This document shows, piece after piece, positions 1 through 64,000 of a DNA stretch of 64,000 nucleotides. The stretch comes from Ignavibacteriota bacterium (lineage in GTDB: Bacteria; Bacteroidota; Ignavibacteria; UBA10030). Below the pieces are notes generated by a model. The model had not been told where the DNA came from. It saw nothing but the letters and a program-made list of their open reading frames with translations, and did not search any database. The DNA is taken from contig CAVSHO010000007.1 in NCBI GenBank assembly GCA_963727825.1, positions 192,001 to 256,000 of the forward strand, read 5' to 3'. A program made the translations under genes and the position numbers. Position 1 is the stretch's first letter; each line of letters opens with the position of its first letter.

Positions 1-1
1 A

Positions 2-244
2 GGCGATAAAGAGCGTATTCAGGAATTCCAAGGCATTGTCATTGGCCAGCGTGGTTCAGGGATTAATACAACGTTCACTGTTCGCAAGATGTCTGATGGT
101 GTCGGTGTAGAGCGAATTTTCCCTGTGCATTCTCCTAGCGTTGCAAAAATCGAGAAGGTGAAAGATGGCAGAGTTCGCCGCTCAAAAATTTATTATGTTC
201 GCGAATTGGCAACCAAAGCTGTTGCTCAAAAAACAAATGCCTGA
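2..244 (+). CDS. rplS: 50S ribosomal protein L19, C-terminal part (start lies outside the window)
   Basis: Frame 2 reads [45 protein letters not shown]...[13 protein letters not shown], the L19 signature. The stop overlaps the next ATG (TGATG). Confidence 0.97.
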
Positions 245-1077
245 TGAAATCGCGGCTTGCAGCATCTGATGCACTGTTTCTGAAGCCGCTCCTGTTTGGA
301 TTGGATCGAATAGAATCTCCGTTTGATCTGGTCATAGACATTCCTGCAAAAAATGCAATAAAACTCAGTGAGCGTTCCGGTGGAATACGGAACGCTTTTT
401 TATCGCCCATCGATTATGCACGGCATGGCGGGGAATACCGAATAGTACCGAATATTTGCATTGCTTCTTCCAATCAGACAAACACAATTCAGCTTATTCT
501 CAAATCCAATCTGTATAACATTGAACGTATAGCAATCGATGTGCGATTTACGTCTGAAATCATTCTTGCAAAAATTATTCTATCAGAAAAGTACCAGAAC
601 CAATCAACGCATTCTAACCTCCAATTTATTCCGATGATGCCAGATGTTGATGCAATGCTAGCTAAAGCCGATGCGGCTTTAATTGTCCAAGACAATCCGC
701 ATATGATTGCTCGTGCAGATACGTTCACAATCGATCTTGTAGAAGAATGGAATGACCTGACGGGTTTGCCGTATATTCATGGATTTTGGGTTGGGCGTGA
801 AGAAGAATTGTCAAAAGTGGAAGCGCAGGCATTATTCGCGGCAAAAAATAACGGTGTTATTCTGAAATCACAAATTGCACAAAGTATAGCACAGCAGCAG
901 AATCTTTCTCTAAGTGAACTGACTAAATATCTCTCCTTGTTCTCGTATGAATTTAGTGAAAAGGAAGAAGAAAGTTTAACCGAATTTATTAATTATGCTT
1001 ACTTTCATGGCATCATCGGCGACGTTCCGCAGATACTATTCTTTGATATTGATGCACTTAATCAACCGCAGAATTGA
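244..1077 (+). CDS. mqnA: MqnA/MqnD-family (futalosine pathway chorismate dehydratase-like) protein, divergent
   Basis: PLLFGL, SPIDY and DLVEEWNDLTGLPYIHGFW motifs match MqnA-type proteins. The N-terminal YLN-type motif is not evident. Confidence 0.7.
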   Translation: MKSRLAASDALFLKPLLFGLDRIESPFDLVIDIPAKNAIKLSERSGGIRNAFLSPIDYARHGGEYRIVPNICIASSNQTNTIQLILKSNLYNIERIAIDVRFTSEIILAKIILSEKYQNQSTHSNLQFIPMMPDVDAMLAKADAALIVQDNPHMIARADTFTIDLVEEWNDLTGLPYIHGFWVGREEELSKVEAQALFAAKNNGVILKSQIAQSIAQQQNLSLSELTKYLSLFSYEFSEKEEESLTEFINYAYFHGIIGDVPQILFFDIDALNQPQN

Positions 1078-1143
1078 TTTGCTCCAAGAAGAATCTCTTT
1101 CATTGAAATTCCATCTTTTTTCCTTACATTTGAGCGAATCTGT

Positions 1144-2895
1144 ATGCTCAAATCACTGACCATCCGAAACTATGCTCTACTCGAATTCGTCGAAATCGAA
1201 TTTGAGAGCGGGTTGAACATTCTTACGGGTGAAACCGGCGCCGGCAAATCTATTATTATCGATGCATTGAGCCTAATACTCGGGGATCGAGCAAGTTCTG
1301 ATGTAGTACGTAAGGGAACCGACAAAGCCGTTGTTGAAGGTATTTTTGGAATAGCGGAAAACGGAAAAGTAAAAGCACTTCTGAAACAGAATGAGATCGA
1401 ATTGCAGGAAGATTTTATTCTTCGCCGTGAAGTTTCTATTAAAGGACAATCACGTTGCTTTATAAATGATTCGCCTGTTTCGCTTACGGTTCTAAAAGAA
1501 ATCGGTGATCATCTTGTCGATCTTCATGGCCAGCATGAGCATCAATCATTGCTTCGACCGGAGACACACATCGGCTTGCTGGATGAATTCGGAAGTTTAG
1601 ACAAATTGGTGGATGAATATCGCGAATCATACGATCGGCTAACGGTGCTTTTTACGGAATTACGTGCGCTCTCGCTTAAGGAAAAAGAATTGAGAGAAAA
1701 GCGCGACCTTTATGAATTTCAAATTAAAGAAATTGATGCTGTCGATCCGCGTGCAGGTGAAGAAAGTGATCTGGAAAACGAACTGCGCATTTTAGAAAAT
1801 TCTGAAAAACTTTTTGAAGCAACATCTCAATTATATCAGTCACTTTACGAAGGAGAACCATCCCGGCTAAGTTCGGAGAATATCGGCGGGCAGTCGGTAT
1901 ATGATTTACTACTGAAAGCGCGTAATCAACTTGAAGACCTTGCGCAGATTGATACGACTTTCGAAGATATAAAGAATGAATGCGCTTCTGCAGCGGCGAT
2001 TGTTGGCGAACTTACAAAGTTTATCCAGAACTACAATTCAAAGATTGAATTTAATCCTGAGCGGTTAGAACAAATTCGAGAACGACTCGGTCAAATTGCG
2101 CTCCTTAAGAAAAAATACGGCGGTTCAATGGATGCTGTAATTGAACGTCGCGAGAAGATTGGCAAAGAATTTACAATGGCGGAAAACTTCGAAAGTGAAA
2201 TTCGCAAATTGAATGAGTACATTGAGCTTGAACGAATAACCTGTTCTGCTGCTGCACAGCGTCTTTCAACAAAGCGGCGTGAGTTGGTAGGTAAGATTAG
2301 TAAATCGGTCTGCGCGGAGTTAGCAAAATTAGGCATTGCAAATGCACAGTTCGATGTGAAGATTGAAAATCGCGTGTTGGGAAAATTGGAGGGCAAAGCG
2401 AACAGTGCTTATGTTAAACTGGGACGCGAATTTTACGACGCAACACAAAGCGGAATTGACTTTATCGAATTTTATCTTTCGACAAATGTTGGTGAGGACT
2501 TGAAACCATTGGCTAAGGTTGCATCCGGAGGCGAAATATCGCGCATTATGCTTGCGTTGAAAACAATTCTTGCCAAAGCAGATCGTCTGCCACTGCTCGT
2601 ATTTGACGAAATTGATGTCGGCATAAGCGGAAGAATAGCTCAGGCAGTGGGCAAAAGTATGAAGAGTTTATCGCAATTTCACCAAGTCATTGCCATTACA
2701 CATTTACCGCAGATTGCCGGATTTGCAGATTGCCATTTTGCAGTAGAAAAAAGCGAATTGAAACATCGTACGTCTTCGACAATTCGTAAGTTAAAGGAAG
2801 AAGATCGCATTCAAGAAATTGCCAGATTACTCAGCGGTGAAGAAGTGACTGAGGCAAGTTTGAACGGCGCAAGAGAATTAATTGGGAAGAGATAA
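1144..2895 (+). CDS. recN: DNA repair protein RecN
   Basis: GETGAGKS Walker A, HGQHEHQ, SGGEISR signature, DEIDVG, THLPQIA. Confidence 0.97.
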   Translation: MLKSLTIRNYALLEFVEIEFESGLNILTGETGAGKSIIIDALSLILGDRASSDVVRKGTDKAVVEGIFGIAENGKVKALLKQNEIELQEDFILRREVSIKGQSRCFINDSPVSLTVLKEIGDHLVDLHGQHEHQSLLRPETHIGLLDEFGSLDKLVDEYRESYDRLTVLFTELRALSLKEKELREKRDLYEFQIKEIDAVDPRAGEESDLENELRILENSEKLFEATSQLYQSLYEGEPSRLSSENIGGQSVYDLLLKARNQLEDLAQIDTTFEDIKNECASAAAIVGELTKFIQNYNSKIEFNPERLEQIRERLGQIALLKKKYGGSMDAVIERREKIGKEFTMAENFESEIRKLNEYIELERITCSAAAQRLSTKRRELVGKISKSVCAELAKLGIANAQFDVKIENRVLGKLEGKANSAYVKLGREFYDATQSGIDFIEFYLSTNVGEDLKPLAKVASGGEISRIMLALKTILAKADRLPLLVFDEIDVGISGRIAQAVGKSMKSLSQFHQVIAITHLPQIAGFADCHFAVEKSELKHRTSSTIRKLKEEDRIQEIARLLSGEEVTEASLNGARELIGKR

Positions 2896-2922
2896 GAAAG
2901 AAAGAGGTTTAGATAATTTACC

Positions 2923-4380
2923 ATGTCATTATTTATTTATAACACATTAAGCCGAAATAAAGAAGAATTCAAACCGATCCACGAAGGGCATGTAGGCATG
3001 TATGTATGCGGACCTACCGTGTACAGCCATTCACACATTGGCCATGCAAAAAGTTATGTTTCCTTCGATGTCATTGTTCGATACTTGCGTTATCTTGGCA
3101 ACGAGGTGCGCTATATTCAAAACATCACCGACGTTGGTCATCTTACCGATGATGCTGATGAAGGTGAAGATAAACTCGTCAAACAAGCGCGTCTTGATCG
3201 CGTCCATCCAATGCAGATAGCAGAAATGTTCACACGCAGCTATTTTGAAGATATGGATAAACTTAATATTCTTCGTCCGGATATTTCTCCGCGTGCATCA
3301 GGACATATCATAGAACAAATCGAAAGGGTGAAGCAACTTCTTGCGAACGGTTTTGCATATGAAGTGAACGGATCTGTCTATTATGACGTGCAGAAGTTTA
3401 AGAAATACGGCAGACTCTCTGGACGTGTACTAGAGGAATCGGTAGAAGGAACACGTGTCGAATCGCGTTCAGAGAAAAGGCATCCGGCTGATTTTGCACT
3501 ATGGAAGAAAGCAGAAAGCGGACATATTATGCGCTGGCCGAGTCCTTGGGGCGAAGGATTCCCTGGATGGCACATCGAATGTTCAGCAATGTCGATGAAA
3601 TATCTTGGCGAAACATTCGATATTCACGGCGGCGGAATGGATAACCAATTTCCGCACCACGAATGTGAAATTGCACAGAGCGAAGGTGCAACCGGAAAGC
3701 CGTTTGTGAAATACTGGATTCATAACAACCTTGTGACGGTTAATGGGAAAAAAATGTCGAAGTCACTCGGAAATTTTGTGACGCTAAAAGATGCCTTCAA
3801 GAAATATGATCCGCTTGTAATACGGTTTTTCATATTGCAAAGCCATTATCGCAGCACATTGGATTTCAGCGACGAAGCATTGCAAGGAGCGAATACCGGT
3901 TATGATAAATTGCTGAACACAATACGCAATCTCCGTGAAGAATCAAAGAAAGCTGGATCTGAACAACGGACAAATGGAACAGAATTTGATCTTTCTTTGT
4001 ATCAAAGAAACTTTTTAAAGGCGATGGACGATGATTTCAACGCACCGCTTGCTATCGGCGTGTTATTTGATTTGGCACGTGAGACAAATCAATCGCTTAA
4101 CTCCGAACAAAAGCTTAGTATTGATGCGCTTAAACAAATTGATCAACTCTTTAGCGAGCTTGGGGGAAAAGTGCTGGGGATTATACCAGACCAACTTCGA
4201 TCTGCAAATGGTGATGTAAAAGCAGAATCCAGTCTCATGAATTTGGTCGTAAGTATACGAGCAGAAGTACGCAAGCAAAAGCTTTGGGCGTTGTCAGATA
4301 TCATTCGTGATGGTTTGAAAACTATTGGTTTTATGATCGAAGATAAGAAAGATGGCACAAACTGGCGTAAGATAAACTAA
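2923..4380 (+). CDS. cysS: Cysteine--tRNA ligase
   Basis: [20 protein letters not shown] and KMSKS motifs. Confidence 0.98.
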
Positions 4381-4385
4381 TTTGC

Positions 4386-5913
4386 ATGATCGATTCAATT
4401 AAAATAATCGAAAACGGATTAGTTTTTACGTGGTGACAAACAAAATCGCGCTGGGAAACTCACGCTCATAATTCAGAACGGCCGTATTATCGAGATTGGC
4501 AAGCGCGCTGATGCTCTCAAGGCGACATATCCGAATGCCGAAGTTATTGATACCGCGGGAAAAATTATTTTGCCGGGATTCGTAGATGCGCATCATACGG
4601 GTGAATCGTTTATCTTGCGATATTTAACATCCGGTCAGCCGATGTCGAGATGGAATAAGACCCCGATCATCAGCCGCGCTAATGATTATTTACGCAAGGA
4701 AGCCACATTCCAGGAATTCTTAACCCTTTACCGATTGTCATATTATGCCGCGCTCAAATCCGGTGTAACAACATTGTCAGAATATGGCATCGATAATCTT
4801 GAACATTCTTTTACAGCATCACTCGAAGCAATGCAGCAAACGAATCAAAGAGGTTTTATCGGCTTGCATAATGGCGATCAGATTGAAGCGGCTCGTAAGC
4901 AGCACGAATCTTCAATTCGTTTCGCTTTTGTTATCACCGATGAAGAAAATCTTACAACTTACAATCTTCAATCAAGTATTCGTTCAGCGCGTGAACTTCA
5001 ATGGCCGGTAATATTGCATTTGGGCCAAACCCGGCAGGCATTTAATATTGTGAAGAAAAATTTCAATAAATCCATTGCCCAATTATATGCCGAATATAGA
5101 GCGATTGACTCGCCGGCGCATCTACTTCATCTCTCATGTTTTGAGGATGGAGATTTTGAAATCATTGCGAAGTCTGGTACGCCATTGGTATATTCGCCAT
5201 CGGCAATTCTTCAGAAGGGAACAGAAATCCCGCCATTCGAAGAATTACTCAAATACAAAATTATGCTCGCATTTGGTACCGATTGGGGAATTGCAAAGCC
5301 GTTAGAGAATATTCAATCCTATTGTTCTATTCTTAAAACGCTCGGTTTGCCGGATGAACGGGCGTACGATTTACTTGCTCTTCACACAAAAAATGGAGCA
5401 TATGCACTTGGGCTTGATGCGGAAATTGGAACGATTGAAACGGGAAAGAAAGCCGATCTTGTTTTCCTTAATCTATCTGAGTTTCGTATGAATTCCATCC
5501 TTGCGGATGACAATGCTGAACAAATTCTTGAGATTGTTCTTCAAGAAGCCGCCTCACAACAGGTAAGCGACGTAATGATTAATGGCGAATTTTACATCCG
5601 TGAAGGACATGCTCTCACTTATTCAGAAGAAGATTTGGCAAGGGAAGGGCAAACAATTTTCAAAAAGTTATTATCTTTCCATAAACAAAAAACATCAGGT
5701 CTGCCATTGTCAGCCCCGATACTCAAGTTCTCTGAAAAACAAAAAAAAGAAAGTAAATCTTCTGAAGAGGATATGATTGCTAAAGAAGGATTTAGAATTG
5801 TTCGAAAGGAACGAACAACGTCTGCTCCGCAAGCAAAAGGTAATGCCTCGCATGAAACGGCTAAGGAACTTCCAAAGAATGTTAAGAAAATATTTGGTGA
5901 CGACGAAGAATAG
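4386..5913 (+). CDS. Amidohydrolase-superfamily protein (SsnA/MtaD-like), with an apparent +1 frameshift near 4430
   Basis: ATG at 4386 (MIDSIKIIENGLVFT) joins in another frame to ...IIQNGRIIEIG...DTAGKIILPGFVDAHHT...GTD...GAYALGL...GTIETGKKADLV. Confidence 0.75.
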
Positions 5914-5938
5914 TTTAGTTTATGAAAAGGAGAATCAA

Positions 5939-6719
5939 GTGAAAAAATCGAGTTTAATTCTGATTGTGAATCTTTTAATGATAGTGACAGTAGAAACGGC
6001 ATTAGCGCAAAGCTATGCAGGCGACGGAGCAACTATTGAACCGACAATGCTGATTGATAAACCGACAGCCGGTTTGCTAAAAAGAGGATCGTATTCTGTT
6101 TCTTCGAACTTCTTTCAAGACGGCGGCGTGTTGGTGGGGATTTCGGTGGGAGTTTTTGAACCGTTTACATTTGGAATTTCGTATGGCGGCACAGATATTA
6201 TAGGTCAGAATAAAATTAATATGAATCCAATGCCCGGAATAAACGCAAAACTGCGTCTTGTGAGTGAGAGTTCAACCATGCCAGCGCTCGCCATCGGTTT
6301 TGATTCTCAAGGCAAAGAACCATATCTCAATGCCGATACATTAAAACGCTATACAATCAAATCGCCCGGAGTGTATTTAGCCGCCAGTAAGAATTACGAA
6401 TTCCTTGGCAATCTCAGTTTGCATGGCGGATTGAATAAATCCATGGAAACAAATGATGGCGATAAGGATCTTAATGCGTACGTAGGTGCAGAGAAATCAA
6501 TAGGCAGAGATATCTCAATTATGCTTGATACGATTTTGCGAAAAATGATAATAATAATTATGCACTTGGCAAAGGAAACGGGTACCTCAATTTTGGTTTC
6601 AGATGGACATGTGCAAAAGGATTAGTTGTCGGCTTCAATTTAAAAATATCACAAAGAACCAAAACAACGTGGACCTTGGAAATCGCACACTCCAGATTGA
6701 TTACATAGGAAATTTTTAA
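5939..6719 (+). CDS. Secreted/outer-membrane beta-barrel protein (YjbH-like), frameshifted near 6530 and 6645-6660
   Basis: GTG start after AGGAG, signal peptide, PALAIGFDSQG. The corrected C-terminus ends ...RTLQIDYIGNF with a terminal Phe. Confidence 0.6.
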
Positions 6720-6857
6720 TCCTCTATCATAATAATATCTTGTTATTTAAATTTTAACTTATAAATCTGTCAGAAAATCTATTACTTAAATGTACAGGGC
6801 TGTGAACAGTAGCGTTTAGATTTGTAGACATATAAGAATTTGGGCTATAATTTAAAT

Positions 6858-6900
6858 GCCTGAATATAGCGAAAACTCGCCGAATTCAGGCTTTTTGTTT
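6858..6900 (+). terminator. Rho-independent terminator-like hairpin
   Basis: GCCTGAAT...ATTCAGGC stem followed by a T-run. Confidence 0.55.
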
Positions 6901-6914
6901 TTTTATCGCTGGCA

Positions 6915-6942
6915 AGAAACTTGAGCACTATTTAAGCGTCAA
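6915..6942 (+). promoter_or_regulatory. Putative ECF-sigma promoter
   Basis: AGAAAC-N16-CGTCAA just upstream of the 6947/6959 start. Same architecture as the site at 16507. Confidence 0.5.
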
Positions 6943-6946
6943 ACAA

Positions 6947-7834
6947 ATGAGGTCAATCATGAAAACAATGATTTTATATTTCAAACTTCTTCTGTCGTTT
7001 GGACTAATGGCGATTTTCTTCCAAGGATGCTACACGCAATTTGTTCCAACGCGAGATGAAGATTTATCATATCGACAGGAACAACAATCTGCTGTTCAAA
7101 ATGATTCTTCATATTACGGTGAAGATAATGATAATTGGCAATCACACCAATGTCTCGGATTCTCTTATTATTATCCCGGCTGGAATTCATATTGGTCATG
7201 GGATTATGGATGTGTATACCCGTCGTATTGGGATCCATGGTACTGGGGTCCTGCATTCTATATTGGTTATTCCTATTATCCTCATTATTGGGGTTACAGG
7301 AGTTATTATTCAGGGTACGGTTATGGCTATCCTCGATCGTTTGTGACGCGCAATTTTGGCTATCAGAGAAGTGGAAATAGTAGACTAACTGGTACCACAA
7401 GATCTGGATATGCTGGAATAGGAACCACGTACAATGGTCGAGTTGAAACTAGCCAGGGAGGCGTTAGCCTTCCTCGCGCAGCTGGAAGTGCAGCCACTCA
7501 AAGTGGAAGTGCCGTAACAACAAGAACTTCGCGTAATTCTTCGAGGAGCGTCTCAACAAGCCGCCAAAGAGGCAATTGGTATAATCTGAGCGTTCAGCAA
7601 CCGCGTCATCGGGATCAAAGCACTATGACAACGAGCAGAAGATCTAGAACCGGCAGCTCGCACGGTCGTGTATATTCTCGAAGTCAAGGATCAAGTAACG
7701 GGCAATCTAGATCAAGTGGACGAAGTTATTCACCGCAATCATCAACTCGGACAAGTTCTTCTTCAAGCGCACCAGCATCAAGAAACGATGGCGGTAGTGG
7801 TCATCAAAGTGGTGGTTCGGGTAGATCACGCTGA
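6947..7834 (+). CDS. Putative lipoprotein with a Y/W/G-rich segment and an S/R/G-rich disordered tail
   Basis: Lipobox-like FFQGC and low-complexity composition. Lies directly upstream of a FadL-like porin. Confidence 0.7.
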   Translation: MRSIMKTMILYFKLLLSFGLMAIFFQGCYTQFVPTRDEDLSYRQEQQSAVQNDSSYYGEDNDNWQSHQCLGFSYYYPGWNSYWSWDYGCVYPSYWDPWYWGPAFYIGYSYYPHYWGYRSYYSGYGYGYPRSFVTRNFGYQRSGNSRLTGTTRSGYAGIGTTYNGRVETSQGGVSLPRAAGSAATQSGSAVTTRTSRNSSRSVSTSRQRGNWYNLSVQQPRHRDQSTMTTSRRSRTGSSHGRVYSRSQGSSNGQSRSSGRSYSPQSSTRTSSSSSAPASRNDGGSGHQSGGSGRSR

Positions 7835-7857
7835 TAATTATATATCAAAACATTAGG

Positions 7858-9324
7858 ATGGGACATACGATGAAAATGATTCAGAAGATATTTGTCTTAG
7901 TTGTCGTTTTAACTTTAAGTTTGCAGGCACTTCAAGCACAATACGCTGAAGATGCACTACGCTATTCACAACTTGGGTTGGGAGTTGGTGCACGCGAACT
8001 TGGGATGGGTAACGCGACCGTTGGCGGTGTTAATGATTATTCGGCCCTTTTCTGGAATCCTGCAGGTTTAGCACTTGAACGTGATAATGAATTTTCTATT
8101 GGACTTTCAAACCTTGGATATTCAAATGATGTGTCATATTTAGGCACAAAAACTACCTCGAATAGTAATGTTTTAAATCTCAATAATCTTGGTATTGTTT
8201 ATGCAGTTCCGACTACACGGGGCAGCTTAACATTTGCCTTTGGATTCAATAGGGCGGCAGATTACACAACAACAGCTTCGATGAATGCATTTAATCCTTC
8301 TAGTTCTTTTTCTCAGTCAACATATTTACTCAATCAACCGTTAGACAACAATATTCCTTATCAATTATACTTAGCGAATATGGATACTTTGACCGGAAAA
8401 CTATCCTCGATTATGAAGGGCAATGTGCAACAAACTATAAATGTTTTAGAAGGAGGTGGATTAAACCACTGGACTTTTGGTGGCGCAATGGATGTTGGTC
8501 CAAATCTCTCTATCGGTGTATCACTCAATTTTGCTTCTGGCTCATATTCGTATGATCAAACGGTAAATGAAAACGATATATTGAATTTGTATACGACATA
8601 TCCAAACGATTTTAGCCAATTCACTTACGAGAATACAATTAATGATGATATCAGCGGATTCAATGCACTCTTAGGATTGATGTACAGAAATCCTGGAAAA
8701 TATTCAATTGGTATTGCTATGCGAACAGCTACTATTTATGATATACATGAAACGTATTCAGAATCTGCATCAAGTCAATTCAAAACGCCAGATGCTTCCG
8801 GTAATTATTCATATTTTTATCCTGTGACAGCAAATTCAACAAATTATAAAGTAACAACACCTTATGTACTTAGCGGTGGAATATCAATTCAGCCGCTTGA
8901 ATGGCTTTTATTAGCAGGAGATGCAGAGTATACAGATTGGACACAGATGGAGTTCAATGACAATGCAGCTTTTAGTGAGGAAAATTCCCGTATCAAGAAT
9001 CAAATGAGAGCAACAACAAATCTTCGCGGAGGAGGAGAGGTTTCGCTCTTTAATATAGGGCTAAAACTGCGCGCCGGAATTATTTATAATCCATCTCCGT
9101 GGAAAGGGGACCCAAGTAGTCGAGACCAGTTGTATTATACTGCAGGAATCGGATATTCGCTTGATGAGCGGACCGTTCTCAACGCTGCGTATGCATACGG
9201 GACATGGAAAACCTTACGGACAAATTATTCGTATATAGATGGATCAGGCGTGACTCAATATGTCGGAACCGATGAAACGGTTACCACCAGTAATTTTAAT
9301 CTGACGTTGTCCTACTATTTTTAG
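7858..9324 (+). CDS. OmpP1/FadL-family outer membrane transporter
   Basis: Signal peptide, GARELGMGNA, ALFWNPAGL, C-terminal aromatic residue (LSYYF). Confidence 0.85.
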   Translation: MGHTMKMIQKIFVLVVVLTLSLQALQAQYAEDALRYSQLGLGVGARELGMGNATVGGVNDYSALFWNPAGLALERDNEFSIGLSNLGYSNDVSYLGTKTTSNSNVLNLNNLGIVYAVPTTRGSLTFAFGFNRAADYTTTASMNAFNPSSSFSQSTYLLNQPLDNNIPYQLYLANMDTLTGKLSSIMKGNVQQTINVLEGGGLNHWTFGGAMDVGPNLSIGVSLNFASGSYSYDQTVNENDILNLYTTYPNDFSQFTYENTINDDISGFNALLGLMYRNPGKYSIGIAMRTATIYDIHETYSESASSQFKTPDASGNYSYFYPVTANSTNYKVTTPYVLSGGISIQPLEWLLLAGDAEYTDWTQMEFNDNAAFSEENSRIKNQMRATTNLRGGGEVSLFNIGLKLRAGIIYNPSPWKGDPSSRDQLYYTAGIGYSLDERTVLNAAYAYGTWKTLRTNYSYIDGSGVTQYVGTDETVTTSNFNLTLSYYF

Positions 9325-9360
9325 TTTAGTTGCACTGCTTTTCAAGTTTGATTACATTAT

Positions 9361-9402
9361 TCCGTCTCGATTGATATGAACAATCGGGACGGATTTTTTT
9401 TT
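9361..9402 (+). terminator. Terminator built on a GTCCCGATTG..CAATCGGGAC-type repeat
   Basis: TCCGTCTCGATTG-N7-CAATCGGGACGGA followed by a T-run. Confidence 0.7.
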
Positions 9403-9422
9403 GTACACTTAAAAGGTCGTTT

Positions 9423-11831
9423 ATGCGAAGGACTTTGATTGGAATCGGTACAATATTTATTATTGTTTTACTCGTTGGAACATTAATTGGATATTTCCTC
9501 GTGACGCGATCTTTCCCGAAGGTTTCAGGAACAATAGATGTTAAAGGATTGGCGCAAGATGTGAAAGTTTATCGGGACGAATTTGGCGTTCCGCATGTTG
9601 TCGCGCAATCAGAATATGATGCATTCTTTACAGTTGGTTTTACGCATGCACAGGATCGGCTGTGGCAAATGGAATTGACGCGGCGTGTTGGTATGGGGCG
9701 TCTATCGGAAGTATTAGGAGAACCGGCGCTTCAGATTGATAAAATGTTCCACACTCTCGGTTTATGGCGCCATGCACAAAAAATTTCACAGTCGCTCGAT
9801 GATGATACACGTAAAGCATTGCAAGCATATGCAGATGGCGTGAATCAATTCATTGTAACACATGCCGGTAAATATCCTATTGAATTTGATATGTTGAAAA
9901 TCGAACCGGAGCCGTGGACGATCGAGCATTCGATCCTTGTCAGCCGATTGATGGCATGGGAATTGAATTACTCACGCTGGATAGATTTACTTCTTGCCGA
10001 ATTAGTCCAGAGATTTGGTGAAGCGAAGGCGAAAGAGATCTTCCCGTACTGGCCGGATAACGCCCCTTTTATTATTCCAAAAGAATTGAAAGGGAAAACA
10101 ATTGCTGAAGACCTTCGTCCGTTGTTTGAAGCGGAAGGAGCATGCCGCTCGCTTCTCGGAATTCGCGCTCTTGAGTCTGGCAGCAACGCGTGGGCAATCT
10201 CTGGTGCTAAGTCTGTTACCGGAAAGCCTATGCTTGCAAACGATCCACATCTTATACTGATGTCGCCGGCGCGGTGGTACGAACTTCACATCAGCGCACC
10301 GAACTTGGATGTTGCCGGAATGTCTATTCCTGGTGTGCCATTTATTGTGATGGGAAGAAATCAGCGCATTGCATGGGGTGTAACGAATGCAATGATGGAT
10401 GACGAAGACTTTTACATTGAAGAAGTTGATTCGCTTCAACATCCGACACGTTATCGATTTAACAACGAATGGCTGTCTATCACTGAAACTGTTGATACGA
10501 TTGTTGTGAAGGGATCACTGCCGGTTGCAATTTCTATATATAGTACGCACCGTGGACCAATTGTAAATAAAATAGAACCAACTGCCCAATCAGCATCATC
10601 GCTCATATCAATGCGATGGACTGGAAATGAAATATCAAATGAGGCCGGCGCTTTGTATCGAATTGATAAATCTGGTAACTGGCAGGAGTTTCAGGAAGCG
10701 TTAAAATTATTTGCTGTACCCGCACAGAATTTTGTGTACGCTGATGTCGATGGCAATATCGGATATCGAACGGGCGGCAAGCTTCCGATCCGAAAAACGA
10801 AGGGACCGACACTGCCGTTCCCCGGTTGGACAGATGAATACGATTGGAATGGATTTGTCCCGTTTGACCAGATGCCGTATGTCTTCAACCCGCCAGAAGG
10901 ATTTATAGCGACGGCAAACAACAAGATTGTCGATGATTCGTATCCTTATAACATCTCTAATCATTGGGAATCTCCGTGGCGGTCAATCCGGATAAGTGAA
11001 GTGCTGAATGAACAAGATAAATTTACGGTAGATGAAATCCAGCATCTACAGCTCGATCTTGTTTCCACGCATGCAATGGAAGTTGTGCCGTACATCCTTC
11101 ATGCATACGATAGCGTCATTGTTATTGATGAAGATGTGAAAACGGCACTGGAATATTTCCGGAATTGGAATTTCGAAATGCGGAAAGAAGATGTGAGTAC
11201 TACTCTATTCCAAGCAACAATCAACAAACTTATCTACAATGTTTTCCATGATAAAATGGGTGATCGACTTTACGGATTGTATGATACGCTGGCAAGCACG
11301 CCTTTGTCAGCATTGTCTCATTTATTGAAGAACCCTAACTCGGAGTGGTTCGATGATCTTAACACACCTCCGCGTGAAACACGGGATGATCTTATACGCA
11401 AGAGTGTAAGCGACGCACTTGTTATGTTAAAAAACCAACTCGGCGGCAATCTCAAAGAATGGCAATGGGGAAGACTGCACACGGTAACATTCGGACATGT
11501 TTTTGGTGCGAACAAATTACTTTCTGGATTCTTCAATATTGGACCATTCCCGATAGGTGGTTCGCATTCTACAATTAATGTTGGGCAGTATTTCATTGCT
11601 CATTCTTTTAAAAGTGCCGTTGGACCGTCAATGCGGCAAGTATTTAATCTCGCTGACATCAATGATACGCGAAGTGTTTTACCGCCGGGTCAATCGGGGC
11701 AAGTGTTTTCCAGCCACTACAAAGATCAAGTAACACTCTGGCTCAATGGCGCTTATAAAACGCGTCCGATGCAGCAGTCGATTATTGAATCAACATGCCG
11801 AGATGTTCTTACGCTAAGGCCAATGAGATGA
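9423..11831 (+). CDS. Penicillin acylase / AHL acylase family Ntn-hydrolase (peptidase S45)
   Basis: RDEFGVPH, HAQDRLWQM, GSNAW (catalytic Ser), ANDPHL, PGQSG. N-terminal membrane anchor. Confidence 0.93.
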   Translation: MRRTLIGIGTIFIIVLLVGTLIGYFLVTRSFPKVSGTIDVKGLAQDVKVYRDEFGVPHVVAQSEYDAFFTVGFTHAQDRLWQMELTRRVGMGRLSEVLGEPALQIDKMFHTLGLWRHAQKISQSLDDDTRKALQAYADGVNQFIVTHAGKYPIEFDMLKIEPEPWTIEHSILVSRLMAWELNYSRWIDLLLAELVQRFGEAKAKEIFPYWPDNAPFIIPKELKGKTIAEDLRPLFEAEGACRSLLGIRALESGSNAWAISGAKSVTGKPMLANDPHLILMSPARWYELHISAPNLDVAGMSIPGVPFIVMGRNQRIAWGVTNAMMDDEDFYIEEVDSLQHPTRYRFNNEWLSITETVDTIVVKGSLPVAISIYSTHRGPIVNKIEPTAQSASSLISMRWTGNEISNEAGALYRIDKSGNWQEFQEALKLFAVPAQNFVYADVDGNIGYRTGGKLPIRKTKGPTLPFPGWTDEYDWNGFVPFDQMPYVFNPPEGFIATANNKIVDDSYPYNISNHWESPWRSIRISEVLNEQDKFTVDEIQHLQLDLVSTHAMEVVPYILHAYDSVIVIDEDVKTALEYFRNWNFEMRKEDVSTTLFQATINKLIYNVFHDKMGDRLYGLYDTLASTPLSALSHLLKNPNSEWFDDLNTPPRETRDDLIRKSVSDALVMLKNQLGGNLKEWQWGRLHTVTFGHVFGANKLLSGFFNIGPFPIGGSHSTINVGQYFIAHSFKSAVGPSMRQVFNLADINDTRSVLPPGQSGQVFSSHYKDQVTLWLNGAYKTRPMQQSIIESTCRDVLTLRPMR

Positions 11832-12571
11832 ATATATCCGAAAAGCTTCGTTTGTTGCTTCAAAACACAGATTCAATTTGTGTGCTGACAGGGGCGGGCA
11901 TTTCAGCAGAAAGTGGAGTAGAAACTTTCCGCGGTTCCAATGGATTATGGTCGAAGCTAAAACCGGAAGAGCTGGCTAACTTCAATGCATTTATGCGTAA
12001 TCCGGAGTTGGTATGGGAATGGTACAATTATAGAAAAAAAATTATTCACGATGTGAAACCCAACCCTGCACATTTCGCTCTTGCGCGCATGCAGGAATTG
12101 GTAAAAGATTTCACATTAATTACGCAGAACATCGACAATCTACACGTACGTGCTGGCAGCAAAGCTGTGTTAGAACTCCATGGAAACATAGAGCGCAGCT
12201 ATTGTATTAATTGTGGAAAATTTGCTTCCAACGTCGAAGTTTCATTTGAAAACAAAGTGCCGCACTGTCAATCCTGTAATGGAATCATTCGTCCAGACAT
12301 TGTATGGTTTGGCGAAATGCTGCCGGAAGGAGTCTTTGAATCAGCGACAGAAGCAGCGAACCGGTGTGAATTATTTCTAACTGTCGGTACATCGGCAGTT
12401 GTATATCCTGCCGCAAATCTACCTTTAATAGCACGGAAGCAGGGTGCATATGTTGTAGAAATTAATATGGAGCGAACGGAAATATCGCATAACGTTAATG
12501 AGACAATACTTGGAAAAGCAGGCGAAGCACTGCCGCGTCTTGTGAAGATTAGAGAAGAAATAAGAGGATAG
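11828..12571 (+). CDS. cobB: NAD-dependent protein deacylase (class III sirtuin)
   Basis: GAGISAESG, TQNIDNLH, HG, two CxxC, GTS. YxxR motif (YNYR). Confidence 0.95.
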   Translation: MNISEKLRLLLQNTDSICVLTGAGISAESGVETFRGSNGLWSKLKPEELANFNAFMRNPELVWEWYNYRKKIIHDVKPNPAHFALARMQELVKDFTLITQNIDNLHVRAGSKAVLELHGNIERSYCINCGKFASNVEVSFENKVPHCQSCNGIIRPDIVWFGEMLPEGVFESATEAANRCELFLTVGTSAVVYPAANLPLIARKQGAYVVEINMERTEISHNVNETILGKAGEALPRLVKIREEIRG

Positions 12572-12575
12572 AACT

Positions 12576-14015
12576 ATGAGAAGTAAAAGAACAGTTGCCA
12601 AGACAAAAATTATTTGCACACTCGGCCCTGCTTCGCAAAGTGTTGAACAATTGGTGGAATTAATTCAAGCAGGTATGGATGTCGCACGATTGAATTTTTC
12701 GCATGGAACGCATGAGGATCATCTAGCGGCGATAAAAAATGTACGAGAGGCAAGTAAACTCACTGGAGAGCACATTGGCATTTTACAGGATTTATGCGGG
12801 CCAAAGATTCGTACCGGTAAGTTGCAGAATAAATCTGTAGAGTTGAAAGAAGGGGCAATGTTCGTATTCACTATCGATGAAATTGAGGGAGATGAACATC
12901 GGGTTACTACGACATATCGCGAATTACCGGACGATGTGAAAGCAGGAGATATAATTTTATTGGATGATGGCAAGATGGCATTGCGCGTAGTAATGAAGAC
13001 AGCAAAGGATGTTGAATGCACGGTGGTGAACGGCGGCATTCTGAAAGAAAATAAAGGAATGAATCTTCCTGGTATCAGGTTAAGCACGCCATCACTAACA
13101 GATAAAGATATCGAAGATTTAAAGTTCGGTCTTGCACATGACGTAGATTATGTGGCACTATCGTTTGTGCGTTCCGCAGGAGATATTCGAAATCTTCGAT
13201 CTGTTATTCAACAGCAGACGAAATTACGTGTTCCAATTGTAGCAAAGATCGAAATGAAAGAGGCGATCGATTTCATTGATTCCATCGTGACGGAAACTGA
13301 TGCAGTTATGGTAGCGCGCGGCGATCTCGGAGTTGAGATGTTGCCCGAAGATGTACCAATCCTACAGAAAATGATTGTGCGAAAGTGTAATGAAGCTGGT
13401 GTCCCAGTGATTATTGCAACGCAAATGCTTGAATCGATGATAGAAAATCCACGACCCACGCGTGCCGAGGCAAGCGATGTCGCGAACGCCGTGCTTGATG
13501 GCGCAGATGCTGTAATGCTAAGCGCAGAAACATCGATTGGGAAATTTCCAGTAGAGACTGTGCAAACGATGGATCGTATCATCTGCCGCGCCGAAATTCG
13601 CAGGCACGATCACCTAAGTATCAAACAAATTCCGGCGGAAACTCAGGAAAATGTGTTCGATGCAATCGCCCGTGCAGCTTGTGTTTTGGCTCGCCAGGTA
13701 AATGCTACAGCAATCGTACCAATCACACATTCAGGTGGGACAGCATTACGAATCAGCAAGTATCGCCCTGAATCGCGAATTATAGCTGTAACAAGTGATG
13801 AAAGAGTTCTCCGCAGTTTGAACCTCGTATGGTCTGTTCGTGGTATCACCATCAAAGATTTCATTCATGATAATGATACGGCATTCCGCAAGATTATTGA
13901 ACACCTCAAACAACAAGGATATGTTGAACGGGGGGACTTTGTTGTTTTTACCGCTGGATTACCATTCTTGGCAATGGGAACCACGGATACCGTTAATGTG
14001 CAGCGCGTGGAATAA
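12576..14015 (+). CDS. pyk: Pyruvate kinase
   Basis: RLNFSHG, AKIE, MVARGDLGVE, ATQMLESM, PTRAE. Confidence 0.98.
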   Translation: MRSKRTVAKTKIICTLGPASQSVEQLVELIQAGMDVARLNFSHGTHEDHLAAIKNVREASKLTGEHIGILQDLCGPKIRTGKLQNKSVELKEGAMFVFTIDEIEGDEHRVTTTYRELPDDVKAGDIILLDDGKMALRVVMKTAKDVECTVVNGGILKENKGMNLPGIRLSTPSLTDKDIEDLKFGLAHDVDYVALSFVRSAGDIRNLRSVIQQQTKLRVPIVAKIEMKEAIDFIDSIVTETDAVMVARGDLGVEMLPEDVPILQKMIVRKCNEAGVPVIIATQMLESMIENPRPTRAEASDVANAVLDGADAVMLSAETSIGKFPVETVQTMDRIICRAEIRRHDHLSIKQIPAETQENVFDAIARAACVLARQVNATAIVPITHSGGTALRISKYRPESRIIAVTSDERVLRSLNLVWSVRGITIKDFIHDNDTAFRKIIEHLKQQGYVERGDFVVFTAGLPFLAMGTTDTVNVQRVE

Positions 14016-14192
14016 ATGAGATGAGAGTCCGGAAAAATGCCGAATGTTTGTATAATTATGCTTTTATCGAAAAATCGGTTGTTGCGTCAATGGTACTTCT
14101 TTCATACATTTCTTTTAAAGAAAATACTCTGTCCAAAGAACTATGATGCATATGACAGTGTATGATTGCTGCTCATAAAAAACGAGCAACAA

Positions 14193-15100
14193 ATGGCAAT
14201 TACAGACCATCTCTGGGGAATCGTTCTAGCCGGTGGAGAAGGGAAACGGCTGCAGGAATTTATCCGCAAGCGGTATGGTGTTGAGCGTCCCAAACAATAC
14301 TCTGCAATAATCGGCAAGCGGATCCATGCTTCGCCACACACTTGATCGTGTGGAAAGAATTATTCCTCCAAAACAACTTCAAATTGTTGTTGCCCGCAAA
14401 CATCGCAAGATATCTTCCTGAAGTATTGAAAGAACGCGAGAAAAAAGCTGTTCTCTTTACACCAGAAAATCGCGAATCGGCGGCAAGCATCTATCTTGCA
14501 TTGTCTCATATTTATGTTCGCGATCCTGAAGCCATAATTGCACTATTTCCATCGGATCATTTCATTGGAGAAGAAGAGCGCTTTCTCCAGTATGTCGAAT
14601 TAGCGATTTCTTTCAATCAGGAACATCCGGATTATGTCGTTCTATTAGGAATTAAACCTACCGAAGCTGTCCCGGACTATGGGTGGATTGAGCCGAGTAA
14701 AAATTTCTTGCATTATAAAGGCAATCGTTTTTATAGAGTCGTCAGTTTTAATGAAAAACCAGATATTGAAAACGCACAGCAATATTTTAACAAAGGGTGG
14801 TTATGGAACTCGTTGGTGCTTGCAGCAAAGTGCGAGACACTAGTCAAAATGTACCGGCAGCATTTGGAAAGTATTTATAACGCATTCAAGAAAGCAAATA
14901 TAACTTATGGCACTGATAGTGAAGAAGGTTTTATTGCTAAAGCCTTTGCTGATATCCCCTCTAAAAATTTCTCAAAATCCCTTCTGGAAGAAATTCCTGA
15001 TAGCCTTTTTGTTTTACGCGTAGAAGGAATCCTTTGGAGCGATTGGGGAACAAAAGAACAGGTTTTAAAAGACCTCGATAGACTCGGTGTGGCTCATTAA
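14193..15100 (+). CDS. Mannose-1-phosphate guanylyltransferase-like nucleotidyltransferase, two apparent frameshifts (about 14322 and 14409)
   Basis: IVLAGGEGKRL..RPKQY in the first frame, then PSDH, DYGWI, FNEKPD, LWNS, WSDWG. Confidence 0.8.
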
Positions 15101-15258
15101 AAAAAAACTATCGACGTGAAGCAAATATACATTCGTTAGAAATAAGTCCATCCTAAGCTACAATTCTTTATATCGTCAACAACGTTAAATAAATGTGTTG
15201 CATAGCCTATCTGTAGTTTTTGAACGCGAAGTAATTGTTTCGTATCTTAAGAAAAGAA

Positions 15259-16368
15259 ATGAAAGCCGACAATAAAAATATTACTGTAGCGGTTGGCATG
15301 AGTGGAGGTGTTGATTCCTCTGTTGCTGCCGCACTGTTGATGAAAGAGGGTTACAACGTCATTGGTATTACGATGAAGACGTACGATTATGTGGAAGTCG
15401 GTGGTTCTAGCCCAAATGAGAGCAGTTGCTGTGATCTAAAAGCTGTAATGGATGCTCATACCGTTGCAGAAAAGTTAGGTTTTCCGCATTACGTTATCAA
15501 CTTACGCGAAGAGTTTGGGATTGCAGTCGTAAATGATTTTGTAGGAGAATATTTGAAAGGGCGAACGCCAAATCCCTGTGTCATCTGTAATCGGAAGATT
15601 AAATTTGGCGTGCTATTGGAAAAGGCGCAAGAACTTGGGGCGCAGTATATCGCAACCGGGCATTATGCTCGTGTTCGTTTTGACAAGCAGCGTAAAAGGT
15701 TTATTCTTTCGCGCGGCAAGTATGCTGAGAAAGACCAATCGTATGCACTCTGGGCGGTAACACAAGAAGCACTTAGCAAGACAATGTTTCCTCTCGGTGA
15801 AATGACAAAGCCTGAAGTACGGGCACTGGCAGAACAGTATGAACTGCTCAATGCACGAAAACACGAAAGTTACGAAATATGTTTCATTCCCGATGATAAT
15901 TATGAAAGGTTTTTGAAAGAACGTATTCCCGGTTTGCAGGAGCAAGTTTCAGGTGGCGATATTATACAGGATGGAAATGTCGTCGGTAAACACATCGGAT
16001 ATCCTTTTTATACTATTGGTCAACGCCACAACATCGGAGCTTACGGTCAGAAAATGTATGTAACTGAAATCGACAACAAGACAAATACAATTAAAATTGG
16101 TACGAATGATGAACTTTATCATCACACTCTCATAGCGGGTCAAGTAAACTGGAGTGGATTAGCAGTATTGGATAAAGATCTGCGTGTGCAGGCGAAAGTG
16201 CGATATAAAGATAAAGGAACTGATGCACTTGTTTCTATAGAAGAAAATGGAAATATTAAAGTCATATTCGATCAGCCAAAACGCGCAATCACTCCAGGAC
16301 AATCAGTCGTAATATATGATGGAGACGATGTTTTATGCGGTGGTATAATAGAACAAGTTTTAGATTGA
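15259..16368 (+). CDS. mnmA: tRNA 2-thiouridylase MnmA
   Basis: SGGVDSS, PNPCVICN, ATGHYA, DQSY, ICF, TPGQ. Confidence 0.97.
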   Translation: MKADNKNITVAVGMSGGVDSSVAAALLMKEGYNVIGITMKTYDYVEVGGSSPNESSCCDLKAVMDAHTVAEKLGFPHYVINLREEFGIAVVNDFVGEYLKGRTPNPCVICNRKIKFGVLLEKAQELGAQYIATGHYARVRFDKQRKRFILSRGKYAEKDQSYALWAVTQEALSKTMFPLGEMTKPEVRALAEQYELLNARKHESYEICFIPDDNYERFLKERIPGLQEQVSGGDIIQDGNVVGKHIGYPFYTIGQRHNIGAYGQKMYVTEIDNKTNTIKIGTNDELYHHTLIAGQVNWSGLAVLDKDLRVQAKVRYKDKGTDALVSIEENGNIKVIFDQPKRAITPGQSVVIYDGDDVLCGGIIEQVLD

Positions 16369-16506
16369 TTATATCGGAATAAAGATATTTGCAGCATATT
16401 TTGAATGAATAATAAATTTATTATATAATCACAATAAATGTTTCTTCGATTATCTTATCATTTTCATAACTTTGTTTCGACAAAACCGGCAACAATCATC
16501 AGCAAC

Positions 16507-16534
16507 GGAAACAAATTGAAACACCGGACGTTTA
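16507..16534 (+). promoter_or_regulatory. Putative autoregulatory ECF-sigma promoter
   Basis: GGAAAC-N16-CGTTTA ending 18 bp before the ECF sigma GTG. AAC/CGT is the classical ECF consensus. Confidence 0.7.
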
Positions 16535-16552
16535 TTAGGAAACTGAAACGAC

Positions 16553-17125
16553 GTGACTGACGATTTCTCACTTATTAAAGCGATTCAGGAAGGTGACCAT
16601 CAAGCATTTGAGTCGCTTGTCCGCCGCTATCAGCGTCAGGTGGCAAACCTGATATATGTAACTATGGGCAGCAGTGACAGTGTGGAAGACATTGCACAGG
16701 AAGTGTTTATTCGCGTGTATCGGTCATTGCCCCGATTTAAGTTCGATGCATCGTTTTTTTCATGGATTTATCGGATTACGATGAATCTATGCATCGATGA
16801 AATTAGAAAACGTAAGATCAGGAAAGTTTTATCGTTGGATTTCTTAACGGAAGATGCATTGGAAAAAAGCCGAAAGAACAAAGATCATATGATGCCCTCT
16901 GATTCGATATTAACAGATGAAAGACGTCAGATGGTTCAATCGGCACTTCAACGGTTAAAACCAGAACATAGAGATATACTTGTGTTACGCGAATATAAAG
17001 ACTTAGGATATAGTGAAATTGCCGATGCACTTGATATTAGTTTGGAAGCTGTGAAATCGCGTATCTTTCGTGCACGATCAGAGCTCAAAAATCTCTTAAG
17101 TGAATATTTTGAGGAAAGAACATGA
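16553..17125 (+). CDS. ECF (sigma-70 group 4, SigW/RpoE-like) sigma factor
   Basis: EDIAQEVF, FFSWIYRITMNLCID, YSEIA...VKSRIFRAR. Confidence 0.95.
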   Translation: MTDDFSLIKAIQEGDHQAFESLVRRYQRQVANLIYVTMGSSDSVEDIAQEVFIRVYRSLPRFKFDASFFSWIYRITMNLCIDEIRKRKIRKVLSLDFLTEDALEKSRKNKDHMMPSDSILTDERRQMVQSALQRLKPEHRDILVLREYKDLGYSEIADALDISLEAVKSRIFRARSELKNLLSEYFEERT

Positions 17126-17577
17126 ACCACAAAAAGATACAAATACTTGTGTCATCCTATTTGGATGATGAAGTCAACGATAGCGAAAAAGCTGAGGTGC
17201 TTTCACACCTCGAATTATGTTCGGAATGCCGTCAATTTATTGAGCATGCAAAACTCATGAAAGAAGAAATTAGTGCACTTGGTGAAGTAAAGCTTGCAAA
17301 TTCTTTTACAGCACAAGTGGCATATTCAGTAGAGGAACGAGATGAACAGAGTATGGAATGGCTTGGTATAGAACCATCAGCACGAAATACATTTTTCTTG
17401 CTTGCGGGTTTTGTCCTTGTAATAATCTTTCTCACGAGTTTCAACAACAACACTGTCTCAGCAATGAATGATCAACTATTAAATAGAATCACGTCGGATT
17501 CTATTTCGACACGTGTATTACTTCAACAAGAAAATCTCTCAAAGAATGATGTGTTGTATGCAGTGATGGTCAAATAG
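17122..17577 (+). CDS. Zinc-finger (ZAS, zf-HC2) membrane anti-sigma factor
   Basis: HLELCSEC (HxxxCxxC) and a single TM helix. Overlaps the sigma gene stop. Confidence 0.9.
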   Translation: MNHKKIQILVSSYLDDEVNDSEKAEVLSHLELCSECRQFIEHAKLMKEEISALGEVKLANSFTAQVAYSVEERDEQSMEWLGIEPSARNTFFLLAGFVLVIIFLTSFNNNTVSAMNDQLLNRITSDSISTRVLLQQENLSKNDVLYAVMVK

Positions 17578-17593
17578 GTGTAAGAGGTGAGTT

Positions 17594-17959
17594 ATGAAAC
17601 CAAAGACAAAAACAATCCTATTCATTATATTCAGCTTTATCCTTGGAGTTCTTTGCGGATGGTTTGTTCAGGATCGCTTTTTCCTAATGGCAAGTCATAA
17701 ACCGCCAGATTTCCAAAAAATGTTAACGGAGCGACTGCACCTCGATAACCATCAAGTTGTACAATTAGATTCGGTTCTGGAGGTGCGAAAGAAGCAGGTG
17801 GATATTCAATGGAATCAAATGCTTGCGGTACGGGATACAATACGAATGGAAATCCGTAAAATATTAAATGCAGATCAAACGAAAATATTTGATGAAATTC
17901 TCCAGGCAAAGGATGCACGCGAAGCAAAAATACGGGAACGTGATTCATCAAAAAAATAA
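17594..17959 (+). CDS. Periplasmic helical sensor/chaperone (Spy/CpxP/heavy-metal sensor-like)
   Basis: N-terminal TM helix, LHLDNHQ and ILNADQ (LTxxQ-like) repeats. Third gene of the ECF operon. Confidence 0.6.
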   Translation: MKPKTKTILFIIFSFILGVLCGWFVQDRFFLMASHKPPDFQKMLTERLHLDNHQVVQLDSVLEVRKKQVDIQWNQMLAVRDTIRMEIRKILNADQTKIFDEILQAKDAREAKIRERDSSKK

Positions 17960-19036
17960 TGTTTAGGAAGTTATCAATGATCATTGGCAAAAAAAAGAAA
18001 TATTTTATTGGCGGTGGAATAATCCTTGGCCTTCTTCTCGTTGTGGGTCTACGAATTACCTTGACATCATCTGCAGACGACCCGCGGCGGTTGGGTACAG
18101 CGCTTGTTAAAATTCAAAAACCATTTAAAGAAACGATGAGAACAGTATTTACATATACTGGCGATGTTGTTCCTATGCAGCAGGCGACTATCTATTCCAA
18201 AGTAAACGGAAATTTGGAACGCAATTATGTCGAAATGGGATCCTACGTTCATAGCAATCAAATGTTGGCATTGATCGATACAACGGAATTATTCCAGCTA
18301 TATCAGCAGACAAACGCAACGTACGAAAATGCGTCTTTGTTATTTGAACGCACAAAGCAGCTTTTTGAAAAAAAACTTGCGGCACAGCAAGACGTGGATA
18401 ATGCCGAAGCGACAATGAAAGTCGCAAAAGCAAATTACGATGCCGCTGCAACGCATCTTAGTTATGCACACATTGTTGCCCCATTTAACGGTTTTGTTAC
18501 AAGAAGATTTCTAGATGCCGGTGCGTTAGTTAACGCAAGCACCTCTACCTTATTCACAATGATGTACTTGGACAGCGTGAAGATTATCGTCTACGTGCCG
18601 GAAAAAGATTTATCGAAAATGTATCATGTGCGGATAGCAAAAGTAATACTTGATGCACTGCCGAATCAGGAATTTACTGGATACGTTAGCCGATTTCAGC
18701 GAAGCCGTCGATTTGACAACACGCACGATGCCGATTGAAGTGGACATCCCCAACCATTCTCGCATCATTAAACCCGGTATGTTTGCAACTATCTCATTTA
18801 TTGTAAGTGAACGGGAAAATGCCGTCACATTGTCGTCGGATGCATTATTGAAAGATGATGACGGATATTTTGTCTTCATTTCGGATGCAAAAAAAGCACA
18901 TAAAGTTCGCATTAACATCGGCAACGAAACTAATTCGCACACCGAGATTCTCTCGGGTTTAAATGGCGATGAAGATGTTATCACAACGGGCCAGCAATTT
19001 GTTAAAGAAGGCACGGCTCTTAATATTCAAAAGTAA
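17959..19036 (+). CDS. RND efflux periplasmic adaptor (MFP), frameshift near 18692
   Basis: The two overlapping ORFs join into one MFP (IVAPFNGFV ... VDLTTRT ... IKPGMFA). Confidence 0.88.
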
Positions 19037-19051
19037 AACGGTTTATTACCT

Positions 19052-22000
19052 ATGTGGATTACCAGACTTGCTCTTCGCTATCCAATCTCTACGTTTCTTT
19101 TTGCACTCACCATTGTTTTATTAGGATTTGTCTCATTCTCGCAGCTCCCCATCGATATGCTGCCGAATATTACAATTCCGGTAGTTACCACCGTAACGTA
19201 TTATACCGGTGCCAGCCCTCTCGATATGGAGCAGAGCGTAACACGCCTCATTGAGCGAAGTGTCAGTTCTATTAACGATGTGAGTTACGTAAAGTCTTCA
19301 ACACGTGAGGGAATTTCAGCAGTACAGGTATATTTCAATTGGGATGCCAACACCGATGTTGGGCTTGTGGATTGTGTACAACGTGTCAATCGAGTGTTGA
19401 GCCAGCTTCCCACCGGTATCTCGCAGCCTTCTGTGTTGCGATTCGACATTACGAGCCTTCCGGTATGCGTAGTTGCGGTTGAAGGTGATATGGATCAGCG
19501 GGATCTCTATGATCTGGCGTTCAATATTATTGAACCGCAGATCGAGCATATCGACGGTGTTGCTTCAGCAACTGTTTCAGGCGGAAGAATTCGGGAAATT
19601 CATGTCACGCTCGACAGGAATAGAATTCAGGCAATGAATATTCCTGTACAAACCGTTTTAAACGTTGTTGCCAATTCGAACCTCATCATCCCATCGGGTG
19701 ATCTTAAAACAGGCCCGTTTGATTACACCTTAAAGACGGAAAGCCTATTTAATGTCGTTAAGCCGATGGAAAATGTCGTAGTAACTACGGTCAATGGTGT
19801 TCCTATACGGCTGAAAGACATCGGTTCTGTTGAAGACAGTTATCAAGAACAAACAGAAATTGTCCGTGTCAACAGCAAACCCGGCGTCATAATGCGTGTT
19901 TTGAAGCTTTCAAGCGCAAATACAGTTCAAGTGGTCGATAATGTAGTGCGCGGTATTCCGACGTTAACAGGTATTCCCTCTGCAGTAAAAATGACAGTCA
20001 CATTCGATCAGTCTGTTTATATACGACAAACAATTTCCGGATTGCAGAGAGAAGCGATGCTTGGCGGTATTCTTGCAATGTTGATCATCATCCTTTTCTT
20101 GCGCAATATTCGCGGCACGTTAATTATCCTTGTTGCTATTCCGCTTTCCATTCTCATTACATTTATTTTATTCCGGTTTGGTAATATTACACTCAATATT
20201 ATGACCTTTGGTGGATTGGCACTTGCGGTTGGAAGGCTTGTCGATGATTCCATCGTCGAGTTAGAAGCAATCTCTCGTCACTATAATATGCGGAAGAAAG
20301 GTCAATCCCGTCTTGATGCAACATTAGATGCTGCAAAGGAAGTGGCTGCGCCGATATTTATTTCCACTCTCACAACGGTTATTGTCTTTTTACCAATCGT
20401 CTTTCTAAGTGGAATTGCAAAGCTTCTTTTTGTTCCCCTTACAATTACGATTGCTGTTGCATTGTTCGGATCATTCTTTGTCTCGAGAACAGTTACTCCG
20501 TTGATGTGCTTGAATTATCTCCCGCCGGAAAAAGAATTAGACAGGGTATCGACAAAATTTTCAGATCGAACGAGAGTTTATTTTCACGATATGCTAGAGA
20601 GTATTGAATCGTTCTATGAAACTTGCCTTCGCTGGACGATGAAGCATCGGAAAACAGTTGTTATTAGCATTGTTCTCTTCTCGGCATTGTCGCTCGGACT
20701 TTTCATGTTCATCGGAACAGAATTTTTCCCGGATCAGGATGAAAGCAGATTTACTGTATCCTTTAAACTACCTGTCGGTTCTCGTTATGAAGAAACGGAT
20801 TCAATAGCGCGACAAATGGAAAAAATCATTTCTTCGTCAGTTCCTGAAACACAGGTTCTCATTACAGATGTTGGTATTACCACCAATGCAAAAGCAAGTT
20901 CAGGCATCGGAGGTGGAGGTAATTCTGGCACCCATGCAGGAAATATTTCGGTTGGACTTGTGCCATCAGAAAATCGAAACCGTTCGGTGTTTGAAATTGC
21001 CGCAGATGTGCGACGTAGGTTAGCAAAACTGCCGGGTGTTCAGGTGTTTTTGAATCCCGGTGGAATATTGCGTTATCTGCTGAATTTCGGTTCATCCGCT
21101 CCCATTGATGTTGAAATACGCGGGTTTGATCTTGAGACCGGAAATGCACTCGGTAAGGAAATTGCACAAATTGTCCGATCAACTCCGGGTGCGGCGGATG
21201 TGCAGATCTCTCGCGATGATAACTTGCCTGAACTTCATATCAATATCGACCGCGACAAAGCTGGTGTGTTAGGAATTGATGTTGCAGGCATTTCAAATAC
21301 TATCTATACATGTATGGCTGGCTATGTTGCATCGTTGTACACAGATCCGGTATCTGGCAACCAGTATAATATTCTTGTACGGCTTAATCAGAATTATAGA
21401 AACCAGATCGAAGACTTAAAACAATTAACCATCACAACGGCAAATGGACAGCAAGTACTGCTGGGAAATATTGCAACGATCGAAAAACGCAGCGGCCCGG
21501 TACAGATTGATAGAAAATATCAGCAGCGCCTTGTTGAAGTGACAGCAAATGCCGTGGGACGAGATTTGGGAAGCGTTTCGAAGGATATTCAAGACAAACT
21601 CGATAAATTGAATGTGCCGCCGGGATTTGAAATCAAACAAACGGGCAACGTTGAACAGCAGAAAAAAACATTTAGTGATTTAAGTATGGCATTTCTGCTT
21701 GCCATTATATTAGTATACGTCGTTATGGCATCACAATTTCAATCATTCATCGATCCGTTCATCATTATGTTCACAGTTCCACTGGGCATTGCCGGCGTTT
21801 TATGGATGTTGTTCCTTACGCATACAACACTTTCGGTCACGTCGTTTCAAGGAGTGATAGTAATGGTGGGTATTGTTGTCAGCAACGGAATTCTGTTAGT
21901 GGATTATACGAATCACTTGCGCATAAGCGGTCTTGAATTGCACGAAGCGGTTATACGCGGTGGCAAAACGCGTTTAAAACCAATCCTTATGACATCACTG

Positions 22001-22309
22001 GCGACTGTTCTTGGATTGATTCCTATGGCAGCCGGCATAGGCGGCGAATCAACTCAAGCACCGTTAGCGATTGCAGTCATAGGCGGCTTAACATTTTCTA
22101 CAATCTTGACGTTATTCTTCGTTCCAATTCTTTATACGGTATTTGAAGAACGATTCAAGCGAGAGATACGAACCGATGATGTCGCACCAATTGAAATTGA
22201 ATCAATGCCTATGCAAGGCGAAGCTAAGGTAGAGCAGCCAACCGCTCTGCAAACACCGGCAGTACGAAAACCAAGAAAAGGGTCTCGCTCTTCTCCAGAG
22301 AAGAAGTAG
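19052..22309 (+). CDS. AcrB/AcrD/AcrF-family RND permease
   Basis: 1085 aa; GRLVDDSIV, RLKPILMTSLAT, AVIGGL. Confidence 0.96.
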   Translation: MWITRLALRYPISTFLFALTIVLLGFVSFSQLPIDMLPNITIPVVTTVTYYTGASPLDMEQSVTRLIERSVSSINDVSYVKSSTREGISAVQVYFNWDANTDVGLVDCVQRVNRVLSQLPTGISQPSVLRFDITSLPVCVVAVEGDMDQRDLYDLAFNIIEPQIEHIDGVASATVSGGRIREIHVTLDRNRIQAMNIPVQTVLNVVANSNLIIPSGDLKTGPFDYTLKTESLFNVVKPMENVVVTTVNGVPIRLKDIGSVEDSYQEQTEIVRVNSKPGVIMRVLKLSSANTVQVVDNVVRGIPTLTGIPSAVKMTVTFDQSVYIRQTISGLQREAMLGGILAMLIIILFLRNIRGTLIILVAIPLSILITFILFRFGNITLNIMTFGGLALAVGRLVDDSIVELEAISRHYNMRKKGQSRLDATLDAAKEVAAPIFISTLTTVIVFLPIVFLSGIAKLLFVPLTITIAVALFGSFFVSRTVTPLMCLNYLPPEKELDRVSTKFSDRTRVYFHDMLESIESFYETCLRWTMKHRKTVVISIVLFSALSLGLFMFIGTEFFPDQDESRFTVSFKLPVGSRYEETDSIARQMEKIISSSVPETQVLITDVGITTNAKASSGIGGGGNSGTHAGNISVGLVPSENRNRSVFEIAADVRRRLAKLPGVQVFLNPGGILRYLLNFGSSAPIDVEIRGFDLETGNALGKEIAQIVRSTPGAADVQISRDDNLPELHINIDRDKAGVLGIDVAGISNTIYTCMAGYVASLYTDPVSGNQYNILVRLNQNYRNQIEDLKQLTITTANGQQVLLGNIATIEKRSGPVQIDRKYQQRLVEVTANAVGRDLGSVSKDIQDKLDKLNVPPGFEIKQTGNVEQQKKTFSDLSMAFLLAIILVYVVMASQFQSFIDPFIIMFTVPLGIAGVLWMLFLTHTTLSVTSFQGVIVMVGIVVSNGILLVDYTNHLRISGLELHEAVIRGGKTRLKPILMTSLATVLGLIPMAAGIGGESTQAPLAIAVIGGLTFSTILTLFFVPILYTVFEERFKREIRTDDVAPIEIESMPMQGEAKVEQPTALQTPAVRKPRKGSRSSPEKK

Positions 22310-22528
22310 TTTAATTACGTAAGCTCGTTCAAGAAAATGATTACCAGTGTTTTTCTACCTAAAAGGGAAGGAATATATTCGTACCTGAATATTTCTTCTT
22401 TCGTTTCCTTTCTGAAATGTGATTGTCGTCGTTTTCCTAACATTCCATTTGGTTTTCTCGGTATAAAAGAATAATTTGACGTCGAATTCGTTCTTGTCCA
22501 CTCAAAGTGTCTATAATTAGAAAATGTA

Positions 22529-23542
22529 ATGTTAAATTACGTCTGGATTTTTCTTATAGCAATTGCGCTAATCGTTGGTATCGGCAAAGATATCACCGAT
22601 GAATTGCAAAACACGTACCAAAATGGTGAGCCGATGGAAATAACATTTCTTTCATCGCAAATAGCATCTGGTACTGTTATGAGATTAGAAGGCCAGTTTT
22701 ATCTTACAGCAAAACAATTCAATGATTTCTACAAAATAACATCGCAGATTGAAGAAGTAAAACAACCGGTTGTTATTTCACTTTCATCAGATGGAACCGG
22801 AACGGGGAGCTTTCTTTTTTCATCCACAGATGCAACACCGATGCGCTGGAAGGAAATGAGTAAATCCGCTTCAGCCAAAGATAAACTAACGGGGAAAGTG
22901 GAGAAAATAGAATTCTCTGACGATAAATCTTGGGCAAAGGCGACTATAATATTGGAACCGATTCGCTTTGTGAAATTGAAAGCCATTACACAAGCCGCGA
23001 TTGATTTCGCAAATACTGCAGTCGAGATTGCAATTGGCTTGATAGGTGTAATGGCGCTTTGGCTTGGTCTCATCAAAGTTGCGGAGGAAGCCGGATTGGT
23101 GAAAGTGCTCACGCGATTGCTTACTCCAATTACAAAACGTTTATTCCCAGATATTCCTTCTGATCATCCTGCTATTGGTGCGATCATTATGAATACTGCG
23201 GCAAATATGCTCGGTCTCTCCAATGCTGCTACACCGATGGGTTTGAAAGCAATGGAGGAATTGAATAAGCTTAATCCCAAAGCCGGCACGGCAACGAATG
23301 CGATGGTGACTTTCCTTGCTATTAATACCGGTGGATTAATTTTAATACCGGCAACTGCGATTGCGGTCCGAGCAGCATCTGGCTCTGCAAATCCAGGTAT
23401 CATTATTGGCACTGCAATTTTCGGCGCTGGTTGTGCGACGATAACCGGAGTCATTGCATCAAAAATTCTTCAGCGTCTTCCAAAATATAAAAAGGAATTG
23501 GATAAAGAGGAAAAATTAGCGAAGGAGAAAGACAATGATTGA
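22529..23542 (+). CDS. spmA: SpmA-like nucleoside-recognition (Gate) membrane protein with an N-terminal periplasmic insertion
   Basis: MLNYVW start, LWLGLIKVAE, ANMLGLSNAATPMGLKAM. Confidence 0.88.
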   Translation: MLNYVWIFLIAIALIVGIGKDITDELQNTYQNGEPMEITFLSSQIASGTVMRLEGQFYLTAKQFNDFYKITSQIEEVKQPVVISLSSDGTGTGSFLFSSTDATPMRWKEMSKSASAKDKLTGKVEKIEFSDDKSWAKATIILEPIRFVKLKAITQAAIDFANTAVEIAIGLIGVMALWLGLIKVAEEAGLVKVLTRLLTPITKRLFPDIPSDHPAIGAIIMNTAANMLGLSNAATPMGLKAMEELNKLNPKAGTATNAMVTFLAINTGGLILIPATAIAVRAASGSANPGIIIGTAIFGAGCATITGVIASKILQRLPKYKKELDKEEKLAKEKDND

Positions 23543-24083
23543 TCTCTTTCGTTCCATCATCAACCTGGTTTCTATCTTTGCAATTCCGCTAATGATTGCC
23601 GTGTTTCTTGGCTGGGGATTTGTCAAGAAAGTACGTGTATATGAAGTTTTTGTAGAAGGGGCTAAGGATGGATTCAATACCGCAATTCGCATAATTCCAT
23701 ACTTAGTAGGAATGTTATTTGCGATAGGTATCTTCCGTGCGAGCGGTGCTATGGATTTGTTGGTTTTAATAATTTCGCCAGTCACAAATTTAATCGGTAT
23801 GCCTGCAGATACATTGCCGATGGCGCTAATGCGACCGCTTTCGGGCAGTGGTTCATTAGGAATTATGACAGAGTTGATGAAGACGCACGGCCCGGATTCA
23901 TTTGTTGGCGTGCTTGCTTCTACAATGTATGGCAGTTCAGAAACAACGTTTTATGTGCTCGCTGTCTATTTCGGGTCAGTGAATATTAAAAATTCTCGTC
24001 ATGCCGTTCCAGTTGGATTATTGGCAGATCTTGCCGGCATGCTTGGCGCTGTTTTTATTTGCCGTATCCTTTTCGGAATTTAG
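23535..24083 (+). CDS. spmB: SpmB-like membrane protein
   Basis: FVEGAKDGF, RPLSGSGS, GSSETTFYVLAVYFG. Confidence 0.92.
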   Translation: MIDLFRSIINLVSIFAIPLMIAVFLGWGFVKKVRVYEVFVEGAKDGFNTAIRIIPYLVGMLFAIGIFRASGAMDLLVLIISPVTNLIGMPADTLPMALMRPLSGSGSLGIMTELMKTHGPDSFVGVLASTMYGSSETTFYVLAVYFGSVNIKNSRHAVPVGLLADLAGMLGAVFICRILFGI

Positions 24084-24112
24084 AAAATATAAAGAAAATG
24101 ACAGGAGAAACC

Positions 24113-25429
24113 ATGAAATCTATTTTCATAATAATCTTTATGCTGATGTTACTATCGATTACTGCAACCGCACAACTCCAAAACGCCACCGCAGCACTAA
24201 TGGGGAATGGGAATAGTTCGATTCCTATGGGTGTTGGTGCAACTTTCATAGATGGTGAAACTTATTACTTAGTTAATATTGCGCCGGAACTCGCGTTCGG
24301 GAAACTCGGTTTAGGTCTTGATCTTAATTTACGCTTTAACACGCAGGGACAATTACGGCCGGGTGATTACGTAAAATTTGAAGATTATCTCCGCATCATT
24401 CGTTATGTCCGCTGGGCGCAGAAAGGTGATCCTCTTTACATACGAGTCGGACAACTTGACTACTCTATGCTTGGTCACGGATCAATTATCTATAATTATA
24501 ACAATAGTGCAAGCTATGATATGCGGAGGACAGGAATAGAATTAGATATGAATTTTGATAAACTCGGTTTCGAATCTATGTACAGCGATATTACGGGAAG
24601 AGGATTGCTGGGTTTGCGAGGCTATGTAAAGCCGTTAAAATTTACCAGTTTTGCTAAGGTTCCGGTTATAAATAACTTTGAAGTTGGCGCTACCTATGCG
24701 CGTGACTTAAACGAAAATGCAGATTGGACATATTTTTCAAATACATCTGAATATTATACAAAACGTTCAGGATTGTCCATTTATGGATTTGATTTTGGAC
24801 TGCCTATAATCTCCTATTCGATTTTGAAGTCTTCCTTATACTATGATTTTGCGCAAATCAATAACTATGGACATGGCTCAACTGTAGGCATCAATATGAA
24901 TTTCTCCGGACTTGGACTCGTTGACATTAGAGGTAAATATGAGTTACGTTATAATGGTATACAATATCTACCGGCGTACTTTAATGCATTGTATGAACAC
25001 GATCGATTTGATCCTGTCAGTGGTGTAAGCAAATCTGATACACTAAAATATGTAAGTGCAAATCATGGTTATTATAGCGAGCTCGTCATTAGTGTCTTGA
25101 AGACCTTTAACATCATCGCTGGCTATCAAGCGCCGTTTGATATCAAAGACCAAGGTGTTCTGCATGCAGAATTGCAATTGCCGCAAGTTACCGGCATCGT
25201 TGTACGATGTGCGTTTGATAAAACAAGAATAGGCCGGATTTTTATATCGGATGATAATACGATCCTGAGTGCAGAGGTTGGCTACAAGCCTGTCAAATAT
25301 CTATTGGTGTCAATGCTTTATCAGCGTACATTTTCAAACAGAAATCCGGATGGATCCTTACGCACTGATGGTTCCTTTATTAGACAAGATCGGGTAGAAC
25401 CGAAGGTCAGTTTTGTTTATGATTTTTAG
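24113..25429 (+). CDS. Hypothetical outer-membrane beta-barrel protein
   Basis: SD AGGAG, signal peptide, amphipathic strands, terminal Phe (SFVYDF). Confidence 0.7.
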   Translation: MKSIFIIIFMLMLLSITATAQLQNATAALMGNGNSSIPMGVGATFIDGETYYLVNIAPELAFGKLGLGLDLNLRFNTQGQLRPGDYVKFEDYLRIIRYVRWAQKGDPLYIRVGQLDYSMLGHGSIIYNYNNSASYDMRRTGIELDMNFDKLGFESMYSDITGRGLLGLRGYVKPLKFTSFAKVPVINNFEVGATYARDLNENADWTYFSNTSEYYTKRSGLSIYGFDFGLPIISYSILKSSLYYDFAQINNYGHGSTVGINMNFSGLGLVDIRGKYELRYNGIQYLPAYFNALYEHDRFDPVSGVSKSDTLKYVSANHGYYSELVISVLKTFNIIAGYQAPFDIKDQGVLHAELQLPQVTGIVVRCAFDKTRIGRIFISDDNTILSAEVGYKPVKYLLVSMLYQRTFSNRNPDGSLRTDGSFIRQDRVEPKVSFVYDF

Positions 25430-25691
25430 ATTTGCAAGATAGAAGAGTTAATCGAGTAAGTGCTTGCATTGATAATAATAGGGCGTTTCATTCTTGTCAG
25501 TTGAATAAACAAAACGCCTTATATTTTATTTTTAGAATAACATTCGCATAGATAATATTGGGTTTAATGTAATAAATTATCCCCCCACAATTGAGAGACT
25601 ATCCTGAAACAGATTTACTCTTTTTTGCATTTCACCTCTCTTCTTTCTATTTTCAAACATCAAATCATACTTTTACAGAAAGCAATATCTA

Positions 25692-27091
25692 ATGAACATT
25701 CAATTTCTAGGAGCTGCACGAACAGTCACCGGCTCAATGCATCTCGTCTCTGTGAATGGCACAAAAATCCTTCTCGACTGCGGTATGTTTCAAGGAAGGC
25801 GAGCAGAAGCGTATGAAAAGAATCGTAGTTTTCCATTCGATCCATCTAAAATTGATGCGGTCATTCTCTCGCATTCTCACATTGACCACGCTGGTAAACT
25901 TCCGAATCTTGTAAAGAATGGTTATCGACGGCCCTATTTATGCTACCTCGGCCGCACGCGATTTATGCAACATTATGTTGTACGATAGCGCTTACCTTCA
26001 AGAGCGGGACATTGAATATGTGAACAAGAAACACCAAAAAAGACATGAACCGCTTGTACAACATTTATATGATGTCGTAGATGTAACAAACGCTATGACG
26101 CAATTCATTAGCATTAATTACGAACAACAAGTGCAGGTTGCCAAGGGAGTGATGTTGAAATTTTTCGATGCCGGACATATTCTCGGTTCTGCTGTGACAG
26201 TGCTTGAAGTGGAAGAGAATGGTAAAAGGAAGAAAATCGGTTTCACGGGTGATTTGGGAAGGAAAGAATGCGCCGATTATTAGAGATCCACAACCAATTG
26301 GCAGCGTAGATGTATTAATTTCCGAAAGCACGTATGGCGGTAAATTACATGATCCAATAACCGGGATGAAGGATTCCTTATGCAAAGTCATCCAGCGAAC
26401 AGCTGATCGCGGCGGCAAAGTGATTGTGCCATCGTTCAGTGTCGGAAGGACACAGGAGATCGCATATCTTTTGTCAGAATTATTTGATGAAGGCAGATTA
26501 CCTGTTGTACCAATTTATGTCGACAGCCCGCTCGCAGTAAATGCAAGCGACATTTTCCGTTTGCATACCGAGTGTTTTGATCAAGAAACACTTGCTCATT
26601 TGCATGCGCATGAAGATCCTTTTGGTTTCAACAGGTTAACGTATGTGCGGTCGGTAGATGAATCAAAAAAATTGAATGATATGCATTCTCCGTGCGTTAT
26701 TATTTCAGCATCCGGAATGTGTGAAGGCGGAAGAATTGTGCACCATCTTGCCAACAACGTTGAAAATCCTAATAACACTATTCTGATATGCGGATATCAA
26801 GCGGAACATACGCTCGGCAGGCGAATAGTTGAGAAACAGCCAGAATTGAACATCTTTGGGGAAATACATAAACTAAATGCAGAAGTAGTAGTGTTAAATT
26901 CATTCTCCGCACATGCAGGTCAGGATGAATTAGTAGAGTATATTACAATGGCCGACCAAACTCAATTGAAGAAAATATTTCTTGTTCATGGTGAATTAGT
27001 GCAGATAGAAAAACTTTCTGCGAAGCTCAAAGAAACGGGTGTAAAAGAAGAGATTTGTATTCCCGTGACAGGAGAGAAGTTTGAAATATGA
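25692..27091 (+). CDS. MBL-fold beta-CASP ribonuclease (Ysh1-like), two apparent frameshifts (about 25927 and 26268)
   Basis: SHSHIDHAG, AGHILGS, FTGDLG, ESTYG, GRTQE, SASGM, FSAHA and VHGE spread across three ORFs. Confidence 0.9.
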
Positions 27092-27192
27092 AAATGAGAC
27101 TTGATGAAATCGCATTTCCGGCTAAAATATCAACCAACGCGGGTTGCGAACGATTTCTGTAGATGTTCAGTGAATGATAATGGAATTAATCA

Positions 27193-29124
27193 GTGATATT
27201 CGTACGCAGAAGTCCGAGCATTTCTTTATATCCTTTTATTTTAGGATTGCTTTTCTTTCATCAACCAGCGACTGGTCAGGAATTATCTCGTCCTTTTACG
27301 GCTCCAAGTGTAGATAGTCTACAATCTTCCTCACTCAGTTTTGATCGCGATCTTAACACTTATGTATGGACAGGAGATTTCAAGAAAGAAATCTATGGAC
27401 AACTTTGGGATGTTGATTTACATCAGCAAATTCATTCTCGCCTTATCGAAACGGACCAGACTGCAATTCAAGATGAGTATCAAGGATTAATTGCTTTACG
27501 TGCAAGACTTTTTGAAGACTGGAATTTCCAATTAAAAAATTCATCCAATGTTCTTGCTGATAACCGTGCCATTGATCTTAGCAGAATGGCACAGCATCAA
27601 GTTCTTGCAGGTTTGGAGTACTTGCCGACGAGAAACATTGTCGGTGAAGCAATGGGAGGATATGAACTGAACACACAAGAAGAGGAGAACGACCATGGTT
27701 TTACTTACGCGTTCGGTTTAAATGCGCGTCAAGTGGCACTGGAAGAATTCAATGCTTCTCTTCAATCGTCTTGGAACCAATCCCTTCTAGGCCGTCGTTC
27801 TCCAAATACAGGAGACATCAAGCTTACACTCTTGCGCGATTTCGGGGATGGTATTGACGATTCACTTGCAGTTAACTACAGCACACAGCGCAGGCAATTT
27901 TATACGTCACTCGATTCTTCAAGTCAATTAGTTCTCGGTGTGTCGCATAATATTTTTCAGCGTGATGCAAGCGTTCTTGAAGTTTCTAACCAGACGAAGT
28001 ATAATTTAGGCCGAAGTTTCTCTACAGTTGTTTCAATCGGGATCTCAAATCAATTGATCAATCGAGGATATCGCTTCAAGGATTATCTTCATCCTGAATC
28101 ATTGATTCTGGATTCGCGCATCCAAGAAATGCAATTCTTTGGTATTATTTCAATGCGGTGGCAACCGATTTACTGGCTAGGCGCAGACATTAAACTTGCA
28201 TACACTGAAAAAGAAGAACGACATTCAGTATTGGATGATATTCATGCTTCGGATGCTATCGTTGATACACAACGAGCTTCGGCAAGCCGCTTAGAAAATA
28301 ATGCGCAACGTACAACGCTTACGGCAGGATTAGAAATTGATGTATCGCAGTATGATAAAATTCATTTGGTATCTTCGTCAAGTATTTTGCATTATGATAC
28401 ACCGGATATACTTAATACTGATGATCGTGATGAATTACTCTTAACGTCAGGAGCCGAGTATTTGCATAAATTTTCCTCTCGCTTGCTTCTGACGCTGAAT
28501 GCAGACCTGACATTATTTCATCTTGTTTATCTGAATGGAGATCAGAGTGCAAATAATAATTGGAACCGTGTTATCCGGCTGTCGCCAACTGTTGAGTATA
28601 TGCCGGATCCATGGTTCCGTACAGTTATGCGCACTGAAGTCCTGGCAAATTATACGGTCTATGATTATGAACAGCAGGTAGCCTCTATACAAAGCTTTTC
28701 ATTCAGGCAAGCTCTGTGGTCAGATTCTACCGCTATACGGTTATGCGAAAGAATCCAGTGTAATTTTTCAGGAAGCTTGCGTATCTTTGAAAATGGAACA
28801 CTTCGCTGGCAGGAATTTAAGGAAAATCCAGAAGAATACGTCGTCGAGAAAGCAATGTGGCCGGAATTAGTTTGGTCTTCGATGATTGGATTAAAAATTG
28901 GAATTGGATTCCGTTATTTTGGTCAAGATCGTTACACCTACCAAAGTGGTCAGCGAATATTCTCTCAAGGGATAGAAGCGTTAGGTCCGACCGCATCTAT
29001 TGAATGGTCAGGATTGGCTGGAGAAAAAGTTATGATTAATGGATGGCGGGAAGAACAAAGAAACAATGGGACGACGGCGGCAATAATTTCAAATCTCTCT
29101 ATACAAGTAGGGTTTATCTTGTAA
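27193..29124 (+). CDS. Hypothetical outer-membrane protein
   Basis: 643-aa ORF with a signal peptide and beta-strand character. Start uncertain. Confidence 0.65.
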   Translation: MIFVRRSPSISLYPFILGLLFFHQPATGQELSRPFTAPSVDSLQSSSLSFDRDLNTYVWTGDFKKEIYGQLWDVDLHQQIHSRLIETDQTAIQDEYQGLIALRARLFEDWNFQLKNSSNVLADNRAIDLSRMAQHQVLAGLEYLPTRNIVGEAMGGYELNTQEEENDHGFTYAFGLNARQVALEEFNASLQSSWNQSLLGRRSPNTGDIKLTLLRDFGDGIDDSLAVNYSTQRRQFYTSLDSSSQLVLGVSHNIFQRDASVLEVSNQTKYNLGRSFSTVVSIGISNQLINRGYRFKDYLHPESLILDSRIQEMQFFGIISMRWQPIYWLGADIKLAYTEKEERHSVLDDIHASDAIVDTQRASASRLENNAQRTTLTAGLEIDVSQYDKIHLVSSSSILHYDTPDILNTDDRDELLLTSGAEYLHKFSSRLLLTLNADLTLFHLVYLNGDQSANNNWNRVIRLSPTVEYMPDPWFRTVMRTEVLANYTVYDYEQQVASIQSFSFRQALWSDSTAIRLCERIQCNFSGSLRIFENGTLRWQEFKENPEEYVVEKAMWPELVWSSMIGLKIGIGFRYFGQDRYTYQSGQRIFSQGIEALGPTASIEWSGLAGEKVMINGWREEQRNNGTTAAIISNLSIQVGFIL

Positions 29125-29137
29125 TTTTAGAAGCATA

Positions 29138-29590
29138 ATGAAATCAATTATGAACAGGAACAAGCCGGGCAGTATACATCAAAAATGTATTTATGAAATG
29201 GTGTGCCCAAGTAATCAAGAAGAAATAATGCGCATTGAAAAATTTCTGAAGCATTTAGGTACTCAGCTGCGTATAGACGATGGAATGATGCACCGGTTGC
29301 TCGTTTCATGTACAGAGGCAGTGAATAATGCAATTGTTCACGGTAACAAATCCGATCCTGATAAAAATGTAATTATTCGATGCGTTGTTAAAAAGAAGAT
29401 ATTAACCGTTTTCGTAATAGATGAAGGGAAAGGATTTAATTCAGAAAGCTTGCAAGATCCGCGTGACGAAAAGAATTTGTTGAAAGAAAACGGGCGTGGT
29501 GTGTTTTTAATGCGCTCACTCATGGATAAGGTGAAATTTAAGCGGCTTAAGTCAGGTTCTTTTGTGGAGATGCAGGTGAAGCTTCACTAA
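29138..29590 (+). CDS. RsbW-like anti-sigma / ATP-binding Ser kinase (HATPase_c_2)
   Basis: EAVNNAIVHG, DEGKGF, GRGVFLMRSLMD. Confidence 0.9.
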   Translation: MKSIMNRNKPGSIHQKCIYEMVCPSNQEEIMRIEKFLKHLGTQLRIDDGMMHRLLVSCTEAVNNAIVHGNKSDPDKNVIIRCVVKKKILTVFVIDEGKGFNSESLQDPRDEKNLLKENGRGVFLMRSLMDKVKFKRLKSGSFVEMQVKLH

Positions 29591-29623
29591 CAACTTATAA
29601 CTGCGAGCATGAATTATAAAAAG

Positions 29624-29656
29624 GAAAAACCCGCCTCAAATGAAGACGGGTTTTTC
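29624..29656. terminator. Bidirectional terminator between convergent genes
   Basis: GAAAAACCCG...CGGGTTTTTC. Confidence 0.75.
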
Positions 29657-29679
29657 TTACTGTTAAAGATAAATTCAAC

Positions 29680-30999
29680 TCAGAAATTATAACCGAAATT
29701 AACGCTAATAATACTGGCGTTGGTGCTATAAGTTCCGGGAACCGTTGGTGTGGTGTTACCTGCACCGGAAGAAAATGGGGCAGTTTTATCGGCAAATAAC
29801 ACAAGCATATATGCCGCATCGATATATAATTTATCGGTAATTTTACAGCTTGCGCCAACCGTAAGATCAGTACGATCTGCATCGGGAAGCATAGGCTCTG
29901 TGACACTCGCAGGCTGCGGTGTCATATCCTCGATTGCTCCTATGCGAGCGGTCCAATTCTCATTTAATTTATATTCTGCACCGATGCGGAGAATTGGTTC
30001 ATCATCCCAATTTTTCGTATAGGTTACCGTGCCTGCGGGGGCAGGTAAATTGAGTTGAAGTTTATCATATGAAGACCATTGGACATACTGGAAATTGGCT
30101 TCGATTCTTAAGTCAGGTGACAGCATATACGCTGCACCAACATATAAATTCCCCGGCATGGGAAGAGTTGCTGTTCCGGTTCCATTTGGAAAGCCTGGAG
30201 CCAACACACTCATATTTGTGTAGGTTGCGTTTCCTGAAAAATCGATTTTGGTTGTTATCCGATATGATAAACCCAGTGATAATTTATCTACCGGTTTGTA
30301 TATAACACCAAGATTCGCATTAAATCCGTTTCCAGTGCCTTTTAATTCCATGTTTCCATTAAGACCATTTAGAATCGGAAAATATGCGGACGGACCGATC
30401 AGGCCCAAAGGAATAGATTTCGTCATATCAACGGTTGCATATACATAACTTACTCCCAAGCCGACTGAAAGATCGTTGTTAATTTTATATGCAATTGTTG
30501 GATTGAAATAATATGTTGCAATATTTGAATTAACGGATAGATAACTCCCGAGATAATTTCCGTAAAAAGGTGCAGTGGCTATTGTTTGTCCCCATAAATT
30601 AGGCCATTGTGTCCCCAATCCAAATGGATTGTAAATTCCAAGTCCAACAACGATCTGATCATTAACCTGATATGATCCATAAATATTAAAAGGAGTAAAT
30701 ACTTGAGAATTAGTAGATATAGAACCGGCTTGCATGAATGAGCCGGATGCAGGCGAATAAGTGGTCGATGGTATAATAAAATTAATACCGCCGAGAACAT
30801 TAATGCCGCTTTGGAATGCAAGTCCGGCTGGATTGAAATAAATTGCAGAAGGATCGGAAGCTGTTGCTACGAAAGCTCCGCCCATACCGACGGCTCGTGC
30901 GTCTTGTTCGTTAAGCTGATACCCGCCAGCAAACATAACGCCGACAACCAAGGCAGAAAGGACGATAATCCCGATTAAACGATTTGTAATGTTCCTCAA
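29680..30999 (-). CDS. OmpP1/FadL long-chain fatty acid transporter
   Basis: ARAVGMGGA, AIYFNPAGL, terminal YNF. Likely TTG start at 30999 after an AGGAGG SD. Confidence 0.9.
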   Translation of the reverse strand: MRNITNRLIGIIVLSALVVGVMFAGGYQLNEQDARAVGMGGAFVATASDPSAIYFNPAGLAFQSGINVLGGINFIIPSTTYSPASGSFMQAGSISTNSQVFTPFNIYGSYQVNDQIVVGLGIYNPFGLGTQWPNLWGQTIATAPFYGNYLGSYLSVNSNIATYYFNPTIAYKINNDLSVGLGVSYVYATVDMTKSIPLGLIGPSAYFPILNGLNGNMELKGTGNGFNANLGVIYKPVDKLSLGLSYRITTKIDFSGNATYTNMSVLAPGFPNGTGTATLPMPGNLYVGAAYMLSPDLRIEANFQYVQWSSYDKLQLNLPAPAGTVTYTKNWDDEPILRIGAEYKLNENWTARIGAIEDMTPQPASVTEPMLPDADRTDLTVGASCKITDKLYIDAAYMLVLFADKTAPFSSGAGNTTPTVPGTYSTNASIISVNFGYNF

Positions 31000-31195
31000 G
31001 GTGACCTCCTGAAGTGAAGTGAGTGGTTTGTGATTTGTTGTTAAATCAAACAAAGCGTTGTGTATTCTGTTCCAATTGAAAGCAGTATAATAAATGAATT
31101 ATTAAGATGCAATTTTCAGAATATAAATTCAGTATTATGGATAGTAACAATAAGGGAAATGGTTAATCGGTAGTTATAAAAAATTCGTTGGTAAG

Positions 31196-31219
31196 AAAAA
31201 GCCTCCAAGTGGAGGCTTT
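31196..31219 (-). terminator. Terminator of rplU-rpmA
   Basis: AAAGCCTCCA-AG-TGGAGGCTTT hairpin with a T-run on the minus strand. Confidence 0.75.
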
Positions 31220-31236
31220 GTGAGAATAGCTTGATT

Positions 31237-31494
31237 TCAACCGGCTTGCACAATACTAATACGCTGCCTTGCCTTGCCAATGCGTTCAAATTTAACAACG
31301 CCTGTAGCAAGTGCAAAGAGAGTGTCATCACTGCCGATTCCAACATTGATGCCTGGATGAAACTTTGTGCCGCGTTGACGCACGAGGATATTGCCGGCAA
31401 GCACAACCTGACCGCCGAAACGTTTAACCCCGAGGCGTTGGGCATTACTTTCGCGGCCGTTTCTAGAACTTCCACCGCCTTTTTTATGAGCCAT
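31237..31494 (-). CDS. rpmA: 50S ribosomal protein L27
   Basis: [16 protein letters not shown]...RQRGTK. Confidence 0.99.
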
Positions 31495-31508
31495 ACTACC
31501 TCTCCAGT

Positions 31509-31817
31509 CTAAGCAAGATTTGTTATTTCAATTTCTGTGTACTGTTGTCTATGTCCGTTGCGTACTCTGTAACCCTTCCGCTTCTTCTTTTTGAGCACTA
31601 TGACAGTTTCATCTTTCACGTGTCGCAGCACTTTCGCTTCGACAAACGCTCCTTTAATAAAAGGACTGCCGACAGTTGCTTTCTTATCATCACTCGTCAG
31701 GATTACTTTATCAAACTTTACCGTCGAGCCAACTTCCGACTGTATTTTCGGTACGAACACCTTATCAGAAGGGGAAACCTTCACTTGTGTTCCTGCAATT
31801 TCTACTACTGCGTACAT
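31509..31817 (-). CDS. rplU: 50S ribosomal protein L21
   Basis: [14 protein letters not shown]...[18 protein letters not shown]. Confidence 0.98.
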
Positions 31818-31911
31818 TATTGTCCTCAATTTGATTACAATCGTTTTTGAACTATACAATTTACTGAAAAAGCGTAAGAGAGTCAACGAATTTTGTAAGA
31901 AATGGAAAATT

Positions 31912-32757
31912 TCATTTCCCAACTAATTTGTCTTCGAGAACTTGCCGTATCTGTTCCAAAGGCATTTCCACTCCTGTCCAGAGCTGAAACGCCGCTGCTC
32001 CTTGGTTGATAAACATTCCCAAACCGTCAATTGTTTTTGCGCCGGCGGCTTGTGCGTCGCTTTGAAGGCGAGTAATCAATGGACGATAAACAAGGTCGAA
32101 GATAATATGCTTGGATGATAACCAATGTGGATTTGGAAGTGGAGAGTCAAGAACATGAGGGAACATTCCTACATCAGTCGCATTGACGATGAGCGTGGAG
32201 TCCTTAATTGCAGTTTCAAGCGTCGCATCGGTACAATGAATAACATTAAATAGGATATCACTGCTTCCAAGGTTTTTAATAAGCGCGTGAGCTTGCTCTG
32301 GAAATAGAGCTGAGAAAGTAATCGCCTTTGGTTTGATATTATGAATAAGAACGTATGCCACTGAACGAGCCACACCGCCGGAACCTATAATTGTACACAT
32401 TTTACCCTCGATTTTTTCTCGATCGAGGCGAAGCGATCTTTCAACGCCGATAACATCTGTGTTATATCCAATAAGCTTATTATTGAGATTTACGACAGTG
32501 TTCACAGCGCCGATTGCACGTGCTTCCGGAACGACTTCATCAATAAGAGGAATGATTGTTTCTTTATGCGGAATGGTCACGTTAAATCCGCCCCATTTCT
32601 GTTCTCTGAATCGTTCAATTGCTTGTTTCAAAGAAGCTGGTTCGATGTCAAGCATTTCATACTCGCAATCCAACCCAAGCAGTTTGAATGCCGTATTGTG
32701 CATTAGCGGAGAAAGGGAATGACCAATTGGATGGCCGATAACTGCAAAATGTTTCAT
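31912..32757 (-). CDS. aroE: Shikimate dehydrogenase
   Basis: HSLSPLMHN, NVTIPHK, GAVNT, NTD, DLVY. Confidence 0.96.
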   Translation of the reverse strand: MKHFAVIGHPIGHSLSPLMHNTAFKLLGLDCEYEMLDIEPASLKQAIERFREQKWGGFNVTIPHKETIIPLIDEVVPEARAIGAVNTVVNLNNKLIGYNTDVIGVERSLRLDREKIEGKMCTIIGSGGVARSVAYVLIHNIKPKAITFSALFPEQAHALIKNLGSSDILFNVIHCTDATLETAIKDSTLIVNATDVGMFPHVLDSPLPNPHWLSSKHIIFDLVYRPLITRLQSDAQAAGAKTIDGLGMFINQGAAAFQLWTGVEMPLEQIRQVLEDKLVGK

Positions 32758-32825
32758 AATAGATACATATCCTAATTTTATAAAAAGTGAAAAACGTAGA
32801 AATCAGTTGCAATATTGAAGAGCGG

Positions 32826-34244
32826 TCAGTGTTTTTTAAAAAGATGTGCGAACACTTGATCGGTCAAGAGGCTGGGATATAATTGTTCAAAATCTTTTTT
32901 CATATCTGGCACCAAATGAAAGGCGATAAAAAATTCGTTCGATGCTTCTTCTTTTGAATTCATTGCCAACAGTACTTTTCCTCGACTAAAGTATGCCGGT
33001 GCAAATTTTGGATCAAGTCTTATGCATTCTCCTAACGCCGATAGTGCTCTGTCATAGGATCCTTTTTCACCAAGAGTGTCTCCGAGATCAAACCAAATTT
33101 CCGGATCTTTCGGATCCAATGTAACAACTTTTCGATAACACTCCAGGCAATCATCAATTCGTCCAAGATTATACAATGCATCTCCGCAGGCGTACCAATA
33201 TTCCGGATATTCAGAATTAATCTCAGCGGCTTTCTGATATTCAATCAAAGCCTGTGCCGTTTGCCCGATCGCATCGTAGCAGCATCCTTTGCCAAAAAAT
33301 GATTCATGGTGCCGATTGTTAATATTAATTGCGGCTGAATAGCAGGCGATGGCTTCGGTGAAGTCATTTAATTCCTCATACGCATTACCTAGATTATGCA
33401 ATGCCGCTACGTCTTTCGGTTCATACTGGAGAGTTGTCTTGAAACATCTAATAGCGTCCTGAAGCCGTCCAAGATTTGCGTACCCGTTGCCCATGTTATA
33501 CCATGCCGCAGGGAAATCCTCCTTAATCGCTAAAGCATATTCGTAGCTTTCAATGGCTTTAGTGAATTGCCCAATTCGATTCTGGACGATACCTTTATTA
33601 TACCAGGCATTATAATTATACGGATCGTGATTGATATGTTCGTTATAACAGCGGATGGATTCTTCTGGCTTGTCAAGATAATCGTAACAATATCCAAGTT
33701 CATACCACGCATCAATATAATCTGCATCGATTTGAAGAATATGATGGAAGATAGATTCTGCTTCCGTGTATCGTTCAAGTTTTTCCAGTGTCACACCCTT
33801 GTGGAACAGTGCATCTTGATGGGATGGATCAAGTTCGAGTGCTTGGTCGAACGAGTCCATCGATTCATTTATGCGATTCAAATTATCTAAGGTTATACCG
33901 CGATTTATGTATACCTCTGGATCGGTAGGATTCAGTCCTAGCGCTTTCTCGAAACAGACAAGTGCCTCATCATACTTGAATAAATTATTGAGGATCATAC
34001 CTCTCCTCTGCCAAGCATCTGCATTGAAAGGCTCAAATGAGAGCAACCGTTCTGCATAAATTAAAGCATCATCAAACTTATCGTGTTCAAAATAGAATTG
34101 GATAATTTCTTCCAACGCTTCTGGATTGTTAATATCTTTGCCGCCATTACGCAGTAATTCACGGAACCGCCGAACATCATCTTCTGAATGTTTGTTTGGT
34201 TTCGGGCCTATATTATTGTCATCAAAATGATCAAGATTAGACAC
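32826..34244 (-). CDS. Tetratricopeptide repeat protein
   Basis: About 11 tandem 34-aa TPR units (AWYN.G...A...Y..A). Confidence 0.92.
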   Translation of the reverse strand: MSNLDHFDDNNIGPKPNKHSEDDVRRFRELLRNGGKDINNPEALEEIIQFYFEHDKFDDALIYAERLLSFEPFNADAWQRRGMILNNLFKYDEALVCFEKALGLNPTDPEVYINRGITLDNLNRINESMDSFDQALELDPSHQDALFHKGVTLEKLERYTEAESIFHHILQIDADYIDAWYELGYCYDYLDKPEESIRCYNEHINHDPYNYNAWYNKGIVQNRIGQFTKAIESYEYALAIKEDFPAAWYNMGNGYANLGRLQDAIRCFKTTLQYEPKDVAALHNLGNAYEELNDFTEAIACYSAAININNRHHESFFGKGCCYDAIGQTAQALIEYQKAAEINSEYPEYWYACGDALYNLGRIDDCLECYRKVVTLDPKDPEIWFDLGDTLGEKGSYDRALSALGECIRLDPKFAPAYFSRGKVLLAMNSKEEASNEFFIAFHLVPDMKKDFEQLYPSLLTDQVFAHLFKKH

Positions 34245-34392
34245 TGCTTACTCCATCTTCAATAATTCACTTATCAATAAAAGAAATTAACGACTTGAAG
34301 TCAAGAAATGCACAAAGACACCATTTAATTTTTTACAAATTCGCTCATTTATGAGTAGTGGGCCATTTTTACATCGTCAATTAATCTAAAGT

Positions 34393-34487
34393 TAGATTCC
34401 CGCTTACAATCCGCGGGAATGACAAAAAAAAGTAAAATGTCATTCCCGTCCCGATTGATGCCTTCAATCGGGACTATCGGGAATCTA
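34393..34487. repeat. Inverted pair of ATTCCCG..CGGGAAT (dRS3/RPE-like) palindromes, the second carrying a nested hairpin
   Basis: TAGATTCCCGC..GCGGGAATGACA / TGTCATTCCCG[TCCCGATTGA-TGCCT-TCAATCGGG]ACTATCGGGAATCTA. Confidence 0.75.
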
Positions 34488-34565
34488 AATTCGCCCAATA
34501 CCCATTTATGTTTGTATTTGATTTTTGCAGCGAGTTGGAGTATATTTAATGTTCGTAAAAGCAGA

Positions 34566-35266
34566 ATGATTGCTGAAAATCTCAAAAATATGCGGAAACG
34601 CATTGAGCAGGCCTGCCAAAAGTGTGGACGGAAGATTGATGACGTACAGCTTATTGCGGTCGCGAAAACGTTTTCCGTAGAATTGATAAAGGAAGCAATC
34701 GATGCGGGTCAGATAGATTTTGGTGAAAATTACGTTCAGGAATTGCAGGAAAAACACAAGGCTCTCGCTGAACGAGAAGTACATTGGCATTTCATCGGTC
34801 ATCTGCAATCGAACAAGGCGAAATATATAGCCGAATATGTCGATCTCATTCACTCAGTCGACAATCTAAATCTCGGCAAAGAAATCAGCAAGCGAGCCGA
34901 ACGATGCAATCGTGTTCAAGATGTTCTGGTGGAAGTCCACACCACCGATGAAGCAACAAAGTTCGGCGTTCAGCCGGAACATACAATCGCCTTGATAAAA
35001 GAGTTGTCGCAGTTGTCTCATCTTCGAGTCTGCGGATTGATGACCATGGGACCATTTTCGGATAACCCGAATGATTCTTGTTCTTCATTCCGATGTGCGG
35101 CTGAACTGAAAAAGCAAATTGAAGCCGAAGGGAATTGATGAATGTGCAGATGCGTCACCTTTCGATGGGCATGACGCATGATTTTGATGTAGCGATTGAA
35201 GAAGGAGCTACGCTAGTTCGAATTGGAACGGCAATATTTGGAAGACGCACAAAGGACTTGAATTGA
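34566..35266 (+). CDS. yggS: PLP homeostasis protein YggS, frameshift near 35131
   Basis: [31 protein letters not shown]-terminus [28 protein letters not shown] is in a shifted frame. Confidence 0.93.
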
Positions 35267-35277
35267 AAGGAACGACG

Positions 35278-35805
35278 ATGAAAATTACACCGTTAGAAAT
35301 TAAGAATCAGCAGTTCAAGAAATCGATGCGCGGATATGATCCCGTAGAAGTAGAGACTTTTCTTGAAATGGTCTCGAACGAAATGGAAGATTTGATACGC
35401 GAAAATAGGGAACAGAAAGATCAACTCCTTCAGCAGGAAACGCAGCTTGCTGATTATAAAAACATTGAAAAGACACTTCAGCAAACTTTAATGCAAGCGC
35501 AGGAAACAAGCGGAAAATCCATTGAAAATTCCAAGCGTGAGGCAGAGATTATCGTAAAGGAGGCAGAGGTCAAGGCGTCACAAATTGTGGAAAAAGCGCG
35601 GCTTGATTTTGCCCATATTAAAGAAGAAATCTCGCAGCTCAAAGCAAGGAAAGAAAGCGTTTTAAGTCGATTAAAAGTCTTGCTCTCGTCAGAATTAAAT
35701 TTGATGAAAGCGCTTGAGATTGATGATGACGAAGGAAAGAAAGATCCGTCTAGAGGTACAGGAAAAGATTTTTTAGAGCTTGAACAGATTCTGAAGAAGT
35801 TGTAA
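35278..35805 (+). CDS. divIVA: DivIVA-domain protein
   Basis: ITPLEIKNQQFKKSMRGYDPVEVETFL followed by a coiled coil. Confidence 0.9.
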   Translation: MKITPLEIKNQQFKKSMRGYDPVEVETFLEMVSNEMEDLIRENREQKDQLLQQETQLADYKNIEKTLQQTLMQAQETSGKSIENSKREAEIIVKEAEVKASQIVEKARLDFAHIKEEISQLKARKESVLSRLKVLLSSELNLMKALEIDDDEGKKDPSRGTGKDFLELEQILKKL

Positions 35806-35819
35806 TAGAGGATTCAAAG

Positions 35820-36647
35820 ATGATAGAACTAAGAAATCAAATTGCGCAAGCGTCAGAATTTATCCGTACCAAAACGGATGCAAAACCGAAGATCGGCATC
35901 ATTCTTGGAACCGGTCTTGGCGGGTTGGTGAAAGAGATCAAAAAGGAAGTTGTTATCGATTACGCCAATATCCCGTATTTTCCAATATCAACTGTCGAGT
36001 CACATCACGGTAAATTGATTTTCGGAACTCTTGCCGGGAAAAAAATCGTGGCTATGCAGGGACGTTTTCATCTTTATGAAGGATATAATCTGAAGCAAGT
36101 CACGTTTCCGGTTCGTGTGATGAAGTTTCTCGGTGTAAAAAGTATTCTCATTTCCAATGCCGCAGGTGCGCTCAATACGCTTTTTCGAAAAGGCGATGTG
36201 ATGATTATTTCTGACCACATTAATTTACTGGGCGATAATCCGCTTATAGGTCCTAATGATGATAAACTCGGGCCGCGATTTCCAGATATGTCGGAAGCAT
36301 ATAACAAAGACCTCATCGCACTCGCCGAACAAGCCGCACTTGATTTGAAGATTCGCGTACAGAAAGGCGTGTACATTGCTATGCAAGGACCAAATCTTGA
36401 GACGAAAGCCGAATATCGTTTTTTACGGACTATTGGTGCAGATGCTGTAGGAATGTCTACGATCCCTGAAGTCATAGTAGCAGTCCATATGGGAATGAGA
36501 GTTCTTGGTTTTTCAATTCTCACTGATGAATGTTTCCCGGACGCGCTGAAGCCGGCGTTGCTGGAAGAGATACTAAAAGTTGCCATGAAAGCTGAACCAA
36601 AAATGACAGCGATTATGAAGGAAGTTGTGAAGAGAATGAAGCCATAA
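35820..36647 (+). CDS. Purine nucleoside phosphorylase (trimeric type)
   Basis: ILGTGLG, GRFHLYEG, NAAG, GADAVGMST. Confidence 0.95.
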   Translation: MIELRNQIAQASEFIRTKTDAKPKIGIILGTGLGGLVKEIKKEVVIDYANIPYFPISTVESHHGKLIFGTLAGKKIVAMQGRFHLYEGYNLKQVTFPVRVMKFLGVKSILISNAAGALNTLFRKGDVMIISDHINLLGDNPLIGPNDDKLGPRFPDMSEAYNKDLIALAEQAALDLKIRVQKGVYIAMQGPNLETKAEYRFLRTIGADAVGMSTIPEVIVAVHMGMRVLGFSILTDECFPDALKPALLEEILKVAMKAEPKMTAIMKEVVKRMKP

Positions 36648-36774
36648 TGCAAAATTAAAATATAAATGAAAAATCGCTGAATCATGAAATCGTCAAATCG
36701 TAAATCACTTAGATGTTACGCAATACCAACGTGATACCAATAAATATAAAATGAAATAGAATAGAATAAAACGC

Positions 36775-36830
36775 ACCACCCCTGCCTACCGGCAGGCAGG
36801 CCTTCATCCCCTCCTCGTTTGAGGAGGGGA
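36775..36830. repeat. Solo CCCCTC-type REP-like hairpin with a nested CCTGCCTACCGGCAGGCAGG 20-mer
   Basis: ACCACC[CCTGCCTACCGGCAGGCAGG]CCTTCATCCCCTCCTCGTTTGAGGAGGGGA. Same architecture as the repeats flanking DUF559. Confidence 0.7.
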
Positions 36831-36962
36831 AACCGTCCTAATTTATGATACTTTCTAATATGCAATATCTCAATATCGGGACGGAGGGGAGGTGGACAAC
36901 TTTAAATAATATACAATACATAAATCACTTAATAACCAAATTATCAAATAGAAATTCTTAGA

Positions 36963-39900
36963 ATGTTCAAGCAGTTAACAGACAAATTAAATTACCACGA
37001 ACTCGAATCAGAAATTCTGAAGTCCTGGGAAACGAACGACATTTTCAAAAAGAGTATCTCCACGCGTGAAGGGAAAGAGGAGTTCACTTTTTACGAAGGT
37101 CCGCCGACGGCAAACGGCCGCCCCGGTATTCATCATGTGATGGGTCGGACTCTGAAGGACATAATTTGCCGCTACAAGACGATGCAGGGATTTCAAGTAC
37201 ATCGCAAAGCAGGTTGGGATACACACGGCTTGCCGGTTGAAATAGAAGTGGAAAAATCGCTTGGTTTCAAACACAAAGATGACATTGTCGGTTACGGTGT
37301 GGCTAAGTTTAACGAAGAATGCAAGAAGTCGGTTTGGAAATATAAAACAGATTGGGAAGAATTGACGAAGATGATGGGCTACTGGGTTGACCTCCAGCAT
37401 CCGTATGTCACCTTCGAGAACAATTATATCGAATCCATTTGGTGGGCACTGAAGCAGTATTTCAACAAAGGTCTTATTTATAAAGGATACAAAATTCAGC
37501 CGTACTGCCCGCGATGTGAAACACCATTGTCATCCCACGAAGTTTCGCTTGGTTACAAAGATGTCAAAGATCCATCTGTCTATTTAAAATTGAAAGTGAA
37601 AGGGGAAGAGAATACTTTTTTCCTTGTCTGGACAACGACGCCATGGACATTGATCTCGAACGTCGCTATCGCTGTTCATCCTGAAATTGATTACGTGAAA
37701 GTTGAACATAAAGGTGAAAAATTAATTCTTGCCGAAGCACGTTTGTCTGTGCTTGGTGATGAATACGTTGAGCTGGAAAAATTCAAAGGCGCAGCGCTTG
37801 CCGGCAAAGAATACGAGCGAATGTATTCGTATCATCAAGTGAAAGAAAAAGGATGGTACGTCGTCCTCGCTGATTTTGTTACGACGGAAGACGGCTCCGG
37901 TATTGTTCATATGGCTCCGGCGTATGGCGAAGATGATTATCAAATTGGTAGGAAGTATGGTTTACCGACAATTCATCCGGTGAATAAATCAGGTGAGTTC
38001 AATTCTGAAGTCACCGATTTTGCCGGCATGTTTGTGAAAGATGCCGATCAGGAGATCATTCAAAATCTTCGTCATCGAAATATTCTCTACAAGAAGGAAA
38101 TGCATCTCCACAGTTATCCGCATTGCTGGCGGTGTTTGTCGCCGTTATTGTATTATGCGCGCGAATCGTGGTACATTCGCACTACCGAATATTCGAAACG
38201 AATGATCGAGATGAACAAACAGATCAATTGGATTCCACCGGAAGTCGGCGCCGGCAGATTCGGTAACTGGCTTGAAGACAATAAGGACTGGGCGCTTTCT
38301 CGCGATCGTTTCTGGGGAACACCGCTACCCATTTGGCTGTGCGAAAAATGCGGTAAACAAAAATGCATTGGCAATGTGGAAGAATACAGGAAAGGTGCGA
38401 ATGTTTCGGAGCCGCTGGATTTACATAAGCCGTATGTTGATAATGTAACGTTTGTATGCGACTGCGGCAGGCACAATGAAACGCACGCCTGAGCTTATAG
38501 ATGTATGGTTCGATTCCGGCTCAATGCCGTTCGCACAATGGCACTATCCATTCGAGAATAAGGAAAGATTTGAGAGGGTATATCCTGCCGATTTTATTTC
38601 TGAAGGCATCGATCAAACGCGCGGATGGTTTTATACATTACATGCCATCGGCACATTTCTTTTCGACAAACCGGCGTTCAAAAATGTGCTCGTCAACGAA
38701 CTTATTCTCGATAAGCAAGGACAGAAAATGTCCAAGTCGAAGAACAACACAGTTGACCCATTTGAACTGCTTAAAAAATACAGCGCTGACACGGTGCGTT
38801 GGTATTTGGTTTCGCAAAGCCCTGTATGGCGGCCTACGTTATTTGATTCAGAAGTAATAGGCGAAGTTCAGCGGAAATTCTTCAGCACGCTTGTGAATAC
38901 GTACTCCTTTTTTGCGCTCTATGCGAATGTGGATGGATTCAATAACGGCGAACTGAGAATTCCAACAAGCGATCGGCAGGAAATTGATCAGTGGATTTTG
39001 TCTGAGTTGAATTCACTTATAAAAAATTATAATCAATCGATGGAAGGGTATGATGTAACACGGGCTGCGAGAGCTGTAAGTGATTTCACGATTGATCAGC
39101 TTTCCAATTGGTACGTGCGCCGCAACCGGCGGCGTTTCTGGAAAAGTGAAAAAGGGAAAGATAAAACCGCGGCATATCAAACTTTACATGAATGTCTACT
39201 AACGATTAGCAAACTCATTGCTCCATTCGCCCCGTTTTTGTCGGATGAAATATATCACAATCTGATGATGGGAAATAAATCGGTGTTAGAGTCTGTTCAT
39301 CTTGAAACAATGCCGATGCCGAATTCGAGTATTATCAATTTGGAACTCGAGCATCGGATGGAATATGTAATCCGGATAGTCGGACTTGTGCGGGCCATGC
39401 GGATGAAATCAAATTTAAAAGTTCGCCAGCCTCTTCAGAAAATTATTCTGCCGGTAAAATCCGAAGCAGATCGGAAAGAAATAGCATTGATGGAAGATGT
39501 GATTCTTGAAGAAATAAATGTTAAACAGATTGAATACGTCGCAGATGAATCTGCTATCATTAAAAAGAAATCAAAACCGAACTTTAAATCTCTTGGTCCA
39601 AAGTTTGGTAAATCAGTCCAACCGATAGCAGCTAGATTGCGTGAATTGACAGCCGAAGAAATTACCATGCTCCAATCGCAAGGAACTCTTTTGTTAAGAG
39701 TTGACGGCAAAGATTACACGATAGATACAAACGATGTGGAAATATTACACGAAGATATTCAAGGCTGGTTAGTTGAAACCGATGGCTCGCTGACAGTTGC
39801 GTTGGATACAGCTTTGACAGATGCACTCATCGACGAGGGGCTGGCGCGTGAATTTGTGAATCGAGTACAAAACCTGCGGAAAGATTCAGGTTTTGAAGTA

Positions 39901-40095
39901 ATAGATCGGATTCATATTCAGCATGCATCTTCAGAGCGCTTAACCAAAGCGCTGAACCGTATGACAGAATATGTGAAGCAAGAAACATTGGCAATTGATC
40001 TTCAGACAATCTCTAAAGAAGATGCCCAGAAACTTACAATAAAAAGTGAAGATATTAATGGTGAACAAAGTTTAATTGCAGTTGTGAGAATTTAG
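36963..40095 (+). CDS. ileS: Isoleucine--tRNA ligase, type 2; frameshift near 38469 (probable sequencing error)
   Basis: EGPPTANG, GIHH, GWDTHGLP, WTTTPWTL, SRDRFWGTP, DVWFDSG, KMSKS. Confidence 0.97.
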
Positions 40096-40159
40096 TTTAT
40101 ATTTGTGAAAGTTTAATTGATCGTTTTTAATATTGTCGCGATAACGCGGGAGAAAAGCC

Positions 40160-40666
40160 ATGGCAAAGAAAAAAGTTGCAAAAAAACCAACAGTGAAGAA
40201 AATAACCAGGCGCGTTTCGACGAAAGCCAAACGAAAAATCAGCATAAAGAAATCAAAACCGAAAGCTGCTGTCCAGAAAATTCAGTCCAAAAAAGGTTAC
40301 AGCAAAACTGAACTCGAACAATTCAAGAAAATAATTCTGGAAAAAAGAAAAGAAATACTTGAAGAACTTGAATCGCTAAAATCGACGATAATGGATGTAA
40401 CTACAGGGCAATACGAGATTGAAAATTCAACTTACTCGCTTCACATGGAACAGGGTACGGACGCAATGGAGCGGGAGAAAACATTTCTTTTTGCTTCGCG
40501 CGAAGGTAAGTTTCTTAATTACTTAGACGACGCTTTGCAGCGTATCCAGCATGGTACATACGGGTTCTGTTCTGAATGCGGTAATCTGATTGATAAGGAA
40601 CGACTCATGGCGGTTCCACATGCACACCAGTGCGTTAAATGCAAAATGAAAAAAGGCGGTAACTAG
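40160..40666 (+). CDS. TraR/DksA C4 zinc-finger protein with a Lys-rich N-terminus
   Basis: ALQRIQHGTYGFCSECG...RLMAVPHAHQCVKC. Confidence 0.9.
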   Translation: MAKKKVAKKPTVKKITRRVSTKAKRKISIKKSKPKAAVQKIQSKKGYSKTELEQFKKIILEKRKEILEELESLKSTIMDVTTGQYEIENSTYSLHMEQGTDAMEREKTFLFASREGKFLNYLDDALQRIQHGTYGFCSECGNLIDKERLMAVPHAHQCVKCKMKKGGN

Positions 40667-40757
40667 CTATCAGTGATCGATGATAAATCAGTAATCACAA
40701 ATCACTCTTCACGGTTTATTCTTCACTATTCATTCATTACGAATATCGAGGTATTTC

Positions 40758-41414
40758 TTGCGTGTCTTGTATGTAACTCTAGGTATTGTTTTTCTTGATC
40801 AGGTTACAAAGTTGTTGGTGAAAGGATTCACCCTGCCAATATTTGAATACTATCACCAAGGAATGCAGCTTGGGCAAAGTATTCCTGTAATCGGTGACTT
40901 TCTCCGGCTGACGTTTGTTGAAAATCCAGGTATGGCATTCGGCATTGAAATCGGTGGACGGTTATTCCTTACACTCTTCTCATTTGTTGCAAGCGTTGGT
41001 ATCTTCTATTATATCTACCGTTTGCGCGAAGAACCATTTATTGTTCGTTTAACGCTGGCAATGATCCTGGGTGGAGCGGTGGGTAATCTCATCGACCGAA
41101 TATTTTATGGCGTTATTTTTGGTGAGGGATCACTGTTCTACGGCAAAGTTGTTGATTTTATAGATATGGATTTTTTTCATATAGACTTTCTTATATTCCA
41201 CATAAACCGATTTGCCATATTCAATATTGCTGATGCCTCTGTCTCCACCGGTATTGTGCTGATGCTTTTATTTTACCGAAAGTTCTCTAAAGTGGAAGAA
41301 CCGGAAATAAAAGCAAATGAAGCAGAGCAGATTTCCACTGACCAGAACTCTTCGATCAGCAATACGAACGAACCAAAGAATGATATACAGAGTTCATCGG
41401 TGAATCCGTCATAA
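40758..41414 (+). CDS. lspA: Lipoprotein signal peptidase II
   Basis: DQVTK, NPGMAFG, GAVGNLIDR, VVDFI, FNIAD. Confidence 0.96.
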   Translation: MRVLYVTLGIVFLDQVTKLLVKGFTLPIFEYYHQGMQLGQSIPVIGDFLRLTFVENPGMAFGIEIGGRLFLTLFSFVASVGIFYYIYRLREEPFIVRLTLAMILGGAVGNLIDRIFYGVIFGEGSLFYGKVVDFIDMDFFHIDFLIFHINRFAIFNIADASVSTGIVLMLLFYRKFSKVEEPEIKANEAEQISTDQNSSISNTNEPKNDIQSSSVNPS

Positions 41415-41425
41415 CAGCACGAATT

Positions 41426-42415
41426 ATGTTTCCTCAAGAATCCTCTGGCGATAATACAGAGGAGCGCGAGCAACTCCGCATCGTCGTTCCCCCCCGTGAA
41501 CATCGTAAACGCCTCGATGTCTATCTTACACATCGAATTGAAAATGCCACGCGCAATAAAGTCCAGCAGGCCATTGAAGCTGGAACGGTGCTTGTAAACG
41601 GCAAGATTGTTAAGTCGAGTCACCTGCTCAATCCTGATGATGTTATTGATATTACGTTTCCGCATCCGCCGCGCATGGATGCAGAGCCGGAAGATATTCC
41701 GCTCGATATTGTGTTTGAAGATGTGTCTCTGCTTATTGTAAATAAACCAGCTGGTATGGTAACACATCCGGCATACAACAATTATTCTGGTACTCTTGTG
41801 AACGCACTCCTGCATCATTGCAATCATCTTTCTACGCTCAACACTGAAATGCGCCCCGGCATTGTACATCGATTAGATAAAGATACGACAGGATTAATGG
41901 TAGTGGCGAAAAGCGACGCGGTGCATGCATTTCTCGCAAAACAATTTGCCAAGCGCACTATCGACCGTGAGTACTGGGCGATAGTGTGGGGCAGATTCAA
42001 ATCGCCGAAAGGAACGATTGATGCAAATCTTGGCCGCAGCAAGCGTGATCGGAAAAAAGTGGCGGTAACAGAAGATGGGAAATCTGCAATTACGGAATAT
42101 GAGGTACTGAAAGAATTTGAATTTCTTTCGCTTGTTCGCCTGCATCTCAAGACCGGCCGTACTCATCAGATTCGTGTTCATCTGGCGCACATTAATCATC
42201 CGGTATTTGGCGATCCTACCTATGGCGGGCGAACCAATACGTGGAATGGATTGGAAGGGAAGAAGGCACAATCCGCAGCAAATCTTCTTAAGCTCATCCC
42301 GCGACAGGCACTGCATGCAAAGACTATCGGTTTTATTCATCCTGCAACAAAAGAATTTGTGAAGTTTGATTCTGAACTACCAGAAGATATGCAGGCAGTG
42401 TTGGCGAACATTTAG
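41426..42415 (+). CDS. rluD: RluA/RluD-family pseudouridine synthase with S4 domain
   Basis: NKPAGMVTHP, HRLDKDTTG, TGRTHQIRVH, QALHA. Confidence 0.92.
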   Translation: MFPQESSGDNTEEREQLRIVVPPREHRKRLDVYLTHRIENATRNKVQQAIEAGTVLVNGKIVKSSHLLNPDDVIDITFPHPPRMDAEPEDIPLDIVFEDVSLLIVNKPAGMVTHPAYNNYSGTLVNALLHHCNHLSTLNTEMRPGIVHRLDKDTTGLMVVAKSDAVHAFLAKQFAKRTIDREYWAIVWGRFKSPKGTIDANLGRSKRDRKKVAVTEDGKSAITEYEVLKEFEFLSLVRLHLKTGRTHQIRVHLAHINHPVFGDPTYGGRTNTWNGLEGKKAQSAANLLKLIPRQALHAKTIGFIHPATKEFVKFDSELPEDMQAVLANI

Positions 42416-42439
42416 TTTAACTGGGAAAAGCAAACTAAT

Positions 42440-42563
42440 TAGAAGCTATCTCAAAAATACCATTTGCCGTCAGACTGAGCTTGTCGAAGTCTGATCTGTG
42501 GCATATTCCGTCACCCTTCGACAAGCTCAGGGTGACTTAAAATCATTTTTGAGATGGCTTATA
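42440..42563. mobile_element. MITE-like element of about 124 bp enclosing a CTGAGCTTGTCGAAG REP-like doublet
   Basis: Terminal inverted repeats TAGAAGCTATCTCAAAAAT / ATTTTTGAGATGGCTTATA (17/19). Internal inverted pair GTCAGACTGAGCTTGTCGAAG and CTTCGACAAGCTCAGGGTGAC. Confidence 0.7.
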
Positions 42564-42603
42564 GTTAGCCACGATATAATCCCTAACAAATTATTATTGG
42601 AAA

Positions 42604-45003
42604 ATGACTAAGCGACATAAAATTCTGCTATTTACTCTAATGTTTGTTAGCGCGATTACCGCACTTGCACAACCGTCATTTGTTATTCACGGTAAGGTAG
42701 TGGATGCCGCGAGCAATGAACCGCTGCCTTCGGCGACCATCAGATTCATTGGGACTTCGCAGGGAACTATATCGAATGCTCAAGGGGAATTTAGGTACAC
42801 CGTCAGGGATTCTCTCGTGAGACTTGCAGTTAGTTATGTCGGACATAAATCGGATACTCTCACGATCTCTATCGGAAGTTCTCACAGTGTGCAAATTCGC
42901 TTACAGCCGAACGCCATTCAAGTAGCGGAAATGATAGTAACAGGTGAAGACCCCGCGTACCAAATCATTCGATATGCTATTGAAAGTAAAAAGAAATGGA
43001 TGAAGCGGTTGACATCTTACGAGGGCAAGGCATTTAACCGTGTGGTTATTCGTATACAGGATTCTATTGCCGCTATCACTGAGTCATATTCAACGCTTTA
43101 TTGGCGAAGTGACGATTCTCTCCGCGAAATTGTAACACAGCAAAAGCAAACCGGTAATCTTCCAAAATCGATGCAGGCGATTCGTGTGGGGAAAATAATC
43201 AATTTAAATGACGATGAAATTGCGATGGGAGGATTTCAATTCACCTGCCCGACTGCACCGGATGCGTTTGATTATTACGATTATAAGCTGCGTTCTACCA
43301 GAAGAATGGACGACTTTGATGTATACGAGATTGAGGTAATACCGAAGTCACGCATCAATCCATTATTCAAAGGAATAATTGCGATTGCCGAACGCTCGTA
43401 TGCTGTCATTGAAGCCGATCTTGAGCCGAATGAAGCGTACGAGCAGCCGTTTATTCATTTTTCAAAATCGCATTACATGCAGTCGTTTCGGCTTTTCAAC
43501 AACACGGTATCGCTTCCTGTGCATTATCGCTTCGAAGCAAACCTGGAAGTGCAGTTTATGGGAATCAAAATTCCGCCTATCGGTCTTGAGCGGGACGTGG
43601 TCATCTACGATTACCGAGTAAATCCCGAACTCCCCGACAGTATTCGGAACATAAGTAAGACAGCTTTCGATTCTTCCGCGAAGAAAATTGATTCTACATT
43701 TTGGGCAACACATGACGTGCTGCCGCTGACGGCTGAACAGGACAGCGCCTATCATAAACTCGATAGTACACAAACACTGGAAAAACAACTTGCTCCATCT
43801 GGGGCAATGATGAGTTTGATGAATTTGATGTCAACCGGAGTCTTCAGTTATCTGGATCTTACATTCAACCGAGTGGAAGCATGGCATCTGGGAATTTCTA
43901 AAACTGTTGATTCATTGACAAACGATTTGGGTGTCCGAGGCGGAGCGGCATACGGCACAGCAGACGAAAGATGGAAATGGCATGCCGGGGCAACCTTATT
44001 GTTCGGTGATACAGTGAACCGTTCAATATCGTTTGGTCCTGCTTCAATATCAATTCCAGATCGAAGGTGGTCTGTCGCATTAGATGTGTATGATCAGTTG
44101 GAAGTGTTTCCGTTCGTATTGATGAAGGATCAATTCGACAATATGCTCATTGCCTTACTAACTCATTCGGACGCGTACGATTATTATGCTGCCCGCGGAG
44201 TGACGGCGGCCTTGACTTATTTGCCGGCTCCTTCCTGGCGCATTTCTCTAATGGGGCTTACGGAGAATCAGCAATCGCTTGCCAAGCATACCGAGTATTC
44301 ATTCTTCGATCGTTCAAAGATTTATCCAGATAATCCTTCTATCGTAGATGGGAGAATGAATAGTTTCACATTGAGCGCGAGATATTCAACGACAGAACTG
44401 CCGGGCGTTACACGAAATGCATTCACCGCATCGACTGTAGTGGAATATTCAGATCCATTTTTAATGAGTGATTATTCGTTCACACAATTTAATCTGAAAA
44501 TTCGCGAAAAAATATCTACAATGAATTATAACTTACTATTCCCGCCATCGCTCACCGTCATACTCAACGCGGGAACGGCGATAGGACATCTTCCACCGCA
44601 GAGATATTTTTCGCTTGCCTCTAACGTGTTATTCGTGGGAGAACAAGGGACACTGCGCGGTGTTGGATCGCGTGAATATTATGGAGATAGATATGCAGTT
44701 GGTTCTATAGAATACAATTTCCGTCGCGCTCCATTTGCATTAACGGGAATTAAAGCGCTTTATGAATCGAAACTTGAATTTATCGTGTTAGGAGCCGTGG
44801 CGCGGTCATGGTTAACTGACGAGGCGCTTCGGACACCGCAATTTCCCGTGAAAGATACTGATGGCTGGTATTATGAAGCGGGAATCGGTGTTTCGAACAT
44901 ACTCGATTTATTCCGTCTCGATTTATCATACCGATTCACGCAGCCGGGCCAAGTGAACCTCACGCTTTTACTCTCAGATTTTGTTTCTGGATTAGTACGG
45001 TAA
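42604..45003 (+). CDS. Carboxypeptidase-regulatory-like plus DUF5686-type outer membrane protein
   Basis: Signal peptide, GKVVDAASNEPLP..GT.SN..G.F..SYVGH N-domain, C-terminal YYEAGIGVSNILDLFRLD. Confidence 0.8.
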   Translation: MTKRHKILLFTLMFVSAITALAQPSFVIHGKVVDAASNEPLPSATIRFIGTSQGTISNAQGEFRYTVRDSLVRLAVSYVGHKSDTLTISIGSSHSVQIRLQPNAIQVAEMIVTGEDPAYQIIRYAIESKKKWMKRLTSYEGKAFNRVVIRIQDSIAAITESYSTLYWRSDDSLREIVTQQKQTGNLPKSMQAIRVGKIINLNDDEIAMGGFQFTCPTAPDAFDYYDYKLRSTRRMDDFDVYEIEVIPKSRINPLFKGIIAIAERSYAVIEADLEPNEAYEQPFIHFSKSHYMQSFRLFNNTVSLPVHYRFEANLEVQFMGIKIPPIGLERDVVIYDYRVNPELPDSIRNISKTAFDSSAKKIDSTFWATHDVLPLTAEQDSAYHKLDSTQTLEKQLAPSGAMMSLMNLMSTGVFSYLDLTFNRVEAWHLGISKTVDSLTNDLGVRGGAAYGTADERWKWHAGATLLFGDTVNRSISFGPASISIPDRRWSVALDVYDQLEVFPFVLMKDQFDNMLIALLTHSDAYDYYAARGVTAALTYLPAPSWRISLMGLTENQQSLAKHTEYSFFDRSKIYPDNPSIVDGRMNSFTLSARYSTTELPGVTRNAFTASTVVEYSDPFLMSDYSFTQFNLKIREKISTMNYNLLFPPSLTVILNAGTAIGHLPPQRYFSLASNVLFVGEQGTLRGVGSREYYGDRYAVGSIEYNFRRAPFALTGIKALYESKLEFIVLGAVARSWLTDEALRTPQFPVKDTDGWYYEAGIGVSNILDLFRLDLSYRFTQPGQVNLTLLLSDFVSGLVR

Positions 45004-45126
45004 GCAAGATTAATCTCGCAAAGGAACTTTTAGAGAAGATGGAGAACTATCGCGGTGGTTTGTTTGCGGATCTTTATATTGTATGCATTCATCCATAAAA
45101 GGTGTTTATTAAGGAGAGTATAAAAA

Positions 45127-45468
45127 ATGAAAAGATTATCGTTATCTATCATAGCTGGAATTGTTTGTGCGATTATTTGTGCCATTGGAAGAAAATATTT
45201 AATTCCGGACATAACATTATCCGCGTTAATTGTTTCATCTTTTGGAAATAGAATTCTAATTGGTTTTGTTATCGGTATAAGCGGATTAAGAATGAATTAT
45301 CTTCTCCACGGAGCATTTATTGGTTTTTTAGTAACTCTATCATATTCAATAGGCATGATACTCGATAATAATGTAATTGGTTTTATTATGTACACAACGG
45401 CAGGAACCATATTTGGATTGCTAATCGAAATATTCGTAACCAAAATATGCAAGGCTCCAAGTGTATAA
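45127..45468 (+). CDS. Small 4-TM hypothetical membrane protein
   Basis: AAGGAG SD, hydrophobic 113 aa, AT-rich. Confidence 0.75.
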   Translation: MKRLSLSIIAGIVCAIICAIGRKYLIPDITLSALIVSSFGNRILIGFVIGISGLRMNYLLHGAFIGFLVTLSYSIGMILDNNVIGFIMYTTAGTIFGLLIEIFVTKICKAPSV

Positions 45469-45509
45469 TTGGCAAGTCAGAAAACTTTATACTGATAGGA
45501 TGGATACTC

Positions 45510-45621
45510 GAGCCGGAGGCCAGAAAATGTCACGAAACTATTCGTGTCAATCTTATATGATGATTTATTTTATATGGAAGACCAACCATTCCCTCTTTCG
45601 TGTTAATTCGTGCGTAAGAGA
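45510..45621 (+). repeat. GAGCCGG-GGCC mini-element, copy A
   Basis: Similar to 46181-46295 over about 115 bp. The first 42 nt match copy B at 35/42 and copy C at 38/42. Confidence 0.75.
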
Positions 45622-45681
45622 GTACTTTGAAGAACGAAGAAATTAACTAAACACCGAGAATTAATATTATGCGAGAGGACC

Positions 45682-46152
45682 ATGAAAACCATTAAACGTA
45701 TTGCATTAGTAGCACACGACAACCGGAAGAAGGATCTGACCGAATGGGTTGAATGGAATTGGAATGCTCTATTGAACCACAAACTGATATGCACGGGAAC
45801 TACAGGCAGTATGGTCGAAGCTGTATTGAGGAAAAAATTGGACAAAGATCAAAAAAAGAAGATTGATATCAGGAAACTCAAATCCGGACCGCTCGGGGGT
45901 GACCAACAGCTCGGTGCACTTATAGCAGAAGGAGAGGTCGATATGATCATCTTTTTGTGGGACCCGATGGAACCGCAGCCGCATGATGTCGATGTCAAAG
46001 CACTACTCAGGATAGCCGTGCTTTATAATGTGCCGACCGCTTGCAATCGCTCGACCGCCGATTTCATGATCTCTTCATCTCTGTTCACCTCGGAGTACGC
46101 TCCCGCTCTTGTGGATTTTTCCGAGTATATTCGCAGAGAAATAAAATTTTGA
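45682..46152 (+). CDS. mgsA: Methylglyoxal synthase
   Basis: IALVAHD, TGTTG, SGPLGGDQQ, PHDVDVKALLR. Confidence 0.97.
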   Translation: MKTIKRIALVAHDNRKKDLTEWVEWNWNALLNHKLICTGTTGSMVEAVLRKKLDKDQKKKIDIRKLKSGPLGGDQQLGALIAEGEVDMIIFLWDPMEPQPHDVDVKALLRIAVLYNVPTACNRSTADFMISSSLFTSEYAPALVDFSEYIRREIKF

Positions 46153-46180
46153 GGCGACCGGGCTGGCGACATAGATGTGA

Positions 46181-46295
46181 GAGCCGGCGGCCTAAAAATG
46201 CTGCGAATCTATTCGTGTCAATTTTTTATGATATGATTTTTTTAATATGTAAGACTATCCGTCCCCTCTTTCTCGTTAATTCTTATGTGAGAGGA
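46181..46295 (+). repeat. GAGCCGG-GGCC mini-element, copy B
   Basis: Direct repeat of 45510-45621. The two copies bracket mgsA. Confidence 0.75.
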
Positions 46296-46351
46296 GATTT
46301 ATAAAATCCTTTTTTAATGCTGAAAAGTAATCTTTGCATTCAAGAAACAAT

Positions 46352-46813
46352 GTCCCCTCTTGAGAGGGGACCACAGGGGTGTGTGGAAAAGGTTGGCAAT
46401 GGAAGATCGATGGATTCACTATAATCCAAGACTTAAGCAAATTGCCCTAACATTGCGGAAGAATATGACATTGTCAGAAATTCTTCTGTGGCAGCAATTA
46501 AAGAATAAACAATTGATGGGATATGATTTTCATAGGCAGAAGCCGATTGATGAATATGTAGTGGATTTTTATTGTCCTCTATTGAAATTAGTTCTCGAGA
46601 TCGATGGTGATTCGCATGATGGAAAGGAAGAGGCGGATCGAATCAGACAAGAGAAATTGGAATCGTTGGGATTGACAGTGATGCGGTTCTGGGATTCTGA
46701 TGTGAAGAGCAATGTTGACGGAGTGGTCGGACAATTGCGGGAATGGATTGAAGCTCAAATAACACACCCCTAAATCCCCTCTCATCTTGTTTAGGTCTTA
46801 TGTAAGAGGGGAC
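46352..46813. mobile_element. Candidate DUF559 module bounded by inverted REP-like repeats
   Basis: Left GTCCCCTCTTGAGAGGGGACCACAGGGGTGTGT. Right ACACACCCCTAAATCCCCTCTCA[20 nt]AGAGGGGAC. Confidence 0.6.
46399..46773 (+). CDS. DUF559 (Vsr-like PD-(D/E)xK) endonuclease domain protein
   Basis: LRKNMTLSE..LW..L, FHRQKPI..YVVDFYC..KLVLEIDGDSH..D..RQ..LE..G..V.RF. Confidence 0.92.
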   Translation: MEDRWIHYNPRLKQIALTLRKNMTLSEILLWQQLKNKQLMGYDFHRQKPIDEYVVDFYCPLLKLVLEIDGDSHDGKEEADRIRQEKLESLGLTVMRFWDSDVKSNVDGVVGQLREWIEAQITHP

Positions 46814-46817
46814 TTTT

Positions 46818-47110
46818 ATCGACGGGAAGCTATCTGACATCGACGCGGAGTCATCTGACAACAGCGCGAAGCAGTTAGACAATGGCGCGGAGTAGTTTGA
46901 CGGTCACACGAAGCGGTTTGACAATGCCACGGAGCAGTTAGACAATCGTGCGGAGTACTTTGACGGGGAAGAAATGTCAGGTGACAATGACGCGAAGTCA
47001 GTTTACACTTGCGCGGAGCCGTCTGACATTGTAACAATTTTAAAAGTTAAGCAGAAAAGTACTTTGACGATGCCGCGGAGTGATTCGACGGAGAAGAAAT
47101 GCCAAATACA
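46818..47110. repeat. Degenerate 21-bp-period tandem array (10 clean units plus about 4 degraded)
   Basis: Units such as ATCGACGCGGAGTCATCTGAC, AATGGCGCGGAGTAGTTTGAC, AATGCCACGGAGCAGTTAGAC. Conserved CGRAG and terminal GAC. Confidence 0.9.
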
Positions 47111-47138
47111 GCAAGAAAATAGCTATTTGCAAAAGCGA

Positions 47139-47253
47139 TGTATGGCTTTTGTAGGGACGTTTAATTAAACGTCCCTACACGTGACTCTTGATTCTTGGCT
47201 GATTACTCGCTACAATTTTTACGAGAAGCGTGTTGGGGAAACATTGCTTACCA
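47139..47253 (+). repeat. Composite direct repeat 1 (28-bp GTAG palindrome plus double hairpin)
   Basis: GTAGGGACGTTTAATTAAACGTCCCTAC at 47151-47178. The 49-nt segment 47205-47253 matches 48096-48144 at 46/49. Confidence 0.85.
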
Positions 47254-47330
47254 CCGATTTTTTCTTTGAACTTACACCAGAGGAATATGCAGCTTTAAGG
47301 TACCAATTGGGGACATTAAAGAGCGCTTGA
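47254..47330 (+). pseudogene. Internal fragment of a second ORF6N-domain gene
   Basis: Reads DFFFELTPEEYAALRYQLGTLK, equivalent to DFAFQLKLEE...MRSQIVTASK of the neighbouring gene. Confidence 0.6.
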
Positions 47331-47398
47331 AATACAGTTATGGAGATATCACGAAATGTGATATCCTCGAGTTCTTAAAATAAAGTAATGAGTATGTT

Positions 47399-48012
47399 AT
47401 GACAAAAACGATCTACAAATATTCTGAATCGATTGAACAACATATTTTTTTTATTCGGGGGATGCGAGTAATTCTTGATAGCGACCTCAGTGCTATTTAT
47501 GGCGTAAAAACGAAAGTGTTGAACCAAGCAGTAAAAAGGAACACGCTCAGAAGATATTGACACGAATAGATTCGTGATATTATCAGGCCTCCGGCTCCGC
47601 TGATTTTGCATTTCAATTGAAGCTAGAAGAAATTGCAGCCATAGACAATCAGCGTGGTATGCGGTCACAAATTGTGACCGCATCAAAACGCAACATTCGG
47701 TTTCTACCGTTTGTGTTTACCGAGCACGGCGCTTTAATGGCTTCAAACATATTGAAAAGTACACGTGCTCTTTCAATGAGCATTTATGTCGTTAGGGCAT
47801 TTATTCGTTTGCGCGAAACACTTGCTCTCCATAAAGATTTGGCACAGAAATTATCGGAATTAGAGCGAAAGGTTCAATCACACGATACAGAACTTCAAGC
47901 TATTGTCCATGCATTGCGTCAACTAATGGAGCCGCCCGAAAAACCAAAGCGCGAAATCGGTTTCCATGTAAAAGAAACATCGGCAAAATATGGAGTGAAA
48001 AGGCAAAAATAA
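47399..48012 (+). pseudogene. ORF6N-domain DNA-binding protein interrupted by an insertion of about 46 bp
   Basis: IRGMRVILDSDL..YGVKTKVLNQAVKRN | insertion 47552-47597 | DFAFQL..RSQIVT..PFVFTEHG..VVRAF..KREIGF. Confidence 0.85.
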
Positions 48013-48038
48013 CGGAGCTATATTCCCAAACATAATAG

Positions 48039-48144
48039 TGTATTGCCTTTGTAGAGACGTTTAATTAAACGTCTCTACTTGATTCTCATCTTTTAACTCG
48101 CTACCATTTTTGCGAGAAGCGTGTTGGGGAAACATCGCTTACCA
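48039..48144 (+). repeat. Composite direct repeat 2
   Basis: GTAGAGACGTTTAATTAAACGTCTCTAC at 48051-48078 plus the shared 49-nt hairpin segment. Confidence 0.85.
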
Positions 48145-48313
48145 TCCGCTGTCGTCAGATTTCAAATCAGATTATAAATATGAGTTTCAGCGCGATTTCT
48201 TTTCTAGGCCGATATACAATGCGTTTGAATGTGTTTATTGGGTTTTATATCAGCGAGTGGATGTGAGGCGAAAAGGATAAAGATGTTGCGTGGATAAAAG
48301 ATAAGGTGAGTTA

Positions 48314-48342
48314 TTGCAATCATGCCAAGGGTTTGGTAGATT
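48314..48342 (+). promoter_or_regulatory. Putative sigma-70 promoter of the R-M operon
   Basis: TTGCAA-N17-TAGATT upstream of the methyltransferase. Confidence 0.45.
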
Positions 48343-48377
48343 AATACAAACAAGGCCTGATTACCAGATTAAAAAAA

Positions 48378-49334
48378 ATGGCAAAGACCAAACAGAAAAA
48401 AAGAATCCGATCTAAGGCAAAAAGACAGAATTCTGTAAAACTCCGAGTTGCCGAACAACAAGCAGTGTATAATACTAAGACCTCTTCTACTCAATCGAAA
48501 CTGCCACTTGATACAATAATATGTGGAGATGCGCTTGAAGTTCTCAAGAGTCTTCCTGATCATTTTATCGATCTTATAGTAACTTCTCCACCTTATGCAG
48601 ACAAAAGAACAACTTCGTATGGCGGAATACACCCAGATAAATATGTCCAATGGTTCTTACCTATTGCAAGTGAACTTAAAAGGGTGTTGAAACCATCGGG
48701 CTCATTTATTCTCAATATCAAAGAAGGTGTGTCTGAAGGTGAACGACAAACATATGTTCTTGAATTGATTCTCGCATTGAAGAAACAAGGATGGCTTTGG
48801 ACAGAAGAATATGTTTGGCACAAAAAGAATAGTTATCCAGGAAAGTGGCCTAATCGATTTAGAGATGCATGGGAACATTGTCTCCATTTCAATAAAGAAA
48901 AGAAATTTGCAATGTACCAAGAGACTGTTAGAGTGCCAATGGGCGATTGGGCAAAGACGCGGCTAAAAAAACTTAGCGAAACAGATAAAAGGCGCGATGA
49001 ATCAAAAGTTGGTAGCGGTTTTGGAAAAAATATTTCTAACTGGATAGGAAGACAATTGGCTTACCCAGACAATGTACTCCATTTAGCGACAGAATCTTCA
49101 AATACGAACCACAGTGCAGCGTTCCCAACGTCTTTACCAGAATGGTTCATTAAATTATTTACAAAACCTGGAGATATTATTCTTGACCCTTTTCTTGGAT
49201 CAGGTAGTACCGCAGTCGCCGCAAAAAGGACTGGAAGAAGATATATCGGAATTGAGATTTTAAAGGAATTTTCTCAAATAGCAGAACAACGAGTTAAAAA
49301 AGAACATTCCGACAATGGAGAATTGTTCAAATGA
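48378..49334 (+). CDS. Beta-class DNA amino-methyltransferase, probably N4-cytosine
   Basis: TSPPY (motif IV) precedes DPFLGSGST (motif I); HSAAFP. Confidence 0.93.
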   Translation: MAKTKQKKRIRSKAKRQNSVKLRVAEQQAVYNTKTSSTQSKLPLDTIICGDALEVLKSLPDHFIDLIVTSPPYADKRTTSYGGIHPDKYVQWFLPIASELKRVLKPSGSFILNIKEGVSEGERQTYVLELILALKKQGWLWTEEYVWHKKNSYPGKWPNRFRDAWEHCLHFNKEKKFAMYQETVRVPMGDWAKTRLKKLSETDKRRDESKVGSGFGKNISNWIGRQLAYPDNVLHLATESSNTNHSAAFPTSLPEWFIKLFTKPGDIILDPFLGSGSTAVAAKRTGRRYIGIEILKEFSQIAEQRVKKEHSDNGELFK

Positions 49335-50070
49335 AACAAATATCTTTAAAGGAAGTAACGAGATTTGTCAGTGAAAATATTGGCGAATTCCATGAAAGCA
49401 GAGTTAACAGAATTAAAAAGGTCAAACTCAAACAAGTACTACAGAAAAAGAATCCATATTTATTTAAAGCAAAAAACCTCCTTACTGCAGAAAAGCTTGT
49501 TGAATCTATTCTTCAAGCATACCTTTCTTCATCGGAAGAAGAACTTTTCGGTGAGTTTCTTGAGAACCTTGCTATTTTTATTGCAAACAAAACGCTTGGT
49601 GGAAGAAAAGCCCATGGGTCTGGAATTGATTTAGAATTTGAACGTTCTAAAGTCGTATATCTTGTTTCTATAAAATCAGGTGTAAACTGGGGAAACAGTT
49701 CTCAATATAAAGCTCTTAGAGATAATTTTAAAAAGCTGTACAAATATTAAAACAATCAAGGTCGATCAAGACAGTTCAACCGGTGCTGGCATCTTGCTAT
49801 GGCAAGAAAAAAACAAAAGACAATGGGGAATATTTAAGCGTTTGTGGACAAGAATTTTGGTACTTCATTAGTGGTAATAAAAACCTTTACACCGACATTA
49901 TTGAACCACTCGGATACGAAGCCAAGCAACATAATCAACATTACGAAGAAGAACGTGCTGTTCTAATAAACAATTTCACCACAGAATTCTCAAAAGAATT
50001 TTGCGTTACTGGGAGAATTAATTGGAAAAAGCTAGTTCAATTTAATAGCGGCAATTTAGAAGTAGATTAA
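49331..50070 (+). CDS. Type II restriction endonuclease, EcoO109I/PmeII-like; frameshift near 49733
   Basis: KKNPYLF, SSSEE..FG.FLE.LAIF, GIDLEF..SIKSG.NWGNSSQ, CYG, CGQEFWYFISG. Overlaps the MTase stop (ATGA). Confidence 0.8.
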
Positions 50071-50257
50071 ATATTCTGTCTGTATATTGTTGCAGACAAA
50101 GAGAAAAGATCTAAACAAGTATCTAATAATTTCCCATAATATAGTTTTAAATATATTCATGCTATCCATGAAAAAATGGGATTATTGTATTCTACCAAGG
50201 TTAGTTTAATAAAAATGAGAAAAGAATTTTGCCTCTAAAAGAAAAGGAGAAATATTT

Positions 50258-50467
50258 ATGTCAACAACCGATAAAAATGAAGTAATTTATAGCATTAATA
50301 AAGAATGGCTTCAACTGGAGGCAGAAGAAAGGCTTTGTAGAGAATTAACGGAAGAAGAAATATTAATTGCAAAAGATTGCATCGAAGAAGGGATAAACAC
50401 GAGCATCGATATAATATTCTCTGCTGCGATACAACAGGCTATATCAATGAATGTCGATAAGTCTTAA
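50258..50467 (+). CDS. Small acidic hypothetical protein
   Basis: Strong AAGGAG SD, 69 aa. Confidence 0.6.
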   Translation: MSTTDKNEVIYSINKEWLQLEAEERLCRELTEEEILIAKDCIEEGINTSIDIIFSAAIQQAISMNVDKS

Positions 50468-50743
50468 TTTGAAATTGTATAATAAAAATTCAAGCAAACA
50501 AGTTTATTTGGTTTTTAAAAAGTGGGAATCGAACTACGTCCAGAAATTGATAATTACTTTTCCCGGTTCACATCAATACAATAATTTGAATTTCTAGGGA
50601 ATCTACGTCCGAAGACGATTAACCTTGCTCCCAAACTCAGTTTAAGCGTATGATGTAAATCCGACGTACGTCAGATTACGATAAAAACGTAGATCTCATA
50701 TTAGATATGGCACTCAAAAAGAAAAAAAGAGGATACAAAGATC

Positions 50744-51220
50744 ATGAAAGAATATACTTACGGCGGGGCGCGTGCGTTGGTTGCTTTGCACGAACAGCAC
50801 ATGCGCTCGTTTTTGGAAACATGGCGAAAGGCAAAAAAGGCGGGCGTTATACTGCCTCAAACGACCGATCCATCATACAAATCCATGGAGACTCTTTTAC
50901 GGCACCCGCTCAAATCATCGCGCGGGTACATAATCTGGATATGTCAGAAACTTGAACTGCCCGATCCGGGAATTGACCCTGTACCAGAATTGGAGCACAT
51001 AGAACATGCTGCAGATGCATTTCTCGCACATTTGCTGGAACGATGGGATTTGCCTTTGCGCGATGTTCCCGAAGAGCGTTTCTTCGACCGAACGTATGCC
51101 TCGAACTGGAAGACGGAGTACTGCATTGAAGCGATGCTCGAACATGCTGTTATGCACCCAATCCGGCATGAATTTCAACTCATTAACCTGATAAAATCAC
51201 TCGAGGGGAAGAAGAAATAA
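50744..51220 (+). CDS. DinB/YfiT-superfamily-like protein
   Basis: LLRH...W and C-terminal EHAVMHPIRH His pattern. Confidence 0.65.
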   Translation: MKEYTYGGARALVALHEQHMRSFLETWRKAKKAGVILPQTTDPSYKSMETLLRHPLKSSRGYIIWICQKLELPDPGIDPVPELEHIEHAADAFLAHLLERWDLPLRDVPEERFFDRTYASNWKTEYCIEAMLEHAVMHPIRHEFQLINLIKSLEGKKK

Positions 51221-51290
51221 CAGGCGAAGTGATTTTAAAGCCGCGATCGATGATAGCGGAGCAAAGTTTGAAAATGATAACGAATACAAT

Positions 51291-51344
51291 GCAGGGACGT
51301 ATAATTCTTGCCCACCATGTTTTGTGGCGGGATACGCCCTTACA
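51291..51344. repeat. Degenerate GTAG-family palindrome with a nested mini-hairpin
   Basis: GCAGGGACGTATAAT[TCTTGCCCACCATGTTTTGTGGCGGGA]TACGCCCTTACA, just upstream of RAYT1. Confidence 0.55.
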
Positions 51345-51359
51345 AAGGACCGAATATCA

Positions 51360-51932
51360 ATGAAGCGGAATACTACCATTCACCATCGTAAATCAATCCG
51401 GCTACAAGAGTTCGATTATTCTCAACCCGGCGGATATTTTGTTACGCTTTGTACACACGAAAAAGTTTGCGTGTTTGGTGATGTAGTAGAAGACGAGGTG
51501 CGGTTATCTTCCATAGGAATAATTGCCAAAAGGTGTTGGGATGAGATACCAAAGCATTTTCCGATGGCGGAATTGGATGAATATATTGTAATGCCAAATC
51601 ATATACATGGAATAATAGTATTAAATGATCATGGCAGGGACGGTCAATTGAACGGAATGAACAACACTGTAGGGGTTGAATATATTCAACCCCTACCAAC
51701 AAACTTTCAACATGTAATATCAAATTCATTGGGGTCGATTGTCCGTTCTTATAAAGCGGCGGTTTCGCGTGAATGCCGAAAACAAAATATATACGATTTC
51801 TCCTGGCAGCGTAATTACTATGACCATATTATTCGAGATGGCAAAGATCTCGATCGCATTTGCGAATATATTATTGAAAATCCCATAAAATGGTATCTCG
51901 ACGAAAATAATCCCAATCGACCAGCAGAATAA
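51360..51932 (+). CDS. REP-associated HUH tyrosine transposase (Y1_Tnp, RAYT-like) 1
   Basis: RKSIRL..FDYS..G.YFVTLCT, VMPNHIHG (HUH), WQRNYYDHIIR, EYIIENP..W (catalytic Tyr). Contains the palindrome at 51669-51696. Confidence 0.93.
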   Translation: MKRNTTIHHRKSIRLQEFDYSQPGGYFVTLCTHEKVCVFGDVVEDEVRLSSIGIIAKRCWDEIPKHFPMAELDEYIVMPNHIHGIIVLNDHGRDGQLNGMNNTVGVEYIQPLPTNFQHVISNSLGSIVRSYKAAVSRECRKQNIYDFSWQRNYYDHIIRDGKDLDRICEYIIENPIKWYLDENNPNRPAE

Positions 51933-52194
51933 ATTATTCCTCGATGACCAGTGATCACAGGTTGAATAAGACGAAGAAATTCCGTATCTTATTACAACAC
52001 ATCAACGAACCAATGATATTCAACTACGGAGTAACAGCATGGCAAATCCTATTACGCATTTCGTGCTCACACCTCAACAGTCTCAGGAAAAGGCATTAAT
52101 AGTAGAACAGATGCGGGCGAACCCTCGCGGCCCGTGGGTAAACGGCAAGCTGACGCGTTTGCCCAAGCAAAAAAGGAAAACATCCGGTAACAAG

Positions 52195-52224
52195 AAAAAA
52201 GAGGATTAATATCCTCTTTTTTTT
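52195..52224. terminator. Bidirectional terminator
   Basis: AAAAAAGAGGAT-TAAT-ATCCTCTTTTTT. Confidence 0.8.
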
Positions 52225-52331
52225 ATAGCTAAGAACTTCATTATAGCGCTTAACCCAGCGCTTGTGATTCATCCCGCCTAAAAAAGCACCACTCAAGCTT
52301 TAGCAAATTTCTCCTTCGGTTACTGCCATAC

Positions 52332-52434
52332 TCATTTTTCAAATGGCCATTCATGAATAATCCGGCTGCGGACGAGATACACAACTATGCCCGCTGTGAC
52401 AACACCGATGCCGGCTGTCATGAACGCGGTGCCC
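52332..52434 (-). repeat. Displaced duplicate of the permease 3' end (GTAFMTAGIGVV...HEWPFEK*)
   Basis: Matches 53052-53148, with 61 bp identical (52345-52405 vs 53059-53119). Confidence 0.92.
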
Positions 52435-52505
52435 GAATTTGTTGATAGCGAATTGGAAGATAATTATCTTGAGTAATAATAATTGTCCTGTCATCATTTT
52501 CCTCT

Positions 52506-53153
52506 ATGGCATTATACCAAAATACATATCGTATTGAATCTGCACGGCTGCAAACGTATGATTATGCGCAGGCAGGAGATTATTTTGTTACTCTCTGCGC
52601 TCATCGTCATAAATGCGTTTTTGGAGAGGTGCGGGGTGAAGAGATGCACCTCAATGAAATCGGAAAGATCGCTCAGCGTTGCTGGGAGGAAATTCCGAAG
52701 CATTTTCCAAACGTGGAATTGGACGCGTATGTTGTAATGCCCAATCATTTACATGGAATTATTATAATAAAAGATCATGGTAGAGACGTTCAATTGAACG
52801 TCTCTACAGAGGACGCGCTCGCGAACATTATACCTGATACAAATGCAGAATTATCGGAGAAAACACATGCATCAATCTCACCTTACAAGGGATCTCTTTC
52901 TGTTATCATCCGAACATTTAAAGCCGCGGTAACAACTCTCTGCCGGACGAACGGCTATCATCATCTCAGATGGCAATCACGATTCTATGATCACATTATT
53001 CGTGGTGATAAGGATATGGATAACGTGAGAAATTATATTCTACAGAAGCTGTTTAAACGGCCATTCATGAATAATCCGGCTGCGGACGAGATACACAACT
53101 ATGCCCGCTGTGACAACACAGATGCCGGCAGTCATGAACGCAGTACCTGTTGA
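52506..53153 (+). CDS. RAYT-like HUH transposase 2; native C-terminus lost after NYILQ and read-through into antisense permease sequence
   Basis: YRIESARL..YDY, VMPNHLHG, WQSRFYDHIIR, NYI. Contains the palindrome at 52780-52807. Confidence 0.88.
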   Translation: MALYQNTYRIESARLQTYDYAQAGDYFVTLCAHRHKCVFGEVRGEEMHLNEIGKIAQRCWEEIPKHFPNVELDAYVVMPNHLHGIIIIKDHGRDVQLNVSTEDALANIIPDTNAELSEKTHASISPYKGSLSVIIRTFKAAVTTLCRTNGYHHLRWQSRFYDHIIRGDKDMDNVRNYILQKLFKRPFMNNPAADEIHNYARCDNTDAGSHERSTC

Positions 53154-54401
53154 ATAAAATATTGCTCCCCACGTTACAAGCGCTAGCAGAGCGGGAAGAG
53201 GATAGAGCCACATCTTGAACGGCAATCGTTCCGATGGCCACCACCGCCGCAACAGCATCACACCGACTGCCTGACCAATGAACTGTACCAGTATCCGCAT
53301 TGCCAGGATTGCCTTAATCGCATCGGTGAGCTTAAACATCAAACTAAAAATGAACGCCATACTCCCTAATATGAGCAATGAAACATGAGGAAAATGTTTT
53401 GTCGGATGGAGGCGGGCGAACGGCGAGAAAAATGCACCATCGGCTGCAGCCGCATAGGGAACGCGGGAGTATCCGAGCAACGCTGAGAACAGTGATGCGA
53501 ATGCAATCCAGAGGATCAGAATAGTTGCGACCGCTGCGGCATGTCCTCCATAGATACGCTCGACAAATGTACTGACAATAAAAGGAGACTCTGCAATTTC
53601 CTTCCATGGAATTACACCTAGGATGCTCATCTGCATGGCGAGATATAATATAGCAATCCCCAGTATAGAAATAAAAATGCTTCGCGGAATATTTTTTTCT
53701 GGTGCTTTCACTTCTCCGCCGAGGTGGCATACATTGTAATAACCGAGATATGTATAAATGGTTTGCACCGTTGCTTGTCCAAGTCCTGCAAAGAATAAGA
53801 ATGAGAAATCCCACGCGCCAGCCGGAAAGTCAAAAGCCAGCCGCCGATCGAAGTGTGTTGTGCCTCCCCATATCAACCAGATAAACGTAAGCACCACACC
53901 TGTCCACAATAAGAGCGACAACCTGCCGATCGTGGTAATGCGCCTGTAGAGAAGAATCACAAGGATGATGACGAGCGCGCCGGAGATTGCTTTTTGCTCC
54001 AGCCCCGTGAGCGGTACAAGGTATGTAAAGTACTGTGCAAAACCGATGGCACCGGAAGCGACAACAAGCGGTGCCAGAAACATCGTCTGCCATATCAGAA
54101 GAAACGACATCGCTTTTCCCCAGCGCGCAGGACCGTACGATTCGCGCAGGAAGAAATAGCTGCCCCCGGCTTTGGGCATTGCGGCGCCAAGTTCCGACCA
54201 CACGAAGCCGTCCATCAATGCGAGTATTGCACCTGCTACCCACGCGATTATCGCCTGAGGGCCGCCCATGGTTTTTACAACGAAGGGGATAACAATGAAC
54301 GGGCCGATCCCCACCATATCGATCATGTTGAGCGCAGTGGCTTCCTTCAGGCCGAGACCACGCTCGAGATGCGCAGGAGTGTTATCGGATGATGATGACA
54401 T
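53040..54401 (-). CDS. APC-family amino acid permease
   Basis: MVGIGPF, SELG..P.AGG.Y, GGEVK.P.KNIP, SRVPYA; about 12 TM helices. Likely start at 54401. Confidence 0.93.
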   Translation of the reverse strand: MSSSSDNTPAHLERGLGLKEATALNMIDMVGIGPFIVIPFVVKTMGGPQAIIAWVAGAILALMDGFVWSELGAAMPKAGGSYFFLRESYGPARWGKAMSFLLIWQTMFLAPLVVASGAIGFAQYFTYLVPLTGLEQKAISGALVIILVILLYRRITTIGRLSLLLWTGVVLTFIWLIWGGTTHFDRRLAFDFPAGAWDFSFLFFAGLGQATVQTIYTYLGYYNVCHLGGEVKAPEKNIPRSIFISILGIAILYLAMQMSILGVIPWKEIAESPFIVSTFVERIYGGHAAAVATILILWIAFASLFSALLGYSRVPYAAAADGAFFSPFARLHPTKHFPHVSLLILGSMAFIFSLMFKLTDAIKAILAMRILVQFIGQAVGVMLLRRWWPSERLPFKMWLYPLPALLALVTWGAIFYSTGTAFMTAGICVVTAGIVVYLVRSRIIHEWPFKQLL

Positions 54402-54434
54402 CAGAATATTTTCTGTATAGGAATTGGCATTGAA

Positions 54435-54462
54435 GTAGGGGCGATTCATGAATCGCCCCTAC
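54435..54462. repeat. Solo 28-bp perfect GTAG palindrome (REP)
   Basis: GTAGGGGCGATTCATGAATCGCCCCTAC. Confidence 0.9.
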
Positions 54463-54496
54463 CAATGATCGCTGGAAAATTTACATCCAATAAAAA

Positions 54497-54937
54497 TTAC
54501 GCCGGGCGCGGTGACGAGATTGCCAGCTTGTACTCATCCGGATCCTTCAATCGGAACATGCGCGAACCCCAGGGCATGTCAGTAGGCTCGGTATCGAGAA
54601 CTCCGCCAAGCTCTTTGATCCGGTTTGCAATCTTATCAATATTCTGCTCTGTCGTGATGTTCAGCGAAAATCCCTCACCTTTGATCCGGGTCCATCCCTT
54701 GGCTCCGTCATCCTGGTTGATCGAGATTCGCGCGTTCCCGGCCTTGAGCGCTACCGATCTTAATTTACCATCACGCTCCATCTTGCGGTCAATAGTGAAT
54801 CCCAGCACATTGTTATACCATTCAAGGCTTTTACTGAGATCCTTCACCGTCAGTGAGATCGAGAATGTAACGGCATTGAATGACTCAGATTCGGCACGCT
54901 TGCCGGTGTTATCGGGGGTTGTTGAATTGGTGTTCAT
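54497..54937 (-). CDS. VOC/glyoxalase family protein
   Basis: LTVKDL.KS..WY..VLGF, P.DMPWG.R.F...DPD. Confidence 0.9.
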   Translation of the reverse strand: MNTNSTTPDNTGKRAESESFNAVTFSISLTVKDLSKSLEWYNNVLGFTIDRKMERDGKLRSVALKAGNARISINQDDGAKGWTRIKGEGFSLNITTEQNIDKIANRIKELGGVLDTEPTDMPWGSRMFRLKDPDEYKLAISSPRPA

Positions 54938-55035
54938 AAGATATCCTTTCTTTTGTACTGTAATAATTATAAAATCATTTTTAAAAATACAATTCTGTCT
55001 ATTTGACTTTGAAGATATACAATAACATTCCGCCG

Positions 55036-56052
55036 CTAAGATTTCTTTATACCGGTTAAAAGGCCTGTCCCGAATTGGGTCTTCATCTTGCTGATCTTTT
55101 TAAACCCGGCTTCCTCCATCCAACTACGCACCTCCGATTCCGTGAATGTATCGCCTTCACGAGTGCCAACCAGCATATTGAGCGAGAAGTACGCCCCTGC
55201 CGCAGGCGAGGTTCGGTCGTTGTTCATTATATAATCCAGTACTACCAGACGTCCATTTGGATTGAGGGCTTCATACGCCTTCCTGAACAATTGTTTATTT
55301 ATCTCCGCGGAGTTACTATGGATAATCGCAGACATAAATACGAGATCAAAACCATTTACCAGGGGATCTACTGTGTAATCACCTCCGACAACGCTGATGA
55401 GATTGCCGAGGTTCTCTGTTTCGATATAGCCTTTTGTCAGGTTTATAACATTCGGCAGATCAAAAACTACTGCAGTAATCCCTTTTCTTGCGCGAACGAA
55501 CGCCATTGAAAATACTCCGGATCCCCCTCCGACATCGAGGACACGTTTTACTCCTTTCAGGTTAATCAACTTGACGATAGCCGGAGCCTGATGAGTCGCC
55601 CGCATATGCATCGCTGCTATGAAAGCTTCTAACCAATTCACTCCGCCGCCGGCTGCAGGTTCGCGCACAACTACTGATGACCCTTTGCGCACGGCATTCG
55701 TAAGTGTACTCCAAGTGTTCCACAGGCTGACCTGATGCATGAGCCCTCCCAGGTAATCAGTTTTTCCTTTTACAAGGAAGCGTGATGTGAGTGGAGTATT
55801 TGAAAATTTCCCTTTCTTCTTGATGAGAAATCCGGAGGCACAAAGGGCATTCAGCAGCCTGTCGGTTGCCCGCGGGTTCGTTTGCGCCATCAGTGCAGTT
55901 TCTTCGGAAGATTTCCACTCACCGCCGAGGTAGGTAAAAAGATCGAGCTCGAAAGCAGTCAATAGAACCCTTGCCTCTCGAAATGCATAAACTGAATCCA
56001 GTATAGTTGAGGGAGAGAGGTCTGTTTTTTTTCCAGATGTGCGTTTTGTCAT
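55036..56052 (-). CDS. SAM-dependent O-methyltransferase (Methyltransf_2 plus dimerisation domain)
   Basis: AFELDLF N-terminal domain, LDVGGGSG, FDLP, GDY, IIH. Confidence 0.92.
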   Translation of the reverse strand: MTKRTSGKKTDLSPSTILDSVYAFREARVLLTAFELDLFTYLGGEWKSSEETALMAQTNPRATDRLLNALCASGFLIKKKGKFSNTPLTSRFLVKGKTDYLGGLMHQVSLWNTWSTLTNAVRKGSSVVVREPAAGGGVNWLEAFIAAMHMRATHQAPAIVKLINLKGVKRVLDVGGGSGVFSMAFVRARKGITAVVFDLPNVINLTKGYIETENLGNLISVVGGDYTVDPLVNGFDLVFMSAIIHSNSAEINKQLFRKAYEALNPNGRLVVLDYIMNNDRTSPAAGAYFSLNMLVGTREGDTFTESEVRSWMEEAGFKKISKMKTQFGTGLLTGIKKS

Positions 56053-56305
56053 GATTGCCTCATGCTTTCCGGATTTGTTTTATCAACATCTACTTGCATG
56101 TAATTTAACGTACTAATTCAGAAGAGCAGAAGCAATATTCTTACTATGACCTGCTCCATCAACTCGTCAATCTGATAAAATTATTCGATAGTGATAATTG
56201 AGCAAGATAGTCGTGCCAATGAAAAGATACAGGAATTGCCTGTATCAATCGAGATACAAGACGGCAACCATCAATAAATCATCTCTCAGATGAAAGGAGC
56301 ATCCC

Positions 56306-56884
56306 ATGCCTAGAATTATTTCAACTCTCATGTTTGCCGCGCTCGCGACACTGCTCGTGGCATTCACTTCGGCTCAGGAGAAAAAAACAGTTGAGCCTCC
56401 AAAGCCGGCGAAAAGTCCCTCTGAGGAGTTGTTGTGGGGGTGGAACGGTATCGGGGGAAAGCTGATCGCCATGGCGGAAGATTTTCCCGAAGATAAATAT
56501 AATTTCAAAGCTCAGAAGGATGAACGGACGTTTGGCGGTAATCTCCTGCACGTTGCAGCAGATTACTATTACATAATCAATGCTATCAAAGGATCAGAGG
56601 TGGGATACATCGGGAACGATGATTCTTTGCACAAAAAGTATTCGACGAAAGCAGACATTGTAAAATACTTGAAACAGGCAGTTGCTGACGGTGCAGAGCT
56701 GATCAAAGCACAAGGTGACAGTGGATTGGCACGCGAGTTTAAGTTGCCATGGGGCAATATAATGGTTCATTGTTCGTTTGGTTGGATGAGTACTATCGAG
56801 CACGCCGGCGAACATTATGGACAATTGGTAGTGTATTACCGTCTCAACGAAATGGTGCCACCTGCGTCCCGTCCGAGAAAGTAG
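56306..56884 (+). CDS. Secreted DinB-family protein
   Basis: Signal peptide, MAEDFPEDKYNF, RTFG..LLH, EHAGEHYGQLVVYYRL...PPAS. Confidence 0.88.
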   Translation: MPRIISTLMFAALATLLVAFTSAQEKKTVEPPKPAKSPSEELLWGWNGIGGKLIAMAEDFPEDKYNFKAQKDERTFGGNLLHVAADYYYIINAIKGSEVGYIGNDDSLHKKYSTKADIVKYLKQAVADGAELIKAQGDSGLAREFKLPWGNIMVHCSFGWMSTIEHAGEHYGQLVVYYRLNEMVPPASRPRK

Positions 56885-56897
56885 CATAGGTGAAATA

Positions 56898-57095
56898 TTG
56901 CGAGAAGTACTTCGGCTTCAACTCGATAACAAACCGGGTTCGTTTGCATTTGTCGTCTCACGTCTTGGTACGGCCGGTATTAACATTGATTACTGCTATG
57001 GCACAGTAGGCAAAGGACAAAAGGATGCAGCAGTCATACTCGATGTCGAAGATCTCGATCGCGCTATATCTGTCCTTGAAGGAGCTGGAAAGTAA
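56898..57095 (+). pseudogene. C-terminal ACT-domain fragment
   Basis: DNKPG.......L...GINIDY.Y is an ACT repeat. The first ACT repeat and a convincing start are missing. Confidence 0.55.
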
Positions 57096-57309
57096 AAAAG
57101 GAAAACTGCGATGGGCTTACCTGATATTTTTTTTAGCAGGTATTCGTATGAGCTAAGGCATAAACTGAAATTATCTGCCAAACAGCCCGTTATACATTTG
57201 TCTAGACCTATCTGGCGAAACCATTAGATTGCGAACTTTTTATTTAATGTGAATTCTCCTACAATAAAGGATAACTGCTTTTATTCTTGAATTATTCTTG
57301 GGATTTCGC

Positions 57310-57338
57310 TTGACTTTTTTTGTTCTTCTGGTTAATAT
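57310..57338 (+). promoter_or_regulatory. Putative sigma-70 promoter
   Basis: TTGACT-N17-TAATAT upstream of the lipoprotein-LysM pair. Confidence 0.5.
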
Positions 57339-57407
57339 ACATCAAGTATGGTATTGACTAATAAATTCCTTTATATAACAGGTCATAATCAGAAGGAGAA
57401 GAATACA

Positions 57408-57671
57408 ATGAAAAAGCCCTTCGCTCTCATATTAATTGGAAGCGCGATGGTGGCGGGTTCATTCGTTGGCTGCAGCAATAAACCTTCGGAAGAAGAAATG
57501 AAGCAGTTAAACGATTTGAAAGCAGAAGTAACGTCGCTTGAAAAAGGAATTGCAGCACAAGAATCTGAAAAAGCTGCTCTGCTGAAGTCGATTGCAGATA
57601 AGGATGCACAACTGGCACAATGCTCCAAAGATAAAGAAGCACTTCAACAGCGCCTTAAAGGCGGACAATAA
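57408..57671 (+). CDS. Small coiled-coil lipoprotein
   Basis: AAGGAG SD, lipobox FVGC, heptad repeats. Confidence 0.8.
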   Translation: MKKPFALILIGSAMVAGSFVGCSNKPSEEEMKQLNDLKAEVTSLEKGIAAQESEKAALLKSIADKDAQLAQCSKDKEALQQRLKGGQ

Positions 57672-57700
57672 ACGGATAGCACAACAAGGAGAATGAAAAA

Positions 57701-58462
57701 ATGAAATATTTAGTTCGTTTTACTGTCATTGCCGCGCTTGTGAGTGCATTCGTTTTCAGCTCGTTCGCGCAGGATCAAATGACAAAAGAAGAATGGCAGA
57801 AACAAATAACTGAAATGACTACCAAGCGGAATGATTTGAAAAATCAATTCGCTGGTCTGCAAAAAGAAGTTACTGATCTGCAAAAGCAAGATGCTGACAA
57901 AGCACAGGCATTAAAACAATGTCAGGATGCTCTGGCATCGTTACAAGGCAATCAGGTAGCTCCTTTGGTTGCGAAGGAGGATGCAATTGATGCACGTCTG
58001 AATGAATTATCACGTCTGTCAAATCAGGATCTATGGGCACGTAAAGCAGAGTTAGACAGTGTTCAAAATTGGATTAATGAAGCTCTGAAGGATCCAGTAA
58101 GCGCAATTCAAAAGTATCAAGAGCGCTTGAAGGATCAACAAAGCCGTCTTGATGCTTTAAAGAAGACTCTGGCTAATATTATTGCGACTGGTGAAGTAAT
58201 GCCGACCTACACAGTAGGTACTTGGGCAAAGGATCGAGACTGTTTATGGAATATTGCAAAGAAGCCAAAGATTTATGATAACCCATTCTTGTGGCCAAAG
58301 ATTTGGCAGGGTAATCGTGATCAGATTAAAAATCCTGACGTGATTAAAAAAGGTCAAAAGCTGAAAATTCCGCCAAAGGCAGATTTAACGAAGGAAGAAA
58401 AATCAGCTGTGCGTAAGTATTGGTCAAAGAAAAACGCAAAAGCGGCTGCAGCAAAACCATAA
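57701..58462 (+). CDS. Coiled-coil plus LysM peptidoglycan-binding protein
   Basis: YTV...DCLWNIA..IY..P.LWPKIW..N..QIKNPD.I..GQ.L.IP. Confidence 0.9.
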   Translation: MKYLVRFTVIAALVSAFVFSSFAQDQMTKEEWQKQITEMTTKRNDLKNQFAGLQKEVTDLQKQDADKAQALKQCQDALASLQGNQVAPLVAKEDAIDARLNELSRLSNQDLWARKAELDSVQNWINEALKDPVSAIQKYQERLKDQQSRLDALKKTLANIIATGEVMPTYTVGTWAKDRDCLWNIAKKPKIYDNPFLWPKIWQGNRDQIKNPDVIKKGQKLKIPPKADLTKEEKSAVRKYWSKKNAKAAAAKP

Positions 58463-58511
58463 CGAGATTGAATTACGCGCAATCTTGCGTGTTTATACGG
58501 AATTTGAAAAT

Positions 58512-58555
58512 AAACGCCCTCACGGTATTTTTATTACCGGAGGGCGTTTGTTTTT
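58512..58555 (+). terminator. Rho-independent terminator
   Basis: AAACGCCCTC..CGGTA..TACCG..GAGGGCGTTT followed by a T-run. Confidence 0.8.
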
Positions 58556-58587
58556 CTCTATATTATTACCAAAGGAGTTGATAAAAG

Positions 58588-59586
58588 TTGACTGAAAAAA
58601 AAATACCACTTGCAGGTGTAGATGTTGTACAATTATTAGGTTTCAATGATGCAAATCTTCAAATGCTTGAAGAACGGTTCGATGCGAACTTGACAGTTCG
58701 CGGCGATCAGTTGACGATTCAAGGATCGCAATTTGAAATTGGGAAGATAGAAAAGGTTGTCAGCGAACTCATTTACATGCTGAATAAAAACGGCACTCTC
58801 AATCCCAACGACATAGATACAGTCATTGATCTTGTTTCGGTCAATGGTTTCACTCCAGATATTCCTTCAGAAACAAAGTTAGAGGATAATGATACTGCAA
58901 TATTGTACACGAAGACCGGCATCATCAAGCCAAGAACCCAAGGCCAAAAACAATACATTCAACAGATCAGGAAAAACGACATTGTCTTTGCGATTGGACC
59001 TGCAGGCACAGGTAAAACTTATTTAGCAGTTGCAATGGCAGTTGCTGCATTGAAAAACCGAGATGTGACGCGTATTATTCTAGCACGACCGGCAGTGGAA
59101 GCGGGAGAAAGCTTAGGATTTTTGCCGGGTGATTTCCGCGAAAAGATTGATCCATACCTGCGTCCGTTATATGATGCGCTGGATGATATGCTTTCCGCAG
59201 AGAAGCTGCGCGGGTACATCGAAAAACGAATTATTGAAATTGTACCGCTGGCATATATGCGCGGAAGAACGCTTCACAACGCGTTTGTGATTTTGGATGA
59301 AGCACAGAATGCTACAGCAATGCAAATGAAAATGTTTCTAACACGCCTTGGTACAAATTCCCGCGCCATCATCACAGGTGATGTTACACAAATCGATTTG
59401 CCTACAAAGACAACATCGGGACTTGTTCAAATACAGGAAATTCTTAAAAAGATTCAGGGTGTTACGTTCTGCTATTTTGACAAATCCGATGTAGTGCGGC
59501 ATCGTCTTGTGAAGGATATCATAGATGCATACGAACGTTACCATACAAATGGAACAGGAGATGGAAAAACAAACGGCGGGAATTAA
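58588..59586 (+). CDS. phoH: PhoH-family ATPase (YbeZ-like)
   Basis: GPAGTGKT, RPAVEAGE.LGFLPG, YMRGRT, DEAQN, DVVRH. Confidence 0.95.
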   Translation: MTEKKIPLAGVDVVQLLGFNDANLQMLEERFDANLTVRGDQLTIQGSQFEIGKIEKVVSELIYMLNKNGTLNPNDIDTVIDLVSVNGFTPDIPSETKLEDNDTAILYTKTGIIKPRTQGQKQYIQQIRKNDIVFAIGPAGTGKTYLAVAMAVAALKNRDVTRIILARPAVEAGESLGFLPGDFREKIDPYLRPLYDALDDMLSAEKLRGYIEKRIIEIVPLAYMRGRTLHNAFVILDEAQNATAMQMKMFLTRLGTNSRAIITGDVTQIDLPTKTTSGLVQIQEILKKIQGVTFCYFDKSDVVRHRLVKDIIDAYERYHTNGTGDGKTNGGN

Positions 59587-59589
59587 TTT

Positions 59590-60363
59590 TCATGACCCTT
59601 TCATTTTTTTCTTTGCATCCCAGATTTCATCCATTTCTTTCATAGAAACAGCTCCGATCTGCTTTCCACGCAGTTGAAGTTCTTTTTCAATGTGGTGGAA
59701 TCGTTTGCTGAACTTATTAATCGATTCTTTCAACGCAAACTCGGGATTGACAACGATAAATCTGGAATAATTGACTAACGAAAAGAGCAAATCACCGAAT
59801 TCTTCTTCGATATGAGCTTGGTTTTTGGATCGTTCTGCGCTGGCGAGTTCTTTAATTTCCTCATCAACTTTTTTCCAGACATCGCGTTTCTTCTTCCAAT
59901 CAAATCCGACTTTAGATGCTTTCTCTTGAATGCGCAGTGCGCGAAGTAATGCCGGCATTTCCTTTGGCACTCCATCAATCACCGATTTTCTTCCTTCGGT
60001 CATCTTGATGTGCTCCCAATTCTTTTTTACTTCGTGCGAATCTTCTGCTACAATATTGCCGAATACATGCGGATGCCGCCGGATCATTTTCTCGGAAATT
60101 GAATCGATAACGTCTCCAAGCGTGAACGATTTCTCTTCTTCCGCCATTACAGCGTGGAGAACAACATGAAGAAGCAGGTCGCCCAGTTCTTTTTTTAGCT
60201 CGTCTGCATCATTTTGATCAATCGCTTCGATGACTTCATAAGTTTCCTCGATCAAACTATGTCGGATAGATTTATGCGTCTGCTCGCGGTCCCATGGACA
60301 TTCTTTTCTGAGACGTCTGACTATTTTGAGAAATTTTTCAATAGGTTCTGTGTTTTTTCTCAT
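59590..60363 (-). CDS. mazG: Nucleoside triphosphate pyrophosphohydrolase MazG
   Basis: CPWDREQT, EETYE, ELGD, RRHPHVFG, EEFGD. Confidence 0.96.
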   Translation of the reverse strand: MRKNTEPIEKFLKIVRRLRKECPWDREQTHKSIRHSLIEETYEVIEAIDQNDADELKKELGDLLLHVVLHAVMAEEEKSFTLGDVIDSISEKMIRRHPHVFGNIVAEDSHEVKKNWEHIKMTEGRKSVIDGVPKEMPALLRALRIQEKASKVGFDWKKKRDVWKKVDEEIKELASAERSKNQAHIEEEFGDLLFSLVNYSRFIVVNPEFALKESINKFSKRFHHIEKELQLRGKQIGAVSMKEMDEIWDAKKKMKGS

Positions 60364-60457
60364 GAATGCTCCGATTTTAGATTATCATACCGAAAAACAA
60401 TTCGAGAATCAAATGTTTGTTTTTTTAGATGTTATTGCGTAATTTGATATTAACTAT

Positions 60458-60531
60458 GGGGCTGTAGCTCAGTTTGGGAGAGCGCTTCGTTCGCAACGAA
60501 GAGGTCGTCAGTTCGATCCTGATCAGCTCCA
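60458..60531 (+). tRNA. tRNA-Ala(CGC)
   Basis: Complete cloverleaf GGGGCTG..CAGCTCC-A with G3.U70; anticodon loop TT-CGC-AA. CCA not encoded. Confidence 0.95.
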
Positions 60532-60564
60532 CGGAACATTCACCCGTAGAGTGGTGAAACGTGA

Positions 60565-60659
60565 GAAGCTGTAACTCAATGGAAAGAGCGTCCCGCTGCA
60601 AGCGGGAAGGTCGTCAGTTCTTCCGAAGGAATCCCTTTGGGAGATCCTGATCAGCTCCA
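60565..60659 (+). pseudogene. Degenerate tandem copy of tRNA-Ala with a replaced anticodon arm and a 22-nt T-loop insertion
   Basis: GAAGCTGTAACTC..GAGCG-TCCCGCTGCAAGCGGGA-AGGTCGTCAGTTC[TTCCGAAGGAATCCCTTTGGGA]GATCCTGATCAGCTCCA. Confidence 0.85.
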
Positions 60660-60767
60660 CAAGGTAATAATGTGTGATTAGTTAGTAAATGGAATAAAAA
60701 CAATCAGCATTGATCACAAATTAGCCTATTATAAACATTTATTTATTGGAGTTTTATTTACCTATTT

Positions 60768-60869
60768 GGGGTCAAGTCCTGCGCAACATTGCATTGCCCA
60801 ACCCCGCCAGGTCCGGAAGGAAGCAACGGTCGGCAAACAGTTTTGTGTGACGCAGGGAAGCTTGACCTC
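60768..60869 (+). ncRNA. ffs: Small bacterial SRP RNA (4.5S)
   Basis: CCAGGTCCGGAAGGAAGCAACGG domain IV motif, closed by a GGGGTCAAG/CTTGACCTC stem. Confidence 0.93.
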
Positions 60870-61187
60870 TTATTTAATTTTCAATACTTAAAGCCACCAC
60901 CGATGGCTCAACCGCTCGACGAGACCGCTGGCGATTGTAAAACGGTACAAACAATATGGTTTATTATTATATAGCCATTCTTATTCTTACCATCAGTTTA
61001 ACGCTTCAAGAGAAGCGCCGTACTGTTTATGGTAGAGCACTTTGTTTCGACCGATTTGGAGGAAGATTCACGCAAGTGTTTCCCCACCTCGAATGGAATC
61101 CACATTCAGGCGGGACTTTTCCACTTCGTTTTGAAATACAGCAAGCTCATCACCCAATTTTATTGCTGAAGTGGAAGAGGATTCCGC

Positions 61188-62834
61188 ATGAAAAAAGAAA
61201 TTATTATCAATTCGACTGCGAACGAACATCGTATTGCCATTCTTGAAGATGGCAAGACCGCTGAACTGTTTGTAGAAACACCCGGTAAAGCACGCAATGT
61301 TGGCGACATTTATCTTGGCAAGATTGCTAAGGTAATGCCTGGTATCCGCGCTGCATTTGTAGATATCGGTATGAGTCAAGATGCCTTTTTGCATTTTTCT
61401 GATGTCGGTTCTATTGAAGAGTTTAATACACTCTTCGATGAAGATGAAGACGAGAAGGAGGAAGAAGCCGCGGAGGCAGCATCTCAAACTTCTAATGGCG
61501 TAGATCCGACGAGTGAAACGAACGGCGTCCCTAAAAGCGTTGAACATGCAGAGAACAAGGATCATCGTCACGATCAACAACGGCGTCATCATTCTCAACA
61601 AAATTATTCGCAAGTCAATTTACAAAAGGGACAAGAAATATTAGTTCAAATCACAAAAGAGCCGGTAGGCAAAAAAGGTGTGCGTGTTCGTTCAGCAATT
61701 TCCATGCCCGGACGTTTTCTTGTTCTCATTCCTTTTGATGGAAAAGTCGGCGTTTCCAAAAAACTTTCGAACTTCAAAGAAAAACGTAGACTCCGCAGAG
61801 TTGTCCGTGCGATGTTGCCTAAGGGATTCGGCGCAATCATTCGCACAGTTGCAGATGGAAAAACAGACGAAATGCTTAAACAAGATCTTGACGAATTGAT
61901 CAAGACGTGGCAGGGCATAGAAAAATCTGTGAAGACGGAAAAAGCTCCTGCCCTTATTTACAAAGATATGAACACCACGTCCAGTGTTATTCGTGATCTA
62001 TTTCAGGATGCCGTAGAGCATGTCGTTGTAGATGAGAAAAAACTCTACAAAGAAATTCGGGCTTATGTTCAATGGGTTTCGCCCGATATGCTTAATCGCG
62101 TGGAATACTATCGTGAGAAAGAACCGATTTTCGATAAGTACGGCATTGAGAAAGAAATACAAATTCTTCTTAGCAAGAAAGTTTGGTTGAAGAGCGGCGG
62201 CTACTTATTCCTCGAAAAAACAGAAGCTATGACCGTGATTGATGTGAATAGCGGGCGTTATGCGGCGAAAAAAGAACAAGAACTAAATTCGCTTCGCACA
62301 AACCTTGAAGCATCGCGCGAAATCTGCCGACAGCTTCGGCTGCGTGATATAGGCGGTCTCGTTGTTGTGGATTTTATTGACCTGGAAGATGAAAAGAATA
62401 AGAAAAAAATCTACGATGAGATGAAAAAAGAATTGCGCAAGGACCGTGCGAAAGTAACGGTCTTGCCAATGACTGATTTCGGATTGGTACAGATTACGCG
62501 TCAGCGTGTTCGCCAAAGCCTGCAATTGAGTTTTAGCGAAGGGTGTCCGATGTGCGGCGGCACCGGTTTAGTTCAGTCCAAGACGTCGACCATGAACCAA
62601 ATTGAACGTTGGATTAAGCGGTTCAAAACAGAAAAGCGCGAGTACCGATTGGAGCTGAGGGTTAATCCTATAATCGCAGAATATCTTTCTGCAGGCACAA
62701 TCAGCAGGCTGACAAAATTACAATTCAAGTTCTTTGTTAAAATGAAACTCATTCCTGATCCGGCATTACCTGCAGAGGAATTCAAATTCTTCTCGGTAAA
62801 GCAGAAGAAAGAAATCACGGACCAATACAAGTAA
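61188..62834 (+). CDS. Ribonuclease E/G family protein
   Basis: [44 protein letters not shown], CxxC. Confidence 0.96.
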
Positions 62835-62850
62835 AGCGAGGTTCAAACAC

Positions 62851-63498
62851 ATGAAATTTTTCATAGATACAGCAAATGTCGATGAGATTCGCGAAGCTGC
62901 AAGTATGGGCTTGCTAGATGGCGTTACCACGAATCCCAGTTTGGTTGCTAAGGAAAAAAAAGATTTCAGAAAACTATTAGAGGAAATTTGCTCGATAGTG
63001 GATGGACCAATCAGCGCGGAAGTAATTTCGCTGGATTACGATGGTATGATGAAAGAAGCTCGTGAACTTGTCAAGATTCACAAAAATATCGTAGTCAAGA
63101 TTCCACTTATTAAAGATGGATTAAAAGCAGTAAAAGCGTTGAGTGGTGAAGGAATTAAAGCGAATGTGACTTTGTGCTTTTCAGCAAACCAAGCATTGCT
63201 GGCGGCGAAAGCAGGTGCATATTTTATTAGCCCATTTATAGGTCGTTTGGATGACATCGGTCAGAACGGCATGGATTTAATCGGCCAGATTGTGACAATC
63301 TATCGCAACTATGGCTACACAACAGAAGTGCTGGTGGCGAGTGTTCGCCATCCAATGCATGTAATTGATGCCGCAATGATCGGTGCGGACATTTGCACTA
63401 TGCCGTTCAAAGTACTTGACCAGCTTATCAAACACCCACTTACAGATATCGGCATAGAAAGATTTCTTGCCGATTGGAAAAAGGCACAGGGAAAGTAA
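62851..63498 (+). CDS. fsa: Transaldolase / fructose-6-phosphate aldolase (short TalC type)
   Basis: [37 protein letters not shown]. Confidence 0.93.
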
Positions 63499-64000
63499 TG
63501 CCTAAACGAACTCCCTTTTACAATCAGCATACAGCGCTTGGTGCGAAGATGGTGGAATTCGCTGGCTTCGAAATGCCCGTGCAATATTCGAGCATAATTG
63601 AAGAACATCATGCAGTACGCTTGTCAGTGGGCGTTTTTGATGTAACGCACATGGGAGAATTCTATGTGCGCGGTAAAAATGCACTTGCATTCCTCCAAAA
63701 AGTTACAATTAATGATGTAGCAAGGTTGAAACCTGGAAAGGTGCAATATTCTGCAATGTGCTATGAGGATGGCGGAATTATCGATGACCTTCTTATTTAT
63801 CGGATGGAAGATCAGTACATGCTTGTAGTGAATGCGTCAAATTTGCAGAAAGATTTTGATTGGCTTCAATCTCAAAAATTCGGCGATGTAGAGATTGAGA
63901 ATGTTAGCGATGCGACAGCACTGCTTGCGGTGCAAGGTCCTAGATCATTAGTTACGCTTCAAAAATTGACGAAAGAAGATTTATCTAAAATCGAGTACTA
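63498..64000 (+). CDS. gcvT: Glycine cleavage aminomethyltransferase T (partial, runs off the window)
   Basis: [62 protein letters not shown]. Confidence 0.96.
   Translation, partial: MPKRTPFYNQHTALGAKMVEFAGFEMPVQYSSIIEEHHAVRLSVGVFDVTHMGEFYVRGKNALAFLQKVTINDVARLKPGKVQYSAMCYEDGGIIDDLLIYRMEDQYMLVVNASNLQKDFDWLQSQKFGDVEIENVSDATALLAVQGPRSLVTLQKLTKEDLSKIEY

Follow-up and report, generated by a model that had tools for sequence, protein, structure and literature searches.

The array of 21-nt units that follows the DUF559 gene in the 64-kb stretch of DNA analysed here (the window) is best read, with a probability of about one in three, as an orphan row of bipartite protein-binding sites on duplex DNA, iteron- or centromere-like in layout, whose partner is encoded elsewhere. 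Its asymmetric bipartite units stand in direct tandem and in helical phase, as in iterons and partition arrays, and it is this geometry that favors protein binding to duplex DNA. The first-pass annotation had offered three options: a two-helical-turn protein-binding array, a processed small or guide RNA array for the adjacent nuclease, and a decayed heptad-repeat gene. The first of these survives as the best reading, on account of the period, the orthology between units, the slower change of the conserved blocks and the phasing. The evidence comes from two DNA copies of the array and one copy at the protein level.

The main array (46819..47028, plus strand) is made up of ten units set head to tail, each exactly 21 nt long and without an indel. 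Self-identity is 0.62 at a lag of 21 nt and 0.57 and 0.62 at lags of 42 and 63, against 0.18–0.33 at all other lags up to 69, and the top lag-21 values of any 210-nt stretch in the window belong to stretches that overlap the array. Tandem Repeats Finder (TRF) reports period 21 at 46818-46872 and at 46857-46955, and a 2.5-unit pattern of the two conserved blocks has five matches in the array (four exact and one with one mismatch) against none in 100 shuffles. The ten exact units described at first pass are thus borne out by lag identity, TRF and shuffles alike. What is constant in these units is little. The consensus of 33 units, taken from the window and from its relative L073 (below), is a-y-g-a-C-R-C-R-R-A-G-y-n-r-T-y-T-G-A-C-R, in which a first block, CRCGRAG, and a second, TyTGACR, of 7 nt each, are separated by variable stretches of 3 and 4 nt. 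G11 is present in 33/33 units and C20 in 32/33. The two conserved blocks that had been noted earlier are indeed there, CGRAG in 9 of the 12 window units and GAC in 11 of the 12, and the plus strand of the array is purine-rich. Pairs of window units are nevertheless only 29–86% identical (mean 60%), and the earlier remark that no two units are identical now extends to 33 of 33 units over both arrays. CRISPR arrays have near-identical repeats of at least 23 nt that alternate with unique spacers; here, by contrast, the whole unit is only 21 nt and holds no invariant repeat longer than 3 nt, as expected from the earlier statement that the array is unlike CRISPR.

The array has recognizable ends. 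On the left it is bounded by a hairpin (46778..46816, plus strand; CCCCTCT...AGAGGGG and then a T run) that is terminator-like for DUF559, and in L073 a palindrome and a T-rich run likewise stand directly ahead of the array. On the right, what had been described as about four decayed units is really made up of 20 AT-rich nt that do not form a unit (47029..47048), two distal units one base out of register (47049..47090) and a conserved, purine-rich tail of 45 nt that ends the array (47091..47135), all on the plus strand. The register shifts by one base in the AT-rich gap, and L073 has regular units at the equivalent place. The distal units belong to a direct-repeat family (D2), the first (47049-47069) being weak at 14.3 bits by PWM and the second (47070-47090) good at 21.2 bits. 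The tail is identical to L073 5284-5326 at about 30 of 43 positions in a global alignment, and tblastx matches window 47059-47130 to L073 5252-5323. It holds a Shine-Dalgarno-like GGAG and an ATG, which open an ORF of 7 codons in the window and of 22 codons in L073. Unit 8 (46966-46986, plus strand) is aberrant in both genomes and is like the start of the tail. The right boundary, already outside the element, is a perfect 30-nt REP-like palindrome (47150..47179), one of three perfect or near-perfect occurrences of 28–30 nt, the others lying at 48050-48078 and 52780-52808. The first unit and the tail are common to the window and L073, and the array start is common to a third array, P0005, as well, which points to a discrete element with defined ends.

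With its degraded stretch, the window copy may itself be decaying. Two window housekeeping genes look frameshifted, and the one-base register slip at about 47049 may therefore be a single-base assembly error. The genes for isoleucyl-tRNA synthetase (36963-40095) and a metallo-beta-lactamase/beta-CASP protein (25918-27091) each appear as two overlapping ORFs in different frames, a pattern due either to genuine frameshifts or to single-base errors of assembly, and errors of that kind would also bear on the other "broken" genes of the window. Some distance upstream of the array, the stretch 45612-45650, which comes right after the hairpin of the upstream copy of an intergenic element, resembles array unit 7 followed by the tail-like unit 8, but scores below 10 bits by PWM and may be a chance resemblance.

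The second DNA copy was found by scanning the 2.5-unit block pattern over one genome per species, which gave at least 120 loci, the window's own genome not being among those listed. By blastn, one of the 120 listed loci is homologous to the window array. This locus, L073, is a 6.6-kb contig of a Bacteroidota MAG, and its array runs for 21 units, every one exactly 21 nt long and free of indels. (None of the other 119 listed loci is related to it; they hold (CGAAGAC)n microsatellites, GC-rich coding repeats, arrays from Nostoc and further 21-nt arrays from Bacteroidota.) Window units 1–10 align without gaps to L073 units 6–15 (4948-5157) at 73.8% identity, against 54–64% at the 11 other register offsets, and the nine variable columns taken alone are 60% identical in the orthologous register and 33–47% at the other offsets. 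Units within one array, on the other hand, are on average only 60% (window) or 57% (L073) identical. Orthologous units are thus more alike than paralogous ones, which means that there has been no concerted evolution, and the two arrays derive from one ancestral array whose units had already diverged. In slippage VNTRs the units are near-identical and homogenised within the array, and the array is in this respect their opposite, as the first reading of the sequence had held.

Outside the array and its tail, the two loci are unalike. No similarity beyond the array and its tail was found between the window and L073 by blastn or tblastx, at the DNA or the six-frame level. Upstream of the L073 array lie genes for an MFS transporter and a CN-hydrolase, and downstream REP-like elements and a GIY-YIG gene; in a Pfam scan of the six L073 ORFs, DUF559 and ORF6N were absent. 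On the earlier suggestion to look for such arrays with conserved neighboring genes, a homologous array exists among the loci listed, and the two arrays have no flanking genes in common. Unit number also differs, with 12 units in the window and 21 in L073. The third array, P0005, is known from a predicted 116-aa protein only (on two contigs) and aligns from the very start of the array. It was found by index-free HMMER over 1.84 billion representatives with an L073 plus-frame segment as the query, the plus frame being the only one searched in this way; five of the six matches are unrelated repetitive proteins. Used as a query in its turn, P0005 found only itself.

Is the sequence of the units under selection, or only inherited? 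In the orthologous alignment, the 12 conserved columns changed in 19/120 cells and the nine variable columns in 36/90 (Fisher p=1.2e-4), so that the two blocks changed 2.5 times less than the other columns, a comparison of ten unit pairs that is somewhat favored by the columns having been classed on the same units that were then compared. The difference persists without unit 8 (16/108 against 33/81). The variable columns differ at 40%, which places the two genomes far apart, and the 210 aligned nt, although 26% diverged, are free of indels, as are the 31 regular units (10 and 21) of the two arrays. From the slower change of the blocks and the absence of indels over these ten unit pairs, both the blocks and their spacing appear to be under purifying selection. 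These figures weigh on the possibility of a neutral satellite in decay, in which the units of an old tandem duplication drift apart and the apparent blocks stem from mutation bias or chance. Such drift could account for the degraded segment and the one-base register slip in the window copy, for the 12 units in one genome and 21 in the other, and for the company of the array, which is junk-rich DNA with REP-like palindromes and broken genes. It sits poorly with conserved columns that change more slowly, with spacing that is free of indels, and with an array kept in two genomes whose flanks share nothing alignable; a satellite origin is accordingly quite unlikely.

The spacing itself has a simple geometry. 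The information-weighted centers of the two blocks fall at columns 8.27 and 18.30, giving alternate spacings of 10.0 and 11.0 bp and a period of 21.0 bp, or two turns, so that the conserved bases face one side of B-DNA. This is a familiar arrangement. Plasmid iterons are direct tandem repeats of about 17–22 bp, or about two helical turns, each an asymmetric site that a two-domain protein can read on one face; each repeat takes up one protein unit, which reads two successive major grooves, and neighbors stack into a filament. The array is like them in that its repeats are direct, tandem and phased at two turns (exactly 21 nt in all 10 and 21 units). By definition, however, iterons come with an adjacent rep gene, an AT-rich unwinding region and DnaA boxes, and their units are nearly identical. 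Beside the array there is no rep gene, AT-rich unwinding region or DnaA-box cluster, its 12 to 21 units are about 60% identical, and it sits at a chromosomal site and has no plasmid match. No DnaA box (with at most one mismatch) lies in the array or tail, and the window total of 23 against 18 expected is at chance level.

Partition sites offer the other close parallel. The parC sites of R1 and pSK41 are tandem repeats upstream of the operon (PMC5016525), parH of TP228 has degenerate boxes arrayed with spacers (PMC3130281), and sopC of F has 12 direct repeats of 43 bp (PMC3177203). Like these sites, which assemble a continuous nucleoprotein complex, the array is a tandem row of direct repeats, but its unit length and motifs differ from theirs. 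Partition arrays lie upstream of an operon for ParA or ParM and the binding protein (PMC5016525), whereas no parA, parM or binding-protein gene adjoins the array; Pfam scans found no ParA, ParM, ParB or ribbon-helix-helix protein among 20 and 45 window ORFs or among the six L073 ORFs. A third precedent is the C repressor of phage P2, which recognizes non-palindromic direct repeats on one helix face (PMC2995052). In the array, as at the P2 sites, the repeats are direct, non-palindromic, spaced by two turns and set on one face of the helix; P2 has two such sites at a promoter, while the array has 12–21 and no gene start under their control. By its defining features the array fits no known family, yet it follows a known design. 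A limited set of literature searches found no description of such an array.

How might it work? Each unit would dock a single copy of a sequence-specific DNA-binding protein whose gene lies elsewhere in the genome; this protein could be a two-domain monomer or an asymmetric dimer in contact with two successive major grooves. Neighboring copies would stack cooperatively into a nucleoprotein filament of 200–440 bp, as happens at plasmid iterons and partition sites. The filament might serve to titrate the protein, to pair DNA or to mark the locus. What we infer is a constraint on duplex DNA, a bound protein and cooperativity in its binding. In support of a binding array, the period holds at exactly 21.0 nt even though paralogous units are only 57–60% alike and orthologous ones differ at 26% of sites. 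Several observations pull the other way. Candidate partner genes (Rep, ParA/ParM, ribbon-helix-helix, Nop) are absent near either array and among the 65 window ORFs scanned. The units of known iterons and partition sites are far less degenerate than those of the array. Finally, a PWM scan found no solitary site at 16 bits or more anywhere in the 64-kb window outside the array; at 10 bits or more there were 12 matches, against 5.2 (maximum 11) in 20 shuffles.

Could the array be what is left of a gene? It might be the relic of a heptad-repeat gene, read either in the plus frame x-A-[EK]-x-[FLS]-D-[ND] or in the minus frame C-Q-T-A-P-R-x. The period of 21 is divisible by three, four of the six frames of the consensus unit are open, and P0005 is a predicted plus-frame ORF of 116 aa that runs through the third array. 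Like real heptad-repeat coding sequences, the array has a translation (x-A-K/E-x-F/S-D-N) that matches heptad-repeat proteins, if weakly (E 8e-7 to 1e-3), and the column information in the window alone ranks minus-frame codon position 2 above 1 and 1 above 3. The frames of the window array are as first described, with stops in all three plus frames and one minus frame open (46816-47037, 73 aa) from a TTG start that, by eye, has no Shine-Dalgarno-like sequence ahead of it. In the second genome, however, this frame has four stops, and the frame that is open in L073 has two stops in the window; none of the six frames stays open through both arrays, since every one meets a stop in one of them or in both.

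The substitutions do not look like those of a gene either. The differences between orthologues fall 21/11/23 on the three codon phases (p=0.10), so that the six-frame analysis of codon-position bias proposed at first pass gives no third-position bias, and pN/pS ranges from 0.46 to 1.29 over the six frames, with the lowest value in a frame riddled with stops. The frame that looks most like a protein is x-A-K/E-x-F/S-D-N, and there the invariant G11 and C20 fall on third codon positions. This frame uses GAC and AAG/GAG exclusively, whereas in the window's 35 genes GAC makes up 21% of Asp codons and NAG 26% of Lys/Glu codons, a choice opposite to that of the host genes; its sole stop is TAG, a normal stop here that ends 9 of the 35. 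Word-based protein searches found no candidate homologue for the 73-aa window minus ORF, and 208 candidates but none at E<=0.01 for the 177-aa minus ORF of L073, while the plus-frame matches were, as noted, mostly to unrelated repetitive proteins. With no conserved frame, no synonymous bias and a codon choice foreign to the host, a heptad relic is highly unlikely and that reading is largely refuted; judged from the sequence comparisons, the array is not coding. Elsewhere in the window (57851-57897) there is a second, short 21-nt tandem repeat of 2.2 copies, inside an ORF (57701-58462) without a Pfam match, which is probably an ordinary coding heptad repeat.

The array could, alternatively, act as RNA: a non-coding plus-strand transcript serving as an unstructured scaffold or sponge, with some 10–20 evenly spaced bipartite motifs for an RNA-binding protein or multimer. 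The plus-strand purine bias (59% A+G) makes the composition strand-asymmetric and would also suit a strand-specific RNA or a single-strand role. In both genomes the array has a terminator-like hairpin immediately ahead of it and runs in the same direction as the genes on either side, its conserved purine-rich tail contains a possible hairpin, and the units have no predicted secondary structure, as in single-stranded sponge RNAs. (The predicted fold of 46775-47185, with z=-1.6 on the plus and z=-3.3 on the minus strand, owes its structure to the flanking hairpins, and none of it is periodic in units.) The signals of a transcription unit are missing, however. A promoter and terminator scan found no conserved promoter ahead of either array and no convincing intrinsic terminator 3' of the tail. 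The promoter-like matches inside the array arise from the repeat itself (TTGACA, 17 nt, GACAAT) and are not kept, with five in the window and one in L073. Rfam 15 at gathering score found only SRP RNA and a tRNA in the whole window, both elsewhere, and at E<=10 the region 46100-47500 had no match better than E=0.71 and nothing relevant. In addition, a fixed spacing of 21 nt is not, to our knowledge, a requirement of the known sponge RNAs. An RNA scaffold is on balance unlikely. A C-GNA-G mini-hairpin extended by columns 6 and 12 was considered and rejected, as these columns do not covary (GC 8, GT 10, AT 3 and unpairable 12, n=33).

Short conserved blocks, variable stretches and a strict period beside a nuclease-fold gene might also suggest a guide-RNA array, CRISPR- or TIGR-like, for the adjacent DUF559 nuclease. 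TIGR arrays are strictly periodic with weak overall sequence conservation (PMC12045711; bioRxiv 10.64898/2026.09.09.750476), and they are described as having a unit of about 36 nt, spacers of 9–12 nt between two alternating repeats of 8–12 nt, and an adjacent Nop-domain gene (PMC12045711). The array resembles them in its strict period, its two short conserved blocks set among variable stretches and its weak overall conservation. It departs from them in its 21-nt unit, its blocks of 7 and 7 nt, and variable stretches of 3–4 nt in place of the 9–12-nt TIGR spacers, and the columns that should vary are 60% conserved between the orthologous units of the two genomes. There is no Nop, Cas or other effector among the scanned ORFs, and L073 has an array with neither DUF559 nor ORF6N. 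A guide or small-RNA array for the adjacent nuclease, as put forward at first, thus finds no support; it is extremely improbable, and refuted as far as sequence can tell. A strict period together with a high turnover of sequence is not sufficient evidence of a guide-RNA array, and it is the unit-by-unit comparison with a second genome that separates the possibilities for arrays of this kind.

The surroundings of the array are those of an ordinary chromosome, with cysS, pyk, ileS, lspA, an acrB-like gene, RNase E/G, SRP RNA and a tRNA in the window. A replication origin or terminus was considered and dismissed, since the GC skew is positive across the whole window and there is no DnaA-box cluster. 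Within this chromosomal stretch, an MGS-domain gene (45682-46152) and a DinB-like gene flank a small island of selfish or defence genes in which the array lies. The island consists, from left to right, of DUF559 (46360-46773), the array, the REP-like palindrome, ORF6N remnants, an N6/N4 DNA methylase and a split EcoO109I-type endonuclease. DUF559 is bracketed by diverged direct copies of the hairpin (46263-46303 and 46778-46818, 71% identical). Because the hairpin is duplicated around it, the gene seems to have been inserted beside a pre-existing arrangement of hairpin and then array. This suggests that DUF559 is a later insertion between the duplicated hairpin copies, a neighbor of the array rather than its partner, and, together with the absence of DUF559 and ORF6N from L073, it leaves without support the earlier idea that the array and the DUF559 module form one system.

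The composition of the island invites a related explanation, that the array is the end or an internal site cluster of a mobile element that has lost its genes, with tandem sites at which its transposase, integrase or replication protein would bind. Such a cluster would be one form of protein binding, though its biology would differ. An element of this kind would be at home in two unrelated gene neighborhoods and would have defined ends, and the island, with DUF559, the ORF6N remnants, a restriction-modification pair and REP-like elements, is suitable company for it. Mu- and Tn7-type transposases bind bipartite sites of about 22 bp that are repeated at element ends. On the other hand, no inverted second array and no unit on the opposite strand turned up when the window was scanned by PWM, and no transposase, integrase or Rep gene lies nearby. 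The known mobile-element ends of which we are aware carry far fewer sites than the 10 to 21 contiguous ones here, and blastn in distant mode found no match to the array in 72,556 plasmid or 50,697 phage records. Remnant sites of a mobile element are therefore very unlikely, and an orphan array bound by a protein from elsewhere in the genome remains the preferred reading.

There are other repeats in and around the island. One copy of the REP-like palindrome lies inside an ORF (52506-53153) with a weak match to IS200-like Y1 transposases (E=0.007), and the palindromes and this ORF are possibly a REP/RAYT-type pair. The ORF6N gene (47399-48012) is split into two ORFs that match profile positions 2–38 and 53–86, and between the halves lies a palindromic element of about 42 nt (47556-47597), reverse-orientation copies of which occur at 45510-45551 and, in part, at 46204-46222. 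Direct repeats of about 110 nt with 91–94% identity (47139-47253 and 48039-48144), made up of the palindrome and downstream sequence, bracket the ORF6N gene, and 47181-47330, translated and inspected by eye, resembles a fragment of a second ORF6N-type gene. Farther right is the EcoO109I-type restriction-modification pair (48378-50070), in which the N6/N4 methylase is intact and the endonuclease falls into two ORFs, one (49331-49750) matching profile positions 2–132 and the other (49783-50070) positions 149–198. To the left, an intergenic element related to the hairpin copies around DUF559 (45533-45609) matches 46204-46282 at 82% and also follows the gene that precedes DUF559.

If the array is indeed bound by a protein, it is a phased binding array selected on a chromosome without replication or partition genes alongside, and with unusually degenerate units. 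The design principle of iterons and centromeres would then extend to an orphan chromosomal element, and the array would point to a further DNA-binding protein in a poorly studied lineage. A broader proposal, tentative and rather doubtful, is that these arrays form a new class of chromosomal cis-element in Bacteroidota-like bacteria: a selected, portable row of 12–21 degenerate bipartite 21-bp sites that would carry a one-faced filament of a trans-encoded protein, or else serve as a scaffold RNA with even spacing. The function of the row would differ from replication or partition of the carrier DNA and might, for example, be titration, DNA pairing or the marking of variable islands.

Arrays of exactly 21-nt units, apparently intergenic and unrelated to the one described here, occur in other Bacteroidota MAGs. 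Among the listed loci these are (in matched-strand coordinates) L077 5784-6047, L118 49-300, L089 252-356, L021 5994-6182, L094 126-440, L061 5973-6320 and L087 294-608. Some of them alternate two unit types, giving a super-period of 42 nt, and some have units that hold a small inverted repeat. Nostoc genomes share yet another family of 21-nt arrays.
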